A stretch of 64,000 bases of DNA. It comes from Chitinophagales bacterium. GTDB taxonomy: Bacteria > Bacteroidota > Bacteroidia > Chitinophagales > LD1. The notes beneath the pieces are model-generated. The model made no database searches and was not told the DNA's origin. It worked only from the letters and a program-made list of their open reading frames with translations. Within the stretch, counting starts at the first letter, position 1; each line of letters opens with the position of its first letter. Positions 1-64,000 of this stretch are shown here, piece after piece. The position numbers and the translations under genes were made by a program. The stretch covers positions 192,996 through 256,995 of the forward strand of contig JBGAHI010000006.1 in assembly GCA_044226285.1 (NCBI GenBank), in the 5' to 3' direction.

Positions 1-338
1 CCGATGATATTCGTGAAGCTCCTGCCGTTTATTTGATTGAAAAATTCTTGGAACACGGTGCATCGGTGAGAGCATATGACCCAGAAGCCATGAAAAATGT
101 AAAAGAGATTTTTGGAGAAAAAGTGTTTTTCGCAAAAGACCAATATGAAGCACTGGAGGGTGCCGATTTCTTAACCATTGCTACGGAATGGAACGCTTTC
201 CGATCGCCTGATTTCGATAAAATTAGTTCTTCGTTGAAAACGAAGGTTATTTTTGATGGAAGAAATCTATACGACCTCAACGAAATGATGGAGTTGGGTT
301 ACTACTACTGCAGTGTTGGACGAAAATCAATCGGTTAA
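1..338 (+). CDS. ugd: UDP-glucose 6-dehydrogenase, C-terminal fragment (5' end outside window)
   Basis: Frame is open from the window edge ([29 protein letters not shown]...FDGRN), typical of the UDP-binding C-terminal domain of UDP-glucose/GDP-mannose dehydrogenases. It heads a nucleotide-sugar gene block. Confidence 0.8.
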
Positions 339-349
339 AATATTTAGTT

Positions 350-1327
350 ATGCAAAGAAAGCGCGTTTTAATTACAGGAGCAGCAGGTTTTTTAGGATCT
401 CATCTTTGTGACCGATTCATCAAAGAAGATATGCATGTGATTGCTATGGATAATCTCATTACAGGAGATTTGAAAAACATAGAACATCTCTTTAAACTCG
501 AAAATTTCGAATTTTATCATCACGATGTTTCGAAGTTTGTGCATGTACCGGGGCATTTAGATTACATCCTTCATTTTGCTTCGCCTGCTTCACCTATCGA
601 CTATCTAAAAATTCCAATACAAACCCTTAAAGTAGGATCATTAGGCACACACAATTTGTTAGGTCTCGCTAAAGCTAAAAAGGCAAGAATTATTGTTGCC
701 TCTACTTCTGAAGTGTATGGCGACCCTTCAGTCCACCCACAACCCGAAGAATATTGGGGCAATGTAAATCCGGTAGGACCACGAGGTGTTTACGATGAAG
801 CCAAGCGTTTTCAAGAAGCAATTACCATGGCCTATCATACATTTCATGGAGTTGAAACAAGAATTGTTCGAATATTCAATACTTATGGACCTCGTATGCG
901 TTTAAATGACGGTCGTGTGTTACCTGCATTTATTGGTCAAGCGCTACGCGGAGAAGACTTAACCATGTTTGGTGATGGTTCGCAAACTCGTTCGTTTTGT
1001 TACGTAGCCGATTTAGTGGAAGGTATCTATCGTTTATTAATGAGTGACTACGCACAACCCATGAACATAGGTAATCCGGATGAAATCACCATTCGTGAGT
1101 TCGGAGAAGAAATTTTAAAATTAACCGGTGCAAATCAAAAATTAATTAGTAAGCCTTTACCAACGGATGATCCAAAACAAAGACGTCCGGATATTACCAA
1201 GGCAAAATCTATTTTAGGCTGGGAACCTAAAGTTTCAAGAGCGGAAGGGTTGAAAATCACCTACGACTATTTTAAAAATTTGCCCCAGGAGGAATGGTTT
1301 AAAAGTCCAAAATTTGAACAAGCATGA
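350..1327 (+). CDS. UDP-glucuronate decarboxylase (UDP-xylose synthase), extended SDR
   Basis: GAAGFLGSH Rossmann motif, [34 protein letters not shown] catalytic region and [10 protein letters not shown], all typical of UXS-type decarboxylases. Confidence 0.85.
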
Positions 1328-1908
1328 GTACTGAAAAAGATTTTTTCGCACACGAATCAGCTTATATCGATGAAGGTTGCTCCATTGGAAAAGGCACTAA
1401 AATATGGCATTTCAGTCATGTGATGCCGAATTGCACCTTAGGCGAAAACTGTAATATAGGTCAAAACGTTGTGATTTCACCGAATGTAACACTCGGAAAA
1501 AATGTGAAAGTTCAAAATAACGTGTCTATTTACACTGGTGTTTTCTGCGAAGACGATGTTTTTTTGGGTCCTTCCATGGTGTTCACCAATGTGATTAACC
1601 CAAGAAGCGCTGTGAACAGAAAAAGTGAGTATGCGAAAACGACAGTAAAAAAAGGAGCTTCAATTGGCGCCAATGCTACAATTGTATGTGGAAATGATAT
1701 TGGCGAATTTGCTTTTATTGGTGCCGGAGCTGTTGTTACAAAAGATGTTCCCGCCTATGCCCTATTAGTTGGAAACCCCGCCCGCCAAACCGGATGGATG
1801 AGTGAATACGGTCACAAATTAAAATTCGATAATCAAGGTATAGCCACTTGTCCTGAAAGCAATCAGCAATATAGATTAGAGAATAACAAGGTTTCAAAAA
1901 TCAGTTAA
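1324..1908 (+). CDS. Left-handed beta-helix (hexapeptide) N-acetyltransferase, WbpD/WlbB-like
   Basis: Hexapeptide repeats throughout ([59 protein letters not shown]). ATGA overlap with the upstream gene. Confidence 0.7.
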
Positions 1909-1910
1909 AC

Positions 1911-3200
1911 ATGGTAGAGCAATTACTAAACAAAGAGAAAAAATTAGCCGTTATCGGTTTGGGTTATGTAGGTTTACCAATTGCCTTAGAATTTGCAAAG
2001 AAAGTAAAGGTAATCGGATTCGATATCAACGAAAAACGCGTAGAGATGATGCGTAATGGCATCGATCCGAGTAACGAATTAGAGAAAGAAGCTTTTGACG
2101 GTTGCGATATATTCTTCACTCATAAATTAGAAGAACTTAAGGAAGCCAATTTTTTTATTGTTGCTGTGCCTACGCCTGTTGATTCTCACAACGTTCCGGA
2201 TTTGAAGCCTGTACAATCGGCATCAAAAACCATCGGACAAGTATTGAAAAAAGGCGATTATGTGGTGTATGAATCTACAGTTTATCCGGGTTGTACAGAA
2301 GAAGACTGTTTGCCAATTTTGGAAGAGCTATCGGGGTTAAAAATGGGAGTAGATTTCAAATTGGGTTATTCTCCAGAGCGTATTAATCCTGGCGATAAAG
2401 AACATACGATTACCAAAATCTTGAAAGTTGTTTCTGGATGTGATGCAGAATCTTTGGATGTGATTGCCAGAACCTACGAAATTATTGTAACGGCCGGAAC
2501 CCACCGGGCAAGTTGTATCAAAGTAGCTGAAGCCGCTAAAATCATTGAAAATACACAACGTGATGTGAATATCGCGTTGATGAACGAGTTAAGTTGTATC
2601 TTCGATAAAATGGGCATCAATACATATGAAGTGTTAGAAGCTGCTGGAACAAAATGGAACTTCTTGAAATTCTTCCCTGGTTTAGTAGGCGGACACTGTA
2701 TTGGTGTTGACCCATACTATTTGACTTATAAAGCCAATCAATTGGGATTCAAGCCGGAGATGATTTTGGCAGGAAGAAAGATTAACGATTCTATGGGAGC
2801 TATTATTTCTAAGAAATTAGTACAGCAACTCATCAAGCAAGATAAACAAGTGGCACACACCAGAGTTTTAGTTATGGGAGCCACGTTCAAAGAAAACGTA
2901 ACAGATATCAGAAATTCAAAAGTGGTAGACGTTATCAAAGAATTGCAAACCTATTCAGTGAATGTTGAAGTGTTTGATCCGAATGCCGATAACGAAGAAT
3001 TCGTTCACGAATATGGGGTTTCATTAACCAAAGAAGTAGGTAAAGAGTATGATGCGGTAATAGTTGCCGTAAATCACGATCAATTCGCTACGTATGATGA
3101 AGCATTCTTTAGATCGATTTTGAGAACAGACGGCATCATTGTAGATGTTAAAGGAGATTTGAGAAGAAAAATTGGAAATTTAAATTATTGGTCGTTGTAA
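1911..3200 (+). CDS. Nucleotide-sugar 6-dehydrogenase (UDP-GlcNAc/ManNAc dehydrogenase, WbpO/TviB/Cap5O-like)
   Basis: N-terminal VIGLGYVGLPIALEF NAD fold, catalytic GGHCIGVDPYY, and a 429-aa length typical of the family. Confidence 0.8.
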   Translation: MVEQLLNKEKKLAVIGLGYVGLPIALEFAKKVKVIGFDINEKRVEMMRNGIDPSNELEKEAFDGCDIFFTHKLEELKEANFFIVAVPTPVDSHNVPDLKPVQSASKTIGQVLKKGDYVVYESTVYPGCTEEDCLPILEELSGLKMGVDFKLGYSPERINPGDKEHTITKILKVVSGCDAESLDVIARTYEIIVTAGTHRASCIKVAEAAKIIENTQRDVNIALMNELSCIFDKMGINTYEVLEAAGTKWNFLKFFPGLVGGHCIGVDPYYLTYKANQLGFKPEMILAGRKINDSMGAIISKKLVQQLIKQDKQVAHTRVLVMGATFKENVTDIRNSKVVDVIKELQTYSVNVEVFDPNADNEEFVHEYGVSLTKEVGKEYDAVIVAVNHDQFATYDEAFFRSILRTDGIIVDVKGDLRRKIGNLNYWSL

Positions 3201-3202
3201 TT

Positions 3203-4273
3203 ATGGAATTTACTAAAAAAATCCTCATTACCGGAGGTGCCGGTTTTATTGGGTCTCACGTAGTTAGACTATTTGTTACTAAATACCCAAACTATCATAT
3301 TTTCAATTTGGATAAGTTAACCTATGCCGGGAACTTAGAAAACTTGAGCGATATCGATCAATCGCCTAATTATGCTTTCGTTAAAGGGGATATTGCCGAT
3401 GCTGCTTTTGTTAATGAATTATTTTTTACCCATCAATTTGATGGTGTTATCCACTTAGCAGCAGAAAGCCATGTAGATCGCTCGATTAGCAATCCTATGG
3501 AGTTTGTGATTACTAACGTAATTGGCACTGTTAACTTATTAAATGCCGCTAGAACCCTTTGGGGATGCAACAAAGACAATAAAGTAGAAGGTAAACGCTT
3601 TTATCACGTTTCTACTGATGAAGTATATGGCGCTTTGGGCGAAGAAGGCATGTTCACCGAAACAACGGCATATGATCCACACAGTCCGTATTCTGCATCA
3701 AAAGCCAGTTCCGATCACTTTGTAAGAGCATACCACGATACGTACAATTTACCTGCAGTAATTTCTAACTGTTCAAACAACTATGGTCCGAATCATTTCC
3801 CTGAAAAATTGATTCCGCTTTGTATTAATAACATCAAAAACAATAAACCACTTCCAATCTACGGAAAAGGTGAAAACGTTCGCGATTGGTTATATGTAGT
3901 GGATCATGCACGGGCAATTGATGTTATTTATCATCAGGCAAACGATGGTTCGACCTATAATATTGGAGGACATAACGAATGGACGAACATTGATGTTATT
4001 CGCTTGTTATGTAAAATCATGGATAAAAAACTCGGTAGAGCTGAAGGAACAAACGAACAACTTATCACATTTGTAAAGGATCGTGCCGGTCACGATTTGC
4101 GTTATGCTATAGATTCTACCAAATTACAAAACGACCTTGGTTGGAAACCATCTCTTCAATTCGAAGAAGGTTTAGAAAAAACCGTAGATTGGTATCTTGC
4201 AAATACCAATTGGCTTGATAATGTAACTAGCGGCAATTATCAGCATTATTACGAACAACAATATAATCGATAA
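3203..4273 (+). CDS. rfbB: dTDP-glucose 4,6-dehydratase
   Basis: ILITGGAGFIGSH, HLAAESHVDRS, STDEVYG and YSASKASSDH motifs. The ATG at 3203 is preferred over the TTG at 3188, which overlaps the upstream stop. Confidence 0.9.
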   Translation: MEFTKKILITGGAGFIGSHVVRLFVTKYPNYHIFNLDKLTYAGNLENLSDIDQSPNYAFVKGDIADAAFVNELFFTHQFDGVIHLAAESHVDRSISNPMEFVITNVIGTVNLLNAARTLWGCNKDNKVEGKRFYHVSTDEVYGALGEEGMFTETTAYDPHSPYSASKASSDHFVRAYHDTYNLPAVISNCSNNYGPNHFPEKLIPLCINNIKNNKPLPIYGKGENVRDWLYVVDHARAIDVIYHQANDGSTYNIGGHNEWTNIDVIRLLCKIMDKKLGRAEGTNEQLITFVKDRAGHDLRYAIDSTKLQNDLGWKPSLQFEEGLEKTVDWYLANTNWLDNVTSGNYQHYYEQQYNR

Positions 4274-4274
4274 G

Positions 4275-5267
4275 ATGTACGAAAACAGTTATCACAATAT
4301 CGATATTTCGAAATCATCTTTCCTAGTTACAGGCGGTTCAGGTTTTATTGGTTCTAATATTGTAGAGTATCTTTTGAAATACAATGCAGGGAAGGTTAGA
4401 GTGTTAGATAATTATGCAACCAGTTCGAAATTGAATATTGAACCTTACCTATCTCTTCCAAATTTCGAAGTTATAGAAGGAAGTATAACTGATTTAGAAA
4501 CCTGTAGAAAGGCTTGTGAAGGAATTGATTACGTCTCGCACCAAGCGGCATTGGGTTCTGTTCCTAGATCATTAAAAGAACCCTTTCGAACAAACGAAAT
4601 CAATGTTGGCGGTTTTGTAAATATGCTCACATCAGCTAAAGATGCAGGCGTAAAGCAATTTGTATATGCATCTTCGTCATCGGTTTATGGTGACGAGCAA
4701 TCGCTTCCAAAAGTAGAAGCCAAGATTGGGAATCAATTGTCTCCCTATGCGGTTTCAAAATATGCAAATGAGTTGTATGCGGCAGTTTTTGCTAAGTCTT
4801 ACAATATGAACATTATAGGGCTGCGTTATTTCAATATTTTTGGCCCACGCCAAGATCCTGCCGGCATGTATGCCGCTGTAATTCCCATTTTCGTTGATAA
4901 AATCATGAAACGCGAGCCTGTTTATATTGATGGTGATGGCGAACAAACACGTGATTTTACATTTGTGGAAAATGCTGTACAAGCCAATGTTCGAGCAATG
5001 CTTACGCAAAACGAGAAAGCAAAAGGACAAATATTTAATATCGCTTGTGGAAGTAATTTTTCAGTAAACTTCTTGTACGATGCCATTGCAGCATATTTAA
5101 AAAGCGATCATAAAAGCATTCATCGTGATGCAAGAGCAGGAGATATTAGAAATTCCCTGGCAGACATTTCAAAAGCAATTGAACTTATAGGATACGACCC
5201 TAAATTTGACTTCAAAAAAGGACTCGATATTACTGTTCAATATTTCGTAGAGAAGTACAATAAATAA
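4275..5267 (+). CDS. NAD-dependent sugar epimerase (WbpP/TviC-like UDP-GlcNAc(A) 4-epimerase family)
   Basis: VTGGSGFIGSN, SSSSVYGD and YAVSKYANE (YxxxK) motifs. Paired with a WbpO/TviB-like dehydrogenase two genes upstream. Confidence 0.75.
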   Translation: MYENSYHNIDISKSSFLVTGGSGFIGSNIVEYLLKYNAGKVRVLDNYATSSKLNIEPYLSLPNFEVIEGSITDLETCRKACEGIDYVSHQAALGSVPRSLKEPFRTNEINVGGFVNMLTSAKDAGVKQFVYASSSSVYGDEQSLPKVEAKIGNQLSPYAVSKYANELYAAVFAKSYNMNIIGLRYFNIFGPRQDPAGMYAAVIPIFVDKIMKREPVYIDGDGEQTRDFTFVENAVQANVRAMLTQNEKAKGQIFNIACGSNFSVNFLYDAIAAYLKSDHKSIHRDARAGDIRNSLADISKAIELIGYDPKFDFKKGLDITVQYFVEKYNK

Positions 5268-5269
5268 TC

Positions 5270-6019
5270 ATGTCTTTATTTTCAAAACTTTTGGGAAGTA
5301 AAACCAATGAATCTTCTGTAAAGGATTTTTCGTGGTTGAAAACTGACATGCACTCCCACCTAATTCCCGGTATTGACGATGGCGTAAAAACTCTTGAAGA
5401 ATCCATTGCTATTATAGAACAACTTGCTGCATTGGGGTATAAGAAAATCATTACTTCGCCTCATGTAATGTTGGATGGCTATGTGAATACACCAGAAATA
5501 ATACTTAAAGGACGAGATGATATTCGCAATGAACTATCCAAAAGAAACATAGATATAGCATTCGATGCTACTGCCGAATATTATTTAGATGAAGGAATCT
5601 TTCAAAAAATCAAAAACAAGGAGTTAATTACATTTGGAGATAAACATGTATTGGTCGAGCTTTCGTATTACACTAAGCCTATGAATATGACCAAGCTTTT
5701 CTTTGAATTGCGAAGTGCAGGTTACAAAGTAATTTTGGCCCATCCAGAGCGTTATCCTTTTTTCTATCAATCCTCTTTAGAAGACTATAAAGAATTACGC
5801 GATTCTGGGATTTTGTTTCAAGTTAATCTAGGTTCACTTATTGGTTTGTATGGGAAAAATGCACAATCATATGCCGAAAAATTGATTGATAACAACATGA
5901 TAGAATTTGCCGGTACAGATATCCATAATATGCGTCATACCGAAATTATTAAATCGGTATTCCAATCTCCTTATATGGACAAATTGGTACAAAGCAATCT
6001 TCAAAACAAGAGCATCTAA
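5270..6019 (+). CDS. Capsular polysaccharide tyrosine-protein phosphatase, PHP family (CpsB/YwqE-like)
   Basis: DMHSHLIPGIDDG metal-binding N-terminus, AHPERY and GTDIHN motifs, about 250 aa. Confidence 0.8.
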   Translation: MSLFSKLLGSKTNESSVKDFSWLKTDMHSHLIPGIDDGVKTLEESIAIIEQLAALGYKKIITSPHVMLDGYVNTPEIILKGRDDIRNELSKRNIDIAFDATAEYYLDEGIFQKIKNKELITFGDKHVLVELSYYTKPMNMTKLFFELRSAGYKVILAHPERYPFFYQSSLEDYKELRDSGILFQVNLGSLIGLYGKNAQSYAEKLIDNNMIEFAGTDIHNMRHTEIIKSVFQSPYMDKLVQSNLQNKSI

Positions 6020-6079
6020 GTAGATTATTTCATATTTACCAAAACAAACGGTAAATTGGTCTTAACCTAAAAACCGAAT

Positions 6080-7336
6080 ATGAATATTTATGCATTTATC
6101 ACACCTATGGTGTTGTTGCTCCTTTTCCTTGAAATAGGATACTCTGTATATAAACAAAATGGGATTTATAGTTTTCAAGATACGATCACTAACCTTGGAA
6201 CAGGCATTGGCAATCAATGTGTAAATCTAGGAGTAGCCTTTTTTGTCTTCAAATTTTACGGGTTTATCTATCAATACATTCCTTGGAAAGTTCCCAATAC
6301 TTGGTATTTTCTTTTGCTGTTATTGGTTATCCAAGACTTTGTGTTCTATTGGTTTCACAGAACAGGGCACACCTTGCACATCTTCTGGGCCGCACATATG
6401 CCACACCATAGCAGTGAGGAACTGAATCTTTCGGTTGGATTACGAGCAAGTTTCACCCAGCGTATCTTTCAGTTTCTATTTTTTGATTGGGTTTTGGTAG
6501 TGTTTGGCTTTTCACCGGAGATGATTTACAGCATGGCTGCTATTCATTTATTCATAGCTTATTGGCATCATACACAGCTTATCAATAAACTGGGTTGGAT
6601 AGAAAAAATATTTGTAACGCCATCTCATCATCGTGTACATCATGGTGTAAATCCGGAATATATCGACAAAAATTTTTCCGAGTTTTTGATTATCTGGGAT
6701 AGAATTTTTGGCACTTTCGCTAAAGAAGAAAAACCGGTGTGCTATGGTCTCACCCACCCTCCTCGAACTTGGGATCCATTTTACATCAACATCCAATACT
6801 GGAAACAGTTAATCGATGATGCTATTGCGGCTCCTTATTTCGTTGATAAACTAAAGATTTGGTTTATGCCACTCACTTGGCGGCCGAGGGGTTTAGAACA
6901 AACCGACTTAACGCAACGAATCGGATATGATTTAGAGGAACAAACAAAATGGACAAGCAAACAATTCGCCTTCAGTAAACCCTACTTAATTTTCCAGTTA
7001 CTGCTTGGTTTAGTATTTATGTATTTTACCATCAATCAGCAAAATGCCCTTTCTGTATTTGATCGTATTATATTTTCGGCAGAAATAATGTTGATGATAT
7101 ACAGTTGGTATGGTGTATTAGAAGCCAAACCTTGGGCAATTTTCACAGAGATAGGACGATTATTGTTGATGGGAGCAACATTTGTAATAGTATTGTATCA
7201 ACACGATTTAATCACACTTATTGGTTGGGTAAGCATTCTCACGCTGCTTCTAGTTGGAGCTTCACTACTCTATATTTCCTTTTTCTTCAGATATGGAAAA
7301 ACAGAAGGTGAGGCATTTCCATTAGTGAATGCCTAA
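6080..7336 (+). CDS. Fatty acid hydroxylase/sterol desaturase superfamily membrane protein, AGMO(TMEM195)-like histidine motifs, extra C-terminal TM region
   Basis: HRTGHTLHIFWAAHMPHHSSEELNLSVGLR, WHHTQ and HHRVHH histidine boxes, with multiple TM helices on both sides. Confidence 0.7.
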   Translation: MNIYAFITPMVLLLLFLEIGYSVYKQNGIYSFQDTITNLGTGIGNQCVNLGVAFFVFKFYGFIYQYIPWKVPNTWYFLLLLLVIQDFVFYWFHRTGHTLHIFWAAHMPHHSSEELNLSVGLRASFTQRIFQFLFFDWVLVVFGFSPEMIYSMAAIHLFIAYWHHTQLINKLGWIEKIFVTPSHHRVHHGVNPEYIDKNFSEFLIIWDRIFGTFAKEEKPVCYGLTHPPRTWDPFYINIQYWKQLIDDAIAAPYFVDKLKIWFMPLTWRPRGLEQTDLTQRIGYDLEEQTKWTSKQFAFSKPYLIFQLLLGLVFMYFTINQQNALSVFDRIIFSAEIMLMIYSWYGVLEAKPWAIFTEIGRLLLMGATFVIVLYQHDLITLIGWVSILTLLLVGASLLYISFFFRYGKTEGEAFPLVNA

Positions 7337-7345
7337 TAACAACTT

Positions 7346-8389
7346 CTATAAATCGAGATATTCTGCGTCTTGTCCAACTGGATAACGCATCAAATACGTT
7401 ATCGCTTTCTCCATTTTCAACCCTTCGAAGAACACAGAGTACAACACTTGAAGCAGTGGAGCATTTGCCCCAATGTGATCAACAATGAGTTTACAAATCT
7501 TAAGTGTACGAACCCCTTCAGCGACTTCACTCATGGAGGCTAAGACTTCTTCCAAAGTCTCCCCTTTTGCAATTCTATAACCTACCGTGTAGTTTCTCGA
7601 TTTAGGAGAAGCACAAGTAGCAATTAAATCGCCAATACCGGCAATACCTAAAAAGGCGCGCTTATCTGCTCCTAATGCCTTACCAATGCGTATCATCTCT
7701 CCCATTCCTCGGGTGATTAATAATGCTCTAGTATTCTCGCCATAACCAACACCCGATAATGCCCCTGAAGCCAAAGCAATATAATTCTTCAATACACCGG
7801 CTAATTCAATACCCAATAAATCTTTGTTGCCAAACACTTGAAATCTATCGCTTTGCAACACCGATTTGCCCTCGCGAATTACCTCGTCAAATCTACTGGC
7901 AATAACAGTTCCTGCCGGTTGATGCTCGGCTAATTCTGCAGCTAAATTCGGACCGGCAATACAACCAATACGCACAATAGCCGTTTCTTGTTGAATAATC
8001 TCCGACATGGTTTTGATGTTCTTCAAATTCACATCTTTTGCATCAATGGTATCGATATCAAACTCGCAGTGTAAGCCTTTAGTAGCGTGAATCATCAAAT
8101 GATCGGGACGTAAATAAGGAGATAAATCAATAATCATTTGCTTAAACGAAGCCGAAGGCACTACCGGAAACAGCATACACGATTTTTCGGCCATTTCTTC
8201 AAACGAATCGGTTACCGTAATGTTGGGATGCATCACATGATTGCGATTTACACCATCTCGGGCCATACGTTCACGAACTTCAGGGTTTCGTTCATACAAA
8301 TACACCTTAGTGTTTTCAGCTAAAAGATTCGATACCGCTGTACCGAAGCTTCCGGCACCAATCACGCCTACAATTTTTTCTTTGCTCAT
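7346..8389 (-). CDS. gpsA: NAD(P)H-dependent glycerol-3-phosphate dehydrogenase
   Basis: VIGAGSFGTA dinucleotide fold near the N-terminus and GxGDLxxTC (GIGDLIATCASPKSRNY) motif. The ATG at 8389 is preferred; the ORF extends to 8407. Confidence 0.9.
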   Translation of the reverse strand: MSKEKIVGVIGAGSFGTAVSNLLAENTKVYLYERNPEVRERMARDGVNRNHVMHPNITVTDSFEEMAEKSCMLFPVVPSASFKQMIIDLSPYLRPDHLMIHATKGLHCEFDIDTIDAKDVNLKNIKTMSEIIQQETAIVRIGCIAGPNLAAELAEHQPAGTVIASRFDEVIREGKSVLQSDRFQVFGNKDLLGIELAGVLKNYIALASGALSGVGYGENTRALLITRGMGEMIRIGKALGADKRAFLGIAGIGDLIATCASPKSRNYTVGYRIAKGETLEEVLASMSEVAEGVRTLKICKLIVDHIGANAPLLQVLYSVFFEGLKMEKAITYLMRYPVGQDAEYLDL

Positions 8390-8431
8390 GTTTTGGTATT
8401 TGGTCAAATAACCTCAAAAAGGTTATCAATA

Positions 8432-9688
8432 TTAGGTCTTCTGTTTTTTCTTTTTTGCAGCCGGAAACAACACATTATTCAAAATCAAACGATATCCCGG
8501 TGAATTCGGATGCAAATTCAAATCGGTTTTAGGGTCGCCTACTAAGTGCTGATAATCTTCGGGATCGTGTCCACCGTAAAACGTCCACATCCCTTTTCCA
8601 AATTCGCCATGTACATACCGCGCTTCATTAGCGGATTTATTTTGCCCCATAATCAACACACTTTTCTTAATGAAATTCTTGTTGAAAGCGGTTGTTTGTC
8701 CCATAAAGCCTTTAACCACTTTAGTGTGACATTGCGTTAACATGGCCGGAATTTGATCCCATTTGGCCGAGAAATCAAACAAATTGAAGTAATCTAAATC
8801 TTTCTGCACTTGTCGTCCAACATTCGCATCAATGTCGGAATATTCGTACTCCATAGGGTTAGTATGCAAATGATAGTTTTCAAAGGCAAACCCCTTCGAA
8901 AAATCCAATTCCTTTTGCGCATTTGGTGATTGCCCATCGTGGTCGTACATAACATCGCAAATGTCTGTTCCTTCGGCATCTAATGCAATGTCGTACGAAT
9001 CGGTTGCACTGCACATGGCAAACATAAAACCTCCACCACCAACAAAATCCTTGATTTTCTTGCACACCGCTAATTTCAACTTCGACACTTTATCGAAACC
9101 TCTGCGTTTGGCGATTTCTTCCAATTCAGCAACCTGCCCTTTGTACCATTGTGCTTGTGAATAGGAAGCGTAAAACTTACCATATTGTCCTGTAAAATCT
9201 TCGTGATGCAAATGCAACCAATCGTATTGCGCCAGTTTTTCATCGAGCACTTCATCGTCATAGATCACATCGTACGGGATTTCTGCATAACTCAATACCA
9301 TGGTAACGGCATCGTCCCATGGTTGTAAAGCTTTTGGGGAATACACCGCCATACGCGGTGCTTTTTCCAATTTCACCAATTCCATGTTTACTTCCGGATT
9401 GGCAATTTCATTCAGAATTCCGGTGTATTGGCCATCGGCAATGACTTCATAGGAAATGCCCCGTATACCACATTCACTTTCAAAATTGCGATCGTACTTC
9501 ACAGCAAAACTTCCTCCACGATAGTTCAACAACCAATCGACTTCCTGATTATAAGTCTTTAATAACCAATAAGCTATCCCATACGCCTTTAAATGGTTTT
9601 TCTGCGCTTCATCCATTGGAATCAACAAATAGGAAGCCCGCGAAAGCATCGGAAAAAGAAAGAAAACAAGAATGACTATTCGTTTCAT
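8432..9688 (-). CDS. Conserved secreted protein of unknown function (possible class I glutamine-amidotransferase-like fold)
   Basis: Long ORF with signal peptide MKRIVILVFFLFPMLSRA (ATG 9688). It has a nucleophile-elbow-like GGGGFMFAMCSATDS and a lysine-rich C-terminus. I recognise no confident family. Confidence 0.55.
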   Translation of the reverse strand: MKRIVILVFFLFPMLSRASYLLIPMDEAQKNHLKAYGIAYWLLKTYNQEVDWLLNYRGGSFAVKYDRNFESECGIRGISYEVIADGQYTGILNEIANPEVNMELVKLEKAPRMAVYSPKALQPWDDAVTMVLSYAEIPYDVIYDDEVLDEKLAQYDWLHLHHEDFTGQYGKFYASYSQAQWYKGQVAELEEIAKRRGFDKVSKLKLAVCKKIKDFVGGGGFMFAMCSATDSYDIALDAEGTDICDVMYDHDGQSPNAQKELDFSKGFAFENYHLHTNPMEYEYSDIDANVGRQVQKDLDYFNLFDFSAKWDQIPAMLTQCHTKVVKGFMGQTTAFNKNFIKKSVLIMGQNKSANEARYVHGEFGKGMWTFYGGHDPEDYQHLVGDPKTDLNLHPNSPGYRLILNNVLFPAAKKKKQKT

Positions 9689-9762
9689 GGGTTGCGGTGA
9701 CTGTTTTATTGTCATCACCAAAATAGCTTTTTTGAAAAAAGAGAACTAGCCTTTAGCGATAA

Positions 9763-9969
9763 TTAACGAGCAACAACCTTATGCGCTCCATCGCAAAACG
9801 GCATGTTTTTGCTTAAGCCACACCGACAAACTGAAAGTCGTTCGCGCTTTTCCAACTCTTTCCCTTCTTCATCAATAATGGTAAAGTTTCCAGTAATCAC
9901 CACAGGGCCATTAGGTCGAATCGTCACCACATTCGGCACCTCCTCTCCTTCTTTATTCAACAGTTCCAT
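9763..9969 (-). CDS. CDGSH iron-sulfur domain protein
   Basis: CRCGLSKNMPFCDGAH matches the CDGSH 2Fe-2S signature C-x-C-x2-S-x3-P-x-C-D-G-x-H. Confidence 0.8.
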   Translation of the reverse strand: MELLNKEGEEVPNVVTIRPNGPVVITGNFTIIDEEGKELEKRERLSVCRCGLSKNMPFCDGAHKVVAR

Positions 9970-9970
9970 A

Positions 9971-10300
9971 TTACTTTTGTTTGCAGGTGAATTGTTTGTC
10001 GTTATAGTACTCGGTATATTGATCGGTTGCTGCGCTGTTAGAACAAAAATCTTTCACAGAGGTTGATGTTGTGGATGTACACACAAAACCACGACCAATC
10101 AACGAATCTTTTCGTGCCAAATTATTGGCATATTTATCAGGAGTTGTAGAGTCGGAACACAGCGTTTTGCTTTGTAACACGGCCCCGGTATTATCTTTCA
10201 ATTCGCAATATTCGCAAATATTTGAACAAGTAAAACACTTCTTACACGAAGAAAAAGTGAGTATTCCCAGTAAGCCAATCACAAAAAAGAAGTACTTCAT
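9971..10300 (-). CDS. Small Cys-rich lipoprotein, unknown function
   Basis: Lipoprotein signal MKYFFFVIGLLGILTFSSC followed by CKKCFTCSNICEYC. One-nt gap to the downstream CDGSH gene. Confidence 0.6.
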   Translation of the reverse strand: MKYFFFVIGLLGILTFSSCKKCFTCSNICEYCELKDNTGAVLQSKTLCSDSTTPDKYANNLARKDSLIGRGFVCTSTTSTSVKDFCSNSAATDQYTEYYNDKQFTCKQK

Positions 10301-10445
10301 AACGGTTTTAAAGTTTAGCGGAAGAACAGTAAAATTTACGATGACAAAGTAAAGAAAAGATTCTTCTTCACCTAACGGAATTTCTGATTTGTCTGAATTC
10401 TTATGGCAGGAATGTCAACTTGTCTTTCTCCTTATTGAAATTTCA

Positions 10446-10457
10446 TGGCAATTGCCA
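10446..10457. promoter_or_regulatory. Perfect 12-bp palindrome TGGCAATTGCCA upstream of groES
   Basis: Read directly from the sequence, about 100 nt upstream of the groES ATG. TGGCA/TGCCA half-sites recur at 10404-10408 and 10464-10468. Confidence 0.35.
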
Positions 10458-10557
10458 ATTTTTCTGCCAAAATGAAAGGATTTTTGTGGTGGCACAGAAT
10501 ATGTATCATTTGGCTCGTAAATCAATTTTTACTAAACAAAATTATATCCAAAAAACT

Positions 10558-10836
10558 ATGGCAGATGTAAACATTAAACCACTTGCAGACCGAGTAGTGG
10601 TAAAAGCAGCAGAAGCAGAAACGAAAACAGCGAGCGGAATCATTATTCCGGATACCGCTAAAGAGAAACCACAAAGAGGTACAGTAGTAGCTGTAGGTCC
10701 GGGTAAAAAAGACGAACCAACCACAGTTAAAGTAGGCGATACTATTTTGTATGGCAAATATTCAGGAACGGAAATCACTATCGATGGCGTTGAATATTTG
10801 ATGATGCGCGAATCCGATATTTTCGCGATCGTTTAA
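10558..10836 (+). CDS. groES: Co-chaperonin GroES
   Basis: [49 protein letters not shown]... The upstream part of the listed ORF (10420-10557) is non-homologous extension. Confidence 0.95.
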
Positions 10837-10872
10837 TCTAACCAACATTCATTCTTAAATAATAAACAGTAA

Positions 10873-12525
<1,653 letters not shown>

Positions 12526-12548
12526 TCATTTGCTTTGAAAAAATGGAG

Positions 12549-12580
12549 AACGGCTACCTAAAGGTAGCCGTTTTTGTTTT
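12549..12580 (+). terminator. Rho-independent terminator after groEL
   Basis: Stem AACGGCTACC / GGTAGCCGTT with a TAAA loop, followed by a T-run. Confidence 0.8.
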
Positions 12581-12611
12581 ATTTTGAATACCTTTCGATA
12601 CTTACTCAACC

Positions 12612-13277
12612 ATGAAAATCAAACGAAAACATCAATTCCTTTTTGCATTACTTGGTTTATTGCATGTTTGTTTCGCGCAGAAGAACATTGAATTGAGCGA
12701 TACAGTTAATCATCGTTACTTATCAATACAAATAGATACTTGTACCCATGATGGAGCTTGTAGTGGTAAAGGAATTGTTAGGCTAAAAAATATAAATGGG
12801 AAAGTCGTTCAATCGTTCACAATAGGAAACATGTTTTTTTCGAAAAATAACGATTTAGACAAGGAAACACTTGGCCCGGTTACTTTTAGAGACTTCAATT
12901 TTGACGGCTATAACGATTTAGCCATTGTAAACGGTAACAGCGGAAATTATTCATTTACTTCATATGCTATCTATTTGTTCTCGCCAGAACAACATCGCTT
13001 TCTACTGAATAAAGAACTAACAGCATTGAGTAACGAATCGATGGGGTTATTCGAAAATGATAAAAAGCGAAAACGAATTATAACACATGCAAAAGGAGGC
13101 TTTACAGCTTCTGTTGATCAAGAATTTGTATTTGAAACGCCTTACCATATCCAAAACGTTTTAATACGACTCATTAATATACATGAAAATATAGTAGAAG
13201 AAAAAACAAATACATTCAATAATGGAAAATGGATAACAACGAATAGAAGTTACATGATCAAAGAGAATAAAAAATAA
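12612..13277 (+). CDS. Secreted hypothetical protein with FG-GAP-like Ca-binding motif
   Basis: Signal peptide LFALLGLLHVCFAQ and a DFNFDGYNDLAIVNG (DxNxDGxxD) motif. Confidence 0.55.
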   Translation: MKIKRKHQFLFALLGLLHVCFAQKNIELSDTVNHRYLSIQIDTCTHDGACSGKGIVRLKNINGKVVQSFTIGNMFFSKNNDLDKETLGPVTFRDFNFDGYNDLAIVNGNSGNYSFTSYAIYLFSPEQHRFLLNKELTALSNESMGLFENDKKRKRIITHAKGGFTASVDQEFVFETPYHIQNVLIRLINIHENIVEEKTNTFNNGKWITTNRSYMIKENKK

Positions 13278-13284
13278 CAGCAAA

Positions 13285-13692
13285 CTACTTTGCGAAAATC
13301 AGCAAATTGTTGATGGAGAAATTCCATATCATACTCACACCGATGGCCATAATCTTAGCCACGTAGAAATTGATTTTAAACTTCTCGTTTAACACGTAAA
13401 TAATCAGATTGCCAATCAGCAAACTGAACGCCATTGAAGCCATAAACTTAAGGGCTTGCGTTTGGATATCTACATCGTGACTATGAAAGGTCCACAGTCG
13501 GTTGAGTGTAAAATTATAAATAGCGGCACATACAAAACCACAGGTATTTGCTACATATTGATTTAATCTGATTTTCTCCTTGCCGGTATAGGTAACGGCC
13601 ATATCGATAAGGAAAGAGGAAAATCCTACAACTGCGAATTTGAAAATTTTAAAAAAGAGTTCGTTGCTCAACATAGATTCAATGGCGGGCAA
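13285..13692 (-). CDS. GtrA family membrane protein
   Basis: 135 aa, 4 TM helices, with FKFAVVGFSSFLIDMAVTY and NRLWTF motifs typical of GtrA-like proteins. Confidence 0.7.
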   Translation of the reverse strand: MPAIESMLSNELFFKIFKFAVVGFSSFLIDMAVTYTGKEKIRLNQYVANTCGFVCAAIYNFTLNRLWTFHSHDVDIQTQALKFMASMAFSLLIGNLIIYVLNEKFKINFYVAKIMAIGVSMIWNFSINNLLIFAK

Positions 13693-13756
13693 ATATTCAT
13701 TTTCTTGTTGAAGAAATCAAACTAAAAAAGGATTTAACAAGAGACACAACAAGTAA

Positions 13757-14149
13757 CTATACGTTTTTATAAAGTTGATAGGCAAATGTTAACCATCCGG
13801 AGATGAAGAAAACACCTCCAATTGGAGTAATTGGACCAATTAGAACTGTTGGAAACTGCAATATATGATTCAATGATAAAATATATAAAGAGCCGGAAAA
13901 GCATAGCACACCCAAAATGAACAATAGTACAGGTAAGTGAAACGCTTTTTGTGAAAAAAGCTGCGCTGAAAGCAAAGCAACTAAAGCCGCTAACACGTGC
14001 ACAAACTGATAGAACACCGCTTTGTTGTAAATGTCTTTTTGATAATCGTTAAGGTAGGGCTTTAATGCGTGAGCACCAAAAGCACCTAAACAAACAGCTA
14101 TTCCGCCTAAAAGAGTTACAAGAACAAAAAGTGATTTTCGATTATTCAT
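13757..14149 (-). CDS. DUF423 (YgdD/TMEM256-like) membrane protein
   Basis: 130 aa, 4 TM helices, with the GAFGAHALK motif. Confidence 0.7.
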   Translation of the reverse strand: MNNRKSLFVLVTLLGGIAVCLGAFGAHALKPYLNDYQKDIYNKAVFYQFVHVLAALVALLSAQLFSQKAFHLPVLLFILGVLCFSGSLYILSLNHILQFPTVLIGPITPIGGVFFISGWLTFAYQLYKNV

Positions 14150-14739
14150 TAGTTGGGAACTTTAAACATATATACTGCAGCTACAAATATTTTCACCGCG
14201 ATTGCAATAAGTATTACGCCAAAAAACTTTTTGAAAGCGGCTAATACAGCATCGCCAATTTTCTCTTCCAACCAATCTACTGAACGTAAAACTACATACA
14301 CAAAAAGTAAGTTCAAGAGAATCCCTACTAAAATGTTCGGAATAGTATATACCGAACGAAGCGACATAATTGTAGTCAACGTCCCTGAACCGGCTAATAG
14401 TGGGAATCCTAGCGGTACAATGCTTCCTGATTTACCAATTTCCTTTTCCGTTTTGAAAAGATTTATGCCCAGCACGAGTTCGATGCCTAAAATAAAAATC
14501 ACTATTGAACCGGCAACAGCAAACGATTGTACGTCCACCCCCATCAAGGCTAGTAAACGCTCACCTACAAAAAGAAATAAGACCATTAAAAAACCCGCAA
14601 ACAGTGTGGCTGTAGCGGGTTTAAATTCTATTTCCTTACTTTTTAATCCAATAATTACAGGCAAACCTCCTATTACATCAATCACCGCAAAAAGTGTAAA
14701 TGTAATGGTTAATATATCGGCTAGAACAAGTGTGCCCAT
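14149..14739 (-). CDS. MarC family (UPF0056/NAAT) integral membrane protein
   Basis: 196 aa, 6 TM helices, with LFAVIDVIGGLPV and PLGFPLLAGSGTLTT motifs. Confidence 0.8.
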   Translation of the reverse strand: MGTLVLADILTITFTLFAVIDVIGGLPVIIGLKSKEIEFKPATATLFAGFLMVLFLFVGERLLALMGVDVQSFAVAGSIVIFILGIELVLGINLFKTEKEIGKSGSIVPLGFPLLAGSGTLTTIMSLRSVYTIPNILVGILLNLLFVYVVLRSVDWLEEKIGDAVLAAFKKFFGVILIAIAVKIFVAAVYMFKVPN

Positions 14740-14742
14740 GTA

Positions 14743-15963
14743 TTAACGATGATCGTCTGCGCCAAATCCTTCACCTTCAGAACCCATATGGGCAGAGCTG
14801 GAAGTGTTAGGCGTAGAATGGTCATCTCCTTTGCGTGATTGCTTTGCTTCAATACTTAAAGTAGCGTGAGGCACAATGCGTAAACGGTTTTTATCGATTA
14901 ACTTACCGGTTACGCGGCAAATACCATAGGTTTTGTTCTCCACGCGCACTAAAGCCATTTCTAAGTCGCGAATAAATTTATTTTGACGAGAAATCTGATT
15001 CATTAGATATTCCATTTCTGAAGTATCAGAACCTTCTTCCAAGTTCCAAGCCTTATTGCCCTCTTGACTATCGGTGTGGTTCTCCAATGAACTCTTTAAG
15101 TTCACTAACTCCTCACGAGCAGACTCTAATTTTTTATCAATTATTCCTTTAAATTCTCTCAAATCCTCATCGCTGTAGCGTAACTGAGTTGGTTTATTGT
15201 ATGATGGTGTTTCTTCTTTCACTTCTGGTTTCTTCAAAAATATCAATGCTTTTGCTGGCAATTCTTCTTTAATAACTTTCTTTGGTTTCGGCACTTTAAC
15301 TTTAGGGAGTTTTTCAACAACCTCCTTTTTCGGTTTTACTTCTACTACCGGAGCAGCTTTTACAGCTTTTTCTTTCAATGCAATTGGTTTTTTATCCGCC
15401 TTTTTAGCAGCAGGTTTTGTAGGAACTACTACTTTTTTAGCAACTGGCTTTGGAGCAGGCTTTACTGCTTTCTTTGCACTTACCGGAGCTGATTTTTTTA
15501 CAACAGGCTTAATTGCCTTTTTTACTATTGGCTTAGCTGACTTAACTGCTTTTTTAGGAGCCGGTTTAGCAGCTTTCTTTGCCACCGGTTTTACTACTTT
15601 CTTGGGAGCAGGGTTAGCGGCTTTTTTAGCAACCGGTTTAACCACTTTCTTAGGAGCAGGTTTAGCGGCTTTTTTAGCCACCTGTTTTACTACTTTCTTT
15701 AGAGCAGGTTTAGCGACTTTCTTAACAACGGGCTTAACGACCTTCTTAGGAGCAGGTTTAGCGGCTTTTTTAGCAATAGGCTTAGCCACTTTTTTAGCAA
15801 CAGGTTTAGCTGCCACTTTTTTAGGAGCAGGTTTAGCTGCTTTCTTAGGTGCAGCAGATTTTACAGCCTTTTTAGCCACCGGTTTAACGGCTTTCTTAGG
15901 TGCAGGTTTTGCTCCTTTTTTGGGAGAAGCTTGCTTAGCTGTTGTTTTTTTTGTTTTAGCCAT
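14743..15963 (-). CDS. DksA/TraR-family regulator fused to N-terminal histone-H1-like Lys/Ala/Pro repeat domain
   Basis: The C-terminal ~149 aa has a DksA-like coiled coil plus YGICRVTGKLIDKNRLRIVPHATLSIEAK. The N-terminal ~255 aa is (AKKAAKPAPKKVVKPV)n. The ATG at 15963 is preferred. Confidence 0.8.
   Translation of the reverse strand: MAKTKKTTAKQASPKKGAKPAPKKAVKPVAKKAVKSAAPKKAAKPAPKKVAAKPVAKKVAKPIAKKAAKPAPKKVVKPVVKKVAKPALKKVVKQVAKKAAKPAPKKVVKPVAKKAANPAPKKVVKPVAKKAAKPAPKKAVKSAKPIVKKAIKPVVKKSAPVSAKKAVKPAPKPVAKKVVVPTKPAAKKADKKPIALKEKAVKAAPVVEVKPKKEVVEKLPKVKVPKPKKVIKEELPAKALIFLKKPEVKEETPSYNKPTQLRYSDEDLREFKGIIDKKLESAREELVNLKSSLENHTDSQEGNKAWNLEEGSDTSEMEYLMNQISRQNKFIRDLEMALVRVENKTYGICRVTGKLIDKNRLRIVPHATLSIEAKQSRKGDDHSTPNTSSSAHMGSEGEGFGADDHR
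15553..15925. repeat. Imperfect 48-bp (24-bp sub-period) tandem repeats inside the DksA-fusion CDS
   Basis: Units such as AGGAGCAGGTTTAGCGGCTTTTTTAGCAACCGGTTTAACCACTTTCTT recur about 7-8 times head to tail, encoding AKKAAKPAPKKVVKPV. Confidence 0.85.
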
Positions 15964-16056
15964 GTTCAAAAAATTTTGCGCGAAATTAGCTATTTTACTC
16001 AATACAAGAATTTCCACGTTGAAAAATTTCAGGCGAAGGTAAAATATTTTTAAAAA

Positions 16057-16758
16057 TTAATGTTTAAACTTTGCCTTTACCTCATCTTTATAAACCTTGC
16101 CAACTGGCAATGCGTGACCATCTTTTAATGTCACTGAAGTACTTGTAATTGTTCTAACAAATTTAGTATTAGCAATATAGGATTTATGAATTCTAACGAA
16201 ATTCTGCTCAGGAAGCGTTTTCTCCAGATTCTTTAGCGCTTCTAACGTAACCACAAAATTCTTCTCCAATACAATTTTTACATATTCTCCCAATCCCTCT
16301 ATATAACGAATTTCATCCAAAAGTATTTTAACTACTTTGTAATCAGATTTTACAGTGATATAGTTCGGCTTTTCGAGAATATCTTTTTGGTCGATGTTTT
16401 TATAGGATAATTGGGCTTTAGCTCGCTCAACAGACCGTTGAAAACGGTCAAATGAAAATGGTTTTACTAAATAATCTACAACGTCTAAGTTGTAAGCATC
16501 AAGTGCTTTGTCGTGGTTTGCTGTTGTAATTACAGTGATAGGGCGTTTTTCCAATTTGGACAACATCTCAATGCCTGTCATTCCGGGCATTTGAATATCC
16601 AAAAACAATAAATCCACCTCATTTTTTTGCAAAAATTCCAAGGCTTCTGCTCCTGAAGTACATTTCCCAACAATCTCACATTCTGCCAATTTAAGCGAGA
16701 AATTTTCAAGTATCTTCAACGAAGGAAATTCATCATCTACGAGTAAGGTTCTAATCAT
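16057..16758 (-). CDS. LytTR-family response regulator
   Basis: REC domain (LLVDDE...DLLFLDIQMPGMTG...KPF) plus a C-terminal LytTR DNA-binding domain (IRYIEGLGEYVKI...RIHKSYI). Confidence 0.9.
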   Translation of the reverse strand: MIRTLLVDDEFPSLKILENFSLKLAECEIVGKCTSGAEALEFLQKNEVDLLFLDIQMPGMTGIEMLSKLEKRPITVITTANHDKALDAYNLDVVDYLVKPFSFDRFQRSVERAKAQLSYKNIDQKDILEKPNYITVKSDYKVVKILLDEIRYIEGLGEYVKIVLEKNFVVTLEALKNLEKTLPEQNFVRIHKSYIANTKFVRTITSTSVTLKDGHALPVGKVYKDEVKAKFKH

Positions 16759-16788
16759 TTTAGCTTGTTTGAAAGTGTAATTTAATCT

Positions 16789-17853
16789 TTAAAACGGAAT
16801 CTTCATGGCTGCTTGAAACGAATCTTTAGTTTCTTTAAATCTCAACTGCCCTCCCGGTTCATAATTAATCTGAAATCTACGCTTCAAATTTTCAATACCT
16901 ATTCCTCCGGGTGAAGAAGCAGGCTCCGTTATAGGCGACTTACTGTTTTTTACCGAAAAATAAATGTACGAACTTCTCACCGTACAAACAATCTCCATAT
17001 AAGCCTTCTTATTACTTGAAAAATCGCCATGTTTGAAAGCGTTTTCAATTAAAGGGGTAAACAAGTTGGGGACAATCATACGGTCTTTAAAATTACCGTT
17101 TTTCTCGAATGTAATGCGAATGGGCTCTGAAAATTTGAGTTGAAAAAGTTCCAACAACGATTCTACACATACAATCTCATTTTCCAAGTTTACCTTGGGT
17201 TGGTTGCAGTCGTAAAGCATATAACGCAACAACTCCGATAGTTTTAGAATCATTTCAGGCGTACGTGGAGAATTCTCTAATGATAATGAATAGATATTGT
17301 TGATGGAATTAAACAAAAAGTGTGGGTTTATTTGCTCCCGAAGGAATTTCAATTCTGCTTCAAATTTACGGGCACGAAGCTCCAACAACTCGCGTTCAAA
17401 ATAAGACCTCGACATAGCCATCTTCAACAACGTGCTTAAGCTAAGCATGATAAAGATGGTAACGCCAATCCAAACCACATAACGCACGTTGTAAGTGAAT
17501 ACTTTCACATCTTCCGGTACTTGAAAAAAGGCAACTTCAATGATGTATTGGGCTGTGGGTGCCAGAATCAACATCGCCACCATAGCAATAGAATATGCCC
17601 TAAAATCTCCGCGTTCAAAGAACTCAGGCATAATCCACAAAAAGTTGATATAGAATACCAAAGCATTGAAAAACACAACCAATAGGTTACGCTTCACGGC
17701 ATATCCAATGGGCAAAGTTTGAGTGGCAATAAATGTGGAGGCGCCAAAGAATAATAGCCAAAATACAAAGTGAAGGATTCCTGTAAAGTTTATCCCTTTC
17801 GATTCTTTAGTGCTGTTTTGCAGCTTGGTGCCGATATTTGTTAAAATTCCCAC
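16789..17853 (-). CDS. Sensor histidine kinase, LytS/YehU type (His_kinase domain)
   Basis: N-terminal TM helices, then FLREQINPHFLFNSINNI (phospho-His box of the PF06580 type) and a C-terminal ATPase region with GGIGIENLKRR. Confidence 0.85.
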   Translation of the reverse strand: MGILTNIGTKLQNSTKESKGINFTGILHFVFWLLFFGASTFIATQTLPIGYAVKRNLLVVFFNALVFYINFLWIMPEFFERGDFRAYSIAMVAMLILAPTAQYIIEVAFFQVPEDVKVFTYNVRYVVWIGVTIFIMLSLSTLLKMAMSRSYFERELLELRARKFEAELKFLREQINPHFLFNSINNIYSLSLENSPRTPEMILKLSELLRYMLYDCNQPKVNLENEIVCVESLLELFQLKFSEPIRITFEKNGNFKDRMIVPNLFTPLIENAFKHGDFSSNKKAYMEIVCTVRSSYIYFSVKNSKSPITEPASSPGGIGIENLKRRFQINYEPGGQLRFKETKDSFQAAMKIPF

Positions 17854-17914
17854 GATGCGAATGTATGCATTGATTTTTCATTTCGTTATACTAAAAAGGT
17901 ATTTGATTGAAGTT

Positions 17915-18706
17915 ATGCCAAACGGCTCAATAAAACATAGACTTTTAAGCATGATTTCAACGGCCATAGGCATTTTTGCCAAAATTTTCACCATCAGCTT
18001 TATTCGGTATTTGGTATTTGCGGGTGCAGCGTATCTGTTTTTTTACGTTTGGAAAAAAGAAAAATTTCTTGCCCTTAAAATACAACAGAAATTCCCTACA
18101 AGCCTTGTTATCCGAAACGAATTTGTTTACTCGGTTATTTCAATTTTACTTTTTTCATTGGTTGGTCTTGGTGTTTCGTTGCTTCATCGTACCGGATACA
18201 CTAAAATTTATGAAACCTTTTCAGACTATGGTTGGGGTTATTTTTTACTGAGTACTCTTCTCATGATTTTGGCCCACGACACCTATTTTTATTGGATGCA
18301 TCGTTTGATTCACGATAAGCGAATCTACAAATATGTACACAAAGTTCATCATCAATCCATTAACCCTACACCATGGGCAGCTTTTAGTTTCCACCCTACC
18401 GAAGCCATTTTGGAAGTAGGCATTTTACCGATTATGGTTTTTCTAATTCCGCTTCATCCTTTAGCCATCATCACATGGATTCTGTTCATGACCTTTATGA
18501 ATGTGTTAGGGCATTTAGGCTTTGAAATTTTCAAGAAAGGATTTGTAAAAAATAGTATTACACGCTGGTCGAATACCTCTGTACATCACAATATGCATCA
18601 CAAATACGCGCAATACAATTATGGACTCTATTTCAATTTTTGGGATTGGGCCATGAAAACGAACCATCCTGAATACATCGTAGAATTTAACAAGATTGCC
18701 CGCTAA
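17915..18706 (+). CDS. Fatty acid hydroxylase/sterol desaturase family protein
   Basis: HDTYFYWMHRLIH, HKVHHQS and HHNMHH histidine boxes. The start is uncertain: the ORF opens at 17810 but overlaps the divergent kinase, so the ATG at 17915 is chosen. Confidence 0.7.
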   Translation: MPNGSIKHRLLSMISTAIGIFAKIFTISFIRYLVFAGAAYLFFYVWKKEKFLALKIQQKFPTSLVIRNEFVYSVISILLFSLVGLGVSLLHRTGYTKIYETFSDYGWGYFLLSTLLMILAHDTYFYWMHRLIHDKRIYKYVHKVHHQSINPTPWAAFSFHPTEAILEVGILPIMVFLIPLHPLAIITWILFMTFMNVLGHLGFEIFKKGFVKNSITRWSNTSVHHNMHHKYAQYNYGLYFNFWDWAMKTNHPEYIVEFNKIAR

Positions 18707-18778
18707 ACTTCTTATTCTTCTTTACGCCTAAATAGTTATTATCTATTATTTTATATATTTAGAAAACAAAACCAAAAT

Positions 18779-20401
18779 ATGCGCATAATTACTTCGCTAT
18801 TCCTTTCCATTTTGATAAGCTCGGCTTCAAAGGCAACAACACCCACTTGGGCTAAAGATGTTGCGCCTATCTTATACTCGAAATGTACTGCATGTCACCA
18901 TCCCGGTGGAGCAGGACATGGATCTTTGATTACCTATGATGATGCGCTTAGTTTATCCGGTGCTATACAATACCAGGTATCTGCCGGATATATGCCACCA
19001 TGGCCTCCTGAAAGATCATACAGACATTTTGCAGATGAACGATTTCTTAGTAACTATCAAAAGCAAGCTATTTTGGATTGGGTGAGTGCCGGAGCACCTT
19101 CAGGGGATACTACTTTGGCTCCTGCTAAACCTGTTTACACCAATAGCGCATTCATTACTACACCTGATTTTACGGCAACTATTCCTACCTATGCTGTAAC
19201 ATCTAATAGTGATATCTATCAGTGCTTTGTTTTGCCAAGCGGTTTATCTGCTAATGAGTTTATTACTTCCATGGAAATTATTCCGGGGAATACTGAAATT
19301 GTGCATCACGTTTTAGTGTACCAAGATACTACCGGAGTAGCTCGTCAGAAAGACATTGCAGATCCAAATCCTGGATATACTAATTTTGGAGGTATTGGTG
19401 TTGCCAATCCTATTCTTATTGGTGGCTGGGTTCCTGGGCAGCGTCCATACTCCTACCCTTCTACAATGGGTGTTCGACTGTATAAGAACTCCGATATTGT
19501 TCTACAAATTCACTACCCAAAAAACAGTTTAGGAAAAGTAGACAGCACAAAAATTAATTTGAAGTTATCGACAAACACAGGTTTGCGAAATATCATGGTT
19601 CAACCATTATTAAATCATACCACATCGGGTCCGGGAAGTATGATTAATGGACCATTGGTGATTCCGGCAAATACTGTAAAAACATTTACCTCTAAATTTA
19701 ATAACACTTATCCAATCGATTTCTCTTTGTTATCTATAGCGCCACACATGCATTTAATCGGAAAATCGATGATATGCTATGCTGTAGGACCAACAAATGA
19801 TACTATTCCTTTGATTAATATTAAAGATTGGAATTTTGAATGGCAAGGATTCTATACCTTCCAACGACTTATCAGAATTCCATCGGGATATAAAGCTTAT
19901 GCAACTGCAGTGTATGACAACACAGTGAACAATCCTCGTAATCCGAATAAGAGCAATCCTGTTCAAGTAAAAGTGGGTGAAGCTACTACCGATGAAATGA
20001 TGCTTTGTTATTTCAACTTCTTGATTGCCGAACCTGGTGATGAAAATTTTATTGTTGACAGTACCGATTATGCAAAACTGGATACTTTGCAAGGACCAAC
20101 AGATACAACAGCAACCGGCATTAATGTTTCTGGTATTGTGAGCACTGCTCAATTGTATGAGTTGTATCCTAATCCAACCACAAGTGTGATTAATGCTCGT
20201 TTCTATTTACCTGTGAACTCGAAAGTATCGATGGCTATTTACGACTTGAATGGTAAATTAATAGCAGAAGAAAAAGAAAGAAGCTATAACGGTGGCTTCA
20301 ATGAATTCAATGTAGATGTCAAAGCTTACGCAAAAGGAAAATACATATTGCAATTGAAAAACGAAAAAACAATAAGGCGACAAAGCTTTATTGTGAATTA
20401 A
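18779..20401 (+). CDS. Secreted PHM/DBH-like (copper type II ascorbate-dependent monooxygenase fold) protein with N-terminal CxxCH motif and T9SS type A C-terminal domain
   Basis: Signal peptide. CTACHH at residues 36-41. HH (176-177), H245, HMH (323-325), DWNFEWQ and DEMM (405-408) have PHM-like spacing. C-terminal LYPNPTT...IYDLNGK...GKYILQL. Confidence 0.65.
   Translation: MRIITSLFLSILISSASKATTPTWAKDVAPILYSKCTACHHPGGAGHGSLITYDDALSLSGAIQYQVSAGYMPPWPPERSYRHFADERFLSNYQKQAILDWVSAGAPSGDTTLAPAKPVYTNSAFITTPDFTATIPTYAVTSNSDIYQCFVLPSGLSANEFITSMEIIPGNTEIVHHVLVYQDTTGVARQKDIADPNPGYTNFGGIGVANPILIGGWVPGQRPYSYPSTMGVRLYKNSDIVLQIHYPKNSLGKVDSTKINLKLSTNTGLRNIMVQPLLNHTTSGPGSMINGPLVIPANTVKTFTSKFNNTYPIDFSLLSIAPHMHLIGKSMICYAVGPTNDTIPLINIKDWNFEWQGFYTFQRLIRIPSGYKAYATAVYDNTVNNPRNPNKSNPVQVKVGEATTDEMMLCYFNFLIAEPGDENFIVDSTDYAKLDTLQGPTDTTATGINVSGIVSTAQLYELYPNPTTSVINARFYLPVNSKVSMAIYDLNGKLIAEEKERSYNGGFNEFNVDVKAYAKGKYILQLKNEKTIRRQSFIVN
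20147..20398 (+). other. T9SS type A sorting domain (Por_Secre_tail) of the PHM-like protein
   Basis: AQLYELYPNPTTSVINARFYL..VSMAIYDLNGKLI...VDVKAYAKGKYILQLKNEKTIRRQSFIVN. Confidence 0.8.
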
Positions 20402-20410
20402 TATCATTGA

Positions 20411-20438
20411 AAAGGGCGAGTTATCTCGTCCTTTTTTA
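20411..20438 (+). terminator. Rho-independent terminator
   Basis: Stem AGGGCGAG / CTCGTCCT (one G-U pair) with a TTAT loop and a T-run. Confidence 0.7.
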
Positions 20439-20472
20439 TTTTTGCCAAAGCAGAACATTTTAATCAAGATAA

Positions 20473-20679
20473 ATGACGTCAAAAGATCCATTGCACGGTA
20501 AAACACTCGAACACATTCTTGAAGAACTTGTGACGCATTTTGGATGGGACGAACTGGGCCGAAGGATAAACATCAATTGCTTCAACAGTAATCCCAGCAT
20601 TAAATCAAGCCTTACCTTTTTACGAAAAACACCTTGGGCAAGAAAAAAAGTGGAGGAGCTTTATTTACGTATTGTATAA
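20473..20679 (+). CDS. VF530/DUF2132 family small DNA-binding-like protein
   Basis: [60 protein letters not shown] is the family signature as I recall it. Confidence 0.7.
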
Positions 20680-20747
20680 AGCCATTAAGCAACATTTTTT
20701 AGTTTTATTTCTCATTATCGTTACTATTGCGGTCAAATTTCAAAACA

Positions 20748-21329
20748 ATGACCATAGAAGAACAATTGCAAGCCAGAAGCAACAATCAGTGCGAATTATG
20801 CAAATCCACTACTCATTTGACGGTATATGCTGTTCCACCAAGTCCTGATAAACAAGAAAGTAATGCACTATATGTTTGCGACAAATGCAATGCACAATTG
20901 GAGAAAAAAGAGGAGTTGGAGCCTGCACATTGGTCTTGTTTGAATGAAAGTATGTGGAGCGAGGTGCCTGCAGTTCAGGTGGTTTCGTGGAGAATGTTGA
21001 ATCGGTTGAAGAATGAAACTTGGGCTATGGAAGCTTTGGATATGATGTATCTAGACGATGATATGCTCACATGGGCAAAAGCGATGGGTGACCACGAAAA
21101 CTCGGCTGATGTTGATCTTCACCGCGATTGTAATGGCGCTATTCTTCAAACAGGAGATTCAATTGTGTTAACCAAATCATTGGATGTAAAGGGTTCATCG
21201 TTGAATGCCAAAATGGGAACAGTTGTGAAAAACATTAAACTGGTTGTCGATAATACAGAACAAATCGAAGGAAAAATTGAAGGACAGCAAATTGTTATTC
21301 TGACTAAATACGTTCGAAAATCAAGCTAA
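20748..21329 (+). CDS. phnA: PhnA family zinc-ribbon protein
   Basis: N-terminal CELC...CDKC zinc ribbon. C-terminal PhnA domain DCNGAILQTGDSIVLTKSLDVKGSSLNAKMGTVVKNIKL...IEGKIEGQQIVILTKYVRK. Confidence 0.8.
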   Translation: MTIEEQLQARSNNQCELCKSTTHLTVYAVPPSPDKQESNALYVCDKCNAQLEKKEELEPAHWSCLNESMWSEVPAVQVVSWRMLNRLKNETWAMEALDMMYLDDDMLTWAKAMGDHENSADVDLHRDCNGAILQTGDSIVLTKSLDVKGSSLNAKMGTVVKNIKLVVDNTEQIEGKIEGQQIVILTKYVRKSS

Positions 21330-21400
21330 TTAGCTAATCCTGATTATTCACTTGTTTACTCAGTAAAAAATAAGATTTTTGCACCACTAAAATTAAAACT

Positions 21401-22369
21401 ATGGGCGCTATTCGCGATTTTATCGATAAGAATTATTTACACTTCAACTCAGCTGCATTGGTAGATGCATCAAAAGGATATGAGCAACATTTATTGGAAG
21501 GTGGAAAAATGATGATTACACTAGCAGGTGCGATGTCTACTGCAGAGTTAGGTATTTCTTTAGCCGAAATGATTCGTCAGGATAAAGTACAAATCATTTC
21601 ATGTACAGGTGCCAATTTGGAAGAAGATATCATGAACTTAGTAGCGCACTCGCACTACAAACGCGTTCCGAACTACAGAGAGTTATCGCCAAAAGAAGAA
21701 TGGGATTTGTTGGAAAACCACTACAACAGGGTAACTGATACTTGTATTCCTGAAGAAGAGGCATTCAGAAGATTACAAAAGCACATTCATCAAATTTGGA
21801 AAGATGCTGAAAATAAAGGGGAACGTTATTTCCCTCACGAATACATGTACAAAATGCTTTTATCAGGGGTCTTGGAGCAGTATTACGAAATCGACCCGAA
21901 AAATTCATGGATGTTGGCAGCCGCGCAGAAGAATATTCCAATTGTAGTCCCGGGTTGGGAAGATTCAACAATGGGGAACATCTTTGCTTCTTATGTTATT
22001 AAGAGCGAATTGAAAGCCACAACTATGAAATCGGGTATTGAGTATATGGTTTGGTTGGCCGATTGGTATCGTCATAATTCTAGTGGCAAAGGTGTTGGTT
22101 TTTTCCAAATAGGTGGTGGAATTGCAGGAGATTTCCCAATATGCGTTGTGCCGATGATGTATCAAGATTTGGAATGGCATGATGTTCCGTTCTGGAGTTA
22201 TTTCTGTCAGATTTCTGATTCAACAACTTCATACGGGTCGTATTCAGGGGCTGTACCGAACGAAAAAATTACTTGGGGTAAATTGGATATTCACACACCG
22301 AAATTCATCATTGAATCGGATGCTACAATTGTTGCACCTCTTGTGTTTGCTTATATATTGAATCAATAA
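21401..22369 (+). CDS. Deoxyhypusine synthase-like protein
   Basis: 322 aa. The N-terminus, the TLAGAMSTAELG and SCTGANLEEDI regions, and the GGGIAGDFP motif resemble the DHS/homospermidine-synthase-like family. Confidence 0.65.
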   Translation: MGAIRDFIDKNYLHFNSAALVDASKGYEQHLLEGGKMMITLAGAMSTAELGISLAEMIRQDKVQIISCTGANLEEDIMNLVAHSHYKRVPNYRELSPKEEWDLLENHYNRVTDTCIPEEEAFRRLQKHIHQIWKDAENKGERYFPHEYMYKMLLSGVLEQYYEIDPKNSWMLAAAQKNIPIVVPGWEDSTMGNIFASYVIKSELKATTMKSGIEYMVWLADWYRHNSSGKGVGFFQIGGGIAGDFPICVVPMMYQDLEWHDVPFWSYFCQISDSTTSYGSYSGAVPNEKITWGKLDIHTPKFIIESDATIVAPLVFAYILNQ

Positions 22370-22402
22370 CGCATTGATAAATTACCAATTCATTTTGTAA
22401 TA

Positions 22403-23710
22403 TTGGTAGTGTTTCAAAAACTAATTAAACGATTCGATTCCGTTGCCGCATTGCAGTTATTTCAATTGCTTCGGTATGGAACGCTTGTTGTGTTGGGGAT
22501 TTGCTTCGCTAAAATAGGCGTTCCCAAAAGTAGCATTGCTTGGCTTGAAAGCCTTATATTTATTAGTGGTTTAGTAAGTTTCTTCTGGGTGAATAGTTGT
22601 ATTCAACTTTTACTTTCAGAGTATACCGCTTTGAACGATTTTGACAAGAAAAAATCCATTTTCCGCTACTTTATTACGTTTCAGCTATTCAGCGCCATTG
22701 CGGCTGTAGCTGTATACTTTTGGACTGATAGCGACTATTCATCAACTATAGCGTTGTTCGTTTTGTTTAATACGCCTAGTTTATTGAATGAATATATTCT
22801 TTACTTGAACGAGCGAAAAAAATCGTTGTTGGTATATGGCATTCTATCGTCAGCATTACTGGTGTTAACTTCAATTGGATTAATTATTGTTATAGTCTTA
22901 GTGTTCAACGAGCCAATCGAAAAGTGTTTTGGAGTAACGTTGCTTGTTTTTGTGTTTGTAGCTTTTCTACGTTGGTTGTACACCCTCTTTCTGCTATTTC
23001 GGTTTTCATCGCCCGATTTCTCCATTATTGAAAATACAAAGTGGGCAACACTTTTTATTTTGGTTACAGGTTTCTTATTAAGTGGTTCGAGTGAATATAT
23101 CACCGGTTGGTTTGTGAAACATTTTTCTGACGCATCGGCTTTCACTACATTCAGGTATGGCACAAAAGAAATGCCGCTCTTTACCTTATTGGCTGCGGCT
23201 TTGAGCAATTCGATGATTTCAGTTATTGCTGCAGATGAGAAAAATGGAATTGCTCAACTCAAACAAAAAGGACTTCAACAAATGCACCTCTTTTTCCCTA
23301 TTGCTATTGTACTTACCTTAACTGCTCCTCTCCTCTTTAAATACGTATTTTCCGAAGCTTTTTATGAAAGTGGGAAATTGTTTTCTTTCACTATGCTCCT
23401 TACTATACCTCGACTCTTATTCCCTCAACCCATTTTACATGCAAAAGGTGCTCAGCAATGGATTACTATTGCTCTATTTTGTGAGATAGGCGTGCTTATT
23501 CTATTTTCATTTATAGGCTTTCATTTCTTTGGATTACATGGACTTGTACTAGCTATTGCTATATCTTTTTTAGTTGAAAAATTAGTTCTGATTATCACAC
23601 TTCGATACAAGTTCAATATTCCTCTTTCTGATTATTTATCCAAACAATGGTTTCTTTTTTACAGTGTAATACTCTTGTGTTCGTTTTTATCTACATTTAT
23701 ATTTTATTGA
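22403..23710 (+). CDS. Polytopic membrane protein, Wzx/MOP flippase-like
   Basis: 435 aa with about 12 TM helices. TTG start and no closer ATG. No sharper motif recognised. Confidence 0.5.
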   Translation: MVVFQKLIKRFDSVAALQLFQLLRYGTLVVLGICFAKIGVPKSSIAWLESLIFISGLVSFFWVNSCIQLLLSEYTALNDFDKKKSIFRYFITFQLFSAIAAVAVYFWTDSDYSSTIALFVLFNTPSLLNEYILYLNERKKSLLVYGILSSALLVLTSIGLIIVIVLVFNEPIEKCFGVTLLVFVFVAFLRWLYTLFLLFRFSSPDFSIIENTKWATLFILVTGFLLSGSSEYITGWFVKHFSDASAFTTFRYGTKEMPLFTLLAAALSNSMISVIAADEKNGIAQLKQKGLQQMHLFFPIAIVLTLTAPLLFKYVFSEAFYESGKLFSFTMLLTIPRLLFPQPILHAKGAQQWITIALFCEIGVLILFSFIGFHFFGLHGLVLAIAISFLVEKLVLIITLRYKFNIPLSDYLSKQWFLFYSVILLCSFLSTFIFY

Positions 23711-23801
23711 TAATCAACTACATTTATCATATGTAATTTTTTTTCAATTAAATGAAACTTTCCTATTTCTCTGGTCGTAAATAGAAGAAAACAGAGAACA
23801 T

Positions 23802-24680
23802 ATGAAAAAATCTACCCTAAATTTACTTGCAACTACTCTAGTAGCGGTTCTTGTTTCTTCTTCTTCTTTCGCTAAAACATATATGATCGTTAATAACGGT
23901 AAATGGTCTGACGCTGCCATTTGGGAAAACGGAGTACCCGGCAACGAAATTCAATCTACAGATGTTGTTATTGTCAAAAATCACGTTGTTGTGAGTTCAG
24001 ACATCTCTATATTTGGAACAATGATTATTGAGAAAGGAAATACATTGGTAAGCAACAAATCATTAGCTGTTGGTAAATCTGGTCGTTTAGTGAACAACGG
24101 AAGTGTGAATGTAAAAAGACTAATGAACGAAGGTGAAATCCAGAATAATTCTTCTTTAGAGTCAATGATGGAAATTCAAAATAGCGGCAACTTCAATAAT
24201 AATGTAAACGTACTTTCTGGAACAAACATCTTAAATTATGGTGGTTCTTTAAATGGTGAGCACGGTACATTTTTCGCAAATCAAACTGTAATTAATTCTC
24301 CGGATGCAACTATCGCTAAAACGCTTAAAGTTTTTGTTGGAGGTGATAATAATACTACACAAACAGCAGTAAATGCTACTTCAAGCAGTGATTTCTCAAT
24401 TGAAACGTTTTCTCGTGAGAACGCAGTTACTTTATCGATCAACAATAACAATCAAAGAACTTTGGATAATGTAATTATCACAAGAAGTTTTGATGGCAAT
24501 ACTTACGAGCAAGTAGCTTCAATCCCAAATTCTTTAAATCAGTCGGTTATGTTGTATTCAGATAAAAACATTAACCATTCTACAGTTTATTATAAAGTTC
24601 AAGTGGAATCGAACGGTTCAGTGGTTGAATTGCCTTTAACTACTGTAGGTTTACCATACACACAACAATCACAACGATAG
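23802..24680 (+). CDS. Secreted Asn/Ser-rich hypothetical protein
   Basis: Signal peptide LLATTLVAVLVSSSSFA. Asn-rich, beta-helix-like repeats (N-x-G-x-I/V) and a C-terminal Ig/Fn3-like segment. Confidence 0.5.
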   Translation: MKKSTLNLLATTLVAVLVSSSSFAKTYMIVNNGKWSDAAIWENGVPGNEIQSTDVVIVKNHVVVSSDISIFGTMIIEKGNTLVSNKSLAVGKSGRLVNNGSVNVKRLMNEGEIQNNSSLESMMEIQNSGNFNNNVNVLSGTNILNYGGSLNGEHGTFFANQTVINSPDATIAKTLKVFVGGDNNTTQTAVNATSSSDFSIETFSRENAVTLSINNNNQRTLDNVIITRSFDGNTYEQVASIPNSLNQSVMLYSDKNINHSTVYYKVQVESNGSVVELPLTTVGLPYTQQSQR

Positions 24681-24699
24681 TCTTTTCGAATATTTTTAT

Positions 24700-24731
24700 A
24701 AAAAAAGGGATGCCTGAGCATCCCTTTTTTT
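24700..24731. terminator. Bidirectional terminator hairpin between convergent genes
   Basis: AAAAAAGGGATGC-CTGA-GCATCCCTTTTTT, flanked by an A-run and a T-run. Confidence 0.8.
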
Positions 24732-25200
24732 ATTGATGGTGATAGGGTTCGTTTTTGAGTATCGTAAAGGCTCGATAGAGTTGCTCCAAAAAAACAGGTC
24801 TTACCAATTGATGAGAAAAAGTCATAGTCGATAAACTCAACTTAGCATCAGCCCTTTCATACACAGAAGTATGAAAGCCAAATGCTCCGCCAACAATTAA
24901 ACAAATTTGCTTGCGCCCCATGTTCATCCATGTTTGCAACTGATTGGCAAATCCAACACTAGAAAATGTTTTTCCATTTTCATCTAACAAAACAACCCAA
25001 TCTGAAGGTGCAATTTTTTTTATAATTAGCTTTGCCTCAGCCTCTTTTACAAGATCTGGGTTTTCAAATCGAATGGATGAGTTATCGATGATTGTAATTT
25101 CGAAATTGGTGTAGTGTTTGAGTTTGCTTTGATAAAACAGTGATAAATCGGCAATAGATTTTTCTGTTGTTTTGCCTAAAAGAATCAGATTTATCTTCAT
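24730..25200 (-). CDS. rlmH: 23S rRNA (pseudouridine1915-N3)-methyltransferase RlmH
   Basis: 156 aa SPOUT protein, from MKINLILLGKT to IVGGAFGF and HQLVR..LLEQLYRA. Confidence 0.85.
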   Translation of the reverse strand: MKINLILLGKTTEKSIADLSLFYQSKLKHYTNFEITIIDNSSIRFENPDLVKEAEAKLIIKKIAPSDWVVLLDENGKTFSSVGFANQLQTWMNMGRKQICLIVGGAFGFHTSVYERADAKLSLSTMTFSHQLVRPVFLEQLYRAFTILKNEPYHHQ

Positions 25201-25283
25201 TTCTGTTTTTTTTTGATAAAACTATGCAATAAAATATTGAAAGTCGTTAACAATATGTTTATTTGGCCTCACAAATAAAACGA

Positions 25284-25775
25284 ATGAAAAAAACATTTAC
25301 ACCATTTCTCTTATCAACACTTATCGCTTTTGTTTTAATCGGCTGTAACGAAAACAAAACAAAATTATTGGCAAGAACCTGGAAAATAGAAGATGTAAAA
25401 ATCAGCAAAGAAGTTCCTGAAGAACAGAAAGCTTTTTTTGAATCGATGTTGGCACAAATGAAACAATATTTGCGCTTAACATATAAAGAAGACGGTACTT
25501 ATGTTGCACGTTTCATGGGTCGTTCATCTTCCGGTAAATGGGAATTCAGTAAAGATCAAAAAGAAATGACGGCAACGGATGAAACCGGTCGCCCCATGAA
25601 ATATAAAATCGTCACACTTACGAAAGATAAATTTGAATATGTAACTAACGACAGTTCGCAGCCTGTAACGTTTACTCTTGTTCCGGGAGATTCTTTGCCG
25701 GATCCTGCTCCACAAGCTGAACCTCAAATGGGTCCACCTTCAGCAGAGAGCACTGACACTGCTGTATCAAAATAA
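25284..25775 (+). CDS. Lipocalin-like domain lipoprotein
   Basis: Lipobox LIGC and a TWKIEDVKI start typical of Lipocalin_4-type domains. The C-terminal tail is Pro/Gln-rich. Confidence 0.6.
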   Translation: MKKTFTPFLLSTLIAFVLIGCNENKTKLLARTWKIEDVKISKEVPEEQKAFFESMLAQMKQYLRLTYKEDGTYVARFMGRSSSGKWEFSKDQKEMTATDETGRPMKYKIVTLTKDKFEYVTNDSSQPVTFTLVPGDSLPDPAPQAEPQMGPPSAESTDTAVSK

Positions 25776-25780
25776 TTTTG

Positions 25781-26149
25781 ATGCGATCATTTACAGTTTT
25801 TGTTTTGCTGCTGAGCATTTGTGCTTGTAACTCATCTAACAAAAAAATGGTAGGCCGTTGGAAAATGGATGAAGTTTCCATTAATGGAGCTACATTACCG
25901 TTTGAGCAGATTGGGAAACCATTTTACACTTTTGATGCTAAAGGCAACTATAGTTTAGAGATGAACAATAAATTGGAAAAAGGGAAATATTCAATTGAAG
26001 AGCAAACAATCTCGTTTGAATCAACAGCAGAAAAAAAGCCTAAACAGGTATTTCATTTCGAGTTGAAAGATTCAGCGACACTCTATTTGGAATCGACTTC
26101 ACCAAAAAACAAAATGGCAGTAAAACTTTATAAGCAAAACGATAAATAG
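25781..26149 (+). CDS. Lipocalin-like domain lipoprotein (paralogue of previous)
   Basis: Signal/lipobox LLLSICAC and a GRWKMDEVSING motif. Lies in tandem with the previous gene. Confidence 0.6.
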   Translation: MRSFTVFVLLLSICACNSSNKKMVGRWKMDEVSINGATLPFEQIGKPFYTFDAKGNYSLEMNNKLEKGKYSIEEQTISFESTAEKKPKQVFHFELKDSATLYLESTSPKNKMAVKLYKQNDK

Positions 26150-26215
26150 TCGGCTTCCTATTGACTTGAAATATTGAAATAAACCATTAACTTAACCCCA
26201 TAAACACAAACAACT

Positions 26216-27187
26216 ATGGATATCCCATTTGCTTTTATTGCAGGAACAATCATTGTTATTGTTCTCTTTACGTTGTGGATTTTACCAATTCCCTTATGGT
26301 TATCGGCAAAATTTGCCAATGTGCACATCAGTTTGCTTCAATTGGTATTTATGCGTTTCAGACGTGTACCGCCTTCTGTAATTGTAAATGCAATGGTTAC
26401 CTCGCAAAAAGCAGGAATAATTATTGAACGCGATTTATTAGAAGCTCACTTTTTGGCCGGAGGGAATGTACCGCGTGTGATTCGTGCACTTATTTCAGCT
26501 GATAAAGCCAATATTGACTTGGATTTCAAAGCTGCTACTGCCATTGATTTGGCAGGACGAGATGTATTTGAAGCCGTTCAACTTTCGGTAAATCCTAAGG
26601 TGATTGAATCTCCTCCGGTTACAGCTGTTGCTAAAGATGGTATTCAGTTAATTACAAAAGCGCGTGTTACTGTTCGAGCGAATATGCGGCAGTTTGTGGG
26701 TGGTGCAGGTGAAGAAACCGTTTTAGCGCGTGTTGGCGAAGGAATTGTAACATCCATTGGTTCTGCTGAAAGTCATAAATCAGTAATGGAAAATCCGGAT
26801 TCGATTTCTAAAGTGGTATTAGCAAAAGGTTTGGATGCCGGAACTGCTTTCGAAATCTTATCGATTGACATTGCAGATATTGATATCGGAAAAAATATTG
26901 GAGCGAGTTTGCAAATGGACCAGGCCAATGCCGATAAAAATATTGCACAAGCCAAAGCCGAAGAAAGAAGAGCCATGGCGATTGCCCTTGAACAAGAGAT
27001 GAAAGCGAAAGCACAAGAAGCAAGAGCCAAGGTGATTGAGGCAGAAGCGCAAATCCCAATTGCCATTTCAGAAGCGTTTAGAAGCGGCAATTTGGGTGTT
27101 TTAGACTATTATAAAATGCAAAATATTCAGTCGGATACGCAAATGCGTGATGCAATTTCTAAAGGAGGTGTTGGAGATAAAAAATAA
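26216..27187 (+). CDS. floA: Flotillin-like protein FloA (SPFH/YqfA family)
   Basis: Strong colinear similarity to my recollection of B. subtilis FloA ([92 protein letters not shown]). Confidence 0.9.
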
Positions 27188-27213
27188 ATTTCTATATTCG
27201 CACCCGTAATGAT

Positions 27214-27287
27214 GATCTTGTAGCTCAACTGGATAGAGTACTTGACTACGAATCAAGCGGTTAGGGGTTCGACTCCCTTCAAGATCA
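27214..27287 (+). tRNA. tRNA-Arg (anticodon ACG)
   Basis: Hand-folded cloverleaf. Acceptor GATCTTG/CAAGATC, D stem GCTC/GAGT, anticodon stem CTTGA/TCAAG with loop CTACGAA, T arm AGGGG-TTCGACT-CCCTT, discriminator A. CCA is not encoded. Confidence 0.9.
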
Positions 27288-27291
27288 CTTC

Positions 27292-27335
27292 AGACCCAAA
27301 AAATTGATTATCAATTTTTTGGGTCTTTCGTTTTT
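27292..27335 (+). terminator. Rho-independent terminator after tRNA-Arg
   Basis: 16-bp stem AGACCCAAAAAATTGA / TCAATTTTTTGGGTCT followed by a T-rich tract. Confidence 0.85.
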
Positions 27336-27397
27336 ATTCAATCCCTCGAATAAATGACAATTCTATGACACAAATAATACGCTGAATCACCAATTTC

Positions 27398-29470
27398 ATG
27401 GAGCATAAATTTACCTTTGCGACCGTGAAAAAGAGAGTGATTTTCTGTCTTCTTGTGTCCGTTTTTTCTCTGGCTATCATTCCAGTCTTAGGAAATGAAT
27501 ACCATTCCCTCTTGGATACTACACTCAAATCGACAACAGATACGGTTCAAATTTCGGGCATGAAACAAGAGTTATCCGATATTGTGGTAACCGGTGAATA
27601 TGCTCCTATCTCTTCGAAAAGTGCAGTATATAATGTTACAACCATCTCTAAATCTGAATTACAGGCTAAAGGCGCTACCAATCTTCGTGAAGCATTAGAT
27701 AATAAACTTGGCGTTAACTTATCGCAAGACAATGTTTTCGGCAGTAGCGCCAGCTTAAATGGGATTTCAGGAGAAGGAATAAAAATTCTTGTGAATGGTG
27801 TTCCTATGGTGGGAAGAATTGACGGAAAAATCGACCTTTCTCAAATCAATATGAATAATGTGGAGCGTATTGAAATTGTAAAAGGGCCACTCTCCGTCTT
27901 ATATGGTTCCGATGCCCTTGGGGGTGTGATTAACTTGATTACTAAGAATCAAAAAAACACTTGGAATGTATTCGCAAAAGGCTTTTATGAATCAGTTGGA
28001 CAATATAACGTAAGTGTTGGCGGTGGTGCAACTATTAAAAAAGGCTTTATCAGTTTTGACGCAGGTCGAAATTTCTTCGATGGTTATTCGGTGAGAGATA
28101 CTTCACGACATAAAGAATGGAGACCCAAAGAACAATATTTCGTGAATACTAAATTCGGAATTGCATTGGATCATTTGAAGGTATGGGCAGAGTTATCCTT
28201 CTTCAGAGAGTTAATGATTGATCGTGGAGATCTTCGTCCGTATACAACTTACGCGTTTGATCAGCACTTTACAACCTATAGACCGATGGCTACCCTTGGT
28301 GCATCGTATGTAGGTAAAGATAATCTTCTGCTGGATGTTACTGCAGGCTATTCGGGATTTTTTCGAGCCATCAATAATTATAAAAAGGATTTAGTTACCT
28401 TATCTGAAACGGTTCGCCAAAGCGAAGATCAAGACACTACTATTTATCATCAATTGAATATTAGACCTGTTTTGATGAAGAAATTTATAAAACAGAAAAT
28501 TCAAATTCAAACAGGTTTAGATATTAGTCAGCTTTGGACAGAACAGAATCGAATTCAGGGCAACAAAAAACAAATGGGCGATTATGCCCTCTTTGCTTCT
28601 TTGCAATACTTTGGCATAAAGGGCTTCACCATTCAACCTGCCGGAAGATTGTTGTTCAATTCTCAATTCGGTATTTCTGTGATGCCTTCTGTAAATGCCA
28701 GATTGAAAGCCGGAGAATATGTGACGTTGAGAGCCTCATATGGTATGGGCTATCGAGCACCTTCTTTAAAAGAGCTTTATTTAGACTTTAAAGACAGTAA
28801 TCACGATATTGTTGGAAATCCTAATCTCAAACCTGAAAATTCCCACAATTTCTCGTTGGGGCTTGATTTCAGTACGCTGAAAAAGAATCATGATATTTCG
28901 TTCACAAACCAATTTTCATACAATTCAATGTATAACAAAATTGATTTAGCAGTATCTAACCCAAATACACTTCCGGTAACCTATCAGTATTTCAATATCA
29001 AACGATACAACACAGTAAGTGGCGAACATGAATTGAACTATCGTTTCAAACGTGTGTATGCCGGAGTTGGCGTGATGTATTTACTTTCAAAAGTACAAAC
29101 GGGTACATCCTCTAATGAAATTAAATTATGGAGCCCTGATGCAACTGTTAAGCTAGGTTACAAAATACCGAAGGCTGAAATCAATATCGATGTTTGGTAC
29201 AAATACAATGGAAAAAAACTCCTTTACGCTATCAACAGCAGTATTCAAGCGGGAACAAGAGGCGATTATCACAGTTTAAATATTTCAGCATCAAAATCAT
29301 TTTGGAAAAATAGAATTCAACTGACGGTTGGAGGTAAAAATTTACTTGGCGTTACGAATGTAAATGCGCAGAACGTATCGGCCATAGGACATAGTTTCAG
29401 TGGCAACAGTACACAAGTAAATTGGGGGAGAACCTTTTTTTGTAGCCTAGCTTTTGAATTCAGCAAATAG
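27398..29470 (+). CDS. TonB-dependent outer membrane receptor
   Basis: Plug domain (IVVTGE..., NLREALDNKLGV, GGVINLITK) and a long beta-barrel ending in an aromatic-rich C-terminus. Confidence 0.85.
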   Translation: MEHKFTFATVKKRVIFCLLVSVFSLAIIPVLGNEYHSLLDTTLKSTTDTVQISGMKQELSDIVVTGEYAPISSKSAVYNVTTISKSELQAKGATNLREALDNKLGVNLSQDNVFGSSASLNGISGEGIKILVNGVPMVGRIDGKIDLSQINMNNVERIEIVKGPLSVLYGSDALGGVINLITKNQKNTWNVFAKGFYESVGQYNVSVGGGATIKKGFISFDAGRNFFDGYSVRDTSRHKEWRPKEQYFVNTKFGIALDHLKVWAELSFFRELMIDRGDLRPYTTYAFDQHFTTYRPMATLGASYVGKDNLLLDVTAGYSGFFRAINNYKKDLVTLSETVRQSEDQDTTIYHQLNIRPVLMKKFIKQKIQIQTGLDISQLWTEQNRIQGNKKQMGDYALFASLQYFGIKGFTIQPAGRLLFNSQFGISVMPSVNARLKAGEYVTLRASYGMGYRAPSLKELYLDFKDSNHDIVGNPNLKPENSHNFSLGLDFSTLKKNHDISFTNQFSYNSMYNKIDLAVSNPNTLPVTYQYFNIKRYNTVSGEHELNYRFKRVYAGVGVMYLLSKVQTGTSSNEIKLWSPDATVKLGYKIPKAEINIDVWYKYNGKKLLYAINSSIQAGTRGDYHSLNISASKSFWKNRIQLTVGGKNLLGVTNVNAQNVSAIGHSFSGNSTQVNWGRTFFCSLAFEFSK

Positions 29471-29477
29471 AGATAAC

Positions 29478-30455
29478 ATGAACAAACTAATTATATATTT
29501 TTTCCTTGCACTTGCACTTTCACTTAGCAGTTGCTTTAAAGAAAAACCGATTAAAGCGCCTACAAACAATATTGGCACTCTCTTCACCGCAAATATGGGA
29601 GCCGACTATAGTAAACAACTATATTTCAACGTGCAAAATGGATTGTTTATTGACTCCAACTCTCGCTACGACTATGATTTAGCCTTTGATTGTGATGCCA
29701 ATAAATTTAATATCTGGTTAAACGGAGCTAAACTTATGCAAGCTGCACGTACAGGTAAAACCAGTATGAATGAGGTGAAACCAGAAGATACACTTTCATT
29801 GGAATGGCATGTTGAATTTGGCTATGGCTTAGCCGATTCCAATGCTATAGGCAAATGGGGCAACTATCCGCAATCCGACAAAAAAGTGTATGTATTGAAT
29901 TTAGGAACAGATGAATCGGGCAATGGATTTGGGTATAAGAAAATGCAAGTTGGCGATTTTAACGGAGGCTATCAAATTACATTTGCCAACTTAGATGGCA
30001 GTGAAGAGTCGAGTGCGTTTATTCCCAAAAATAGTGATGTAAATTTCACATACTATTCTTTTTCTTCCAAGAGCATTAACAACCTTGAACCGGCAAAAGA
30101 CATATGGGACTTACAATTTACAGAGTATAGCACTTATTTTTACAAAGAAAAACTTCCATACAAAGTTACCGGTGTACTTACTAATCCTTATAAAACGAAT
30201 GCCTATTTAATGGACTCTACTTCTGATTTTACAACAATAAAATTGGCGAACGTGGATAACTCCAAATTCAATGAAAAGCGCGATGGCATTGGTTATGAGT
30301 GGAAACAGTATGAATTTGGAAGTTATATGGTTAAAACCGGATATAACTACATTATCAAATCAGATGAAAAATATTTCAAACTACGTATGCTCGATTTTTA
30401 CGATAGCAATGGAAATAAAGGTTTTCCTAAGTTTGAGTATGAGGAGTTGAAATAA
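29478..30455 (+). CDS. HmuY-like lipoprotein
   Basis: Lipobox LSLSSC. YDLAFD and WDLQFTEY motifs recall the HmuY family. Immediately downstream of the TonB-dependent receptor. Confidence 0.55.
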   Translation: MNKLIIYFFLALALSLSSCFKEKPIKAPTNNIGTLFTANMGADYSKQLYFNVQNGLFIDSNSRYDYDLAFDCDANKFNIWLNGAKLMQAARTGKTSMNEVKPEDTLSLEWHVEFGYGLADSNAIGKWGNYPQSDKKVYVLNLGTDESGNGFGYKKMQVGDFNGGYQITFANLDGSEESSAFIPKNSDVNFTYYSFSSKSINNLEPAKDIWDLQFTEYSTYFYKEKLPYKVTGVLTNPYKTNAYLMDSTSDFTTIKLANVDNSKFNEKRDGIGYEWKQYEFGSYMVKTGYNYIIKSDEKYFKLRMLDFYDSNGNKGFPKFEYEELK

Positions 30456-30456
30456 A

Positions 30457-31947
30457 TTATTTCAATTTAGCCTTTACCTGTTCTACTAATTCTGGTACAA
30501 CATTTAGTGTAATCACTAATCCTCCGAAACAAGCCAGTATTGCTGTTGAGCGAATAATTATATTTGCAATGGGGTGAAACGCTTCAGGAATAAGAGAACA
30601 TGCAAAAAAAGTAAAAACAATTACTCCTGCAACTTTTAGCGTATTCCATGAAAAAGGTTGGATTTTAAAGAACTTCCAAATCAGGAAATACTTAGAAATA
30701 TTAAATAACAAGGCAGAAAACGCTGTGGCCAAAGCAGCACCTTCCATTCCAAAAATCGGAATAAAAATAAGATAGTTCACCATAGCTACTACAAAAAGAC
30801 CAAGAAGCAAGTAGGTCATAAAGTGATACTTATTCGAAGTGTATAAAATGGAGTCGTTACTTCCGGTAGCCATATTTATAAGGGTTCCAAGACTAATAAT
30901 AAGTACAATGTTTTTACCAAGCGAATAGTCTTTATCCGGCATTAACGCAAACAATGAAGACAAATTAAGATTCACCAGAAGAAATAGTAAACCACCGGCC
31001 AAGAAAAGATACTTTGCAGATTTCAAATAAATATCTTCTACATTTTTCATATCGTTTTTGGCGATACTATTGGCTATTTGCGGGAGTACGATTTTTTCCA
31101 ATGCATTGAAAGGAGCTTCAACAATAGTGGCTACAAAGGCGGCAATGGAGTATATACCAATAATATCTAGGGCATTCAATCCTTCTTGCTTAGGTTTATA
31201 CATTCCTAACATGACCGTATCCAAATACTTCAATCCGAGTGAAGACAAAGACGCAACACTCATGATTAACCCGTAATTCAACATTTCACGGATGTTCTGC
31301 TGTTGAAGAAAGTTGCGATCGACATTGAGTTTTGGATTATCGCGCCAAAACAAATACACGATCAATGAAAGGAATTGCATCCCGTAAATTCCAACAAAAA
31401 GCGTAACGAACTGATGGAGTGTAATCCATTTTATGAAGTATAAAGTGAATAACAGAATCGACACCACTCGAACCAGCACATCATTGATTAGAGCAGGAAA
31501 TGAAGTGCGGAAAATAGAATATGAATAGGCGATAAGTACATTGATAAATGACAAAAAGAAACTCAGTGGAAAGATATAGTAGAAATAATCGGTGAACAGC
31601 TTAGATTGGTCAATGTATTTTGAAATGATGTAACCCTTCATTAGAAACAGAATGGAGCCAAAAAGCAGAAAACCAATAAAAGGGAGTACCAACATGAGTC
31701 CGAAAAAGCCATAATGCCCTTTTTCATGATTTCGGAAGTGTGGGAAAAATTTTAAGGTAATCACATTCATTCCCAACGGCATAAAGGTGGCAATCAACGA
31801 AGAAAACGAGAAGAGCACGCGGGTTAGGCCAATTTCTTCTTTACTTAAAAAGTGCGGTTGAATAAATAAAAGACTAATAGCCCCCAACAAAAGTCCGGTG
31901 TAACTTATCACACTATTTATCAAACCTTGCCTTTGAATTATTCCCAT
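30457..31947 (-). CDS. Oligosaccharide/polysaccharide flippase (Wzx/MOP superfamily)
   Basis: 496 aa with about 14 TM helices, adjacent to glycosyltransferase genes. Confidence 0.7.
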   Translation of the reverse strand: MGIIQRQGLINSVISYTGLLLGAISLLFIQPHFLSKEEIGLTRVLFSFSSLIATFMPLGMNVITLKFFPHFRNHEKGHYGFFGLMLVLPFIGFLLFGSILFLMKGYIISKYIDQSKLFTDYFYYIFPLSFFLSFINVLIAYSYSIFRTSFPALINDVLVRVVSILLFTLYFIKWITLHQFVTLFVGIYGMQFLSLIVYLFWRDNPKLNVDRNFLQQQNIREMLNYGLIMSVASLSSLGLKYLDTVMLGMYKPKQEGLNALDIIGIYSIAAFVATIVEAPFNALEKIVLPQIANSIAKNDMKNVEDIYLKSAKYLFLAGGLLFLLVNLNLSSLFALMPDKDYSLGKNIVLIISLGTLINMATGSNDSILYTSNKYHFMTYLLLGLFVVAMVNYLIFIPIFGMEGAALATAFSALLFNISKYFLIWKFFKIQPFSWNTLKVAGVIVFTFFACSLIPEAFHPIANIIIRSTAILACFGGLVITLNVVPELVEQVKAKLK

Positions 31948-32166
31948 AGGTGCTACAATAATGAATTATTTCGCTTTAAAAGTACTTTTTTAAAAAATAA
32001 TATTTGTTTATTTACGACTTTATGAAATGACAAATGAGGGGCAAAGCAAAGCGAGTGTTCATTCACAGCTTGTTTTTTATAAAGGAGTTTCTTCGGTTGA
32101 CAAGTCGCCAAATAAACCACAGTTTCAGATAACTACTTTGCTCCAAATGTAAAACGAAACGTAAAA

Positions 32167-32985
32167 ATGAGCAGAAAAAGCGAAGCAATCAAAAACTTTA
32201 TTCCGGTTGCATTAAAACATTATAAGCAGTTATTAAAAAGTTTGATGGCCTTTACAGAGGATAATATGGCACAAGATATTGTGAACAGTTATACTAATGG
32301 TAAAGGACTGCCCTACGTAGACCTATTAGAAGTTGTTCCAGGATTTAATGAAACCGTTACCGACTTTACCTTCCTTTCATATACTTCTCGTGTAACAGAT
32401 ATTGGCTTTATTAAAGCGATTGCCAAATCTTTCGATAAATGTGATTACCTAGAAATTGGTTGCTTCAGAGGAGAGAGTTTGGTAAACATTCTACCGAACA
32501 CCAATTCCACAGTAAGTCTCAGCCTCTCAAAGAAAGAAATGCGAGAGATAAACTTACCAGAATATTTGATGGAACCGGAATCAATCCTCGTTAAGCCAAA
32601 CGAGAAATTGACCCAAATTTATCACAACTCCCTCACCTTCGACTTTGCTTCTTTGAACAAAAAATTCGATTTGATTTTTATCGATGGTGATCATTCAACA
32701 CATGCCGTTAAAATAGACACTGCTAATGCGTTCAAGTTGTTGAAAGACGAAAATTCTATTATTATTTGGCACGACTTCGGCAACAACTATTCTGAACAAA
32801 GAAGTGATGTAATTGCAGGAGCATTGATGGGCGCTCCGAAAGAAGCTCATCCGTTTATTTACAGAGTAACTAATACCCTTTGTGGTATTTACACTAAACG
32901 ATCGCTAAAAACAATGGCTCCAGATGCTAATTTAGTAATGCCAACGAAGTTGTTCGATGTTACTGTTGCATCAAAAAAAATATAA
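32167..32985 (+). CDS. Class I SAM-dependent methyltransferase (Methyltransf_24-like)
   Basis: YLEIGCFRGES (motif I variant) and DLIFIDGDHSTHAVKIDT motifs. Confidence 0.6.
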   Translation: MSRKSEAIKNFIPVALKHYKQLLKSLMAFTEDNMAQDIVNSYTNGKGLPYVDLLEVVPGFNETVTDFTFLSYTSRVTDIGFIKAIAKSFDKCDYLEIGCFRGESLVNILPNTNSTVSLSLSKKEMREINLPEYLMEPESILVKPNEKLTQIYHNSLTFDFASLNKKFDLIFIDGDHSTHAVKIDTANAFKLLKDENSIIIWHDFGNNYSEQRSDVIAGALMGAPKEAHPFIYRVTNTLCGIYTKRSLKTMAPDANLVMPTKLFDVTVASKKI

Positions 32986-32998
32986 CGATTAGTTCGTA

Positions 32999-34060
32999 AT
33001 GAGTGTTTCGCAAAAGAAAATCTATTATACCTACATTCACAATTCATCGTTTGTTAGAGTAGATAAGCGAATATTTGAGGAGCAATTTACTTTGATTAAA
33101 TGCTTTGAGTTTAATGGTGGAGGAAATTCAGTTATTGTCAGTTTCTTTAAAAGTACGATTGACGCATTAATCAATGTACCTAGAGCAGATATTGTCTATT
33201 CCTTTTTTGTAGGCTATCACACACTATTTCCTTTCTTGTTGGCTAAACTGCTTGGCAAAAAAGTAGTATGTGCATTGGGAGGAACAGAATGTCATTACTT
33301 TCCTGAAATCAACTACGGAAATTATCGTAAATCTGTTTATGCATTCTTTACACGAAGGAGTTTGGAGCTTGCCGATTTAATTTTACCCGTAGATGAAACA
33401 TTAATTGATTATCATCTTACCTACATAGATGCCGTTTACCCACACCAAGGTATCATTCCTTTCAACAAGAAACTAAACGGCATAATTGAGGCCTTAAATT
33501 GCGGTTTTGAATATAATCTACCGGAATCAGCGATCATTGAGGCTAAAAGAACGAAGAACAGTTTTATTACAGCTTCTGTTGACTTATCAGGTTTTGATTA
33601 CTTCCGCAAGGGAATAGATATGATTATTGCAGTTGCTCCGCACTTACCCGATGCTACCTTTACTTTGGTAGGTGATAATTACGATTATACTACTCCCCTT
33701 CCTGATAATGTAAAAATTGTTGGCCGATTAAGTCAGCAAGAATTGTATAATGCTTTTTTGAGTCACGAATTTTATTTGCAATTGTCCATTGCAGAAGGCT
33801 TTCCTAATGCGTTAGCAGAATCTATGTTATATGGTTGTATTCCAATTGGTTCTAATGCCTTCGGAATTCCTGGAATTATGGATAACAAAGGTTATGTTTT
33901 AGCAAAAAAAGATATGCAAAACGCAATTGATCTACTCAGAACCGCAATGAATTCTTCTGAAAAAGAAAATCAATCATTAGAGGCACATAAGAGCATTAAA
34001 ACTAGATTTACTTTTGAAAAGCGAGCTGCTCGTCTCAAAACACTTTTAAATACTTTATGA
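32999..34060 (+). CDS. Glycosyltransferase family 4 (GT-B, retaining)
   Basis: C-terminal EGFPNALAESMLYGCIPIGSNAFGIPGIM (E-x7-E motif). Confidence 0.8.
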   Translation: MSVSQKKIYYTYIHNSSFVRVDKRIFEEQFTLIKCFEFNGGGNSVIVSFFKSTIDALINVPRADIVYSFFVGYHTLFPFLLAKLLGKKVVCALGGTECHYFPEINYGNYRKSVYAFFTRRSLELADLILPVDETLIDYHLTYIDAVYPHQGIIPFNKKLNGIIEALNCGFEYNLPESAIIEAKRTKNSFITASVDLSGFDYFRKGIDMIIAVAPHLPDATFTLVGDNYDYTTPLPDNVKIVGRLSQQELYNAFLSHEFYLQLSIAEGFPNALAESMLYGCIPIGSNAFGIPGIMDNKGYVLAKKDMQNAIDLLRTAMNSSEKENQSLEAHKSIKTRFTFEKRAARLKTLLNTL

Positions 34061-34749
34061 TAACCGGCAGTGGACTTATTGCAAATGCGCTACAAGAATC
34101 ATTTCAAAACGATGATTCGGTGCTTGTTTTTGCAAGAGGAGTATCCAATTCAACTTGTACGGATGACACAGCTTATTCAAAAGAATTTGAAATGATTAAT
34201 TCTTCTGCACAAAAAGAAGCCAATAAAATATTTGTATATTTTAGTACAACTAGTGTATTTGATACTGAAAAACAGCATACAAAATACGTACAAGAAAAGC
34301 TAAAATTTGAACAAGCCATAGCAAGCTTATTTTCCAAAAGTATAGTTATTCGTCTTCCTATTATTGTTGGAAGAAACAACAATGAAAACCAGTTAGTTGG
34401 CTATCTCTTAAAGGCAATTAAAAACAACCAATTCATTCGTGTGCATAAATATGCCAGCCGTTATTTAATTGACGTTGCCGACATTTCCGTGATAGTGAAA
34501 CGAGTAATCGAATTCTATAAAGCCAGTAAGCAAAATGGAAACCTAACTATAGACATCTGTGGTGATCAGCCCATTCCAATAACGAGTATTATTTCTATGC
34601 TGTCTAAAGCAACAAAAACAGAAGCCAAAATCGTTATGGAAGAAAGTGGAACAACCTATTTTGTCGACAACTCAGCGATTAAAGCAATTGTGGAAAATCA
34701 GATATTAAACAAGGATTTTCAGAAAGTATTTAATGATTACTTCCAATAA
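34057..34749 (+). CDS. Short NAD(P)-binding SDR/epimerase-like protein
   Basis: N-terminal ITGSGLIANAL Rossmann-like start. Only 230 aa. ATGA overlap with the GT4 gene. Confidence 0.45.
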   Translation: MITGSGLIANALQESFQNDDSVLVFARGVSNSTCTDDTAYSKEFEMINSSAQKEANKIFVYFSTTSVFDTEKQHTKYVQEKLKFEQAIASLFSKSIVIRLPIIVGRNNNENQLVGYLLKAIKNNQFIRVHKYASRYLIDVADISVIVKRVIEFYKASKQNGNLTIDICGDQPIPITSIISMLSKATKTEAKIVMEESGTTYFVDNSAIKAIVENQILNKDFQKVFNDYFQ

Positions 34750-34755
34750 TTCGAA

Positions 34756-35208
34756 TTATCGGGGAATACATCCTCCTTTCCGTTTACTCTCAATGCAAAG
34801 CATATCAGAAGCATTACAATTAGATACATTCCCATTACAATCGAATTGAATTTGATCAAACATAATGATTGCTGCATCAACGCGAGATTCTGAATTATCA
34901 ATAATAAACTCTACATCTCTAAAAGCAGAATTGAATTTCACATAATAACCTGTCGTTCCATTAATGATATAAAACATCCTATTCTCTCCTTCACTCACCA
35001 CAGTGTAGGTATCAGAATGATTATCTTTATAATAAACCTGTGCAATTGAATCCGAAATACAAAAATCGTGTACCGTATTCAAATACATACGTATACTATC
35101 TGCTTCTTTTGAATGTTCCTTAATTTTAAATTGAACAATTTTTGATGTTCCGGCAATACTACAATACACAGAACAAAAGATACAAATAATAGAAAGATAA
35201 TACTTCAT
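34756..35208 (-). CDS. Secreted hypothetical protein
   Basis: Signal peptide MKYYLSIICIFCSVYCSIAG (ATG 35208). Cys-rich C-terminus. Confidence 0.45.
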   Translation of the reverse strand: MKYYLSIICIFCSVYCSIAGTSKIVQFKIKEHSKEADSIRMYLNTVHDFCISDSIAQVYYKDNHSDTYTVVSEGENRMFYIINGTTGYYVKFNSAFRDVEFIIDNSESRVDAAIIMFDQIQFDCNGNVSNCNASDMLCIESKRKGGCIPR

Positions 35209-35285
35209 CAGGGGTCGTTTATACAATAATCAGGACTAGACAATTCTCGATTGCAATATAGCCTATCTGCTATGAAAATGTCAAG

Positions 35286-35381
35286 CGTATTTATACGGAA
35301 TTTTTACGTATTTATACGGATAGCGTAAAAGGTATTTTTACCTAGTTTTACGTAGAAATACTGAACCAAGATTTATACAGA
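35286..35381. promoter_or_regulatory. Cluster of direct and inverted repeats (candidate operator) upstream of the four-gene signalling module
   Basis: Exact 14-mer CGTATTTATACGGA at 35286-35299 and 35307-35320 (21-bp phasing), with a partial copy ATTTATACA at 35371-35379. TTTTACGTA at 35302-35310 and 35346-35354. Inverted CGTAAAA at 35324-35330. GGTA-TTTT-TACC at 35331-35342. Confidence 0.5.
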
Positions 35382-35509
35382 TCATTACATTTTGCTAATT
35401 TTCAACTTATTACAAATACAAAACACGAATTACTAACCTTTTTGCATCTTTTTACTAGCATTTAACGTAACTTCAAAAAACATTTATTTAACCTCAAAAT
35501 TATTAAAAC

Positions 35510-35833
35510 ATGGATGTATTATCAGTAAATGACGGAGATTTCGTAACACTAAGTGAAGGGGCCGCTTACACAGCTGCATATAGAGATCAATTCCCTAGTA
35601 TGGATGGTGTTATTAAGGGTCTCTTTGTTGGAAGAAATAAGATTAACTCTTTACTCAATCAAGAAAATGTTGTAGGATTAAGAATTTACTTCGGGTTAAA
35701 TGAAGAAGGGGTGCCAAATCTTGTAATCGTAGGCGCTAAAGCTACCGGTGACGATGTTACAAGTTTAATTGTAGAAAAATTAAGACCTTGTCCACCTACA
35801 TGTGGCAATTCGAATAGTTTAAATGGAAATTAG
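35510..35833 (+). CDS. Unknown 107-aa cytoplasmic protein with Cys-containing C-terminal tail
   Basis: No signal peptide. Ends RPCPPTCGNSNSLNGN. Its last codons overlap the next gene's ATG (ATGGAAATTAG). Confidence 0.55.
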   Translation: MDVLSVNDGDFVTLSEGAAYTAAYRDQFPSMDGVIKGLFVGRNKINSLLNQENVVGLRIYFGLNEEGVPNLVIVGAKATGDDVTSLIVEKLRPCPPTCGNSNSLNGN

Positions 35834-36488
35834 CACTTCGTTTCTTTTTCTTCAAACTGCTACTTTTGCAAGTTTAATTTTATTAATAGTCTCTGTGATT
35901 AAATTCAATGTTATTCGCAGAGACTATTATTATTTCTTTGGATTTATTTTTTTAATCTTAATAGCAACAATTGGAGACTATGTTTTACGTCCAAAGTTTA
36001 TTCCGCAAAACAACAATATACTCTACAATATTTATACAATGCTTGAGCTTCCATTTTGTGTGTATATATTAAACGAGCTACACTACAAGAAACTTCAAAA
36101 AAAAGTGTTAATTGTTTTAGGAATATTTTTTTATTCGATAGTACTTTTTGAAGTATTTAAAACAGGGATAGTTGTATCATTTTACTTAACAAACTATATA
36201 GCTTCCTTTTTTGAGATTTTGATTTGTATGTATACTTTATATGACTTACTTGAAACACCAAGCGAATCTCTTATATATATGTCTGTTTCATTTTGGTTTT
36301 CATTAGGCTTCTTATTATACAATGCTGGAACAACCTTCCTTTTTCTTCTTCTTGACAAACTTTATATTTTAGATCAAACATTAGCCTCATTAGCCTTTAA
36401 CCTTTTAAATTCAATTTTCTCTATTCTTTTTTATATTTTTCTTGCCATAAGTATCTTATGCTTGAAACCAAAGACTCTCTCCTCTTAA
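35823..36488 (+). CDS. Orphan ~7-TM integral membrane protein
   Basis: 221 aa made up almost entirely of about seven hydrophobic helices. Overlaps both neighbours. Confidence 0.6.
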   Translation: MEISTSFLFLQTATFASLILLIVSVIKFNVIRRDYYYFFGFIFLILIATIGDYVLRPKFIPQNNNILYNIYTMLELPFCVYILNELHYKKLQKKVLIVLGIFFYSIVLFEVFKTGIVVSFYLTNYIASFFEILICMYTLYDLLETPSESLIYMSVSFWFSLGFLLYNAGTTFLFLLLDKLYILDQTLASLAFNLLNSIFSILFYIFLAISILCLKPKTLSS

Positions 36489-37246
36489 TCCTATTTTTCG
36501 GCACAAGTAGTCTCATCCTTTTCTTTGGGGGAATGTTGCTTTTTGTATTCAAATACCAACGTAAGGTTTTATTGCATCAGCAAGAGCTAGCTCGAAAAGA
36601 AGAAGAAAAGCAAAATGAGTTGCTTCGTGCCGTTATCGAATCGCAAGAAAACACACAGAACTTTATTGCTAAAGAATTGCACGATGGAATTCTCCAAGAA
36701 ATGGCAACATTAAGATTCAGCACGGCTCATATTTCTAGTCAACTAAAAAAACACGAATTACCCTTAGATACAATCGAACAACTAAAATTCGATATTGATA
36801 GTTCTATAAAGAATATACGTCAACTTTCACATAGTATTCTACCTTCAAAACTAGAAGAAGATGGACTTGCAGCTGCTCTTCAAAGTATTTCTGCTAAGAT
36901 TGACAGTTCTACAATTATCAAATCTACTACAACTGTGATTGGGGAGGTTTTTGAGCAAGATAAAGCTATAGAACTTGCATTTTTCAGAGTGGCTCAAGAA
37001 TCAGTTCAAAATGCAGTTAAGTATGCAGAAGCAAAAAACATTAACCTCATACTCGAATATTCAACTCATCGCTGTTGCCTCACCATTAGTGATGATGGTA
37101 AAGGATATAATGTTCTATCTATCGCATCAAACGGAATAGGATTAAAAAACATGCAATCAAGAGCAAAAGTTGTTGATGCCAAAATTGAATTTTCTTCAGA
37201 ATTGAATAAAGGCACAAAAGTAGTCATGGAAAAAATGTATATTTAA
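36458..37246 (+). CDS. Histidine kinase, HisKA_3/NarX-type, single TM, no recognisable sensor domain
   Basis: One TM helix (LLLILFFGTSSLILFFGGMLLFVF), a coiled coil, the H-box AKELHDGILQE, and HATPase_c motifs (QESVQNAVKYA, ISDDGKGY, GIGLKNM). Confidence 0.85.
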   Translation: MLETKDSLLLILFFGTSSLILFFGGMLLFVFKYQRKVLLHQQELARKEEEKQNELLRAVIESQENTQNFIAKELHDGILQEMATLRFSTAHISSQLKKHELPLDTIEQLKFDIDSSIKNIRQLSHSILPSKLEEDGLAAALQSISAKIDSSTIIKSTTTVIGEVFEQDKAIELAFFRVAQESVQNAVKYAEAKNINLILEYSTHRCCLTISDDGKGYNVLSIASNGIGLKNMQSRAKVVDAKIEFSSELNKGTKVVMEKMYI

Positions 37247-37267
37247 TGCGAAGATCAATATCAGCAT

Positions 37268-37921
37268 ATGCCCATAAATGTAATGGTGGTTGACGACCAC
37301 ACCCTATTCAGAAAAGGACTCATAGCTATTCTATCCGATATCCCAGAGCTTAATATTGTTGGTGAAGCCGAAAACGGAAAGGAATTTCTTTCAAAATATT
37401 CCGCAATAAATCCGGATATCATTTTAATGGATATGGATATGCCCGTTTTAAACGGTATTGATGCTTTAGTTAAATTGCGTGAGCGCAGAAACTCACCACC
37501 ATGTTTAATGATTTCTATGCACAACGAAGAAAAGTTTGTGCTCAAAGCCATAGAAGCCGGAGCAAATGGATACCTCACCAAAGATTCAGATCCTGAGATT
37601 ATTCACTTAGCAATACAATCTATTATATGTAATGGTTTTTACTTCGATGAGAAAGTAAATCTGTTGTTGGTGAAAAATATGGCCAAAAAGAAAAAAATTG
37701 TTCCAAAATTTGAATCAGGAAATCTGGTGCTTAATGCCAAAGAGATTGAGCTCATCAAACATATTGGAGAAGAATTGACCAGTGCAGAAATCGCAGAGAA
37801 AATGTTTTGCAGTGTTCGTACTATAGAAGGCATCCGCACCGAGCTCATCAAAAAGATTGGCGTTAAGAATGCTATTGGCTTAACTATTTATGGAATTAAA
37901 AGTGGAATTATTGCTGTTTAA
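37268..37921 (+). CDS. NarL/FixJ (LuxR-type HTH) response regulator
   Basis: REC domain (VMVVDDH...DIILMDMDMP...TKD) plus LuxR HTH (LTSAEIAEKMFCSVRTIEGIRTELIKKIGVKN). Confidence 0.9.
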   Translation: MPINVMVVDDHTLFRKGLIAILSDIPELNIVGEAENGKEFLSKYSAINPDIILMDMDMPVLNGIDALVKLRERRNSPPCLMISMHNEEKFVLKAIEAGANGYLTKDSDPEIIHLAIQSIICNGFYFDEKVNLLLVKNMAKKKKIVPKFESGNLVLNAKEIELIKHIGEELTSAEIAEKMFCSVRTIEGIRTELIKKIGVKNAIGLTIYGIKSGIIAV

Positions 37922-38139
37922 TTTTCCATCTCAATTATTTTCACTATTCTTATAGTATGTTTATCACCAAAACATATTGTTTTCTTTCTAACACATTTGA
38001 AATGTGTTGCTGTTGTTGTCGATAAGCGCAACAGCCATTTCTATTTTTTGCTTTTTTCTTTTTATGGCTTGTTCAAATGAACGTAATCAACGTTTGCTTT
38101 CCAAAAAAGCACATTTATCAAGTTTTAAAAACAAAAATC

Positions 38140-38595
38140 ATGGCACATATTTGCCCTATTAACGGAGAAAAAATTAACGAACCAACAGTTAGAACAGTTG
38201 CAGGAATTGTTGTTATTCTCTCGGCTTTGGGAATTTACTTCCACTTGTCATTTATTTTCTTATTTCTCGGATACGATTTTTTTGTTCGAGGATTTTATAA
38301 GAAAGAATATAGTCTGCTTCGGTTTATTGCGATACAAATAACTAACCTATTTAACTTTAATGAAAAGCTGATTGATGCAGCTCCAAAGCGTTTTGCGGCA
38401 AAAATCGGTTTCTTTTTTTCTATTTTAATTCTTGTATTGTTCCTTCTTCAACAATTCTATCTTGCATTAATCGTAACTACCATTCTGATTCTATGTGCTA
38501 TTTTAGAATCGGTTTTCGCTTATTGTTTGGGTTGTCAGTTCTATTCCATCTATATTACAACAAAAGACTACTTTCAAAATTCAATAAACCAATAA
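38140..38595 (+). CDS. DUF4395 family membrane protein
   Basis: MAHICPINGEKINEPTVR start, DFFVRGF, PKRFAAKIG and a C-terminal CLGCQFY motif, as I recall for DUF4395. The ATG at 38140 is preferred. Confidence 0.7.
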   Translation: MAHICPINGEKINEPTVRTVAGIVVILSALGIYFHLSFIFLFLGYDFFVRGFYKKEYSLLRFIAIQITNLFNFNEKLIDAAPKRFAAKIGFFFSILILVLFLLQQFYLALIVTTILILCAILESVFAYCLGCQFYSIYITTKDYFQNSINQ

Positions 38596-38596
38596 T

Positions 38597-38630
38597 AAAA
38601 AAGCGTTTCTGGATTCAGAAACGCTTTTTT
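38597..38630. terminator. Bidirectional terminator between DUF4395 gene and giant adhesin gene
   Basis: AAAAAAGCGTTTCTG-GATT-CAGAAACGCTTTTTT. Confidence 0.85.
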
Positions 38631-38635
38631 GTGTT

Positions 38636-38905
38636 TTATCTAATCAAGGTTAAACTTCCTTTTTGAAGTGGCATCTTATAACCGTTGATATAGGTAAGAT
38701 AGAGTTCATAAACATAAACTTGAGGGTTTTGTAATACACCACGGAATTTACCATCCCATTGGAAGTTCATGTCTTTCGACTCGAATACTTTTTCGCCCCA
38801 ACGATTGAAAACAATCATTTCCATTTCTAACCACACCTTTTTGTTTCCAAAAATTTCGAAGTAATCATTAATACCATCTCCATTTGGAGTAAATGCATTT
38901 GGCAC
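38636..38905 (-). other. T9SS type B sorting domain (gliding motility-associated C-terminal domain, CHU_C)
   Basis: VPNAFTPNGDGINDYFEIFG...VFNRWGEKVFES...WDGKFRG...PQVYVYEL...KGSLTLIR. Confidence 0.85.
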
Positions 38906-41900
38906 ATATAATTGATATGTTGGATTAACACGGATTCGAACCGTATCGTATGCTGTACAACCACTATCACTCACCACAGCAACTTCATAAACAATATTGT
39001 TTACAGTATTAGAAACAGGATCTTGACAATCGCCACACGTTAAGTAATATGGAGGTGACCAAACTATATCAGCCATATTTCCACCAACAGCATCCAAATG
39101 AATTGGAATGGTTTCTCCCAATTCAACTAATGTATCTTTTGGAGAAGCACTAATATCAAAGGTATTACCAACAATAATAATGAAGCTTGAGTCTTTCTCG
39201 CATCCGTTTTGATCGGTTACTGTAACTGCATAATTTCCTGCACCCAATCCCCCAATATAACTTCCTGTTGTACCATTCTGCCAAACATAATTATATGGAG
39301 GTGTTCCACCAGAAGGGAATGTATATACAGAACCATTTTTCAAAGGTTCACACAAAACATCTCTTGTTATTGGATTAATGAATAACTCAGGAATCTGACC
39401 CACATTAACCGATGCTGTTGCAGTACATGAATTGGCATCCGTAATTGTAACAGTATAACTTCCAAAGGCCAAACCTGAAATATCCTCTGCCGTTGAACTA
39501 TTGCTCCAAGCATACGTATAATTTGGTGTTGCGCCACTCACAGTTAAGTTTATTGATCCATCTGTTCTACCCGGACAAGTAACTGGCGTTGAAACAGAGT
39601 TTACTAGAATTGCAGTAGGCTCTCCAACAACAATGGACGTTAACGTTGCAGAACACTGCCAAGTATCATACACAGTAACAGCATAAGTTCCTGCACTTAG
39701 TCCACATTGGTCTTGAGTTGTAGGAAGTGCATTCGACCAAACATAAGAATAAGGTGTTGTACCTCCGGTAACCGTTAAATCAATACATCCATTGGCACCA
39801 CCATTACAGGTAACATTTGTAATAACGTTCGATAATTGTACCTGTGTAGGTTGAGTAATTTCAATGGTATCTAATCCCCATACTCTGCAACCATTTCCAT
39901 CAGTTACTGTAACAATATATTTGCCCGCTACTTTGTTGGCGATATCTTCAGTTGTTTCAGCACTCGACCATTGATAAGTATAAGGCGTTACTGTTCCTAT
40001 CACCGTTAAATCAATTGACCCATTATTTCCTCCAAAACAGGTTACATCAATTTTGTTGGTATCTAATGTAGATGTTGCAGGAGGAGAAGGAACATTCACT
40101 CGAATACTATCGATACATCCATTTAAATCGGCTGCAATAAAGGTATGAAGCCCACTGCTCACCGGTGAAAAACTTCCGTTAAATTGTACTGGCAATTTAT
40201 AGTCGTATGTATATGCATAACCAGGAGTGCCACCAGAAGCAACAACTGTTACACTACCATTAGCACCTAAGTTACATGTTGGTGCTACTACACTTGTTGT
40301 ATCTATATTCAATGCAGTTGGTTGAGTGATGGTTTGTGATACCGTTGACGTACATCCTTTTTGGTCTTTAATAGTGATAGTGTAGCTATTATTACAAAGA
40401 GCATTAAAAGAATCCATATTTTGATAATTCACTCCATCTATTGAAAACTGATAAGGCAAAGTACCTCCGTTTCCGGTAACTCGAATCATACCATCGCAAT
40501 TATTGAAACAGCGAACATTGCGGAAATTAACTATAGATACAGAGAGTTGTGTTGGTTCGTAAATGAAAAACGAAACAATAGAGTCGCAGTTATGTGCATC
40601 GCGAACAGTAACAGTGTGATTACCTGCTGTTAGAGAAGCAAATACATTGTTCGTTACAAACGTATTGGTAGCATCTATAGAATAGGTATATGGCGCTGTT
40701 CCACCGGTTGCTGTTAATGTTATCCCTCCATCATTACCTCCGAAACACGATACACTATCTAACATCACAATTGATGGCGCTAATTTGGTAGGTTGTAACA
40801 CTTGCGTAATCACGGTATCGGTACACGCATTTTGGTCTGAAACAATAACAGTATAAGTTCCCGCAGTTAAGTTAGTAGCAATACTATCCAATTCAGTTGG
40901 AATTTGAAGCCATGAATAAGAATAAGGGTAAATACCTCCATTTACTGCTAAAACAATTCCACCATCATTTCCACCAAAGCAAGAAACAGCATTTGTTCTA
41001 AGCGTATCACCACGAACAGCATTTGGCTGCGATACATTAATTGATAATGAATCTACACAACCATTGCCATCGGTAACAATAGCAGTATGCGCTCCGGAAC
41101 TAACTACATTAAACGTACCTCCGGCTTGGTTTACACCATAATCTAAAGCATAGTTATATGCCAAGGTTCCGCCCGTAGCATTAACTACAATCTGTCCGTC
41201 ATTGCCTTTGAAACATTTTGGAGGTGTAGAAGAAACAAAAAGTAAATCGAGTAAACTAGGTTCTGTAAGTGTAACTGTAAGTGTAGTTGTGCAACTCTTA
41301 CGATCTTTCACTGTGATAGTGTATGTCCCTGCTGATAAATTTGAAAACGAATCAGCTGATTGGAATGTAACTCCATCCTTAGAATATTGATATGTTCCAT
41401 TTGCTCCAGAACCAACCACTTTAATCATTCCATTGTTGCCCCCGTTACAAGAAACATCGCGTTTAGTAACTAAAGCAATTGTTATTGCTGAAGGTTGAGG
41501 TACAGTAACACTAATTGTTGTATCACAACCATGCGCATCTACTAAACCTATAGTGTAAGTTTGTGCAGTGAGGCTCGAAAATACTGGAGAAGATTGACCG
41601 GCTCCCCCATTAATCGAATAGGTATAAGGAGCAGCACCTCCGCCACCGGTAACTGTAATTTTTCCATCTGTTCCGCCAAAACAAGACACCGTATCAATAG
41701 ATGCGAGAGTTAAAGAAACTCTTGGTGCTTGTAGGATAGTATATGTTGCAGTATCTTTACAGCCATTTAAATCAGTAATGATCGCATTATACGTATTGGC
41801 ATACAAACCCTGCGCAATACTATCGAGTTCCGATGGTAATGCAGGCCAATTATAAGTGTATGGATAAACACCTCCATTCACTTTTAATATGATTTGCCCG

Positions 41901-44900
41901 TCATTGGACCCAAAGCAAGAAGGAGGTACCGTTTTCACAGTATCTATAACAATAGGCAATGGAGCAGTAATCGGCACTGTACCTGTAGCAGTACATCCAT
42001 TACCGTCTACTACAGTTACACTATAATTGCCACTGCATAAATTAATCCCTACAGTTGAATCCTGCACAGGTGTTGTACTCCACACAAATTGATAACCACC
42101 GCTACCACCTTTTGCATCTACTCTTGCACTTCCATCACAAGTATTGAAGCACTTCATATTCACTGTATCTAAGAATTGAATTTGCAATAAATCGGGTTGC
42201 GAAATAGTTCCTGATGTTGTTGTACTGCATCCTGTCGCATCTGTAACAGTTACCGTATAAGTTCCCGGACCCAAGTTTTTCAAACTATCAATAGTTGGTC
42301 CTGTATTCCAATGATAAGCATACGGTGCCGTACCTCCTATCGCTTTCACTTTAATGATACCTGTAAGTTGACCAAAACAAAACGGATTAACACTTTTCAC
42401 AATATAAGCTTGAACACCACCTCCAGAACTTAAAGATGTTGCAGAAGTAGCTGTACATTTCGAAGTTTGATCCGTCACTGTTACATTATATGTTCCGGAT
42501 TGAAGTCCTGTGATAGTTTGCGTTGAACCTGAAGGATTCCAAGCATAAGTATACGTTCCGGAAGGCGTTGGATTAACGGTTATACTTCCATTCGGACCAC
42601 AAGTAGCATCCACTTTTGTAAACGTTAATGCAGGTGGAGTAGTTACTGTGATTGTAATCGCTGTATCTTTTTTACAATAGCCCTTTGGACTATAGCCTGT
42701 TACTAAATATCCGGAAGTTACCGGTGGTTTAGCAATAACATCTGCACCTGTTGGATTGCTTAAATAAGCTATAGGCGACCACATATATGTACTGGCACCA
42801 CTCAAAATGATGTGTGCACTATCTCCTGGACAATATGAAGTATTCCCTGTATAACTTAATACCGGTGTAGGTTCTACAATTAAATAAATAGAATCGTATG
42901 GCGACCATCCGCAACAATCTGTTTTAATTCGAACTTTAATTTTGAAAGTACCTGTTGTATTGAACGATAAATTTGTCAAATTTTGGAAAGTGCTTCCAAA
43001 ATAAGTATTGGGTATTGTTGATCCGCCAAAGTTCCAATCGAAGGTATCTGCAGAGGCAATAACAGCATTGAAATTGGCTTTTGCGAATTGACATAAATAG
43101 AATGTATCTGTTGTTCCAATTTGAGTAGCTGTGGTTTGTATATTAGGTGCAAAAGAGCCTTGATCAATAGCAATATATACAAATCCCGTATAGGTATTAG
43201 CCGCATATTGAATGTCTTTTCTACCTATTGTTGTGTATTGAGTTGTGTGTGTTATTCCGGTACTTGTTGGAACTGATGCTCCCGATCCGGCATTCCACGC
43301 ACCTGATGCAGTTGCTGTTAGATTATCATTTGTAAAGGTACATGAAATATTATCGCATTTAATTACCGGCTGAGCCGCTAAGTTGAAGTTAGTAATTGAA
43401 GTAACCGGAGCAGTACCGCTATTGAGATAAACAATGCCTGAAATTCCATCGGCTCCACTACCTCCATTGCCACCATTACCTCCTTTACCTCCTGCTCCTC
43501 CATTTCCGCCACGACCAACTTCACTAGTACAAACCGAGGCTCCAATGCCACCTGCTCCACCAGCACCTCCAATACCGCCTGCTCCACCAGCACCACCATT
43601 TCCAAATAATCCACTTACTATGTTGCAATCAATAAAATTAGAATTTGCACCATTGTTATTTAAGAATACAGCAAATGAACTTCCTCCACCGTAACCTCCC
43701 GTTCCAAAAGTACCGGCAGAACCACCGCCTCCGCCTCCGCCTCCGCCATTGCCTGGACCATTATCGCAAAACGTACAGGTTTGGCGACCACCGCCACCAC
43801 CACCGCCACCGCCACTAGCGCCAACACCATTGGTTCCATTCGTTCCAAGACCTCCTGCATTATAGTATCCTGCAACAATAGCACCAGCAGATCCGGGAGT
43901 ACCATTCGCCCCATTTGCACCAGCTAAACCAGCTGCTCCATTTGCTCCAGCACCTCCTGGATCACCGCTACTTCCACCACCGCCACCATTTCCTCCGGCT
44001 CCTTGTGCAGAACTTCCTCCACTTGCACCACTAGCCACACTTGAATTACACTCATCCATACCTGATGCACCTCCCCCACCGGCACCTCCATTCAGTCCGG
44101 TTGCTGCTGCTCCAGGTGAACCATTATTGGCCGTTCCCGTAACTGCCGCTCCTCCGCCTCCTCCGGCCGCTCCTCCGCCTCCGCTTCCGCCATTGCCTCC
44201 TGCACCCCCCGGATTACCGGAACTAAACGTACATGTTCCTCCATCACAAGATCCACCACCACCGTTTAAACCTGCAGCTCCGGCAATACCGGCATTTCCA
44301 GGGACACCCGATTGGCCTGCAGAAGCATTACCTCCTAAAATCTGACATCTTACGAAGTTATAATTGCTGGAATTTGTAATATGAAATACATAATTGCTAT
44401 AGCCATATACATCTCCCCCTGAAATGGCCGGGCAGTTGGCATTCTGAAAAGTAAGATCTTGAAAACGAACATAGCTTGCATTGTTCAAGTATACTGCCAC
44501 TAATCGTTTATTTGTGCCAGACCCTTCCATGTTTAAAGTAGATCGGGTAATGGTTGTTGCACCTGCCAAACTCGATTTTTGCCAGTTTGAAGCAGGATCA
44601 AAGCCACCTTCAATGGTTGTGTTACTACCAATATTAGTAATTGGATAATCTATGGTATAATTTCCAATGCCTAATTTTACATGCGCATTGTTACATTGTG
44701 CTAATGCTAATGCACCGGCTAAACTTGCCGGGTTAGCCTTTGTTCCATTCCCAGTGCCACTCACTGTACCATAAATAACCGTACAACTTTGTGATGGTGG
44801 TGGATTATTCAATATTACTTGTACAGTTGCAGGATTACTAGGACAATTATTGGCATCATATGCTGTTACAGAATACGTTGTTGTTGCACCTGGTGCTACT

Positions 44901-46417
44901 TGAGGGTTCTGACAAGTTGGACAAGGCATACCTGTTGTTGGCGACCACTGATACGTTACACCAGTTGAACTACTCGCATTAAGTTGAGTGGAATCGGTAG
45001 GTGAACAAATCGTAATAACCGGAGGATATGCACTAATTGTTGGCATTGGATTTCTCGTTACCAACACATCGTCTGTACGCTGACAACCACTTGGATAGTT
45101 TGCGGTTACAGTATACAATGTAGTAACAGAAGGGTTTACGGGCCACGTAGCTCCACTATGTGTATTTGTACCATCAGACCAAGTATAAGTTGCTCCTGAA
45201 CCTGCTGTAGCAGTAAGTGTGGTAGTTTGACCCGGACAAAGCTTAACGTCTGGTCCTGCGTTTACTACAGGATCAGAAGAAGGATTGACAATTACAGTAT
45301 ACGGATAAGTATTGGTGCCATAAATCTGGCAATGGTTATCTTTTACTTGAACAGTGAAAGTATAAGTTCCTACATCACTCTGGGTTGGTGCCCAACAAAA
45401 AGTACCCACCGGACGACTTCCACTGGTTGTTGTAAAAGTTGCACCGGGAATAGCATTATTGGAAATCATGGTTACCACATCGGCAGCATCACCATCGGCT
45501 GAATTGATAGTGAAACAAGAATTCGAACAAGCCGTCATAGTAAAAGTATTGCTGGCTGTACCGTTCACTCCACTTGCTGTAGGTAAATTGTTTGAACAGT
45601 TTACTACTATAAATTGCATATCGCGAACTACTGTTCCAATCTTAACTCCATTTCTATATTCGTCTACTTGCACCTTAACCACCGAAACTTGTGTACTGCT
45701 AGGTGTAAAACTTAATTGACCGTTTGAGGAGTTTAAATTGAAAGCACCGGTGGTAGCCAACGGACTTGTGGCACTATATCCCCCTTTGTAACTTACATAC
45801 GTCCCTACACCGTTTTCACAAGGCACAAGCGTAAAAACGAGAGAATCGCCATCGGAGTCGGTGGCACCGTGATTATAATTTGACAATTGATTGGCACAAT
45901 AAAAAGGAACCGGATCATTGAGGAATTGCGGGGAATTATCACATGACGCAAGGGTATTATTCAGTGTTGCTTCTACTAAAATATTTTCGTTGGAAGGATT
46001 GGTGAGTGAAGTAATAGCAGCATTTCTACAACATTCAGTTACCGTCATTACCCAATCGCTACCACAACCTGCAGGTAGATTTAAAATACCCTGGTATGTA
46101 TATTTCTGAACCCCATATTGGTTTGACCCATTACATTGCGATTGTATACTTGGACAAAGTGGAGTGATATCGATAGGTTGTCCAAGTTGCGTTAAGTTGA
46201 TGGAACTGGATACCCCACATTGCGCGGACGAATAGTTAAGGGTATAGGAACCGCTTGGTGAGATACCGTTACAATCTCGATACAACTTAAGTGTGACTAG
46301 GTACCTATTAGGACCTAAACATTCATAAGTCAAATCCATTCCCATCACGTGACTGGCTTTGGACGAAATGGGAATCAAAAACATCAATAGCAGTGAAAAG
46401 TAAATTGCTTTTTTCAT
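38636..46417 (-). CDS. Giant (2593 aa) cell-surface adhesin-like protein, SprB-repeat family, T9SS type B (gliding CHU_C) C-terminal domain
   Basis: Signal peptide, then an N-terminal HVMGMDLTYECLG..YRDCNG domain. Ig-like modules (NAGPDVKLCPGQTTTLTA), a beta-helix-like segment and a 300-aa Gly-rich insert follow. Then come about 15 repeats of C-x-G-x3-G-x-I..GG..PY.Y.W...G.Y.VTVTD..GC and a C-terminal VPNAFTPNGDGINDYFEI domain. Confidence 0.9.
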   Translation of the reverse strand: MKKAIYFSLLLMFLIPISSKASHVMGMDLTYECLGPNRYLVTLKLYRDCNGISPSGSYTLNYSSAQCGVSSSINLTQLGQPIDITPLCPSIQSQCNGSNQYGVQKYTYQGILNLPAGCGSDWVMTVTECCRNAAITSLTNPSNENILVEATLNNTLASCDNSPQFLNDPVPFYCANQLSNYNHGATDSDGDSLVFTLVPCENGVGTYVSYKGGYSATSPLATTGAFNLNSSNGQLSFTPSSTQVSVVKVQVDEYRNGVKIGTVVRDMQFIVVNCSNNLPTASGVNGTASNTFTMTACSNSCFTINSADGDAADVVTMISNNAIPGATFTTTSGSRPVGTFCWAPTQSDVGTYTFTVQVKDNHCQIYGTNTYPYTVIVNPSSDPVVNAGPDVKLCPGQTTTLTATAGSGATYTWSDGTNTHSGATWPVNPSVTTLYTVTANYPSGCQRTDDVLVTRNPMPTISAYPPVITICSPTDSTQLNASSSTGVTYQWSPTTGMPCPTCQNPQVAPGATTTYSVTAYDANNCPSNPATVQVILNNPPPSQSCTVIYGTVSGTGNGTKANPASLAGALALAQCNNAHVKLGIGNYTIDYPITNIGSNTTIEGGFDPASNWQKSSLAGATTITRSTLNMEGSGTNKRLVAVYLNNASYVRFQDLTFQNANCPAISGGDVYGYSNYVFHITNSSNYNFVRCQILGGNASAGQSGVPGNAGIAGAAGLNGGGGSCDGGTCTFSSGNPGGAGGNGGSGGGGAAGGGGGAAVTGTANNGSPGAAATGLNGGAGGGGASGMDECNSSVASGASGGSSAQGAGGNGGGGGSSGDPGGAGANGAAGLAGANGANGTPGSAGAIVAGYYNAGGLGTNGTNGVGASGGGGGGGGGRQTCTFCDNGPGNGGGGGGGGGSAGTFGTGGYGGGSSFAVFLNNNGANSNFIDCNIVSGLFGNGGAGGAGGIGGAGGAGGIGASVCTSEVGRGGNGGAGGKGGNGGNGGSGADGISGIVYLNSGTAPVTSITNFNLAAQPVIKCDNISCTFTNDNLTATASGAWNAGSGASVPTSTGITHTTQYTTIGRKDIQYAANTYTGFVYIAIDQGSFAPNIQTTATQIGTTDTFYLCQFAKANFNAVIASADTFDWNFGGSTIPNTYFGSTFQNLTNLSFNTTGTFKIKVRIKTDCCGWSPYDSIYLIVEPTPVLSYTGNTSYCPGDSAHIILSGASTYMWSPIAYLSNPTGADVIAKPPVTSGYLVTGYSPKGYCKKDTAITITVTTPPALTFTKVDATCGPNGSITVNPTPSGTYTYAWNPSGSTQTITGLQSGTYNVTVTDQTSKCTATSATSLSSGGGVQAYIVKSVNPFCFGQLTGIIKVKAIGGTAPYAYHWNTGPTIDSLKNLGPGTYTVTVTDATGCSTTTSGTISQPDLLQIQFLDTVNMKCFNTCDGSARVDAKGGSGGYQFVWSTTPVQDSTVGINLCSGNYSVTVVDGNGCTATGTVPITAPLPIVIDTVKTVPPSCFGSNDGQIILKVNGGVYPYTYNWPALPSELDSIAQGLYANTYNAIITDLNGCKDTATYTILQAPRVSLTLASIDTVSCFGGTDGKITVTGGGGAAPYTYSINGGAGQSSPVFSSLTAQTYTIGLVDAHGCDTTISVTVPQPSAITIALVTKRDVSCNGGNNGMIKVVGSGANGTYQYSKDGVTFQSADSFSNLSAGTYTITVKDRKSCTTTLTVTLTEPSLLDLLFVSSTPPKCFKGNDGQIVVNATGGTLAYNYALDYGVNQAGGTFNVVSSGAHTAIVTDGNGCVDSLSINVSQPNAVRGDTLRTNAVSCFGGNDGGIVLAVNGGIYPYSYSWLQIPTELDSIATNLTAGTYTVIVSDQNACTDTVITQVLQPTKLAPSIVMLDSVSCFGGNDGGITLTATGGTAPYTYSIDATNTFVTNNVFASLTAGNHTVTVRDAHNCDSIVSFFIYEPTQLSVSIVNFRNVRCFNNCDGMIRVTGNGGTLPYQFSIDGVNYQNMDSFNALCNNSYTITIKDQKGCTSTVSQTITQPTALNIDTTSVVAPTCNLGANGSVTVVASGGTPGYAYTYDYKLPVQFNGSFSPVSSGLHTFIAADLNGCIDSIRVNVPSPPATSTLDTNKIDVTCFGGNNGSIDLTVIGTVTPYTYQWSSAETTEDIANKVAGKYIVTVTDGNGCRVWGLDTIEITQPTQVQLSNVITNVTCNGGANGCIDLTVTGGTTPYSYVWSNALPTTQDQCGLSAGTYAVTVYDTWQCSATLTSIVVGEPTAILVNSVSTPVTCPGRTDGSINLTVSGATPNYTYAWSNSSTAEDISGLAFGSYTVTITDANSCTATASVNVGQIPELFINPITRDVLCEPLKNGSVYTFPSGGTPPYNYVWQNGTTGSYIGGLGAGNYAVTVTDQNGCEKDSSFIIIVGNTFDISASPKDTLVELGETIPIHLDAVGGNMADIVWSPPYYLTCGDCQDPVSNTVNNIVYEVAVVSDSGCTAYDTVRIRVNPTYQLYVPNAFTPNGDGINDYFEIFGNKKVWLEMEMIVFNRWGEKVFESKDMNFQWDGKFRGVLQNPQVYVYELYLTYINGYKMPLQKGSLTLIR
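39133..42601 (-). repeat. About 15 tandem SprB-type repeats (~77 aa / ~231 bp each) within the adhesin CDS
   Basis: Recurrent CFGGNDG.I....GG..PY.Y.....L.AGTY.VTV.D..GC... The first Cys codon is at 42601 and the 15th repeat's Cys codon is at 39352. Confidence 0.85.
43436..44335 (-). repeat. Glycine-rich low-complexity insert (residues ~695-994) of the adhesin
   Basis: About 130 Gly in 300 aa by hand count. Contains runs of G-X-Y/GGX triplets, two Gly9 tracts and seven Cys. The antisense strand gives Pro-rich shadow ORFs. Confidence 0.9.
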
Positions 46418-46443
46418 GGTTAGTTTTATGTTATTTAGTCATT

Positions 46444-48000
46444 CTAGTATCTTCTTGTACGTCTAGTAGTTCCTCCAAATCCAAGAACACCAAGCAAACC
46501 TCTTGTTACTTCTCGAATAATAATTTTCCCGGCAGAACTGTTGGCAACATCACTTATGAATCCACCAGCCTTTTCTATGACTGATTTATCATTAGTTGGG
46601 TTGCCTGTTACTTCCTGACTTTCATCATTATTTTCAGTTTGTTCTTGTGGTGTTAATTTTTGTGTGAGCATTTCATAGGCGCTTTCGCGATCAATTTCTT
46701 CGTTATATTTCGCTACTAACTTCGAGTTTTCTACAATTTCATTAATTTCTGAAGGGGTTAAAACATCCATTCTAGATGCAGGTGGGCACATCAAAGTAGC
46801 GGCTAAAGGAGAAGGAATACCTTTCTCGTTCAACACTGAAATGAAGGCTTCTCCAATACCAAGACTAGTCAATGAATTCTCCGTATCATAAAATTCTGTT
46901 TCAGGATAATTCTCGGCAGCTAATTTAATGGCCTTACGATCTTTGGCAGTAAATGCACGAAGAGCGTGTTGCACTTTCATTCCTAATTGTGCCAAAACTG
47001 AATCTGGAATATCGGCCGGGTTTTGCGTGCAAAAGAAAACACCAACACCTTTAGAACGAATCAGTTTAATGATAGTTTCAATTTGATTCAGCAGAGCTTT
47101 AGAGGCTTCATCGAAAATTAAATGCGCTTCATCAATAAAAATAACCAGTTTAGGCGCATCTGTATCTCCTTCTTCCGGAAATGTGGCATAGATTTCAGCC
47201 AACAAACAAAGCATAAATGTCGAGAATAGTTTCGGACGATCTTGAATGTCGGTTAATCGTAAAATAGAAATTAATCCTTCGCCTTTATCATTCATTCGAA
47301 CTAAATCATCTACTTCAAATGATTTTTCGCCAAAGAATGTATCTGCGCCTTGCTGCTCGAGTTCAATAATTTTTCGAAGAATTGTAGAAGCTGTTGTTGA
47401 TGCAACTTTACCGTACTCTTTTTCGAACTCATCCTCTCCTTCTGCAATTGAATAATTCAACACTTTTTTGAAGTCTTTTAAATCCAAAAGTGGCATTTGA
47501 TTATCGTCACAATACTTGAAAATAATGGCTACAACACCTTCCTGAACATCGTTCAATTCAAGTATTTTTGAAAACAAAACTGGACCAAACTCCGATACAG
47601 TTGCCCGTAACTTCGCACCTTTTTCTTTCGATAAGGTAAGAAATTCAACCGGATTTCCGTGAACGGCAAAATCAACACCTATTTTTGCCACACGGTCATT
47701 TATTTTGTCATTCAATGTACCCGTCTGCGCAATTCCACTTAAATCACCTTTAATGTCCATCAATAAAACAGAAACCCCTTTCGCTGAAAGGTTTTCTGAA
47801 ATCATTTGTAATGTTTTAGTTTTTCCTGTTCCGGTGGCACCTGCAATTAACCCGTGACGGTTAAACGTTTTAAGTGGAGCTTTCACTTGAAGCCCTTCTA
47901 TCGCTTCACCATCTAACATAGCAGCTCCCATTACAATGGAATCTCCACTGAAGGTATATCCTTGCTCAATTATCTCTTTAAATTTTTCTTTGTTTGCCAT
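46444..48000 (-). CDS. DUF853/HerA-like P-loop ATPase (YjgR family)
   Basis: Walker A GATGTGKT, Walker B LVIFIDEAH and FFCTQNPADIP motifs. The ATG at 48000 is preferred. Confidence 0.8.
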   Translation of the reverse strand: MANKEKFKEIIEQGYTFSGDSIVMGAAMLDGEAIEGLQVKAPLKTFNRHGLIAGATGTGKTKTLQMISENLSAKGVSVLLMDIKGDLSGIAQTGTLNDKINDRVAKIGVDFAVHGNPVEFLTLSKEKGAKLRATVSEFGPVLFSKILELNDVQEGVVAIIFKYCDDNQMPLLDLKDFKKVLNYSIAEGEDEFEKEYGKVASTTASTILRKIIELEQQGADTFFGEKSFEVDDLVRMNDKGEGLISILRLTDIQDRPKLFSTFMLCLLAEIYATFPEEGDTDAPKLVIFIDEAHLIFDEASKALLNQIETIIKLIRSKGVGVFFCTQNPADIPDSVLAQLGMKVQHALRAFTAKDRKAIKLAAENYPETEFYDTENSLTSLGIGEAFISVLNEKGIPSPLAATLMCPPASRMDVLTPSEINEIVENSKLVAKYNEEIDRESAYEMLTQKLTPQEQTENNDESQEVTGNPTNDKSVIEKAGGFISDVANSSAGKIIIREVTRGLLGVLGFGGTTRRTRRY

Positions 48001-48218
48001 ATCCTGTTTAAATCTTATTTTGACCTTGAAAAATAACACAAAACATGCATAGATTGAAGTTTAAGACCCATTTATTCTGAACAATTTCATAACATCGTTG
48101 TGGAGAATTCCACTTTCGTATAAACACTATTTAGAACCATAATAAATAATATTTTATTCGGATTCGTTTTACGCTTAACAACAATACATTAGACATAATA
48201 TTTTCAAAACAAGAAACT

Positions 48219-49259
48219 ATGAAAAAAGTATATCTCATTTACATTCTATTCGCTACAATGTTTTTTTCATGTAATGAAAGACCAGATTCTCCAAAGCATT
48301 CAAAAAATACACTCTCCTCATATTTCGACTTACAAGAAGAGGGCATTAAATCAGGAGGAGTGAAAATGATTCCTATTAAAACTTCAGTTGGAACATTTAA
48401 GGTTTGGACCAAACGATTTGGAAACAATCCAAGAATAAAAATTTTAATTCTGCATGGCGGACCTGCATTAACCCATGAATATTTAGAATCGTTTGAAAGT
48501 TATTTCCCGGGAGAAGGTTTTGAGTTTTATGAATACGATCAGTTGGGCAGTTATTATAGCGACCAACCCAAAGATAGTGTATTATGGACTTTAGACCGAT
48601 TCACCGATGAAGTAGAGCAAGTTCGAAAAGCATTAGGACTAACAAAAGATAATTTCTTTTTGCTAGGTCAATCGTGGGGAGGAATTTTAGCCATGGAATA
48701 TGCCTTAAAATATCAACAAAACGTAAAAGGACTTATCATTTCTAACATGATGGCTAGTTACCCTAAATATGGAGCTTACAATGAAAAGCTAAGACAAGAG
48801 TTACGTAAATCACTTGTTGACTCTTTAGTTGCTTTTGAACAAAAGGGAGATTTTCATAATCCGGTTTATCAGCAACTTGTTACTACTGAATTCTATTGTA
48901 AACACATCTGCAGAATGCCTGAAGCCCAATGGCCGGAGCCTATTCAGCGAAGTTTCAAACACATCAACCAACCGGTTTACGAGCTTATTCAAGGTCCAAG
49001 TGAGTTTGTACCCGGAGGTCTACTGAAAAATTGGGATAGAGAACATGATCTCAAAAAAATCACTGTTCCTACATTGATGATTGGGGCACATTACGACTCC
49101 ATGGATCCGGAATACATGAAGTTAATGAGCACCTTAGTACCGAATGGAGAATACTTGTATTGCCCAGATGGTAGCCATTTGTGCATGTGGGACGATCAAC
49201 AACACTATTTTCCTGGAGTGATTAACTTCATTAATAAAGTTGATCAGTCAAAAAAATAA
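48219..49259 (+). CDS. Proline iminopeptidase-family alpha/beta hydrolase, lipoprotein
   Basis: Lipobox MFFSC, HGGPALTHEY and nucleophile elbow GQSWGG motifs. Confidence 0.75.
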   Translation: MKKVYLIYILFATMFFSCNERPDSPKHSKNTLSSYFDLQEEGIKSGGVKMIPIKTSVGTFKVWTKRFGNNPRIKILILHGGPALTHEYLESFESYFPGEGFEFYEYDQLGSYYSDQPKDSVLWTLDRFTDEVEQVRKALGLTKDNFFLLGQSWGGILAMEYALKYQQNVKGLIISNMMASYPKYGAYNEKLRQELRKSLVDSLVAFEQKGDFHNPVYQQLVTTEFYCKHICRMPEAQWPEPIQRSFKHINQPVYELIQGPSEFVPGGLLKNWDREHDLKKITVPTLMIGAHYDSMDPEYMKLMSTLVPNGEYLYCPDGSHLCMWDDQQHYFPGVINFINKVDQSKK

Positions 49260-49262
49260 TGA

Positions 49263-50360
49263 TTAAACGTTAAATCGGAAATGCATTACATCGCCATCTT
49301 GTACGATGTATTCTTTTCCTTCCAAACGCAATCTTCCGGCCTCACGACATGCAGCTTCCGTTTTGTATTTGATATAATCTTCGTAACCAATAACCTCAGC
49401 ACGAATGAATCCGCGCTCAAAATCAGAGTGAATAACACCGGCAGCTTGAGGCGCTTTCATGCCCTTAGTGATAGTCCAAGCTCTAACCTCTTGCACTCCT
49501 GCGGTGAAATAGGTATACAAATCTAACAAGCTGTATGCCGCTCTTGTGAGTTTATTTAAACCCGATTCTGTCAATCCCATATCCGCTAAAAAAACGGCTC
49601 TATCTTCTTCACTTTCTAATTGTGCAATATCAGCTTCAATAGCTGCAGAGATAATAATCACTTGAGCGTTTTCTGAAGCTACAGCCGCTTTCAATTGTTC
49701 CACATAAGCATTTCCGGTAGTTACAGATTTTTCATCAACATTACAAGCATAGATTACGGGCTTCATAGTCAATAACTGAATATCTTCCACAAAACGCTTA
49801 TCGTCATCGCTTACAGGAGCCGTTCGAGCCGACATACCTGTTTCTAAGTGCTTTTTATACACTTCCAATACATCTATCGATTTCAGAATTTCTTTATCGT
49901 TAGATTTAATCAACTTCTGGCTTCTTTGCAATTTTTTAATCACTGAATCTAAATCCTTCAGTTGAAGTTCCGTGTCTATGATTTCTTTATCACGAACCGG
50001 ATTCACCGAACCATCCACATGAATTACGTTAGGATCATCGAAACAACGTACTACGTGAACAATGGCATCCACTTCTCTTATATTCCCCAAAAACTGATTG
50101 CCTAATCCCTCTCCTTTACTAGCGCCCTTCACTAATCCAGCAATATCAACAAACTCAATTGTTGTAGGTAAAATCCGTTCAGGGATAACCAATTCTGCCA
50201 ATTTATTCAATCGATCATCCGGAACAGTAACAATACCAACGTTCGGATCGATAGTGCAAAACGGAAAATTAGCCGCTTGTGCCTTCCCCGAACTGATGGC
50301 GTTAAACAAAGTAGATTTCCCAACATTTGGCAATCCAACGATACCACACTGTAAACTCAT
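49263..50360 (-). CDS. ychF: Redox-regulated ATPase YchF
   Basis: GIVGLPNVGKSTLFNA, DIAGLVKGASKGEGLGNQFL and a C-terminal TGS-like domain, 365 aa. Confidence 0.95.
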   Translation of the reverse strand: MSLQCGIVGLPNVGKSTLFNAISSGKAQAANFPFCTIDPNVGIVTVPDDRLNKLAELVIPERILPTTIEFVDIAGLVKGASKGEGLGNQFLGNIREVDAIVHVVRCFDDPNVIHVDGSVNPVRDKEIIDTELQLKDLDSVIKKLQRSQKLIKSNDKEILKSIDVLEVYKKHLETGMSARTAPVSDDDKRFVEDIQLLTMKPVIYACNVDEKSVTTGNAYVEQLKAAVASENAQVIIISAAIEADIAQLESEEDRAVFLADMGLTESGLNKLTRAAYSLLDLYTYFTAGVQEVRAWTITKGMKAPQAAGVIHSDFERGFIRAEVIGYEDYIKYKTEAACREAGRLRLEGKEYIVQDGDVMHFRFNV

Positions 50361-50456
50361 AGTAAAATTTTAGCGGTGCAAAAGAAACTAATTCAGCCAT
50401 TAAAACAAAGAAGCCGCAACTTTCGTTACAGCTTCCTTGAATTGTTTGGGGTCAAC

Positions 50457-51155
50457 TTAGAATCGTAAAGGAACTTGGAAATAGATTTCAGGTTTCTTTG
50501 AAATATTCTTTTCAATGATGATTACCTTCTTAGCATCAGGCAGAACTTTCTCGTTTTTGTTTTTTTCAATCACTGTAATTTCGTCATTCTCAGGAACGCG
50601 GCTGTTTAATAACTTCAAAGAATAAACAGGGATATTTGTATTTTGAATATCTACAACATCGTTCGTTTTTGTAGTGACAACTTTTTCCTCTTGGGCTAAA
50701 ATTGGCATAGCCAACTCTTCTTGCTTAACCAATGGTAAAGCCTCTTCATGTTTTGGAAGTTCGATTTTATGCGCTTGCTTTTTAACCGGAACAACTTTAG
50801 CCGGACTTGTAACTGCCAACTGTGTCGTTTCAACTTCTGCTTTAACTTCATTTTTCACCGGTGAGGAAGGAGTTACAATTGTTTCTACCTTGGAAGCCAC
50901 AACTTCTTGTTTATCAGTACTTTGCAGATACAAAACAGAACCAACACCAAAAGCAATGGCAACTACTGCTGCTATCTTTAATGCAGATTTGTAAAACGGC
51001 ATTTTAGTTTCTGCAATAACCGGAGAATTCCCTACCACTTGCTCTTCATGATTTAGTTGCTCAGATATCTGATGCCAAAACCCTGCCGGAGGAGTAATCT
51101 CGTGTTCTGCGAGTTGATCCTTGAAAAAGTTGTCGAATTTTTCCATGTCTTTCAT
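50457..51155 (-). CDS. Putative anti-sigma factor-like membrane protein
   Basis: Starts one nt after the ECF sigma stop. Short cytoplasmic N-terminus, one TM helix (ALKIAAVVAIAFGVGSVLYL) and a low-complexity C-terminus. Confidence 0.5.
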   Translation of the reverse strand: MKDMEKFDNFFKDQLAEHEITPPAGFWHQISEQLNHEEQVVGNSPVIAETKMPFYKSALKIAAVVAIAFGVGSVLYLQSTDKQEVVASKVETIVTPSSPVKNEVKAEVETTQLAVTSPAKVVPVKKQAHKIELPKHEEALPLVKQEELAMPILAQEEKVVTTKTNDVVDIQNTNIPVYSLKLLNSRVPENDEITVIEKNKNEKVLPDAKKVIIIEKNISKKPEIYFQVPLRF

Positions 51156-51156
51156 T

Positions 51157-51741
51157 TTATTCTGCAATTTGAGTTTGTACAATCGGAGCTTTGATGCCCA
51201 TTAATGTTTCTACCTTTTTTTGTAATAAATAGCGTGCTCTGGCTAGTTGCGATTTTGAAGTACCTTCAGTTACGTTTAATAACTCGGCAATCTCTTTGTG
51301 CGAATAGCCTTCTATCACATATAAGTTGAAAATGGTTCTGTAGCCGGTAGATAAACTCTGAATCATTTCCATCAAATCTTCTTTCATTAATTTTTGGAGT
51401 GCATTTTCATCGTGATATTCTACTTTTACCGTTTCAGTATCTTGCACTACATACATATTTGCTTTCTTTCTCACGAACTCTAAACATGTATTTACAAATA
51501 TTCTTCTAATCCAACCTTCAAAAGAACCTTCTCCTCTAAACTTTTCGATGTTCTTAAATATTTTCACAAAACCCTCTTGTAATAAATCTTGTGCAGAATT
51601 CGACTCGGCAGCGTAGCGCATACACACCGTGAACATTTTTGATGCAAATCGCTGATAAAGGAGCTCCTGATACTTTCGATCTCCGGCTCTACATCCTGCA
51701 ATAATTTGCTCGTCTGAATATGTAGTTTGTTTTGCTTGCAT
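51157..51741 (-). CDS. ECF-type RNA polymerase sigma-70 factor
   Basis: Region 2 (DLLQEGFVKIFKNIEKF) and region 4 HTH (GYSHKEIAELLNVTEGTSKSQLARAR). Confidence 0.9.
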   Translation of the reverse strand: MQAKQTTYSDEQIIAGCRAGDRKYQELLYQRFASKMFTVCMRYAAESNSAQDLLQEGFVKIFKNIEKFRGEGSFEGWIRRIFVNTCLEFVRKKANMYVVQDTETVKVEYHDENALQKLMKEDLMEMIQSLSTGYRTIFNLYVIEGYSHKEIAELLNVTEGTSKSQLARARYLLQKKVETLMGIKAPIVQTQIAE

Positions 51742-51780
51742 AACGCTCCAATTTATTTACTCAGTAACGTAGATCTTGTT

Positions 51781-52359
51781 TCATTTATTGTCTTTTAAAT
51801 ATTCCAAGAATTGATTAAAAGCTTTCTTTCTGTGACTAAATTTGTTCTTCTCTGCCAAAGTCATTTCTGCAAATGTTCGCACTTCACCATCAGGAATAAA
51901 AATCGGGTCGTACCCAAATCCATCATTCCCTTTTACTTCAGTGGCTATGCTTCCATTACAAATGCCTTCAAACTGTTTGAACTCGTTTCCGTCAAAGAAC
52001 GAAATGACCGTTTTAAACCTAGCTTTACGTTCGGTTATTGCGTTCATTTCTTTTAAGACGAGCGAAATATTGTCTTGGTTGCATGCCTGTTCACCTGCAT
52101 AACGCGCTGTGCGAACACCGGGTCTTCCATTTAGCGCAACTACCTCTAAACCAGTATCTTCTGAAAAACAAATCCGATTATAATTTTCTGCAATAAACTG
52201 TGCTTTTAACAAAGAATTGCCTTCTATGGTATCTGCTGTTTCCGGAATATCGCCACTAAAACCAATGTCGTTTAGTCCCAATAAGCTAAACCCTTCCGGT
52301 AAAAACGATTGAATTTCCTTGACCTTATTGACATTAGACGTTGCAAAAAGTAGTTGCAT
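51781..52359 (-). CDS. rdgB: Non-canonical purine NTP pyrophosphatase (RdgB/Ham1)
   Basis: FATSNVNKVKE, EDTGLEV..LNGRPGVRTARYAG, GFGYDPIF and SHRKKA motifs. Confidence 0.9.
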   Translation of the reverse strand: MQLLFATSNVNKVKEIQSFLPEGFSLLGLNDIGFSGDIPETADTIEGNSLLKAQFIAENYNRICFSEDTGLEVVALNGRPGVRTARYAGEQACNQDNISLVLKEMNAITERKARFKTVISFFDGNEFKQFEGICNGSIATEVKGNDGFGYDPIFIPDGEVRTFAEMTLAEKNKFSHRKKAFNQFLEYLKDNK

Positions 52360-52392
52360 GCTGAAACTTGTTGAATTGAAAACTATAAAAAA

Positions 52393-53322
52393 TTATTCAG
52401 ATAAGATTTTATTCCCTCGTAAAAACTCTTCCACGCCCATGCGCTTCTTGCCTTCCAACTGCAATTCAAGGCAATCGACAGCTCCTTCTTTGCAATAAAA
52501 TCGCAAATAGGTTTTGCCATCAGTCTCAACAGTTCCGGGCAATTTTGAAGCAGTGGTATTCGCTTTTTGTGATGAAAATATTTTTAATCCTTTTCCGTTC
52601 AATGTGGTGAATGCAGCCGGATATGGACTAAGCCCACGAATCAAATTATACACCGTTTCAGCCGATTGGTTCCAATCAATCAAACAATGCTCTTTGAAGA
52701 TTTTTGGGGCATGCTTAATTTCTGTGATATGCGCCTGAGGTTCTTGTGGAAAATTTCCATCTGCCATGGCATTTACAGTTTTCAATAACACCGGAGCACC
52801 AATATCCATAAGCTTTTTGTAGACTATGCCTACATTGTCTTTTTCGTCTATCGTTATCTTTTCTCGGAAAATAATATTGCCGGTATCGATCTCATGTTGT
52901 AAACGAAATGTAGACACCCCTGTTTCTTTTTCACCATTTATAACGGCCCAATTGATAGGCGCTGCTCCTCTGTAGTTTGGTAATAATGAAGCATGCAGGT
53001 TAATGGTTCCTAAAGGTGGCATATTCCAAACCACAACAGGCAACATACGAAAGGCCACAACCACAAATAAATCTGCTTGTAAAGCACGTAATTCCTCTAA
53101 GAAAACTTCGTTCTTTAACTTCTCTGGTTGAAGGATGTGTAATCCTTTTTCAACAGCATATTTTTTTACATCCGATTGTTGAAACTGCATTCCTCTGCCT
53201 GCCGGCTTATCGGGGGCAGTAATTACACCAACTACTTGATGTTGGGAATGAACCAATGTATCCAACATGGGCACGGCAAACTCGGGAGTCCCCATAAACA
53301 CAATGCGTAAAGACTTACTCAT
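52393..53322 (-). CDS. fmt: Methionyl-tRNA formyltransferase
   Basis: IVFMGTPEFAVP, INLHASLLPNYRGAAPINWA and a C-terminal formyltransferase domain. Confidence 0.95.
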   Translation of the reverse strand: MSKSLRIVFMGTPEFAVPMLDTLVHSQHQVVGVITAPDKPAGRGMQFQQSDVKKYAVEKGLHILQPEKLKNEVFLEELRALQADLFVVVAFRMLPVVVWNMPPLGTINLHASLLPNYRGAAPINWAVINGEKETGVSTFRLQHEIDTGNIIFREKITIDEKDNVGIVYKKLMDIGAPVLLKTVNAMADGNFPQEPQAHITEIKHAPKIFKEHCLIDWNQSAETVYNLIRGLSPYPAAFTTLNGKGLKIFSSQKANTTASKLPGTVETDGKTYLRFYCKEGAVDCLELQLEGKKRMGVEEFLRGNKILSE

Positions 53323-54472
53323 AGATCAAATATTTTTGTCGGATGATTTTAAATGCCTCTATATCTTGTTGCCAAGTCTGGCGAATTTCAGCTTCCGATT
53401 TTCCGTCTACTATCATCTTACGAACGGCATCAGTACCGATTAGTTTATCAAAGAAATTATTGGCTAAAAAGAATTTCGATTTATCGCGGAAGCCCTTATA
53501 CATCTTTATAACAAAGAACAAGTTCACTCCTACTGTTTTGTTTTTACGCAAATCAAAACCAAAACATTTTTTGTTTAAAAGAAACGGCTCCTTCGCTCCA
53601 TCTTTAGGTTTTGGAATAAAACTATAAAGCGCGGAAAGTGAGTCGTAATAAGGGCTTCCGACTACCTGAAAAGGGAAATTGGTGCCACGACCAACACTCA
53701 CATTCGTACCTTCGAAATAACACAGCGATGGATATAGTGTAATGGCCTGACTGTTCGGTAGATTTGGCGATGGCTTCACGGGCAAAACATATTTTGTCCT
53801 ATGCTTGTAGTTCGAACATTTTACCACAGTCATTTTCAAACTATCGGCATTGGCAATCCATTGCTCCCCTTTCACCATTAAACCATATTCGCCTATGGTC
53901 ATTCCATATAACACCGGAATAGGATCCACTCCAACAAAAGATTCAAAGCCTTTTTGCAACATTGGACCATCCACATACATTCCGTTGGGATTCGGGCGAT
54001 CCAAGACAATCAATTCCACATGGTTCTTTGCGCATGCTTCCATCACATAATGCAATGTGGAGATGAACGTATAGAACCTGCAACCCACATCTTGTATGTC
54101 AAATACTAAAACATCCATTCCCTTTAAATCAGCATCGCTTGGGGCATGCTTAGCACCATACAATGATATGATAGGTAATTTTGTTTTAGTGTCAACACTA
54201 TTATCGATATGCGCTCCGGCATCTGCTGTACCTCTAAATCCATGCTCAGGAGCGAAGATTGATTGAATAGCAATATTCAGTTTTATTAGGGTATCAACTA
54301 AATGAGTTTTCCCAATCACTGATGTTTGGTTAACCACCAAACCCACTTTCTTATTGCGAAGCTTAGGGATATATTCCCATGTTCGCTCCGCTCCTACAAT
54401 TGGCTTTTGAGCGATACAATTTAAGGTAATAGCAAAAATTAAAAACAGAAAAAATAGTCGTTGGCTCATCAT
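53315..54472 (-). CDS. DUF1343 family protein (NamZ-like exo-beta-N-acetylmuramidase family)
   Basis: Signal peptide, VGLVVNQTSVIG, PEHGFRG and FDIQDVGCRFYT motifs. Confidence 0.8.
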   Translation of the reverse strand: MMSQRLFFLFLIFAITLNCIAQKPIVGAERTWEYIPKLRNKKVGLVVNQTSVIGKTHLVDTLIKLNIAIQSIFAPEHGFRGTADAGAHIDNSVDTKTKLPIISLYGAKHAPSDADLKGMDVLVFDIQDVGCRFYTFISTLHYVMEACAKNHVELIVLDRPNPNGMYVDGPMLQKGFESFVGVDPIPVLYGMTIGEYGLMVKGEQWIANADSLKMTVVKCSNYKHRTKYVLPVKPSPNLPNSQAITLYPSLCYFEGTNVSVGRGTNFPFQVVGSPYYDSLSALYSFIPKPKDGAKEPFLLNKKCFGFDLRKNKTVGVNLFFVIKMYKGFRDKSKFFLANNFFDKLIGTDAVRKMIVDGKSEAEIRQTWQQDIEAFKIIRQKYLIYE

Positions 54473-54516
54473 TTTGTTTTATAAAACAATACTTTCGCCA
54501 AAGTAACGACAGCACA

Positions 54517-55827
54517 TTGGATTTTGAATTTTTTATAGTAAAAAAGATTGCCTTCAGCGGAAAAAAGAGCTTTTCGGCTTTTATTATCCGTATTGCTATG
54601 GTGGCTGTTGTGCTGAGTGTGAGTACAATGATAGTTGCGGTATCCTTTGTGAATGGCTTTCAAACCGAGATTCGCAACAAAGTATTTTCGTTTTGGGGCC
54701 ATATCCATATTCTTCCCTACAGCCTAAGTAGAACCTACAATGAAGAAGGCACTTACCGTTATCAATCCTTTGTAGAAAAACTCCGAAAAGATCCTACCGT
54801 AGCCCATATCCAACCCATGGTGGTTAAAGGTGGCTTAATTAAAACGAAAGACGCCTTTGATAAGATTGTTTTGCGAGGAATTAATGATGAATTCAACTGG
54901 AAGGTATTCAATACCTATTTGGTGAAAGGCAAAGCTATTGGTGGAGATAGTGCTGCACGTTCAAAGCAAATTATAATATCCACCACAACTGCAAAACGAT
55001 TAAAAATTGATTTAAACGATAAAGCAGTAATTTACTTTCCTTCGAACACTAATACCACAGCCAGGGCATTTCGTGTGTCGGGTATTTATGAAACAGGCAT
55101 TGAAGAGTTCGACAAAGATTTTGCGATAACCGATATGGGCATTCTCCAAGATATTAATCACTGGGGAAAAGACACAGTTACCGGATTTGAAGTATTTCTA
55201 ACCGAAAAAAATCTATTCAAAAGCAGAGCAAAATCCTATGCCTTGCTATTTGGCAATAGTGTGATTCCGGAAGAAACATACAACCAATGGCTTATCGACC
55301 CAATAGATGATATATCGAAACAAATGAGTTACGACATTGACAACTTATCGTTGGAGGCTATATCCATAAAGGATTTGAACCCAGGACTGTTTGATTGGTT
55401 AAATCTGCAAACTATGAACGAATTGATTATTCTGATTCTAATGATATTGGTTGCAGGTATAAATATGATTACCACACTACTAATCTTAGTGATGGAACGC
55501 ACCACTATGATTGGTATATTGAAAGCTATTGGGGCCAATGATTTTTCGATACGAAAATTATTTTTGTTTTATGGATTGACTATACTCATCATTGGCGTAT
55601 TATTGGGCGACTTTATAGGTATTGGATTATGTTTGCTACAACAACAGTTTCATCTTATTCAACTTCCACAAGAATCATACTATCTTAAATATGCGCCAAT
55701 TGTATTAGATTGGAAAGCTATTTTTGCCATTAATACTGGAACTATCTTATTGATTTTAAGTGCATTATTACTACCAACACACTTAGCAAAACGCATCACC
55801 CCGATAAAAGCTATTCGCTTTAATTAA
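54517..55827 (+). CDS. FtsX-like ABC transporter permease (LolC/E family)
   Basis: N-terminal FEFFIVKKIAFSGKKSF, a large periplasmic loop and a C-terminal FtsX domain (LKAIGANDFSIRKLF). TTG start. Confidence 0.8.
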   Translation: MDFEFFIVKKIAFSGKKSFSAFIIRIAMVAVVLSVSTMIVAVSFVNGFQTEIRNKVFSFWGHIHILPYSLSRTYNEEGTYRYQSFVEKLRKDPTVAHIQPMVVKGGLIKTKDAFDKIVLRGINDEFNWKVFNTYLVKGKAIGGDSAARSKQIIISTTTAKRLKIDLNDKAVIYFPSNTNTTARAFRVSGIYETGIEEFDKDFAITDMGILQDINHWGKDTVTGFEVFLTEKNLFKSRAKSYALLFGNSVIPEETYNQWLIDPIDDISKQMSYDIDNLSLEAISIKDLNPGLFDWLNLQTMNELIILILMILVAGINMITTLLILVMERTTMIGILKAIGANDFSIRKLFLFYGLTILIIGVLLGDFIGIGLCLLQQQFHLIQLPQESYYLKYAPIVLDWKAIFAINTGTILLILSALLLPTHLAKRITPIKAIRFN

Positions 55828-55908
55828 TTTTTTTTATTCCAATGCAACCTTTTCGCAACCCTTCTGCGTCTATGTTATAGGTTTGTTTTTAAAGGGTTAC
55901 TGGGTTCG

Positions 55909-55944
55909 GGAAGTCTGAAATGCTATTTTCAGACTTCCTTTTTT
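55909..55944 (+). terminator. Rho-independent terminator
   Basis: GGAAGTCTGAAA-TGCTAT-TTTCAGACTTCC followed by a T-run. Confidence 0.8.
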
Positions 55945-55965
55945 AATTTTACCCAAAATCCAATT

Positions 55966-56991
55966 ATGAAAAAACTACTTTTTGCACTTGCATTTTTCTC
56001 ACTTGCCATCTCACATTCAGGTTGTAAGAAATCGAAATGTACCAATGTGAGTTGCTATAACGGTGGCACTTGCGATGAAAATACAGGTCAATGTAAATGT
56101 ACAGCCAATTTCACAGGAGCAAGCTGTTCTGAAGTGAATGGTGATACCGTTGCCTATCTCATCATGAAGTTCCATTTCGACTCAACAATGACACGTTTAG
56201 ATAACTTCGGTAATCCAACCACAATGCCTTCCGGTCATGCCGGCCAACATCCGAATTTTAAAGGTTTGAGTCAGCATTATATTGAATTAGCGCAAAGCGC
56301 CTATACACAACTCGGAACTGGAGTTATTCTATATCATGCACCGGAAACTACTATTGGCGGTGCCAATGCTATTGATTTTGAACAAAACACAATTGTAAAA
56401 AACGATTCTATTTTCTTTAAAATCCCTTTAAAGTCAGTTACTCCAGGCACTTATGAATATGTAAGAGTATCTTTAGCCTATCAAAATTATGAGGTTAAAT
56501 TCTTGTTGGATACTTCCATTAATGTTGGAGGAACCAACTACCCAATTAAACAAGAATTTCCTTGCAACGTGGCTAGTTTTGTTGGGTTTAATACCTATAT
56601 CAAAAACTACACCATGCACAACCAATCGGTAACAGTGAACGGCAATCGTCTTCAAGGCTATTGGGGCGCTGAATCATACGGAACTATTTACGGTTATCCA
56701 TTTGATCAGGTAAATACAGGGCAAACACCGGCAGGCTCAACCACTGTGGTAAATCCGCTTTTCAGCACCTCTCCAATTCCAGCAGGTTCTTGCGTAGCAA
56801 CTGCTAAGTTCGAACCCGGAAAGTTGGTGGTAACAGGAAATGAAACGAAAAGTGTTGTAGTGAATGTTTCTGTTTCTACGAATAAGAGTTTTGAATGGAA
56901 TGATGTTGTACCCGATGGAAAGTGGGAACCGGCTAAAGGCGAAAATGTTGTAGATATGGGGATTCGAGGAATTAAACCGGTAATTCAGTAA
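55966..56991 (+). CDS. Lipoprotein with N-terminal EGF-like module, remainder unknown
   Basis: Lipobox ISHSGC. Residues 25-54 CTNVSCYNGGTCDENTGQCKCTANFTGASC have six Cys and match the EGF signature C-x-C-x5-G-x2-C. Confidence 0.6.
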   Translation: MKKLLFALAFFSLAISHSGCKKSKCTNVSCYNGGTCDENTGQCKCTANFTGASCSEVNGDTVAYLIMKFHFDSTMTRLDNFGNPTTMPSGHAGQHPNFKGLSQHYIELAQSAYTQLGTGVILYHAPETTIGGANAIDFEQNTIVKNDSIFFKIPLKSVTPGTYEYVRVSLAYQNYEVKFLLDTSINVGGTNYPIKQEFPCNVASFVGFNTYIKNYTMHNQSVTVNGNRLQGYWGAESYGTIYGYPFDQVNTGQTPAGSTTVVNPLFSTSPIPAGSCVATAKFEPGKLVVTGNETKSVVVNVSVSTNKSFEWNDVVPDGKWEPAKGENVVDMGIRGIKPVIQ

Positions 56992-57006
56992 ATTTAAATT
57001 GAAGAC

Positions 57007-57044
57007 AAAAAAAATGGCGATCTTTTCAGACCGCCATTTTTTTT
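57007..57044. terminator. Bidirectional terminator between convergent genes
   Basis: AAAAAAAATGGCG-loop-CGCCATTTTTTTT. Confidence 0.8.
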
Positions 57045-57057
57045 GGTATAGCAAAAA

Positions 57058-57249
57058 TTATTTGCAACCAGCAGCTTTTAAAGCAGCTTTATAAGTATCC
57101 CAGCTAATTCCTGTTCCAGCGTCATTATAGTCGCTTTTGCAGATTTTAGTACCAGCTGATCCAGCAACGCCAGAACAATCTACGCACTCTTTACAAGAAC
57201 CAAGACCGAAAACGGCTACTACAGCCACTGCGAATAACATTTTTTTCAT
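57058..57249 (-). CDS. Small Cys-rich lipoprotein (63 aa)
   Basis: MKKMLFAVAVVAVFGLGSC lipobox followed by CKECVDC, ending ..AAGCK. The ATG at 57249 is preferred over the longer ORF. Confidence 0.5.
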   Translation of the reverse strand: MKKMLFAVAVVAVFGLGSCKECVDCSGVAGSAGTKICKSDYNDAGTGISWDTYKAALKAAGCK

Positions 57250-57339
57250 GTTTTTTGTTTTTTGGGAGTTAATTAATACCCAATAATAGTAACAGTTTTC
57301 TAAACCGCAAATTTTTTTCAATCTTTTTTTAGCACAAAA

Positions 57340-57900
57340 TTACAGTTTTCCTTGCTCCATTAATGTCTTTGCCTTTAACACAGTGGCTATACTCAAAGCA
57401 TCTTTTATTTCCCCTTTCATCACCATTTTAAACAATTCTTCAAACGGAAGTTTTCGGATGACTAATTGCTCTGTTTCTTCCGGCTCAGCATCAGTAAAGC
57501 TTATCCCCTTTGCGATATAGCTGTATGAGACTTCGTCTGTTTTTGAATTAGATAATTGCATTTCTAAAATAAGATGAAAATGTTCTGCAATAAGCCCTGC
57601 CTCTTCATGTAGTTCTCTCCTAGCAGTTTCTAAGGGTGATGTACCAACCGGACAGCCACCTTCAATTATCTCCCATTCAAAAGTATCAAACGGAAAACGA
57701 TACTGACCAACAATCCACGTATTATTGTTCTCATCCAAAGGAAGTATTGCCACTGCATAATCTTTAATATGCACTACGCCATAAATACCGTCTTTCCTCG
57801 CAGGATTAAGCACTTTATTCTCTTCCACACGCATCCATGGATTTTCATATTTCACTTCTTTAGACAAGACAGTCCAAGGGTTTCTTACTTCCATTTCCAT
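57340..57900 (-). CDS. NUDIX hydrolase (ADP-ribose pyrophosphatase-like)
   Basis: Nudix box GGCPVGTSPLETARRELHEEAGL. The start at 57900 or 57894 is preferred, since the longer ORF overlaps nth. Confidence 0.8.
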   Translation of the reverse strand: MEMEVRNPWTVLSKEVKYENPWMRVEENKVLNPARKDGIYGVVHIKDYAVAILPLDENNNTWIVGQYRFPFDTFEWEIIEGGCPVGTSPLETARRELHEEAGLIAEHFHLILEMQLSNSKTDEVSYSYIAKGISFTDAEPEETEQLVIRKLPFEELFKMVMKGEIKDALSIATVLKAKTLMEQGKL

Positions 57901-57919
57901 AAAATTTGAGCAATAATAA

Positions 57920-58534
57920 TTAAAGCTTAGAACAAATGGGGCAGTTCTCCACCACATGTCCTCGGGCGGGACAATATTCTCTTCCAAAGAATATTATTTG
58001 CAAGTGAAGTTTATTCCAACTGGATTCAGGGAAAAGACGTTTCGCATCTTTCTCCGTTTGTTCTACATTTTTCCCATTCGTAAGTTTCCAACGTGTCATT
58101 AACCTGTGAATATGTGTATCCACAGGAAATGCAGGAAAACCAAAGGCTTGAGACATCACCACTGATGCTGTTTTGTGACCAACACCAGGTAAAGCTTCTA
58201 AATCTTCAAATGTGTTGGGTACTTTTCCTTTGTGCTTATCTAAAATGATCTGAGACAGGTTAAAAATCGCTTTCGATTTCATGGGCGATAAACCACAGGG
58301 TTTAATAATATCGCGTATTTCATCGATAGAAAGCTTAACCATTTTTTGGGGGGTATTGGCCTTCTTAAACAAGATAGGCGTGATAAGATTCACGCGCTTA
58401 TCGGTGCATTGTGCCGAGAGCAATACAGCAATCAGCAACGTATAAGCATCGCTGTGATCTAATGGGATTGGTGTTTTCGGATACAGTGACTCAAGTTTAT
58501 CGGCAATAAACTGAACGCGTTCTTTTTTGTTCAT
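57920..58534 (-). CDS. nth: Endonuclease III family DNA glycosylase
   Basis: HhH-GPD region LPGVGHKTASVVM..VDTHIHR. The C-terminal Cys motif is atypical (see findings). Confidence 0.8.
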   Translation of the reverse strand: MNKKERVQFIADKLESLYPKTPIPLDHSDAYTLLIAVLLSAQCTDKRVNLITPILFKKANTPQKMVKLSIDEIRDIIKPCGLSPMKSKAIFNLSQIILDKHKGKVPNTFEDLEALPGVGHKTASVVMSQAFGFPAFPVDTHIHRLMTRWKLTNGKNVEQTEKDAKRLFPESSWNKLHLQIIFFGREYCPARGHVVENCPICSKL

Positions 58535-58557
58535 GAAGTGAAAACTACAAAAACAGA

Positions 58558-59787
58558 TTAAAACTCTTCAATCGTTTCTTTTATAATAGCTACACACTCG
58601 TCTAATTGAGTTTTAGTGATAATTAAAGGTGGCGCTAAACGAATAATATAGTGATGTGTTGGTTTTGCTAGCAAGCCTTTTTCCGCTAAACGCAAGCAGA
58701 AATTCCAGCCCAATTCTTCATCTTCTGTATCTAGAACAATTGCATTTAATAAGCCTTTTCCACGAACTTGTTTAATGAGTGGATGGTTGATTTTTTCTAA
58801 TTCTTTTCGAAAGTACTTTCCAAGGTAGTATGCATTATCTACTAAATTTTCGTCTTTAATCACTTGCAATGCCGACATGGCAACTTTACAAGCTAAAGGA
58901 TTGCCCCCGTAAGTTGATCCATGTTCACCGGGTTTAATGGTCATCATAATTTCATCATCAGCCAACACTGCGGATACCGGTAAAACTCCACCGGAAAGGG
59001 CTTTCCCAAGAATAACTATATCCGGACGAACATCTTCATGATCACAACACAACATCTTTCCTGTTCGTGCCAAACCGGTTTGTACCTCATCGGCAATAAA
59101 CAATACGTTTGCCTCTTTGCACAAATGAGCACATTTCATCAAATAGCCTTCATCAGGCACATTCACGCCTGCCTCACCTTGAATAGGTTCTACAATAAAG
59201 CCTGCAACATTTTTATTTTCTAATGCTTTAGATAAAGCCGAAACATCATTGTATGGAACTCGAATAATTCCGCCTAAATGCGGACCAAATCCTGCATAGC
59301 TACTCGGATCGTTCGATGCAGAGATAGCGGCAATAGTTCTTCCGTGAAAGTTACCATCAGCAAAAATCAAAACAGCCTTTCCTTCTTCCACTCCTTTGAC
59401 TTGATAAGCCCACCGTCTGGCTAATTTCATTGCGGTTTCAACGGCCTCAACACCAGTATTCATAGGCAATACCTTATCGTAGCCAAAATACTCCGAAATA
59501 TATTTTTCATATTCCCCTAAAACCGAATTATAGAAAGCTCGAGATGTAAGCGTAAGTTTATCGGCTTGTTTTTTAAGTGTATCGATGATTAAAGGATGAC
59601 AATGCCCTTGGTTAACGGCAGAATAGGCAGATAAAAAATCGAAATAAACCTTTCCGTCTACGTCCCAAACGTGCACCCCTCTCCCCCTTTCCAATACAAC
59701 CGGAAGTGGGTGATAGTTATGAGCACCATATTGCTCTTCTAATTCCATTAAATAGGCCGAACGGGAAATTGCTGTTTCAGTAATCAT
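58558..59787 (-). CDS. rocD: Ornithine aminotransferase (class III PLP aminotransferase)
   Basis: [39 protein letters not shown] and ILGKALSGG (PLP Lys) motifs. Confidence 0.85.
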
Positions 59788-59903
59788 TACTAGTCATTTT
59801 AGTGAGGTAAAACAAATCATTTTTATGATGAACAAGAAATGTAGATTTTTTTCTATACAGCAACAGTTTAAAATTTAGATGCAAGAAACGAGAAAAGGTT
59901 GCA

Positions 59904-60608
59904 TCACTGTTTTTCTTTTTTAATTTTCTCGTAGGCTTCTCGGATTTGGAGCACTTTTGCTTCTAATTTTTTACGCTCTGCTTCCGTTAAATGCTGATTT
60001 TTATCGGGATGAAACTGTAGAATAAGTTTTCTATAGTGGGTTCGAATCATTTCAATCGTATCCGTTTCCTTCACCCCTAAAACAGTATAATGGGATGTAT
60101 CCGATTTTAATCGGTCAGCTTCAATTTTAAGGAAAGTAACATCATTTACATTCATCCAACAGCCTAACACAAAAATACATTTTCGCTCTTTCTCCGACAC
60201 AGATTTATCACATTCGGCTAAGTCAAACAAAAAATGCATAATTTGATGTATAGTGTTGGTTGTACATACACGGTGTAAATCAATACAGGCCTTCTTTGCA
60301 TCGTATTTTTTTTGCAAAAAATGATGAAGAATATTTGTCTTTTCGTCTAGATTTTCTTCTCCAAATTGAGTCTTCCAGAAATTACGAATGAAATCCAATT
60401 CTTTGAACGTTACCCCCTTTTCAGCGCGAATCACTTCAGCCGCCAACAGCAATACATTCACTTCAAAGTCGGATGTACTGAGTGTTGATTTTGATTGTGC
60501 ATCATTTTGTTCCAATAGCTTTCCAGCACCATAGCCCATCAAGGCTCCGGCCGGTGAACCTGTCACCATAAAACCTATTCCGGCCCCAAACCATTTTTCG
60601 TAAAACAT
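59904..60608 (-). CDS. DnaJ-domain membrane co-chaperone, DjlA-like (TerB-like middle region)
   Basis: N-terminal Gly-rich TM segment. C-terminal J domain YTVLGVKETDTIEMIRTHYRKLILQFHPDKN. Confidence 0.7.
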   Translation of the reverse strand: MFYEKWFGAGIGFMVTGSPAGALMGYGAGKLLEQNDAQSKSTLSTSDFEVNVLLLAAEVIRAEKGVTFKELDFIRNFWKTQFGEENLDEKTNILHHFLQKKYDAKKACIDLHRVCTTNTIHQIMHFLFDLAECDKSVSEKERKCIFVLGCWMNVNDVTFLKIEADRLKSDTSHYTVLGVKETDTIEMIRTHYRKLILQFHPDKNQHLTEAERKKLEAKVLQIREAYEKIKKEKQ

Positions 60609-60611
60609 AGA

Positions 60612-61415
60612 TTACGTTTTGTTTGTTGAAGTTGGCTTAAGAATAGCTCTAAAAAAGAAAATCAAACCGAAAACAATAAACGGCACGCTGAGTAGCTGTG
60701 TTTTGCTGATGTAACCCAACCACAGCTCCCCTTCCGGTTCTTTGAAAAACTCCAAAAGGAACCTTATGGAGAACAAAACCGCAAAGAAAAAGGAAATATA
60801 CAAGCCTGGATATTGACGGCCATAGCGTTTATATATCATTAAAATCAGTACCGACAGTACCGAATAACAGATACTTTCATACAGCACTACAGGATGACGT
60901 GGAAAAGCATCAACACGTTCAAAAATGAATGCCCATGGTACATCGGTTACTTTACCATAGAGCTCACTATTGAATAAATTGCCTAATCGAATTAAAGCTG
61001 CTGGAATAAAAATAACCAAAGCCGTTCCGTCTAAAAGCCAAACCCAATGGTATTGCGGATATTTTCGGAGAAACAAAAAAAGACCAACTAATCCCCCAAC
61101 AACTCCCCCATGGCTAGCCAATCCTCCATTCCACACTTTTACAATTTCAATTGGATGTTGAGAGAAAAAATCCCACTGATAGAAAAAGACCTGACCTAAT
61201 CGAGCGCCAATAATTGCTCCGATAAATACATACTGAACAATAAGTATCAAATGATTTTCATCTAAATGCTCTTTGCGAAGTATCCATCGTCCGTAGTAAA
61301 AGCAGGCTATAATGGATAAAGACCACATCATACCGTACCACTGCACGGTAAATAAATCGAACGGCAAAGGAATATTTGGATTTACATTCCAGTGAATAAA
61401 CAGCATCGAAAGCAT
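60612..61415 (-). CDS. lgt: Prolipoprotein diacylglyceryl transferase
   Basis: WYGMMWSL, GARLG, WNGGLASHGG and RLGNLFNSELYG motifs. Confidence 0.9.
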   Translation of the reverse strand: MLSMLFIHWNVNPNIPLPFDLFTVQWYGMMWSLSIIACFYYGRWILRKEHLDENHLILIVQYVFIGAIIGARLGQVFFYQWDFFSQHPIEIVKVWNGGLASHGGVVGGLVGLFLFLRKYPQYHWVWLLDGTALVIFIPAALIRLGNLFNSELYGKVTDVPWAFIFERVDAFPRHPVVLYESICYSVLSVLILMIYKRYGRQYPGLYISFFFAVLFSIRFLLEFFKEPEGELWLGYISKTQLLSVPFIVFGLIFFFRAILKPTSTNKT

Positions 61416-61501
61416 GAATGCGAATCTACAAAAAAGAGTAAGATGATGGAATAGTTAGTTTACTTAAAGCTTCAGTATTAAGAAAAAATGTATTTTCAAG
61501 C

Positions 61502-62398
61502 ATGAAAAAAAGTAATACCTATATACTTATATTATTTACTGTCCTGTTTTCGTGTAAAGCATGGGCTGTAGACCCCCATCAAGATTCTACAACCGCAAAA
61601 GCAATAAGCATTATGACGTGGAATGTAAAATTGTTGCCACGCGGTGCTGTTTTTTTGCATCATCATCCGGTTGTTAGAGCAAAATTAATTCCTGCAAAAT
61701 TGATGGAAGAAAACGCAGATGTCATAATTTTTCAAGAAGCTTATGATGGACTTTCCATTCGAATAATCAAAAGGAAAATTAAGACAGCTTATCCTTTCTG
61801 TATGGGCACAAAAAACAGAAAAGCTATTTCTTATAAGCGAGCAGGTGGAATTATCATGTTCAGTAAATACCCAATGAAAGAACTGGAAAGTATTAAATAC
61901 AGCCAATGTAAAGGTTATATCGACTGCAGTGCTAGTAAGGGTGCAATGATTGTCGAAGTAGATCATCCGGCATGTAAAATACAGGTATTGGGAACGCACA
62001 TTCAGGCAGGCGGAACAAAGGAAATTAAGGAAAGTCAATATAACGAGTCGGGTTTCTTACTTAAAAAATATGAAATGGAAGGTGTTCCACAATTTGCTTG
62101 TGGCGATTTTAATACCAAGCGAATTGATACTGTGTTATACCCAAAATTGATTAACGCTCTTCACTGTGAAGACGGAGAAATATGTACTCCATTAAAATAT
62201 ACTAGTGATCATATGTTGAATGATATGGACTATTACGACCCTGAAAAACGCCATTTAATCGATTATGTATTTGTAAGACGAAATGGAGTGAAACCTATAT
62301 CAACATTAAGAATTGTAAAACAGATACAACAGCAATGGGATAAAAAACATAAAGATTTGTCGGATCATTTTCCGGTGATTTTGAAAATGACACTTTAA
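61502..62398 (+). CDS. Endonuclease/exonuclease/phosphatase (EEP) family lipoprotein, neutral sphingomyelinase C-like
   Basis: Lipobox VLFSC. TWNVKLLPR, IIFQEAYD, GTHIQAG, GDFNT and LSDHFPV catalytic motifs. Confidence 0.7.
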   Translation: MKKSNTYILILFTVLFSCKAWAVDPHQDSTTAKAISIMTWNVKLLPRGAVFLHHHPVVRAKLIPAKLMEENADVIIFQEAYDGLSIRIIKRKIKTAYPFCMGTKNRKAISYKRAGGIIMFSKYPMKELESIKYSQCKGYIDCSASKGAMIVEVDHPACKIQVLGTHIQAGGTKEIKESQYNESGFLLKKYEMEGVPQFACGDFNTKRIDTVLYPKLINALHCEDGEICTPLKYTSDHMLNDMDYYDPEKRHLIDYVFVRRNGVKPISTLRIVKQIQQQWDKKHKDLSDHFPVILKMTL

Positions 62399-62437
62399 TT
62401 TGTTTTTGCCAAGTAAAACTGATTTATTTGCCATTGT

Positions 62438-63178
62438 ATGTACAACAATAAGAAAGTCGTAATAGTTCTTCCTGCCTATAATGCAGCTCAAACATTAGCA
62501 CAAACCTATGCTGAAATCCCAATGGATGTTGTGGATGAAGTTGTATTGGTAGATGATGCCAGTAAAGATAATACATCTGAACTGGCCAAAGAACTGGGAA
62601 TAAAACATGTTATTCGCCACGACCAAAACAAAGGCTATGGCGGTAATCAGAAAACCTGTTACAACAAAGCACTATCGCTAAATGCCGATATTGTAGTAAT
62701 GCTACATCCCGATTATCAATACACACCTAAGTTACTTTTGGCTATGATTAGCATTATCGGAAACGAAGTATATCCGGTAGTATTTGGCTCTAGAATTCTT
62801 GGTAAAGGAGCGCTTAATGGAGGAATGCCTATGTATAAATACATATTCAACCGTATGTTAACACTCACACAAAACATCCTTATCAATCAAAAATTATCGG
62901 AATACCACACCGGATATCGAGCATTCTCAGCTGATGTTATCCGAGCAGTAAATTTCGAAGCGAACTCCGATGATTTTGTATTCGACAATCAAATGGTATC
63001 ACAGATTTTCTACAAGGGATTTGAAATTGGTGAAGTAACTTGTCCTACAAAATACTTTGAAGAAGCTTCTTCCATCAACTTTAAACGCAGTGTAGAATAT
63101 GGTTTAGGTTGTTTAAAGGTGTGCTTTATCCACCTCTTCTGTAAATTGGGAGTAATGAAGAGCGAGCTCTACAAATAG
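62438..63178 (+). CDS. Glycosyltransferase family 2 (Dpm1/polyprenol-phosphate glycosyltransferase-like)
   Basis: VVIVLPAYNAAQTL, VDDASKDNT and MLHPDYQY (DxD-like) motifs. Confidence 0.8.
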   Translation: MYNNKKVVIVLPAYNAAQTLAQTYAEIPMDVVDEVVLVDDASKDNTSELAKELGIKHVIRHDQNKGYGGNQKTCYNKALSLNADIVVMLHPDYQYTPKLLLAMISIIGNEVYPVVFGSRILGKGALNGGMPMYKYIFNRMLTLTQNILINQKLSEYHTGYRAFSADVIRAVNFEANSDDFVFDNQMVSQIFYKGFEIGEVTCPTKYFEEASSINFKRSVEYGLGCLKVCFIHLFCKLGVMKSELYK

Positions 63179-63266
63179 AAAAATAATTGCAGTTTATTGG
63201 TTAAAAATTTTGTAAAACGAAATATTTGTTTATCATTGCTATGTTGTGTTAAATAAACAACAGGTT

Positions 63267-63647
63267 ATGGCAAGAAAAAAATACACTAACGAATATATTA
63301 TTCGATCATCACCTTCAATTCTTTTTGAATTTGTAACCGACCCTACGAAATTAACTCAATGGTTTTCAGATACTTGTGACGGGAACGATTCACATATTGT
63401 TTTTGGTTGGGGTGGGTCTAGAGAAGAAGCCGATATTGTTGAATATATTGAAGATGAATTCGTAAAATACCATTGGAAAGACGGTACTAAAGGAGAATTC
63501 TTCTCTTTTAGAATCTATAAATCGGAAATTTCATTTGAAACAGTATTAGAGGTAACCGATTTTGCTGAAGATAGAGAAATTAAAGATCAAATTCGTCTTT
63601 GGGATAGTCAGATTGACCAACTCAAACATTGTCTTGGTGCCGCTTAA
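63267..63647 (+). CDS. START-like/SRPBCC (AHSA1-type) domain protein
   Basis: YIIRSSPSILFEFVTDPTKLTQWF is typical of the family. ATG at 63267, with a GTG at 63246 as an alternative. Confidence 0.6.
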   Translation: MARKKYTNEYIIRSSPSILFEFVTDPTKLTQWFSDTCDGNDSHIVFGWGGSREEADIVEYIEDEFVKYHWKDGTKGEFFSFRIYKSEISFETVLEVTDFAEDREIKDQIRLWDSQIDQLKHCLGAA

Positions 63648-63692
63648 TGTTCATTCATTAAGTAATTACTCCATTTTATCTGCTTTGCACAA

Positions 63693-64000
63693 ATGAAATT
63701 GGCAAAGAAAATAGTAGCTCCATTTTTCTTTAATAAACTCGATTGGCTCTTAGTAAAGAGTTTTATTGGACCGTTTATTCTTACTTTTTTCATTGCATTA
63801 TTTGTATTGGTCATGCAGTTTCTATGGAAGTATGTTGACGACCTCGTTGGAAAGGGGCTAAACACCTTTGTGCTGTTTGAATTAATATTTTATGCCTCTG
63901 CACGTTTGGTTCCATTGGCACTCCCTTTAGCAGTATTGCTTTCCTCCATCATGACCTTCGGTTCGTTGGGAGAACATTTCGAATTAACAGCTTTAAAAGC
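63693..64000 (+). CDS. LptF/LptG (YjgP/YjgQ) family permease, N-terminal fragment (3' end outside window)
   Basis: My own translation from the ATG at 63693 is MKLAKKIVAPFFFNKLDWLLVKSFIGPFILTFFIALFVLVMQFLWKYVDDLVGKGL.... The frame stays open to the window edge. This ORF is not in the supplied track. Confidence 0.7.
   Translation, partial: MKLAKKIVAPFFFNKLDWLLVKSFIGPFILTFFIALFVLVMQFLWKYVDDLVGKGLNTFVLFELIFYASARLVPLALPLAVLLSSIMTFGSLGEHFELTALK

Follow-up and report, generated by a model that had tools for sequence, protein, structure and literature searches.

A putative four-component signalling cassette that pairs an input-less histidine kinase with a free-standing seven-helix membrane protein

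How a signal reaches two-component kinases that lack a sensor domain is a long-standing question. Worked examples are few (LiaF, VraT, BceAB and UhpC), and come from Firmicutes and Proteobacteria. We have studied a locus that raises this question in a stretch of 64,000 nucleotides (the window) from a Chitinophagales bacterium. A preliminary description of this DNA had pointed to four packed open reading frames (ORFs) on the + strand, preceded by about 300 nt of repeat-dense non-coding DNA. We recovered the same ORFs with the same overlaps and gap, and measured 283 nt of upstream DNA that contains four 10-mers. The four genes, here termed S, T, H and R, and the region ahead of them are arranged as follows.

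35227..35509, + strand: control region, an intergenic stretch of 283 nt between a divergent 156-aa ORF and S
35287-96, 35308-17, 35332-41 and 35352-61: array of four 10-bp pseudo-palindromes GTA-N4-TAC, the proposed operator of R
35510..35833, + strand: S, ORF of 107 aa, a soluble alpha/beta protein without a signal peptide
35823..36488, + strand: T, ORF of 221 aa, a seven-helix membrane protein and the proposed co-sensor partner of H
36458..37246, + strand: H, ORF of 262 aa, a HisKA_3 histidine kinase with one transmembrane (TM) helix
37268..37921, + strand: R, ORF of 217 aa, a NarL/LuxR-type response regulator (REC plus GerE HTH)

In the ORF map, S and T overlap by 11 nt at the junction ATGGAAATTAG, T and H overlap by 31 nt in differing reading frames, and a gap of 21 nt separates H from R. 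The cassette is not a product of chance, since each of its genes has many homologues that occur in the same gene order.

The domain content of H and R is readily recognized. The HisKA_3 domain of H (PF07730) was detected with E = 4e-5, its 24.5 bits lying just above the cut-off of 24, and HATPase_c (PF02518) with E = 7e-10. The search revealed no further domain in H that could serve for input, in agreement with the earlier account of a kinase with a single TM helix and no input domain. The protein begins with a short acidic segment located outside the cell. The TM helix follows, in which a G-T motif is conserved, and after it come the sequence KYQRK and a coiled-coil linker, which leads to the H-box ELHDG and the HATPase_c domain. 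The H-box aligns with LHDD in a comparison of 67 H homologues, and the column of Met-1 is at least 90% conserved in the H homologue alignment. The closest solved structures are VraS (E = 3e-9) and DesK, and among family models H scores against UhpB (E = 1e-27) and LiaS (E = 6e-19). R contains REC (PF00072, E = 9e-28) and GerE (PF00196, E = 6e-7) domains, and matches the NarL model with E = 1e-35. As judged from their sequences, H and R carry both of the domain signatures of a HisKA_3 / NarL-LuxR two-component system. As H itself contains no domain for input, the natural reading is that input is delegated to T and/or S, and we have retained the earlier proposal to this effect.

What kind of protein is T? 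An AlphaFold2 model of moderate quality (pLDDT 75, pTM 0.76), built from an alignment of 21 sequences, has seven helices, as the preliminary estimate of about seven had suggested. The distribution of lysine and arginine (K+R 9.9 vs 3.2 over 74 T sequences) indicates an N-out/C-in topology. Conservation is highest at F157-W158, a motif located where TM6 begins on the cytoplasmic side, and some polar positions in or close to the membrane are partly conserved (N64 in 76% and E75 in 70%). The homologues of T, 21 from databases and more than 70 from genomic loci, are all free-standing proteins of ~190-250 aa that are separate from H, and no fusion of T to a kinase was found among them. Comparison of the model with the PDB using Foldseek returned only generic 7TM bundles, including GPCRs and microbial rhodopsins, and the best match (E = 0.11) was non-significant. 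No transporter family in Pfam or NCBIfam was matched by the 74 members, and no internal repeat was seen. Two assignments to known seven-helix classes were considered and rejected. For a microbial or sensory rhodopsin, the Foldseek matches to rhodopsins had E >= 1.4, and the 74 sequences have no majority lysine in TM7 (residues 185-212); the only conserved lysine of this region lies at its C-terminal, cytoplasmic end. For a 7TMR-DISM protein, no such Pfam match was obtained at E <= 1 with the 74 T sequences, and T is free-standing in every case found.

The predicted structure of S is a confident fold, with a domain of ~105 aa (pLDDT 90.8) and a C-terminal tail that also has high pLDDT. R58, Y60, D82 and P95 are invariant across the alignment. 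The tail carries the motif C94-P-P-x-C98-G-x-x-N-x-L-N, which is ~92-100% conserved throughout the family, including between paralogues within one genome. This family is large and unnamed, with 2426 cluster representatives (50% identity) at E <= 1e-3. A Sec or lipoprotein signal is present in ~15% of the best 149 family representatives; the majority, including the S protein of the window, have no signal peptide. Homologues with a signal likewise adjoin T, and such mixed compartments do not fit easily with a single fixed interface between S and T on one side of the membrane. Foldseek found no match for the fold of S in the PDB (best E 0.15, TM < 0.3), and neither S nor T gave anything below E 0.3 against PDB sequence profiles. 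Searches of Pfam, NCBIfam, PADLOC and PHROGs with the single sequences and with 74-75 family members gave no consistent match for either protein; no Pfam or NCBIfam family was hit by more than 2 of 75 members, and these hits had E >= 0.016. The searches uphold the initial view that the first two proteins fit no named family.

Do the four genes travel together? Of 80 genome loci retrieved with S alone as bait, 74 have T as the next gene downstream. Among 93 sources, 76 contain the order S-T-H and 70 contain R, with unrelated flanking genes, so the co-conservation on which the preliminary description had made its proposal depend is observed. The scan used one S peptide pattern taken from a single alignment (A1), because the broad S alignment (A3) contained no stretch conserved enough for locus retrieval; the sample is consequently biased toward the S subfamily closest to that of the window, and the context survey covered a minority of the tandem S proteins. 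Carriers belong to the Bacteroidota and related phyla, and include the cultured Fulvivirga sp. M361 (L076). The cassettes span at least four unrelated genomic contexts, and a search of their surroundings for hints to a regulon found no recurrent neighbour genes beyond H and R.

This conservation also bears on whether T and H might be the two halves of a one-piece multi-TM kinase broken by a frameshift or sequencing error. The overlap of the two genes in different reading frames could be taken that way, and one-piece HisKA_3 kinases with a polytopic N terminus do exist, MctS and UhpB being examples. However, the split recurs in more than 70 independent assemblies, at identities of T down to 15-25%, and the start codon column of H is conserved. 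All but one of 70 distinct cassettes (69) retain the overlap, with 22 nt the commonest length. Moreover, T ends inside the cell and H begins outside, so that a simple fusion is topologically excluded; the kinase would finish outside the cell. The artefact is thus already refuted, and we give it virtually no credence. The split, over which the earlier account had worried, is real, and its split sensor, if taken to mean a one-piece kinase that underwent fission, finds no support, with no fused form found and the topology opposed to one.

H is not the sole partner of the S-T pair. Loci from KSB1, Calditrichaceae and further metagenomes have S-T ahead of single-pass membrane proteins of other kinds, namely a hybrid kinase with PAS and HisKA domains, a coiled-coil protein of 149 aa and a PAS protein of 164-179 aa. 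S-T overlaps the alternative partner gene in the KSB1 locus and in two others (L094 and L095). In four loci (L084 and L093-L095) S keeps its tight link to T even though the gene that follows does not encode a kinase and R is absent from the vicinity. What stays constant is thus the combination of S-T with a single-pass partner and not the class of kinase. Standing ahead of such varied single-pass signalling proteins, S-T looks like a portable input module.

What might R control? The array ahead of S consists of the 10-mer GTATTTATAC at 35287 and again at 35308, GTATTTTTAC at 35332 and GTAGAAATAC at 35352, spaced by 21, 24 and 20 nt between 35287 and 35361. Across 68 distinct cassette upstream regions the more general pattern GTR-N4-YAC occurs at 106 sites, compared with 10.0 ± 2.9 in dinucleotide shuffles, and 33 loci have at least two sites where 0.8 are found in shuffles. 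All but one of the sites lie at -240 to -121 nt from the start codon of S, with the array placed 140-240 nt ahead of S and spacings mostly of 20-26 nt. From this comparative enrichment we conclude that the array is probably the autoregulatory operator of R. The final ~70 nt before the ATG of S are nearly invariant among orthologues (aligned with L001, L003, L004, L013 and L014), and an Rfam search of the region upstream of S gave no match. The preliminary description had named a glycan cluster and a 2593-aa T9SS adhesin as candidate targets. These lose their standing, as the flanking genes vary from cassette to cassette and the array upstream of S is the sole one of its kind within the window. 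Variants of the operator, set beside the recognition helix of R, track subclades, so that phylogeny confounds the comparison.

The reading that we prefer, with a probability of roughly 60%, is that S-T-H-R is a self-contained, autoregulated four-component signalling cassette in which T acts as co-sensor and S as accessory. By its domain content H, an input-less single-pass HisKA_3 kinase, would phosphorylate the NarL-type R. T, presumably made by translational coupling to H, would be the membrane co-sensor, and may control H by contact with its single TM helix or juxtamembrane segment. S could be an accessory subunit that brings a ligand, metal or redox stimulus to T and H, or that feeds back on them; this is the least certain step. 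Phosphorylated R would then bind the GTA-N4-TAC array and govern transcription of its own operon. Literature searches did not find a description of this cassette, which looks like a four-part sensing system without prior description. More tentatively, and with less than even confidence, we suggest that S-T is a widespread unrecognised sensory module, in which a free-standing 7TM receptor T and the CPPxC protein S, a new ligand-, metal- or redox-binding fold, signal in trans to whichever single-pass protein is encoded next (HisKA_3 kinase, hybrid kinase or PAS protein).

Other roles for S and T have to be weighed against this. T, H and R could form a three-component sensor of which S is the regulated output or feedback, a small cysteine-containing protein with a protective or inhibitory function, much as CpxP serves CpxA and LiaI/LiaH serve LiaFSR. 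S is indeed the first gene behind the operator-like array, its occurrence with and without export signals suits an effector more than a fixed docking partner, and tandem or duplicated S genes occur (for example in L059). Yet the link of S to T persists in the loci that lack a kinase and a nearby R, which favours a partnership of the two proteins, and their genes often overlap or nearly abut; we regard S as an output as unlikely. Transporter co-sensors are established in HisKA_3/NarL systems, and the scores of H against the UhpB and LiaS models recall them, so T might instead be a small transporter or channel whose transport state is read by H, with S as the substrate-binding protein, on the pattern of UhpC-UhpB, BceAB-BceS or DctA-DcuS. 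The partly conserved polar N64 and E75 and the occurrence of S on either side of the membrane would suit such a function. It is nonetheless improbable for a protein of just seven helices that has no internal repeat and matches no Pfam or NCBIfam transporter family in any of 74 members, and whose fold matches, non-significant as they are, are to receptors and rhodopsins.

The peptide-linked cassette put forward in the preliminary description fares worse. Here S would be a precursor with its cysteine-containing tail processed and exported, or sensed by T, as an autoinducer. The gene order (a small protein, then a polytopic membrane protein, a kinase and a regulator) and the likely positive autoregulation recall agrBDCA. 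In favour, too, are the CPPxC loop at the C-terminal end of S and the export of some of its homologues. But S is a confidently folded protein, tail included, and near-complete conservation of that tail is the opposite of pheromone diversification. Most S proteins lack an export signal, the cassette contains no peptidase or ABC exporter, and there is no match to AgrB, AgrD, HPK10 or LytTR. H, moreover, is a HisKA_3 kinase with one TM helix, and R is of the GerE and not the LytTR type. We therefore set this reading aside as highly improbable.

How does the preferred co-sensor cassette compare with known systems? UhpABC resembles it in that a separate polytopic membrane protein signals to a HisKA_3 kinase. 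UhpC, however, is an MFS protein of 12 TM helices and UhpB brings its own polytopic N-terminal domain, whereas T, with seven TM helices, gave no match to MFS and H crosses the membrane once. Sensory rhodopsin-Htr of archaea is alike in outline, a free-standing seven-helix receptor signalling laterally, within the membrane, to a distinct transducer protein by which a histidine kinase is controlled; in contrast, the partner of T is the kinase itself, with one TM helix, and T has no conserved lysine in the middle of TM7. 7TMR-DISM proteins provide a bacterial seven-TM input module with varied outputs, as S-T has varied partners, but they are single polypeptides with extracellular DISMED domains, and the output of S-T is a separate single-pass protein. 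In LiaFSR and VraTSR of Firmicutes, an input-less HisKA_3 kinase of the intramembrane type is combined with a NarL-type regulator and a separately encoded membrane protein in an autoregulated operon; LiaF is an accessory regulator of LiaRS (PMC3543457) and VraT is part of VraTSR (bioRxiv 10.1101/2025.01.23.634444). The cassette differs from these in the seven TM helices of T and its lack of a soluble domain, in the single TM helix of H where they have two, in having the small protein S as a further obligatory component and in its phylum, and neither T nor S was recognised as a LiaF or VraT homologue.

The cassette defines two unannotated protein families, with over 2400 cluster representatives (50% identity) in that of S alone, and the S-T pair plugs into varied single-pass signalling proteins in Bacteroidota, KSB1 and Calditrichota. 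Because the operon is self-contained and its predicted operator is clear, the proposal is directly testable in the cultured carrier. If T is a receptor acting in trans, it would represent a new class of input for bacterial signal transduction, and hundreds of gene pairs now labelled 'hypothetical' would gain an annotation. If S-T is indeed a sensory module, Bacteroidota and related phyla would possess a receptor-transducer architecture for two-component signalling.

The four genes, encoding a small protein (S), a seven-helix membrane protein (T), a kinase (H) and a regulator (R), are arranged as follows:

35510-35833, + strand: S, ORF of 107 aa
35823-36488, + strand: T, ORF of 221 aa
36458-37246, + strand: H, ORF of 262 aa
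37268-37921, + strand: R, ORF of 217 aa

The ATG of T lies inside the final codons of S (ATGGAAATTAG), an overlap of 11 nt. The last 31 nt of T are shared with H, which is read in another frame, and a gap of 21 nt leads from H to R. The close packing reported in the preliminary description is thus borne out by the ORF coordinates. A DUF4395 membrane protein gene (Pfam E 1e-28; 38077-38595, + strand) lies 3′ of R; it is kept in all the close relatives (loci L001-L006) and is absent from distant cassettes. Beyond it, at 38595-38632, comes a hairpin resembling a strong bidirectional terminator, and then the convergent gene for the 2593-aa SprB/CHU_C adhesin. A divergent 156-aa ORF (34756-35226, - strand), whose product has several Cys and a hydrophobic, signal-like stretch at its N-terminus, has its intergenic region, and possibly an operator array, in common with S. 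It matched no family, and its conservation does not extend beyond the close relatives (a 150-aa gene in L001-L006).

H and R are a HisKA_3/NarL pair. H contains HisKA_3 (E 4e-5) and HATPase_c (E 7e-10) domains and no others, in keeping with the earlier view of a kinase lacking an input domain, while R contains REC (E 9e-28) and GerE (E 6e-7). In NCBIfam H groups with MctS/UhpB/LiaS/NarX and R with MctR/NarL, all below the equivalog cut-offs; the nearest solved structures to H are VraS and DesK. H has a short acidic N-terminus and one TM helix followed by KYQRK, indicating an N-out orientation; across the family the helix carries a conserved G-T motif and is followed by YQKK. The H start codon is supported by at least 90% conservation of the Met-1 column in the homologue alignment.

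We have examined the conservation of the cassette across genomes. The close relatives, Chitinophagales MAGs, have all four genes and the flanking genes in common (S identity 86-89% in L013 and L014). Distant homologues of S (41-48% identity) and T (~20-30%) retain the order S-T-H-R in unrelated flanks, where PAS kinases or SiaC/GAF genes are neighbors; S is ~106 aa and T ~210 aa, the HisKA_3 kinase gene overlaps T and encodes ~270 aa, and the regulator is again of the REC-GerE type. These distant cases are the decisive ones for co-conservation. One genome per GTDB species was scanned using S alone as bait, and ORFs in the retrieved loci were called and annotated with HMMs. This gave 80 loci, for the most part from Bacteroidota (Chitinophagales, Crocinitomicaceae, Cryomorphaceae, Cytophagales, Sphingobacteriales and Saprospiraceae), with a few from KSB1, Ignavibacteriae and Calditrichaceae. 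In 74 of these loci T lies immediately 3′ of S; of the six exceptions, three are on contigs that stop just past S, and at two the T position is taken by a divergent polytopic ORF. S-T-H was present in 76/93 sources and R in 70/93, the failures being mostly truncated contigs, and T overlaps H in 69/70 distinct cassettes, most commonly by 22 nt. Evidently S, T and H are inherited together, and the proposed association of the small and seven-helix proteins with the kinase/regulator pair holds. No further neighbor family recurs around ~70 cassettes (the next commonest occur in only 11 and 10 loci), and the cassette is therefore self-contained.

Some genomes carry variations on this arrangement. 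Paralogous S-T-H-R cassettes occur within single MAGs (L039 and L046 in JALHPG01; L044, L052 and L056 in CAZMHW01) and carry different operator variants, which suggests diversification of specificity. Two tandem S genes precede T-H-R in L059 (4630-5318), and S is followed by two T paralogues in L015 (5451-6771).

Could T simply be the N-terminus of a one-piece kinase, split by a sequencing error, as the preliminary description allowed? A first search found 13 T homologues, 12 of exactly 221 aa (67-98% identity) and the thirteenth a 149-aa fragment; a profile search added eight more distant ones of 192-216 aa. None of these is fused to a kinase, and T is a separate gene in all loci. AlphaFold2 predicts seven helices for T (pLDDT 75, pTM 0.76). 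Over 74 T sequences, loops L1-2, L3-4 and L5-6 together with the C-terminus carry a mean of 9.9 K+R, against 3.2 on the opposite side, so T is N-out/C-in. As the C-terminus of T is cytoplasmic and H is N-out, simple fusion would place the kinase outside the cell. The frameshift explanation is thus refuted, and T and H are two proteins. The best-conserved motif of T, F157-W158 (91-93%) with L164 and Y166, lies at the cytoplasmic start of TM6.

Both S and T are labelled 'hypothetical protein' in public sources and, as the first reading had indicated, belong to no named family: T matched nothing in Pfam or NCBIfam, nor did S, for which 75 members gave no consistent match. No PDB relative of S was found by sequence profile or by Foldseek (best E 0.15, TM below 0.3). 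An exhaustive profile search gave 2426 cluster representatives of S at E<=1e-3 (1043 at E<=1e-10), among them single-domain (~105 aa) and tandem (210-270 aa) forms. The AlphaFold2 model is confident (pLDDT 90.8, pTM 0.80), including the C-terminal tail, with helices at 14-27 and 42-49 and strands at 37-39, 54-63, 69-77, 82-88 and 92-94. R58, Y60, D82 and P95 are invariant, and conservation reaches at least 92% at T21, R25, G41, Q51, G56, C94, C98, N102, L104 and N105. An in-frame stop seven codons upstream of the ATG indicates that S in the window has no signal peptide. A Sec or lipoprotein signal is present in 22 of the 149 top representatives, and exported forms whose context was examined also adjoin T. 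The main puzzle is the occurrence of the S domain on both sides of the membrane, beside a T of unchanging topology.

Many tandem S proteins are lipoprotein-like, with a hydrophobic leader ending in Cys; examples are representatives P0045, P0051, P0061, P0101, P0110, P0131, P0146, P0171 and P0173 and those at L012 (6730-7434) and L084 (2033-2731). Acidic residues come after the Cys in several (e.g., SCEDND, SCQENE), resembling the Bacteroidota surface-lipoprotein export signal; such proteins would display their S domain at the cell surface.

S-T is a portable unit, found with different single-pass partners by lineage.

Contexts of S-T in individual loci
L060, KSB1: signal-peptide S; T then overlapping 734-aa kinase with one TM, PAS, HisKA, HATPase and two REC
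L083, Calditrichaceae: signal-peptide S; T then similar PAS-HisKA-REC kinase, the stretch partly masked and broken
L094 and L095, metagenome: signal-peptide S; T then overlapping 164-179 aa protein with one TM, coiled coil and PAS-like start
L084, Ohtaekwangia: lipoprotein tandem S; T then 149-aa protein with one TM and coiled coil
L012, MAG: lipoprotein-type S, order T-S-H-R; HisKA_3 kinase
L096, high-GC organism: standard S; standard S-T-H-R

Across lineages S-T keeps a single-pass membrane protein as its partner in the next gene, in most cases overlapping T, while the class of kinase varies; this points to T contacting the single TM helix of its partner. The Ohtaekwangia MAG carries two S-T pairs (L084 4933-6930, - strand) beside CheB-like and CheR-like genes, with no adjacent HisKA_3 kinase, a hint that S-T may also feed chemotaxis-type pathways.

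The DNA upstream of S had been described as about 300 nt of repeat-dense sequence. Repeats are indeed present, as four GTA-N4-TAC decamers (35287, 35308, 35332 and 35352), in an intergenic region of 283 nt. The region was aligned with those of L001, L003, L004, L013 and L014. Decamers 1-3 keep their position in all five orthologous loci; the fourth is kept in L001 and L003 only, is degraded by one base in L004 and has been lost from L013 and L014. Within the decamers the four middle bases are variable. Site 2 (35308-35317) is GTATTTATAC in the window and L004, a direct repeat of site 1, and GTAGAAATAC in L001, L003, L013 and L014, inverted relative to site 1; only its outer GTA/TAC triplets are constant, the A/T-rich center flipping orientation between close relatives.

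The generalized motif GTR-N4-YAC was counted in the 280 nt upstream of S in 68 distinct cassettes, with dinucleotide-preserving shuffles as control. There were 106 sites, compared with 10.0 ± 2.9 (maximum 18) in shuffles, and 33/68 cassettes had at least two (0.8 in shuffles). All sites except one lie at -240 to -121 nt from the S ATG, consecutive sites being mostly 20-26 nt apart. Subclades have operator variants such as AGGTAATTTTACCT and GGTGAAAACACC. Since the loci share the cassette alone, and GerE-type regulators, acting as dimers, bind short palindromes, the simplest reading is that the array is a putative autoregulatory operator for R. No Rfam element was found in the upstream region, and no second such array within the 64-kb window; the adhesin and glycan genes, earlier suggested as targets, thus have no sequence support as direct ones. 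A small protein (112-164 aa) with an HNH-like motif, EIDHIKP...N, recurs divergently upstream of the GGTGAAAACACC-type operator subclade (L030, L034, L037, L041, L047, L048, L051, L065, L071, L072 and L077); its gene is on the minus strand, ~450-800 nt ahead of S, apart from L034, where the copy is ~4 kb upstream.

We propose that T would act as a membrane co-sensor controlling H through intramembrane or juxtamembrane contact, that S would be an accessory subunit of T, providing ligand, metal or redox input or feedback, and that phosphorylated R would bind the upstream array. We give this architecture a probability of about 0.6, and have much lower confidence in any specific role for S. S might instead be a regulated output or feedback protein, leaving T-H-R as a three-component sensor, which we consider unlikely. 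That T is a transporter whose flux is sensed by H seems to us improbable. The peptide-linked, agr-like cassette raised in the preliminary description is disfavored, and we regard it as very improbable, since S folds as a domain, its tail is invariant across the family and none of the agr families was matched.

If T is such a co-sensor, the systems closest in working would be UhpABC and LiaFSR/VraTSR, the latter being HisKA_3 systems that depend on an accessory protein (PMC3543457; bioRxiv 10.1101/2025.01.23.634444), as does UhpABC. S-T-H-R is not a member of either; it is also like sensory rhodopsin with its Htr transducer in outline, but again not a member. Family and fold searches rejected T as LiaF, an MFS protein, 7TMR-DISM or a rhodopsin, and S has no counterpart in any of these systems. 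Literature searches found no description of the cassette. The conclusion that emerges is that the four-gene signalling cassette S-T-H-R is real and widespread and has gone unannotated. We rate it as a two-component system with probable accessory input proteins, comprising two uncharacterized families and a clear predicted operator.

Follow-up and report, generated by a model that had tools for sequence, protein, structure and literature searches.

Introduction

To our knowledge, natural glycine-rich bundles of polyproline-II or polyglycine-II (PPII/PGII) helices are restricted to a handful of systems: the snow-flea antifreeze proteins, Obg, the aceto(phe)none carboxylases, phage gp38, ALK/LTK, the tail proteins of phage Bxb1 and, by prediction, the PGRS domains. 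Such bundles are under study as a third building principle in protein design. The class is characterised by backbone phi/psi angles near -75/+145 and by neighbouring helices spaced ~4.8-5 A apart and linked by NH..O=C and CaH..O=C bonds. GGx and Gxx patterns define the known PGII bundles (bioRxiv 10.1101/2023.11.25.568672; PMC9436101). The snow-flea antifreeze protein (PDB 2PNE/3BOG), of 81 residues, packs six helices, each 10-11 residues long, into two layers, and the ALK glycine-rich domain has 14 short helices of 4-9 residues (PMC13243192). Ten helices of 6-9 residues are present in gp38, the tip protein of phage S16 (6F45). PPII bundle domains have also been reported in two Bxb1 proteins of entry 9D93, gp33 and gp29 (PMC13243192), and the PGRS domains of mycobacterial PE_PGRS proteins have been predicted to form a PGII sandwich (PMC9436101).

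In this study we analysed a window of 64,000 nucleotides from a Chitinophagales genome that encodes a large secreted protein with a glycine-rich stretch. We found that this stretch is the conserved core of an unnamed extracellular module present in hundreds of Bacteroidota T9SS cargo proteins. The explanation that we favour, at a probability of roughly 0.6, is that the core may fold as a PGII-type bundle set in a beta-helix and provide a rigid scaffold for display or binding.

A glycine-rich segment of period three in a T9SS cargo protein

The host gene (38636..46417; this and all features below lie on the minus strand), recognised from its open reading frame and translation and from Pfam and TIGR04131, encodes a 2593-aa secreted T9SS type-B cargo protein of the SprB/CHU_C kind, whose close JGI relatives carry the name 'gliding motility-associated-like protein'. 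A putative Sec signal peptide, read off the sequence by eye (aa 1-22, MKKAIYFSLLLMFLIPISSKAS; 46352..46417), is followed by a Cys-rich N-terminal domain (aa 23-375) and two PKD/Ig-like units (aa 376-544; together 44786..46351), a region with a weak K319L-like PKD match in Pfam; both precede the module. Pfam and a jackhmmer self-search delimit an SprB-type repeat stalk of ~16 units of ~70 aa (aa 1266-2415; 39173..42622), in which tandem SprB repeats (PF13573) were matched by Pfam in 15 stretches (E=9e-116). The protein ends in a CHU_C/T9SS type B C-terminal sorting domain (aa 2505-2593; 38639..38905), matched, as in T9SS type-B cargo, by PF13585 (E=2.1e-15) and TIGR04131 (E=9.6e-13). The neighbourhoods of this gene and of its homologue P0001 consist of housekeeping genes, with no conserved partner and no functional hint.

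An earlier, sequence-only reading had singled out nucleotides 43436-44335, which correspond exactly to aa 695-994 of the open reading frame. Its hand count of about 43% Gly was accurate (43.0% measured), and the triplet runs and Cys islands that it quoted were all found verbatim. The segment further contains 14.3% Ala, 9.3% Asn, 9.0% Ser and 7 Cys; the remaining host protein has 9.4% Gly. Glycines recur with period three: 89 Gly-Gly pairs lie at lag 3, as against 54.7 +/- 4.2 in 10,000 shuffles (z=8.1, with no shuffle as high), and 77 at lag 6, where 54 are expected. In-phase runs extend over 5-14 triplets (among them 8, 8, 14, 7, 8 and 9), the x positions being filled mainly by Ala, Asn, Ser and Thr. 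Beyond period three the autocorrelation is weak (0.2 at lag 78-81), and there is no coil-length periodicity. The pattern that marks the PGII class, a glycine at every third residue in runs of at least two turns, is found here in the lag-3 signal, in two G9 runs and across 182 family members.

Repetition of this kind could also be that of a collagen-like protein, the Gxx runs forming an intermolecular triple helix in a trimeric adhesin. One run of 8 triplets (aa 701-722) is strictly Gxx, the longest in-phase run reaches 14 triplets (aa 806-845), and the best composition-level matches in a profile search of the PDB were collagens and collagen-like fibrils. However, most of the segment is GGx or poly-Gly, against the rule of one Gly per triplet; Pro amounts to 2%; the collagen family PF01391 gave no Pfam match at E<=10; and the runs are broken up by Cys loops and by a beta-helix rung. 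AF2 predicts a compact monomer (pTM 0.85), whose excursions return to an adjacent rung, which calls for antiparallel hairpins, whereas collagen chains are parallel. We find collagen-like trimerisation hardly credible.

Two excursions from a predicted beta-helix

As delimited by homologues, phmmer and AF2, the module comprises ~540 residues (aa 545-1085; 43163..44785) and consists of a beta-helix, two Gly-rich excursions and a C-terminal beta-sandwich. AF2 modelled the whole of it with a pLDDT of 94.1 and a pTM of 0.83, and the Gly-rich part alone (aa 690-1000) with a pLDDT of 93.8 and a pTM of 0.85; all five models scored 92-94. Structure prediction, which the sequence-only reading had proposed as a check, therefore returned a fold and not disorder, with the reservation that repetitive Gly sequence may lead AF2 to overstate its confidence.

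The module is predicted to open as a right-handed parallel beta-helix (aa 545-694; 44336..44785), for which Foldseek matches are weak. Rungs A (aa 638-660) and B (aa 674-696) belong to this part and display a three-strand DSSP pattern. Excursion 1 follows (aa 695-913, 219 aa; 43679..44335), after which the beta-helix resumes with rung C (aa 914-936, SFAVFLNNNGANSNFIDCNIVSG; 43610..43678), identical to rungs A and B in strand pattern and sequence motif. Excursion 2 (aa 937-992, 56 aa; 43442..43609) leads into the C-terminal part (aa 993-1085; 43163..43441), where the strand at aa 993-998 probably begins a fourth rung, rung D, ahead of the beta-sandwich. DSSP strands fall at model positions 453-458 and 479-542 of this part, and FNL..QPEI, C1026, W1041 and Y1076 are conserved in it. 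The rung-like strands suspected from the sequence, and their tie to the glycine-rich segment, are thus recovered in the AF2 model, in which rungs flank the excursions. We know of no described beta-helix with Gly-framework excursions of 219 and 56 aa between consecutive rungs.

DSSP helix and strand are nearly absent from both excursions, in which pLDDT is 85-98 (excursion 1) and ~98 (excursion 2); in the model of aa 690-1000 alone, the DSSP assignment is almost entirely 'other'. With very high confidence, AF2 folds the excursions into a compact domain that is neither alpha-helix nor beta-sheet, as is characteristic of the PGII class. From DSSP, pLDDT and Gly periodicity we infer PGII geometry by elimination, and the PPII/PGII-type bundle that had been proposed from the sequence fits this pattern. 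Judging from dips in pLDDT and from Gly phase, excursion 1 would contain ~8 antiparallel PGII-type helices. Its core motif, GGGGGGGGG-RQTCTFCDNGPGN-GGGGGGGGG (aa 869-899; 43721..43813), is the most conserved part, with near-invariant columns and a pLDDT of 98, and probably represents two interior all-Gly helices with a CxxC turn between them. Excursion 2, with two GGx runs of 7-9 triplets each and the turn GASVCTSEVG between, would be a PGII hairpin.

The same excursions might instead be irregular further coils of the beta-helix, that is, a Gly-rich beta-solenoid. The predicted rungs bracket them, rung C lies amid the Gly region, and the top PDB matches of the whole model in Foldseek are all parallel beta-helix enzymes or tailspikes, although weak ones (E 7e-3 to 0.1, TM 0.1-0.2, probability <=1.0). 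An older proposal is said to have read the PGRS repeats, too, as a beta-roll (PMC5054227). Yet the strand ladders that are present in the flanking rungs are absent from 275 residues modelled at pLDDT ~95, the separated Gly-only model has no beta-helix match in the PDB, and the periodicity is of three residues, with no coil-length period and no GGxGxD Ca-binding motif. We hold the solenoid to be unlikely, while granting it some weight.

For the Gly-only model Foldseek, which may be insensitive here, found nothing significant in the PDB; the sole returns were 9d93_Qb (E=2.7) and 9d93_Qa (E=6.2), at TM ~0.1, both chains of the mycobacteriophage Bxb1 tail tip entry. Nothing significant was found in BFVD either (best E=0.014, TM 0.13), the best non-significant matches being collagen-repeat, glycine-rich-domain and PE-PGRS-like proteins.

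The N-terminal 150 aa together with rungs C and D probably resemble pectate-lyase-like beta-helices in their three-strand rung pattern, cap motif and Asn/Cys stacks, but no Pfam beta-helix family matches the module. This resemblance raises the question of whether the module is an enzyme, a polysaccharide lyase or hydrolase with the Gly domain as a structural appendage. Its beta-helix part is nearest in Foldseek to rhamnogalacturonan lyase, pectin methylesterases, carrageenase and tailspikes, a weak similarity to PelX is seen in the cap motif of homologue P0001, and E603, K614, D654 and R690 are invariant in the family. The structural matches are nevertheless weak (E>=7e-3, TM 0.1-0.2), no carbohydrate-active or beta-helix model of Pfam or NCBIfam matched at E<=10, there are ~6 rungs only, and it is the Gly core, rather than a cleft, that is most strongly conserved. 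An enzymatic role for the module strikes us as improbable.

A widespread module with a fixed glycine framework

A word-index search produced 235 matches, the top ~70 of which span 96-99% of the module at 45-52% identity. With the module as query, the number of representative clusters found by phmmer was 846 at E<=1e-3, 510 at E<=1e-10 and 201 at E<=1e-30, in alignments running end to end (query positions 1-549). A scan of the genome collection gave at least six homologous loci, and the taxonomic range is a lower bound. The glycine-rich segment had been taken for an insert inside an adhesin; this view has to be revised, as at least 200 clusters contain the ~540-aa module in full, which in 153 of the 225 members examined lies directly behind the signal peptide of a much smaller T9SS protein. 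The Cys-rich N-domain of the host protein precedes it in 41 of the 225. In T9SS cargo the module is near the N-terminus, with the C-terminal anchor far away.

The suspicion that the module had not been described was well founded. Our literature search found no description of it and no paper that joins PGII with T9SS or Bacteroidetes. At E<=10 no Pfam or NCBIfam family matched the module, its beta-helix part or its Gly core; the matches in sequence and profile searches of the PDB were confined to artificial GGS linkers, collagens and T9SS CTDs; and tblastn against 50,697 phage records gave no match.

Conservation is ~0.9 in Gly columns and 0.47 at x positions. Among 182 diverse members (40-60% identity), indels occur in four loops only (727-735, 757-772, 788-795 and 805-816); excursion 2 has none, and its GGx columns are invariant. 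The motifs RQxCxFCDxGPGN, GDPG, GFWxPG and GTDG are invariant in the family. Comparison with two relatives (L009 and L010) revealed 50 synonymous changes and 1 nonsynonymous change in Gly codons (omega 0-0.013), with omega at 0.10-0.12 for the non-Gly codons of the core and 0.018 for the flanking beta-helix. Judged by these codon changes, the Gly codons are under very strong purifying selection. Positive selection at the x positions among the closest relatives was considered and rejected (omega 0.10-0.12, below 1), as were slippage-prone DNA repeats as a source of variation, only short imperfect repeats being present. In one relative, the Gly core alone is replaced by a version only 61% identical, between gene segments of 89% and 86% DNA identity on either side.

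These data bear on another view of the sequence, namely that it is a disordered or flexible low-complexity linker, a spacer or entropic spring, and that the confidence of AF2 is a repeat artefact. The composition is indeed extreme, with Ala, Asn and Ser beside 43% Gly, and the underlying DNA has short imperfect repeats of 6, 9 and 27 nt. Linkers, however, usually vary freely in length, and here the Gly register is kept with virtually no indels in the 182 members; the 50 to 1 ratio in Gly codons and the invariance of the four motifs point the same way, as do the pLDDT of 94-98 and the agreement of all five models. Variable junk, against which the sequence-only reading had asked that its proposal be checked, would not keep its register in this manner. 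The conservation data make the linker reading unlikely, and overall we give it very little credence.

The cysteines behave differently from the glycines. C545 and C1026, outside the core, are shared by 95% and 93% of members, whereas core Cys columns are 22-75% occupied (C881 in 55%, C884 in 75%), with 1 to 14 core Cys per member; one close relative is without C790, C881 and C884. The core cysteines are subfamily-specific, and disulfide staples are therefore optional: the description of the bundle as disulfide-stapled applies to subfamilies and fails as a general trait.

Discussion

A PGII-type bundle in a beta-helix would be built as follows. The chain would leave the beta-helix twice between its last rungs, for 219 aa and then for 56 aa, and the excursions would assemble into a polyglycine-II (PPII-type) bundle of ~10 antiparallel helices of roughly 17-26 residues each. 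Each excursion begins and ends between neighbouring rungs and would therefore be made of hairpins. The interior, where all three faces of a helix must be Gly, would be occupied by the two invariant G9 runs, the edges of the bundle by GGx helices and its periphery by Gxx helices; optional disulfides and the conserved CxxC turn would pin the hairpin ends. The helices of known bundles fall far short of the longest in-phase runs here, which reach 14 triplets, so that the real topology may differ from this ten-helix scheme. It is more speculative still that the bundle would act as a rigid, protease-resistant platform, kept at a distance from the cell by the stalk of SprB repeats or by a T9SS anchor directly, and that variable side chains and loops on its invariant Gly framework would constitute a putative ligand- or surface-binding face. 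In the host protein this face would not occupy the distal position once suggested for it, because other domains, ~520 aa in all, precede the module on its N-terminal side.

We compared the module with the snow-flea antifreeze protein, gp38, the ALK glycine-rich (GlyR) domain and PGRS. We found no sequence or fold match to any of them, and the likeness is therefore one of architectural class, not of family membership; in a Foldseek search for superposition on the solved PGII bundles (2PNE/3BOG, 6F45, ALK GlyR and 9D93), nothing was significant. In local sequence style the module is very similar to the snow-flea protein. Both have ~45% Gly, mixed Gxx and GGx triplets and disulfide staples, and antiparallel PPII helices, seen in the snow-flea protein, are probable in the module. 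The Gly-rich part of the module is much larger, however: it comprises ~275 aa, its in-phase runs extend to 17-26 residues or beyond, and its putative poly-Gly helices imply more than two layers, unlike those of the snow-flea protein. It is also fused into a beta-helix, its disulfides are not conserved and Foldseek found no match between the two. With the GlyR domain of ALK/LTK (PF12810) the module shares poly-Gly runs that need hexagonal 'honeycomb' PGII packing and the role, putative in our case, of an extracellular ligand-binding module joined to a beta-rich domain. The partner is TNF-like in ALK and a beta-helix in the module; the Gly_rich family PF12810 matched neither the module nor the Gly core alone at E<=10, and there was no Foldseek match.

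The phage S16 gp38 tip and the Bxb1 proteins gp33/gp29 are instructive in another respect. Conserved Gly motifs serve there as a PGII scaffold in the distal parts of an adhesion device, and variable segments between them carry specificity; each of these properties may hold for the module as well. In contrast to gp38, variation in the module is modest and, among the closest relatives, under purifying selection. No match to phage sequences was obtained by tblastn, to 6F45 in the PDB or, beyond E=0.014 and TM 0.13, in BFVD. PGRS domains, for their part, are like the module in belonging to bacterial proteins exposed at the surface and in carrying GGx triplet repeats of the kind of GGAGGNGG; they share with it a polymorphic surface on a Gly framework and, as predicted by AlphaFold for PGRS and deduced for the module, packed PGII helices with Gly facing inward. 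PE_PGRS proteins are mycobacterial, with a PE domain and ESX-5 secretion; the module has neither PE domain nor ESX secretion and belongs to Bacteroidota and T9SS, its host protein being from Chitinophagales, with no PE domain in Pfam and with a putative Sec signal peptide and a T9SS CTD. PGRS tolerates large indels, whereas the register of the module is fixed and indels are almost absent. The module is, in addition, nested in a beta-helix and has two invariant G9 runs, with no sequence or fold match to PGRS.

We also put forward a broader proposal, to which we would give an even chance: that the module represents a new PGII class, a multilayer bundle of ~10 unusually long antiparallel helices, two of them all-Gly and interior, grown between two beta-helix rungs. 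Among the secreted proteins of Gram-negative bacteria it would have no precedent, and its members in environmental Bacteroidota would number in the hundreds. It might offer an exchangeable recognition (or ice/crystal-binding) surface, in keeping with the relative in which the Gly core alone is replaced.

The last alternative concerns function and leaves the PGII fold intact. A flat PGII bundle with a face of Ala, Asn, Ser and Thr embodies the ice-binding principle of the snow-flea protein, and these are the main residues at x positions of the module, which might accordingly bind ice or crystal surfaces (antifreeze, ice adhesion, mineral) and not a biological ligand. Two of six homologous genome loci carry lake-derived isolate labels (Erken, and 'ME2002', which we take to be Lake Mendota). 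Against this, nothing we saw indicates that the module is confined to cold habitats, the x positions vary and form no conserved regular array, and searches of the PDB with Foldseek and of Pfam found no match to known ice-binding proteins. We consider this function quite unlikely, if less so than an enzymatic one. An antifreeze-like protein of an Antarctic Flavobacterium (PMC13413566) was also looked at and is unrelated, being a beta-sheet protein of the ice-binding type.

Should the PGII bundle prove correct, a large conserved bacterial family would supply the design field with many natural register-fixed PGII sequences, and would show how a PGII bundle can be built into a beta-helix in nature. 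For the biology of T9SS and gliding, the module is a concrete target for work on structure, binding and interaction with ice, and a recurrent, unannotated element that many surface proteins of uncultured Bacteroidota, from freshwater and other environments, carry close to their outer end.

The glycine-rich segment and its host protein

Nucleotides 43436-44335 are exactly the codons of residues 695-994 of a 2593-aa protein encoded on the minus strand (38636-46417). With 15 SprB repeats (E = 9e-116) and a CHU_C/TIGR04131 type-B T9SS sorting domain at residues 2505-2593, the host is a typical SprB/CHU_C-class T9SS cargo protein. Glycine makes up 43.0% of the segment and 9.4% of the rest of the protein; alanine (14.3%), asparagine (9.3%) and serine (9.0%) follow, and there are seven cysteines. 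All the triplet runs and cysteine islands named in the sequence-only reading were found, confirming a glycine-rich segment punctuated by cysteines. Glycines three residues apart form 89 pairs, against 54.7 +/- 4.2 in 10,000 shuffles (z = 8.1, no shuffle as high), and pairs at lag 6 are likewise enriched. At the DNA level, repeats are just short, imperfect units of 6, 9 and 27 nt, and glycine codon usage is mixed (GGA 55, GGT 51, GGC 20, GGG 3).

A family-wide module

The segment lies within a larger module running from C545, directly after the motif PPPSQS, to about residue 1085. The idea that the insert is private to this adhesin does not hold: sequence searches reveal a module that recurs in hundreds of proteins. 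A search with residues 540-1100 returned 235 proteins, the best 70 or so of which are 650-820 aa long, match at 96-99% query coverage and 45-52% identity, and consist of a signal peptide, the module and a type-A T9SS sorting domain. An exhaustive phmmer search over 1.84 billion cluster representatives gave 846 relatives at E <= 1e-3, 510 at E <= 1e-10 and 201 at E <= 1e-30; most of the matches listed span query positions 1-549 end to end in a single stretch. Named genomes with the module include at least Flavobacteriales, Crocinitomicaceae, Saprospiraceae and unclassified Bacteroidota MAGs; none of the phage records searched encodes a relative. Neither the module nor its beta-helix part or glycine core matches any Pfam or NCBIfam model even at E <= 10, and sequence and profile searches of the PDB yielded solely artificial Gly-Ser linkers, collagens and T9SS C-terminal domains. 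Clustered at 50% identity, the family comprises no fewer than 200 clusters and has no annotation.

The module directly follows the signal peptide in 153 of the 225 members examined. Another 41 share the layout of the host protein, with the same N-terminal domain, the module at about residue 550 and, mostly, SprB repeats and CHU_C thereafter. That N-terminal domain (residues 23-375; 45293-46351) is cysteine-rich, starts SHVMGMDLTYECLG...YRDCNG and has no significant match in Pfam; its recurrence ahead of the glycine module in these 41 proteins marks it as a second unannotated domain of giant T9SS proteins carrying the module.

Conservation and selection

Conservation in the core, measured over 81 homologues, is about 90% in glycine columns, against a mean of 47% at non-glycine positions. 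When 182 diverse members with full coverage were aligned by HMM, the long glycine runs proved essentially free of indels, which are restricted to four loops (residues 727-735, 757-772, 788-795 and 805-816). The framework also contains invariant non-glycine motifs: GDPG (818-821), GFWxPG (850-855), GTDG (861-864), SSFGxY, NGxN and CxxEIG, as well as RQxCxFCDxGPGN (878-890), which stands between two invariant runs of nine glycines (G9 runs).

Selection was gauged by comparing the gene with two relatives from a JGI metagenome, L009 and L010 (DNA identity 92% and 95%). The 129 glycine codons of the core have undergone 50 synonymous changes and a single nonsynonymous one (omega 0-0.013), against an omega of 0.10-0.12 for the 173 non-glycine core codons; the adjoining beta-helix gives 0.018. 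This pattern indicates that the region is translated and constrained, with strong selection for glycine identity, and that the non-glycine positions of the triplets (x positions) are several-fold more relaxed. No positive selection on x positions was detectable in this comparison. Two homologous proteins with 96-97% overall identity, P0125 and P0134, have 17 and 12 core differences, all but one at non-glycine residues.

A third homologue, P0131 (890-8266 of locus L001), presents a different picture. The gene segments flanking the core are 89% and 86% identical in DNA and the protein flanks (residues 541-690 and 991-1230) 97-100% identical, whereas identity across residues 693-990 (43442-44335) falls to 61%, and to 30-33% in residues 751-810. 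The variant has a 16-aa deletion in loop 757-772 and an altered cysteine loop, and lacks C790, C881 and C884. Core dN/dS is 0.22 (0.42 for residues 751-870) against 0.016-0.04 in the flanks, and core dS is 1.45 against 0.27-0.9. In this one sequence pair, the sharp boundaries and raised dS suggest that recombination replaced the core, as a cassette, with a divergent allele, in preference to simple fast evolution. The variant core keeps the glycine framework, which points to a conserved scaffold with a changeable surface. In the SprB stalk, most of which is more than 90% identical to P0131, one patch (39400-39850; residues ~2191-2340) drops to 77-83%; it may reflect repeat shuffling or be another mosaic segment.

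Predicted structure

The proposal that the segment is folded rather than disordered gains confident backing from AlphaFold2. From an 83-sequence alignment, residues 541-1090 were modeled with a mean pLDDT of 94.1 (pTM 0.83) and residues 690-1000 alone with 93.8 (pTM 0.85; all five models within 92-94). Taken as a whole, the module is almost certainly a conserved, folded and selected domain.

DSSP analysis of the model shows repeating three-strand rungs in the N-terminal part (A, residues 638-660; B, 674-696), each with one strand of 7-8 residues followed by two short ones of 3-4. The pattern recurs at residues 914-936 (C), and a further strand at 993-998 is taken to open a fourth rung (D). The rung sequences are visibly related (RLVAVYLNNASYVRFQDLTFQNA / SNYVFHITNSSNYNFVRCQILGG / SFAVFLNNNGANSNFIDCNIVSG / SGIVYLNSG...). 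A beta-sandwich follows at residues ~1019-1082. Foldseek matched the whole model to right-handed parallel beta-helices in the PDB and to nothing else (rhamnogalacturonan lyase, pectin methylesterases, iota-carrageenase, tailspikes), and weakly (E >= 7e-3, TM 0.1-0.2), as would be consistent with the ~150-aa beta-helix part alone matching.

Almost no secondary structure is assigned to the two excursions between the rungs, residues 695-913 (B-C) and 937-992 (C-D). Their pLDDT is mostly 94-98, dipping solely at the four indel-bearing loops, and glycine is fixed in one position per triplet, in two or in all of them. An irregular loop of 275 residues is implausible given this confidence, the lack of DSSP alpha or beta structure, the fixed glycines and the intolerance of indels. 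The architecture that fits, we infer, is a bundle of polyglycine-II (PGII, PPII-type) helices, a reading to which we assign a probability of roughly 0.65.

With adjacent beta-helix rungs spaced about 4.8 A, each excursion must exit and re-enter at almost one spot, which implies antiparallel hairpins. Excursion 2 would be one hairpin, in which the turn GASVCTSEVG links two GGx runs of 7-9 triplets. Eight helices are suggested for excursion 1 by its pLDDT dips and glycine phase, at roughly 697-722, 735-758, 772-788, 798-815, 820-845, 855-878 and 889-912, with an eighth added as needed for an even count; the two excursions would thus hold about ten. The invariant G9 runs, sequence neighbors on either side of the CxxC turn, would lie in the interior and contact other helices on all three faces; GGx helices would line the edges and Gxx helices the periphery. 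This sequence logic fits multilayer packing.

PGII bundles occur in snow-flea antifreeze proteins (AFP), phage S16 gp38, ALK/LTK and Obg; for PGRS domains they have been predicted (bioRxiv 10.1101/2023.11.25.568672; PMC9436101; PMC13243192). Most likely the module works like these, yet it is a member of none of the candidate families. For collagen there is no Pfam match, proline is 2% and the runs are GGx and poly-Gly; for PE_PGRS, the PE domain is absent and phylum and secretion system differ; the ALK-type Gly_rich model PF12810 does not match; gp38 offers neither a phage homologue nor a fold match, and snow-flea AFP no fold match. The glycine core alone had no Foldseek neighbor in the PDB, the sole two chains (E = 2.7 and 6.2) being Qa and Qb of the Bxb1 mycobacteriophage tail tip entry 9D93, a match known at entry level. 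Glycine-rich PPII bundle domains are described in gp33 and gp29 of that entry (PMC13243192). Nothing in BFVD was significant either; collagen-repeat, "glycine-rich domain", PE-PGRS-like and mycobacteriophage minor-tail proteins head that list, only a hint of local PPII-like states and composition. The module departs from the known bundle class in that its putative bundle is nested between beta-helix rungs, with a fixed register and a G9-turn-G9 core. The literature searched describes no counterpart of this nesting, register or core, nor of the apparent helix length.

Cysteines

The idea of a disulfide-stapled insert holds in part, core cysteine columns being occupied in 22-75% of members (C724 37%, C729 46%, C790 26%, column 805 41%, column 865 22%, C881 55%, C884 75%, C931 69%, C963 41%). 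Members carry from 1 to 14 core cysteines. Co-occurrence is strongest for the pairs 545-1026, 724-963, 790-865 and 881-884; the host protein lacks cysteines at 805 and 865, and its C790 is apparently unpaired. Given this variability, the staples look like optional reinforcements of particular subfamilies and not like a defining part of the fold. C545 (44783-44785), with which the module begins, is present in 95% of members and C1026 (43340-43342), in the C-terminal beta-sandwich, in 93%; both occur in 163 members and one alone in 17, making C545-C1026 a candidate for the disulfide that closes the module.

Gene neighborhood and possible function

The genes around the host gene are housekeeping. 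A HerA-like ATPase gene (PF05872, E = 5e-179; 46444-48039, minus strand) adjoins it upstream and a DUF4395 gene (38077-38595, plus strand) lies downstream. In L009 and L010 the HerA-like and DUF4395 genes likewise lie on either side; L001 has DUF4395 downstream and, upstream, a gene without any Pfam record. Neither shows an evident functional link to the adhesin. Past DUF4395 lies a HisKA_3 histidine kinase/LuxR-type response regulator pair (35823-37921, plus strand), preceded by a 221-aa ORF without a Pfam match. Elsewhere in the window, GroEL (10879-12525, plus strand) is identical to MBL7801950.1/MFN8317327.1, a match that assigns this DNA to an uncultured Chitinophagales MAG.

The module always occurs within T9SS cargo and always on the N-terminal side, remote from the C-terminal cell-surface anchor. 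It is not literally the distal tip once envisaged, as ~520 aa of other domains lie farther out in the host protein. A role in binding ice or crystals is possible: it draws on the analogy with snow-flea AFP, on the alanine, asparagine, serine and threonine at x positions and on the lake-derived isolate labels of some module-bearing genomes among the matches listed. An enzymatic role for the beta-helix is possible too; Pfam and NCBIfam reveal no recognisable catalytic family in the module. We rate both below binding or display, itself a tentative assignment. In the 182-member alignment, variation falls on the outward-facing x positions and on the four loops. By analogy with the logic proposed for gp38 and PGRS, we favor the view that the module would serve as a rigid platform for display or binding.
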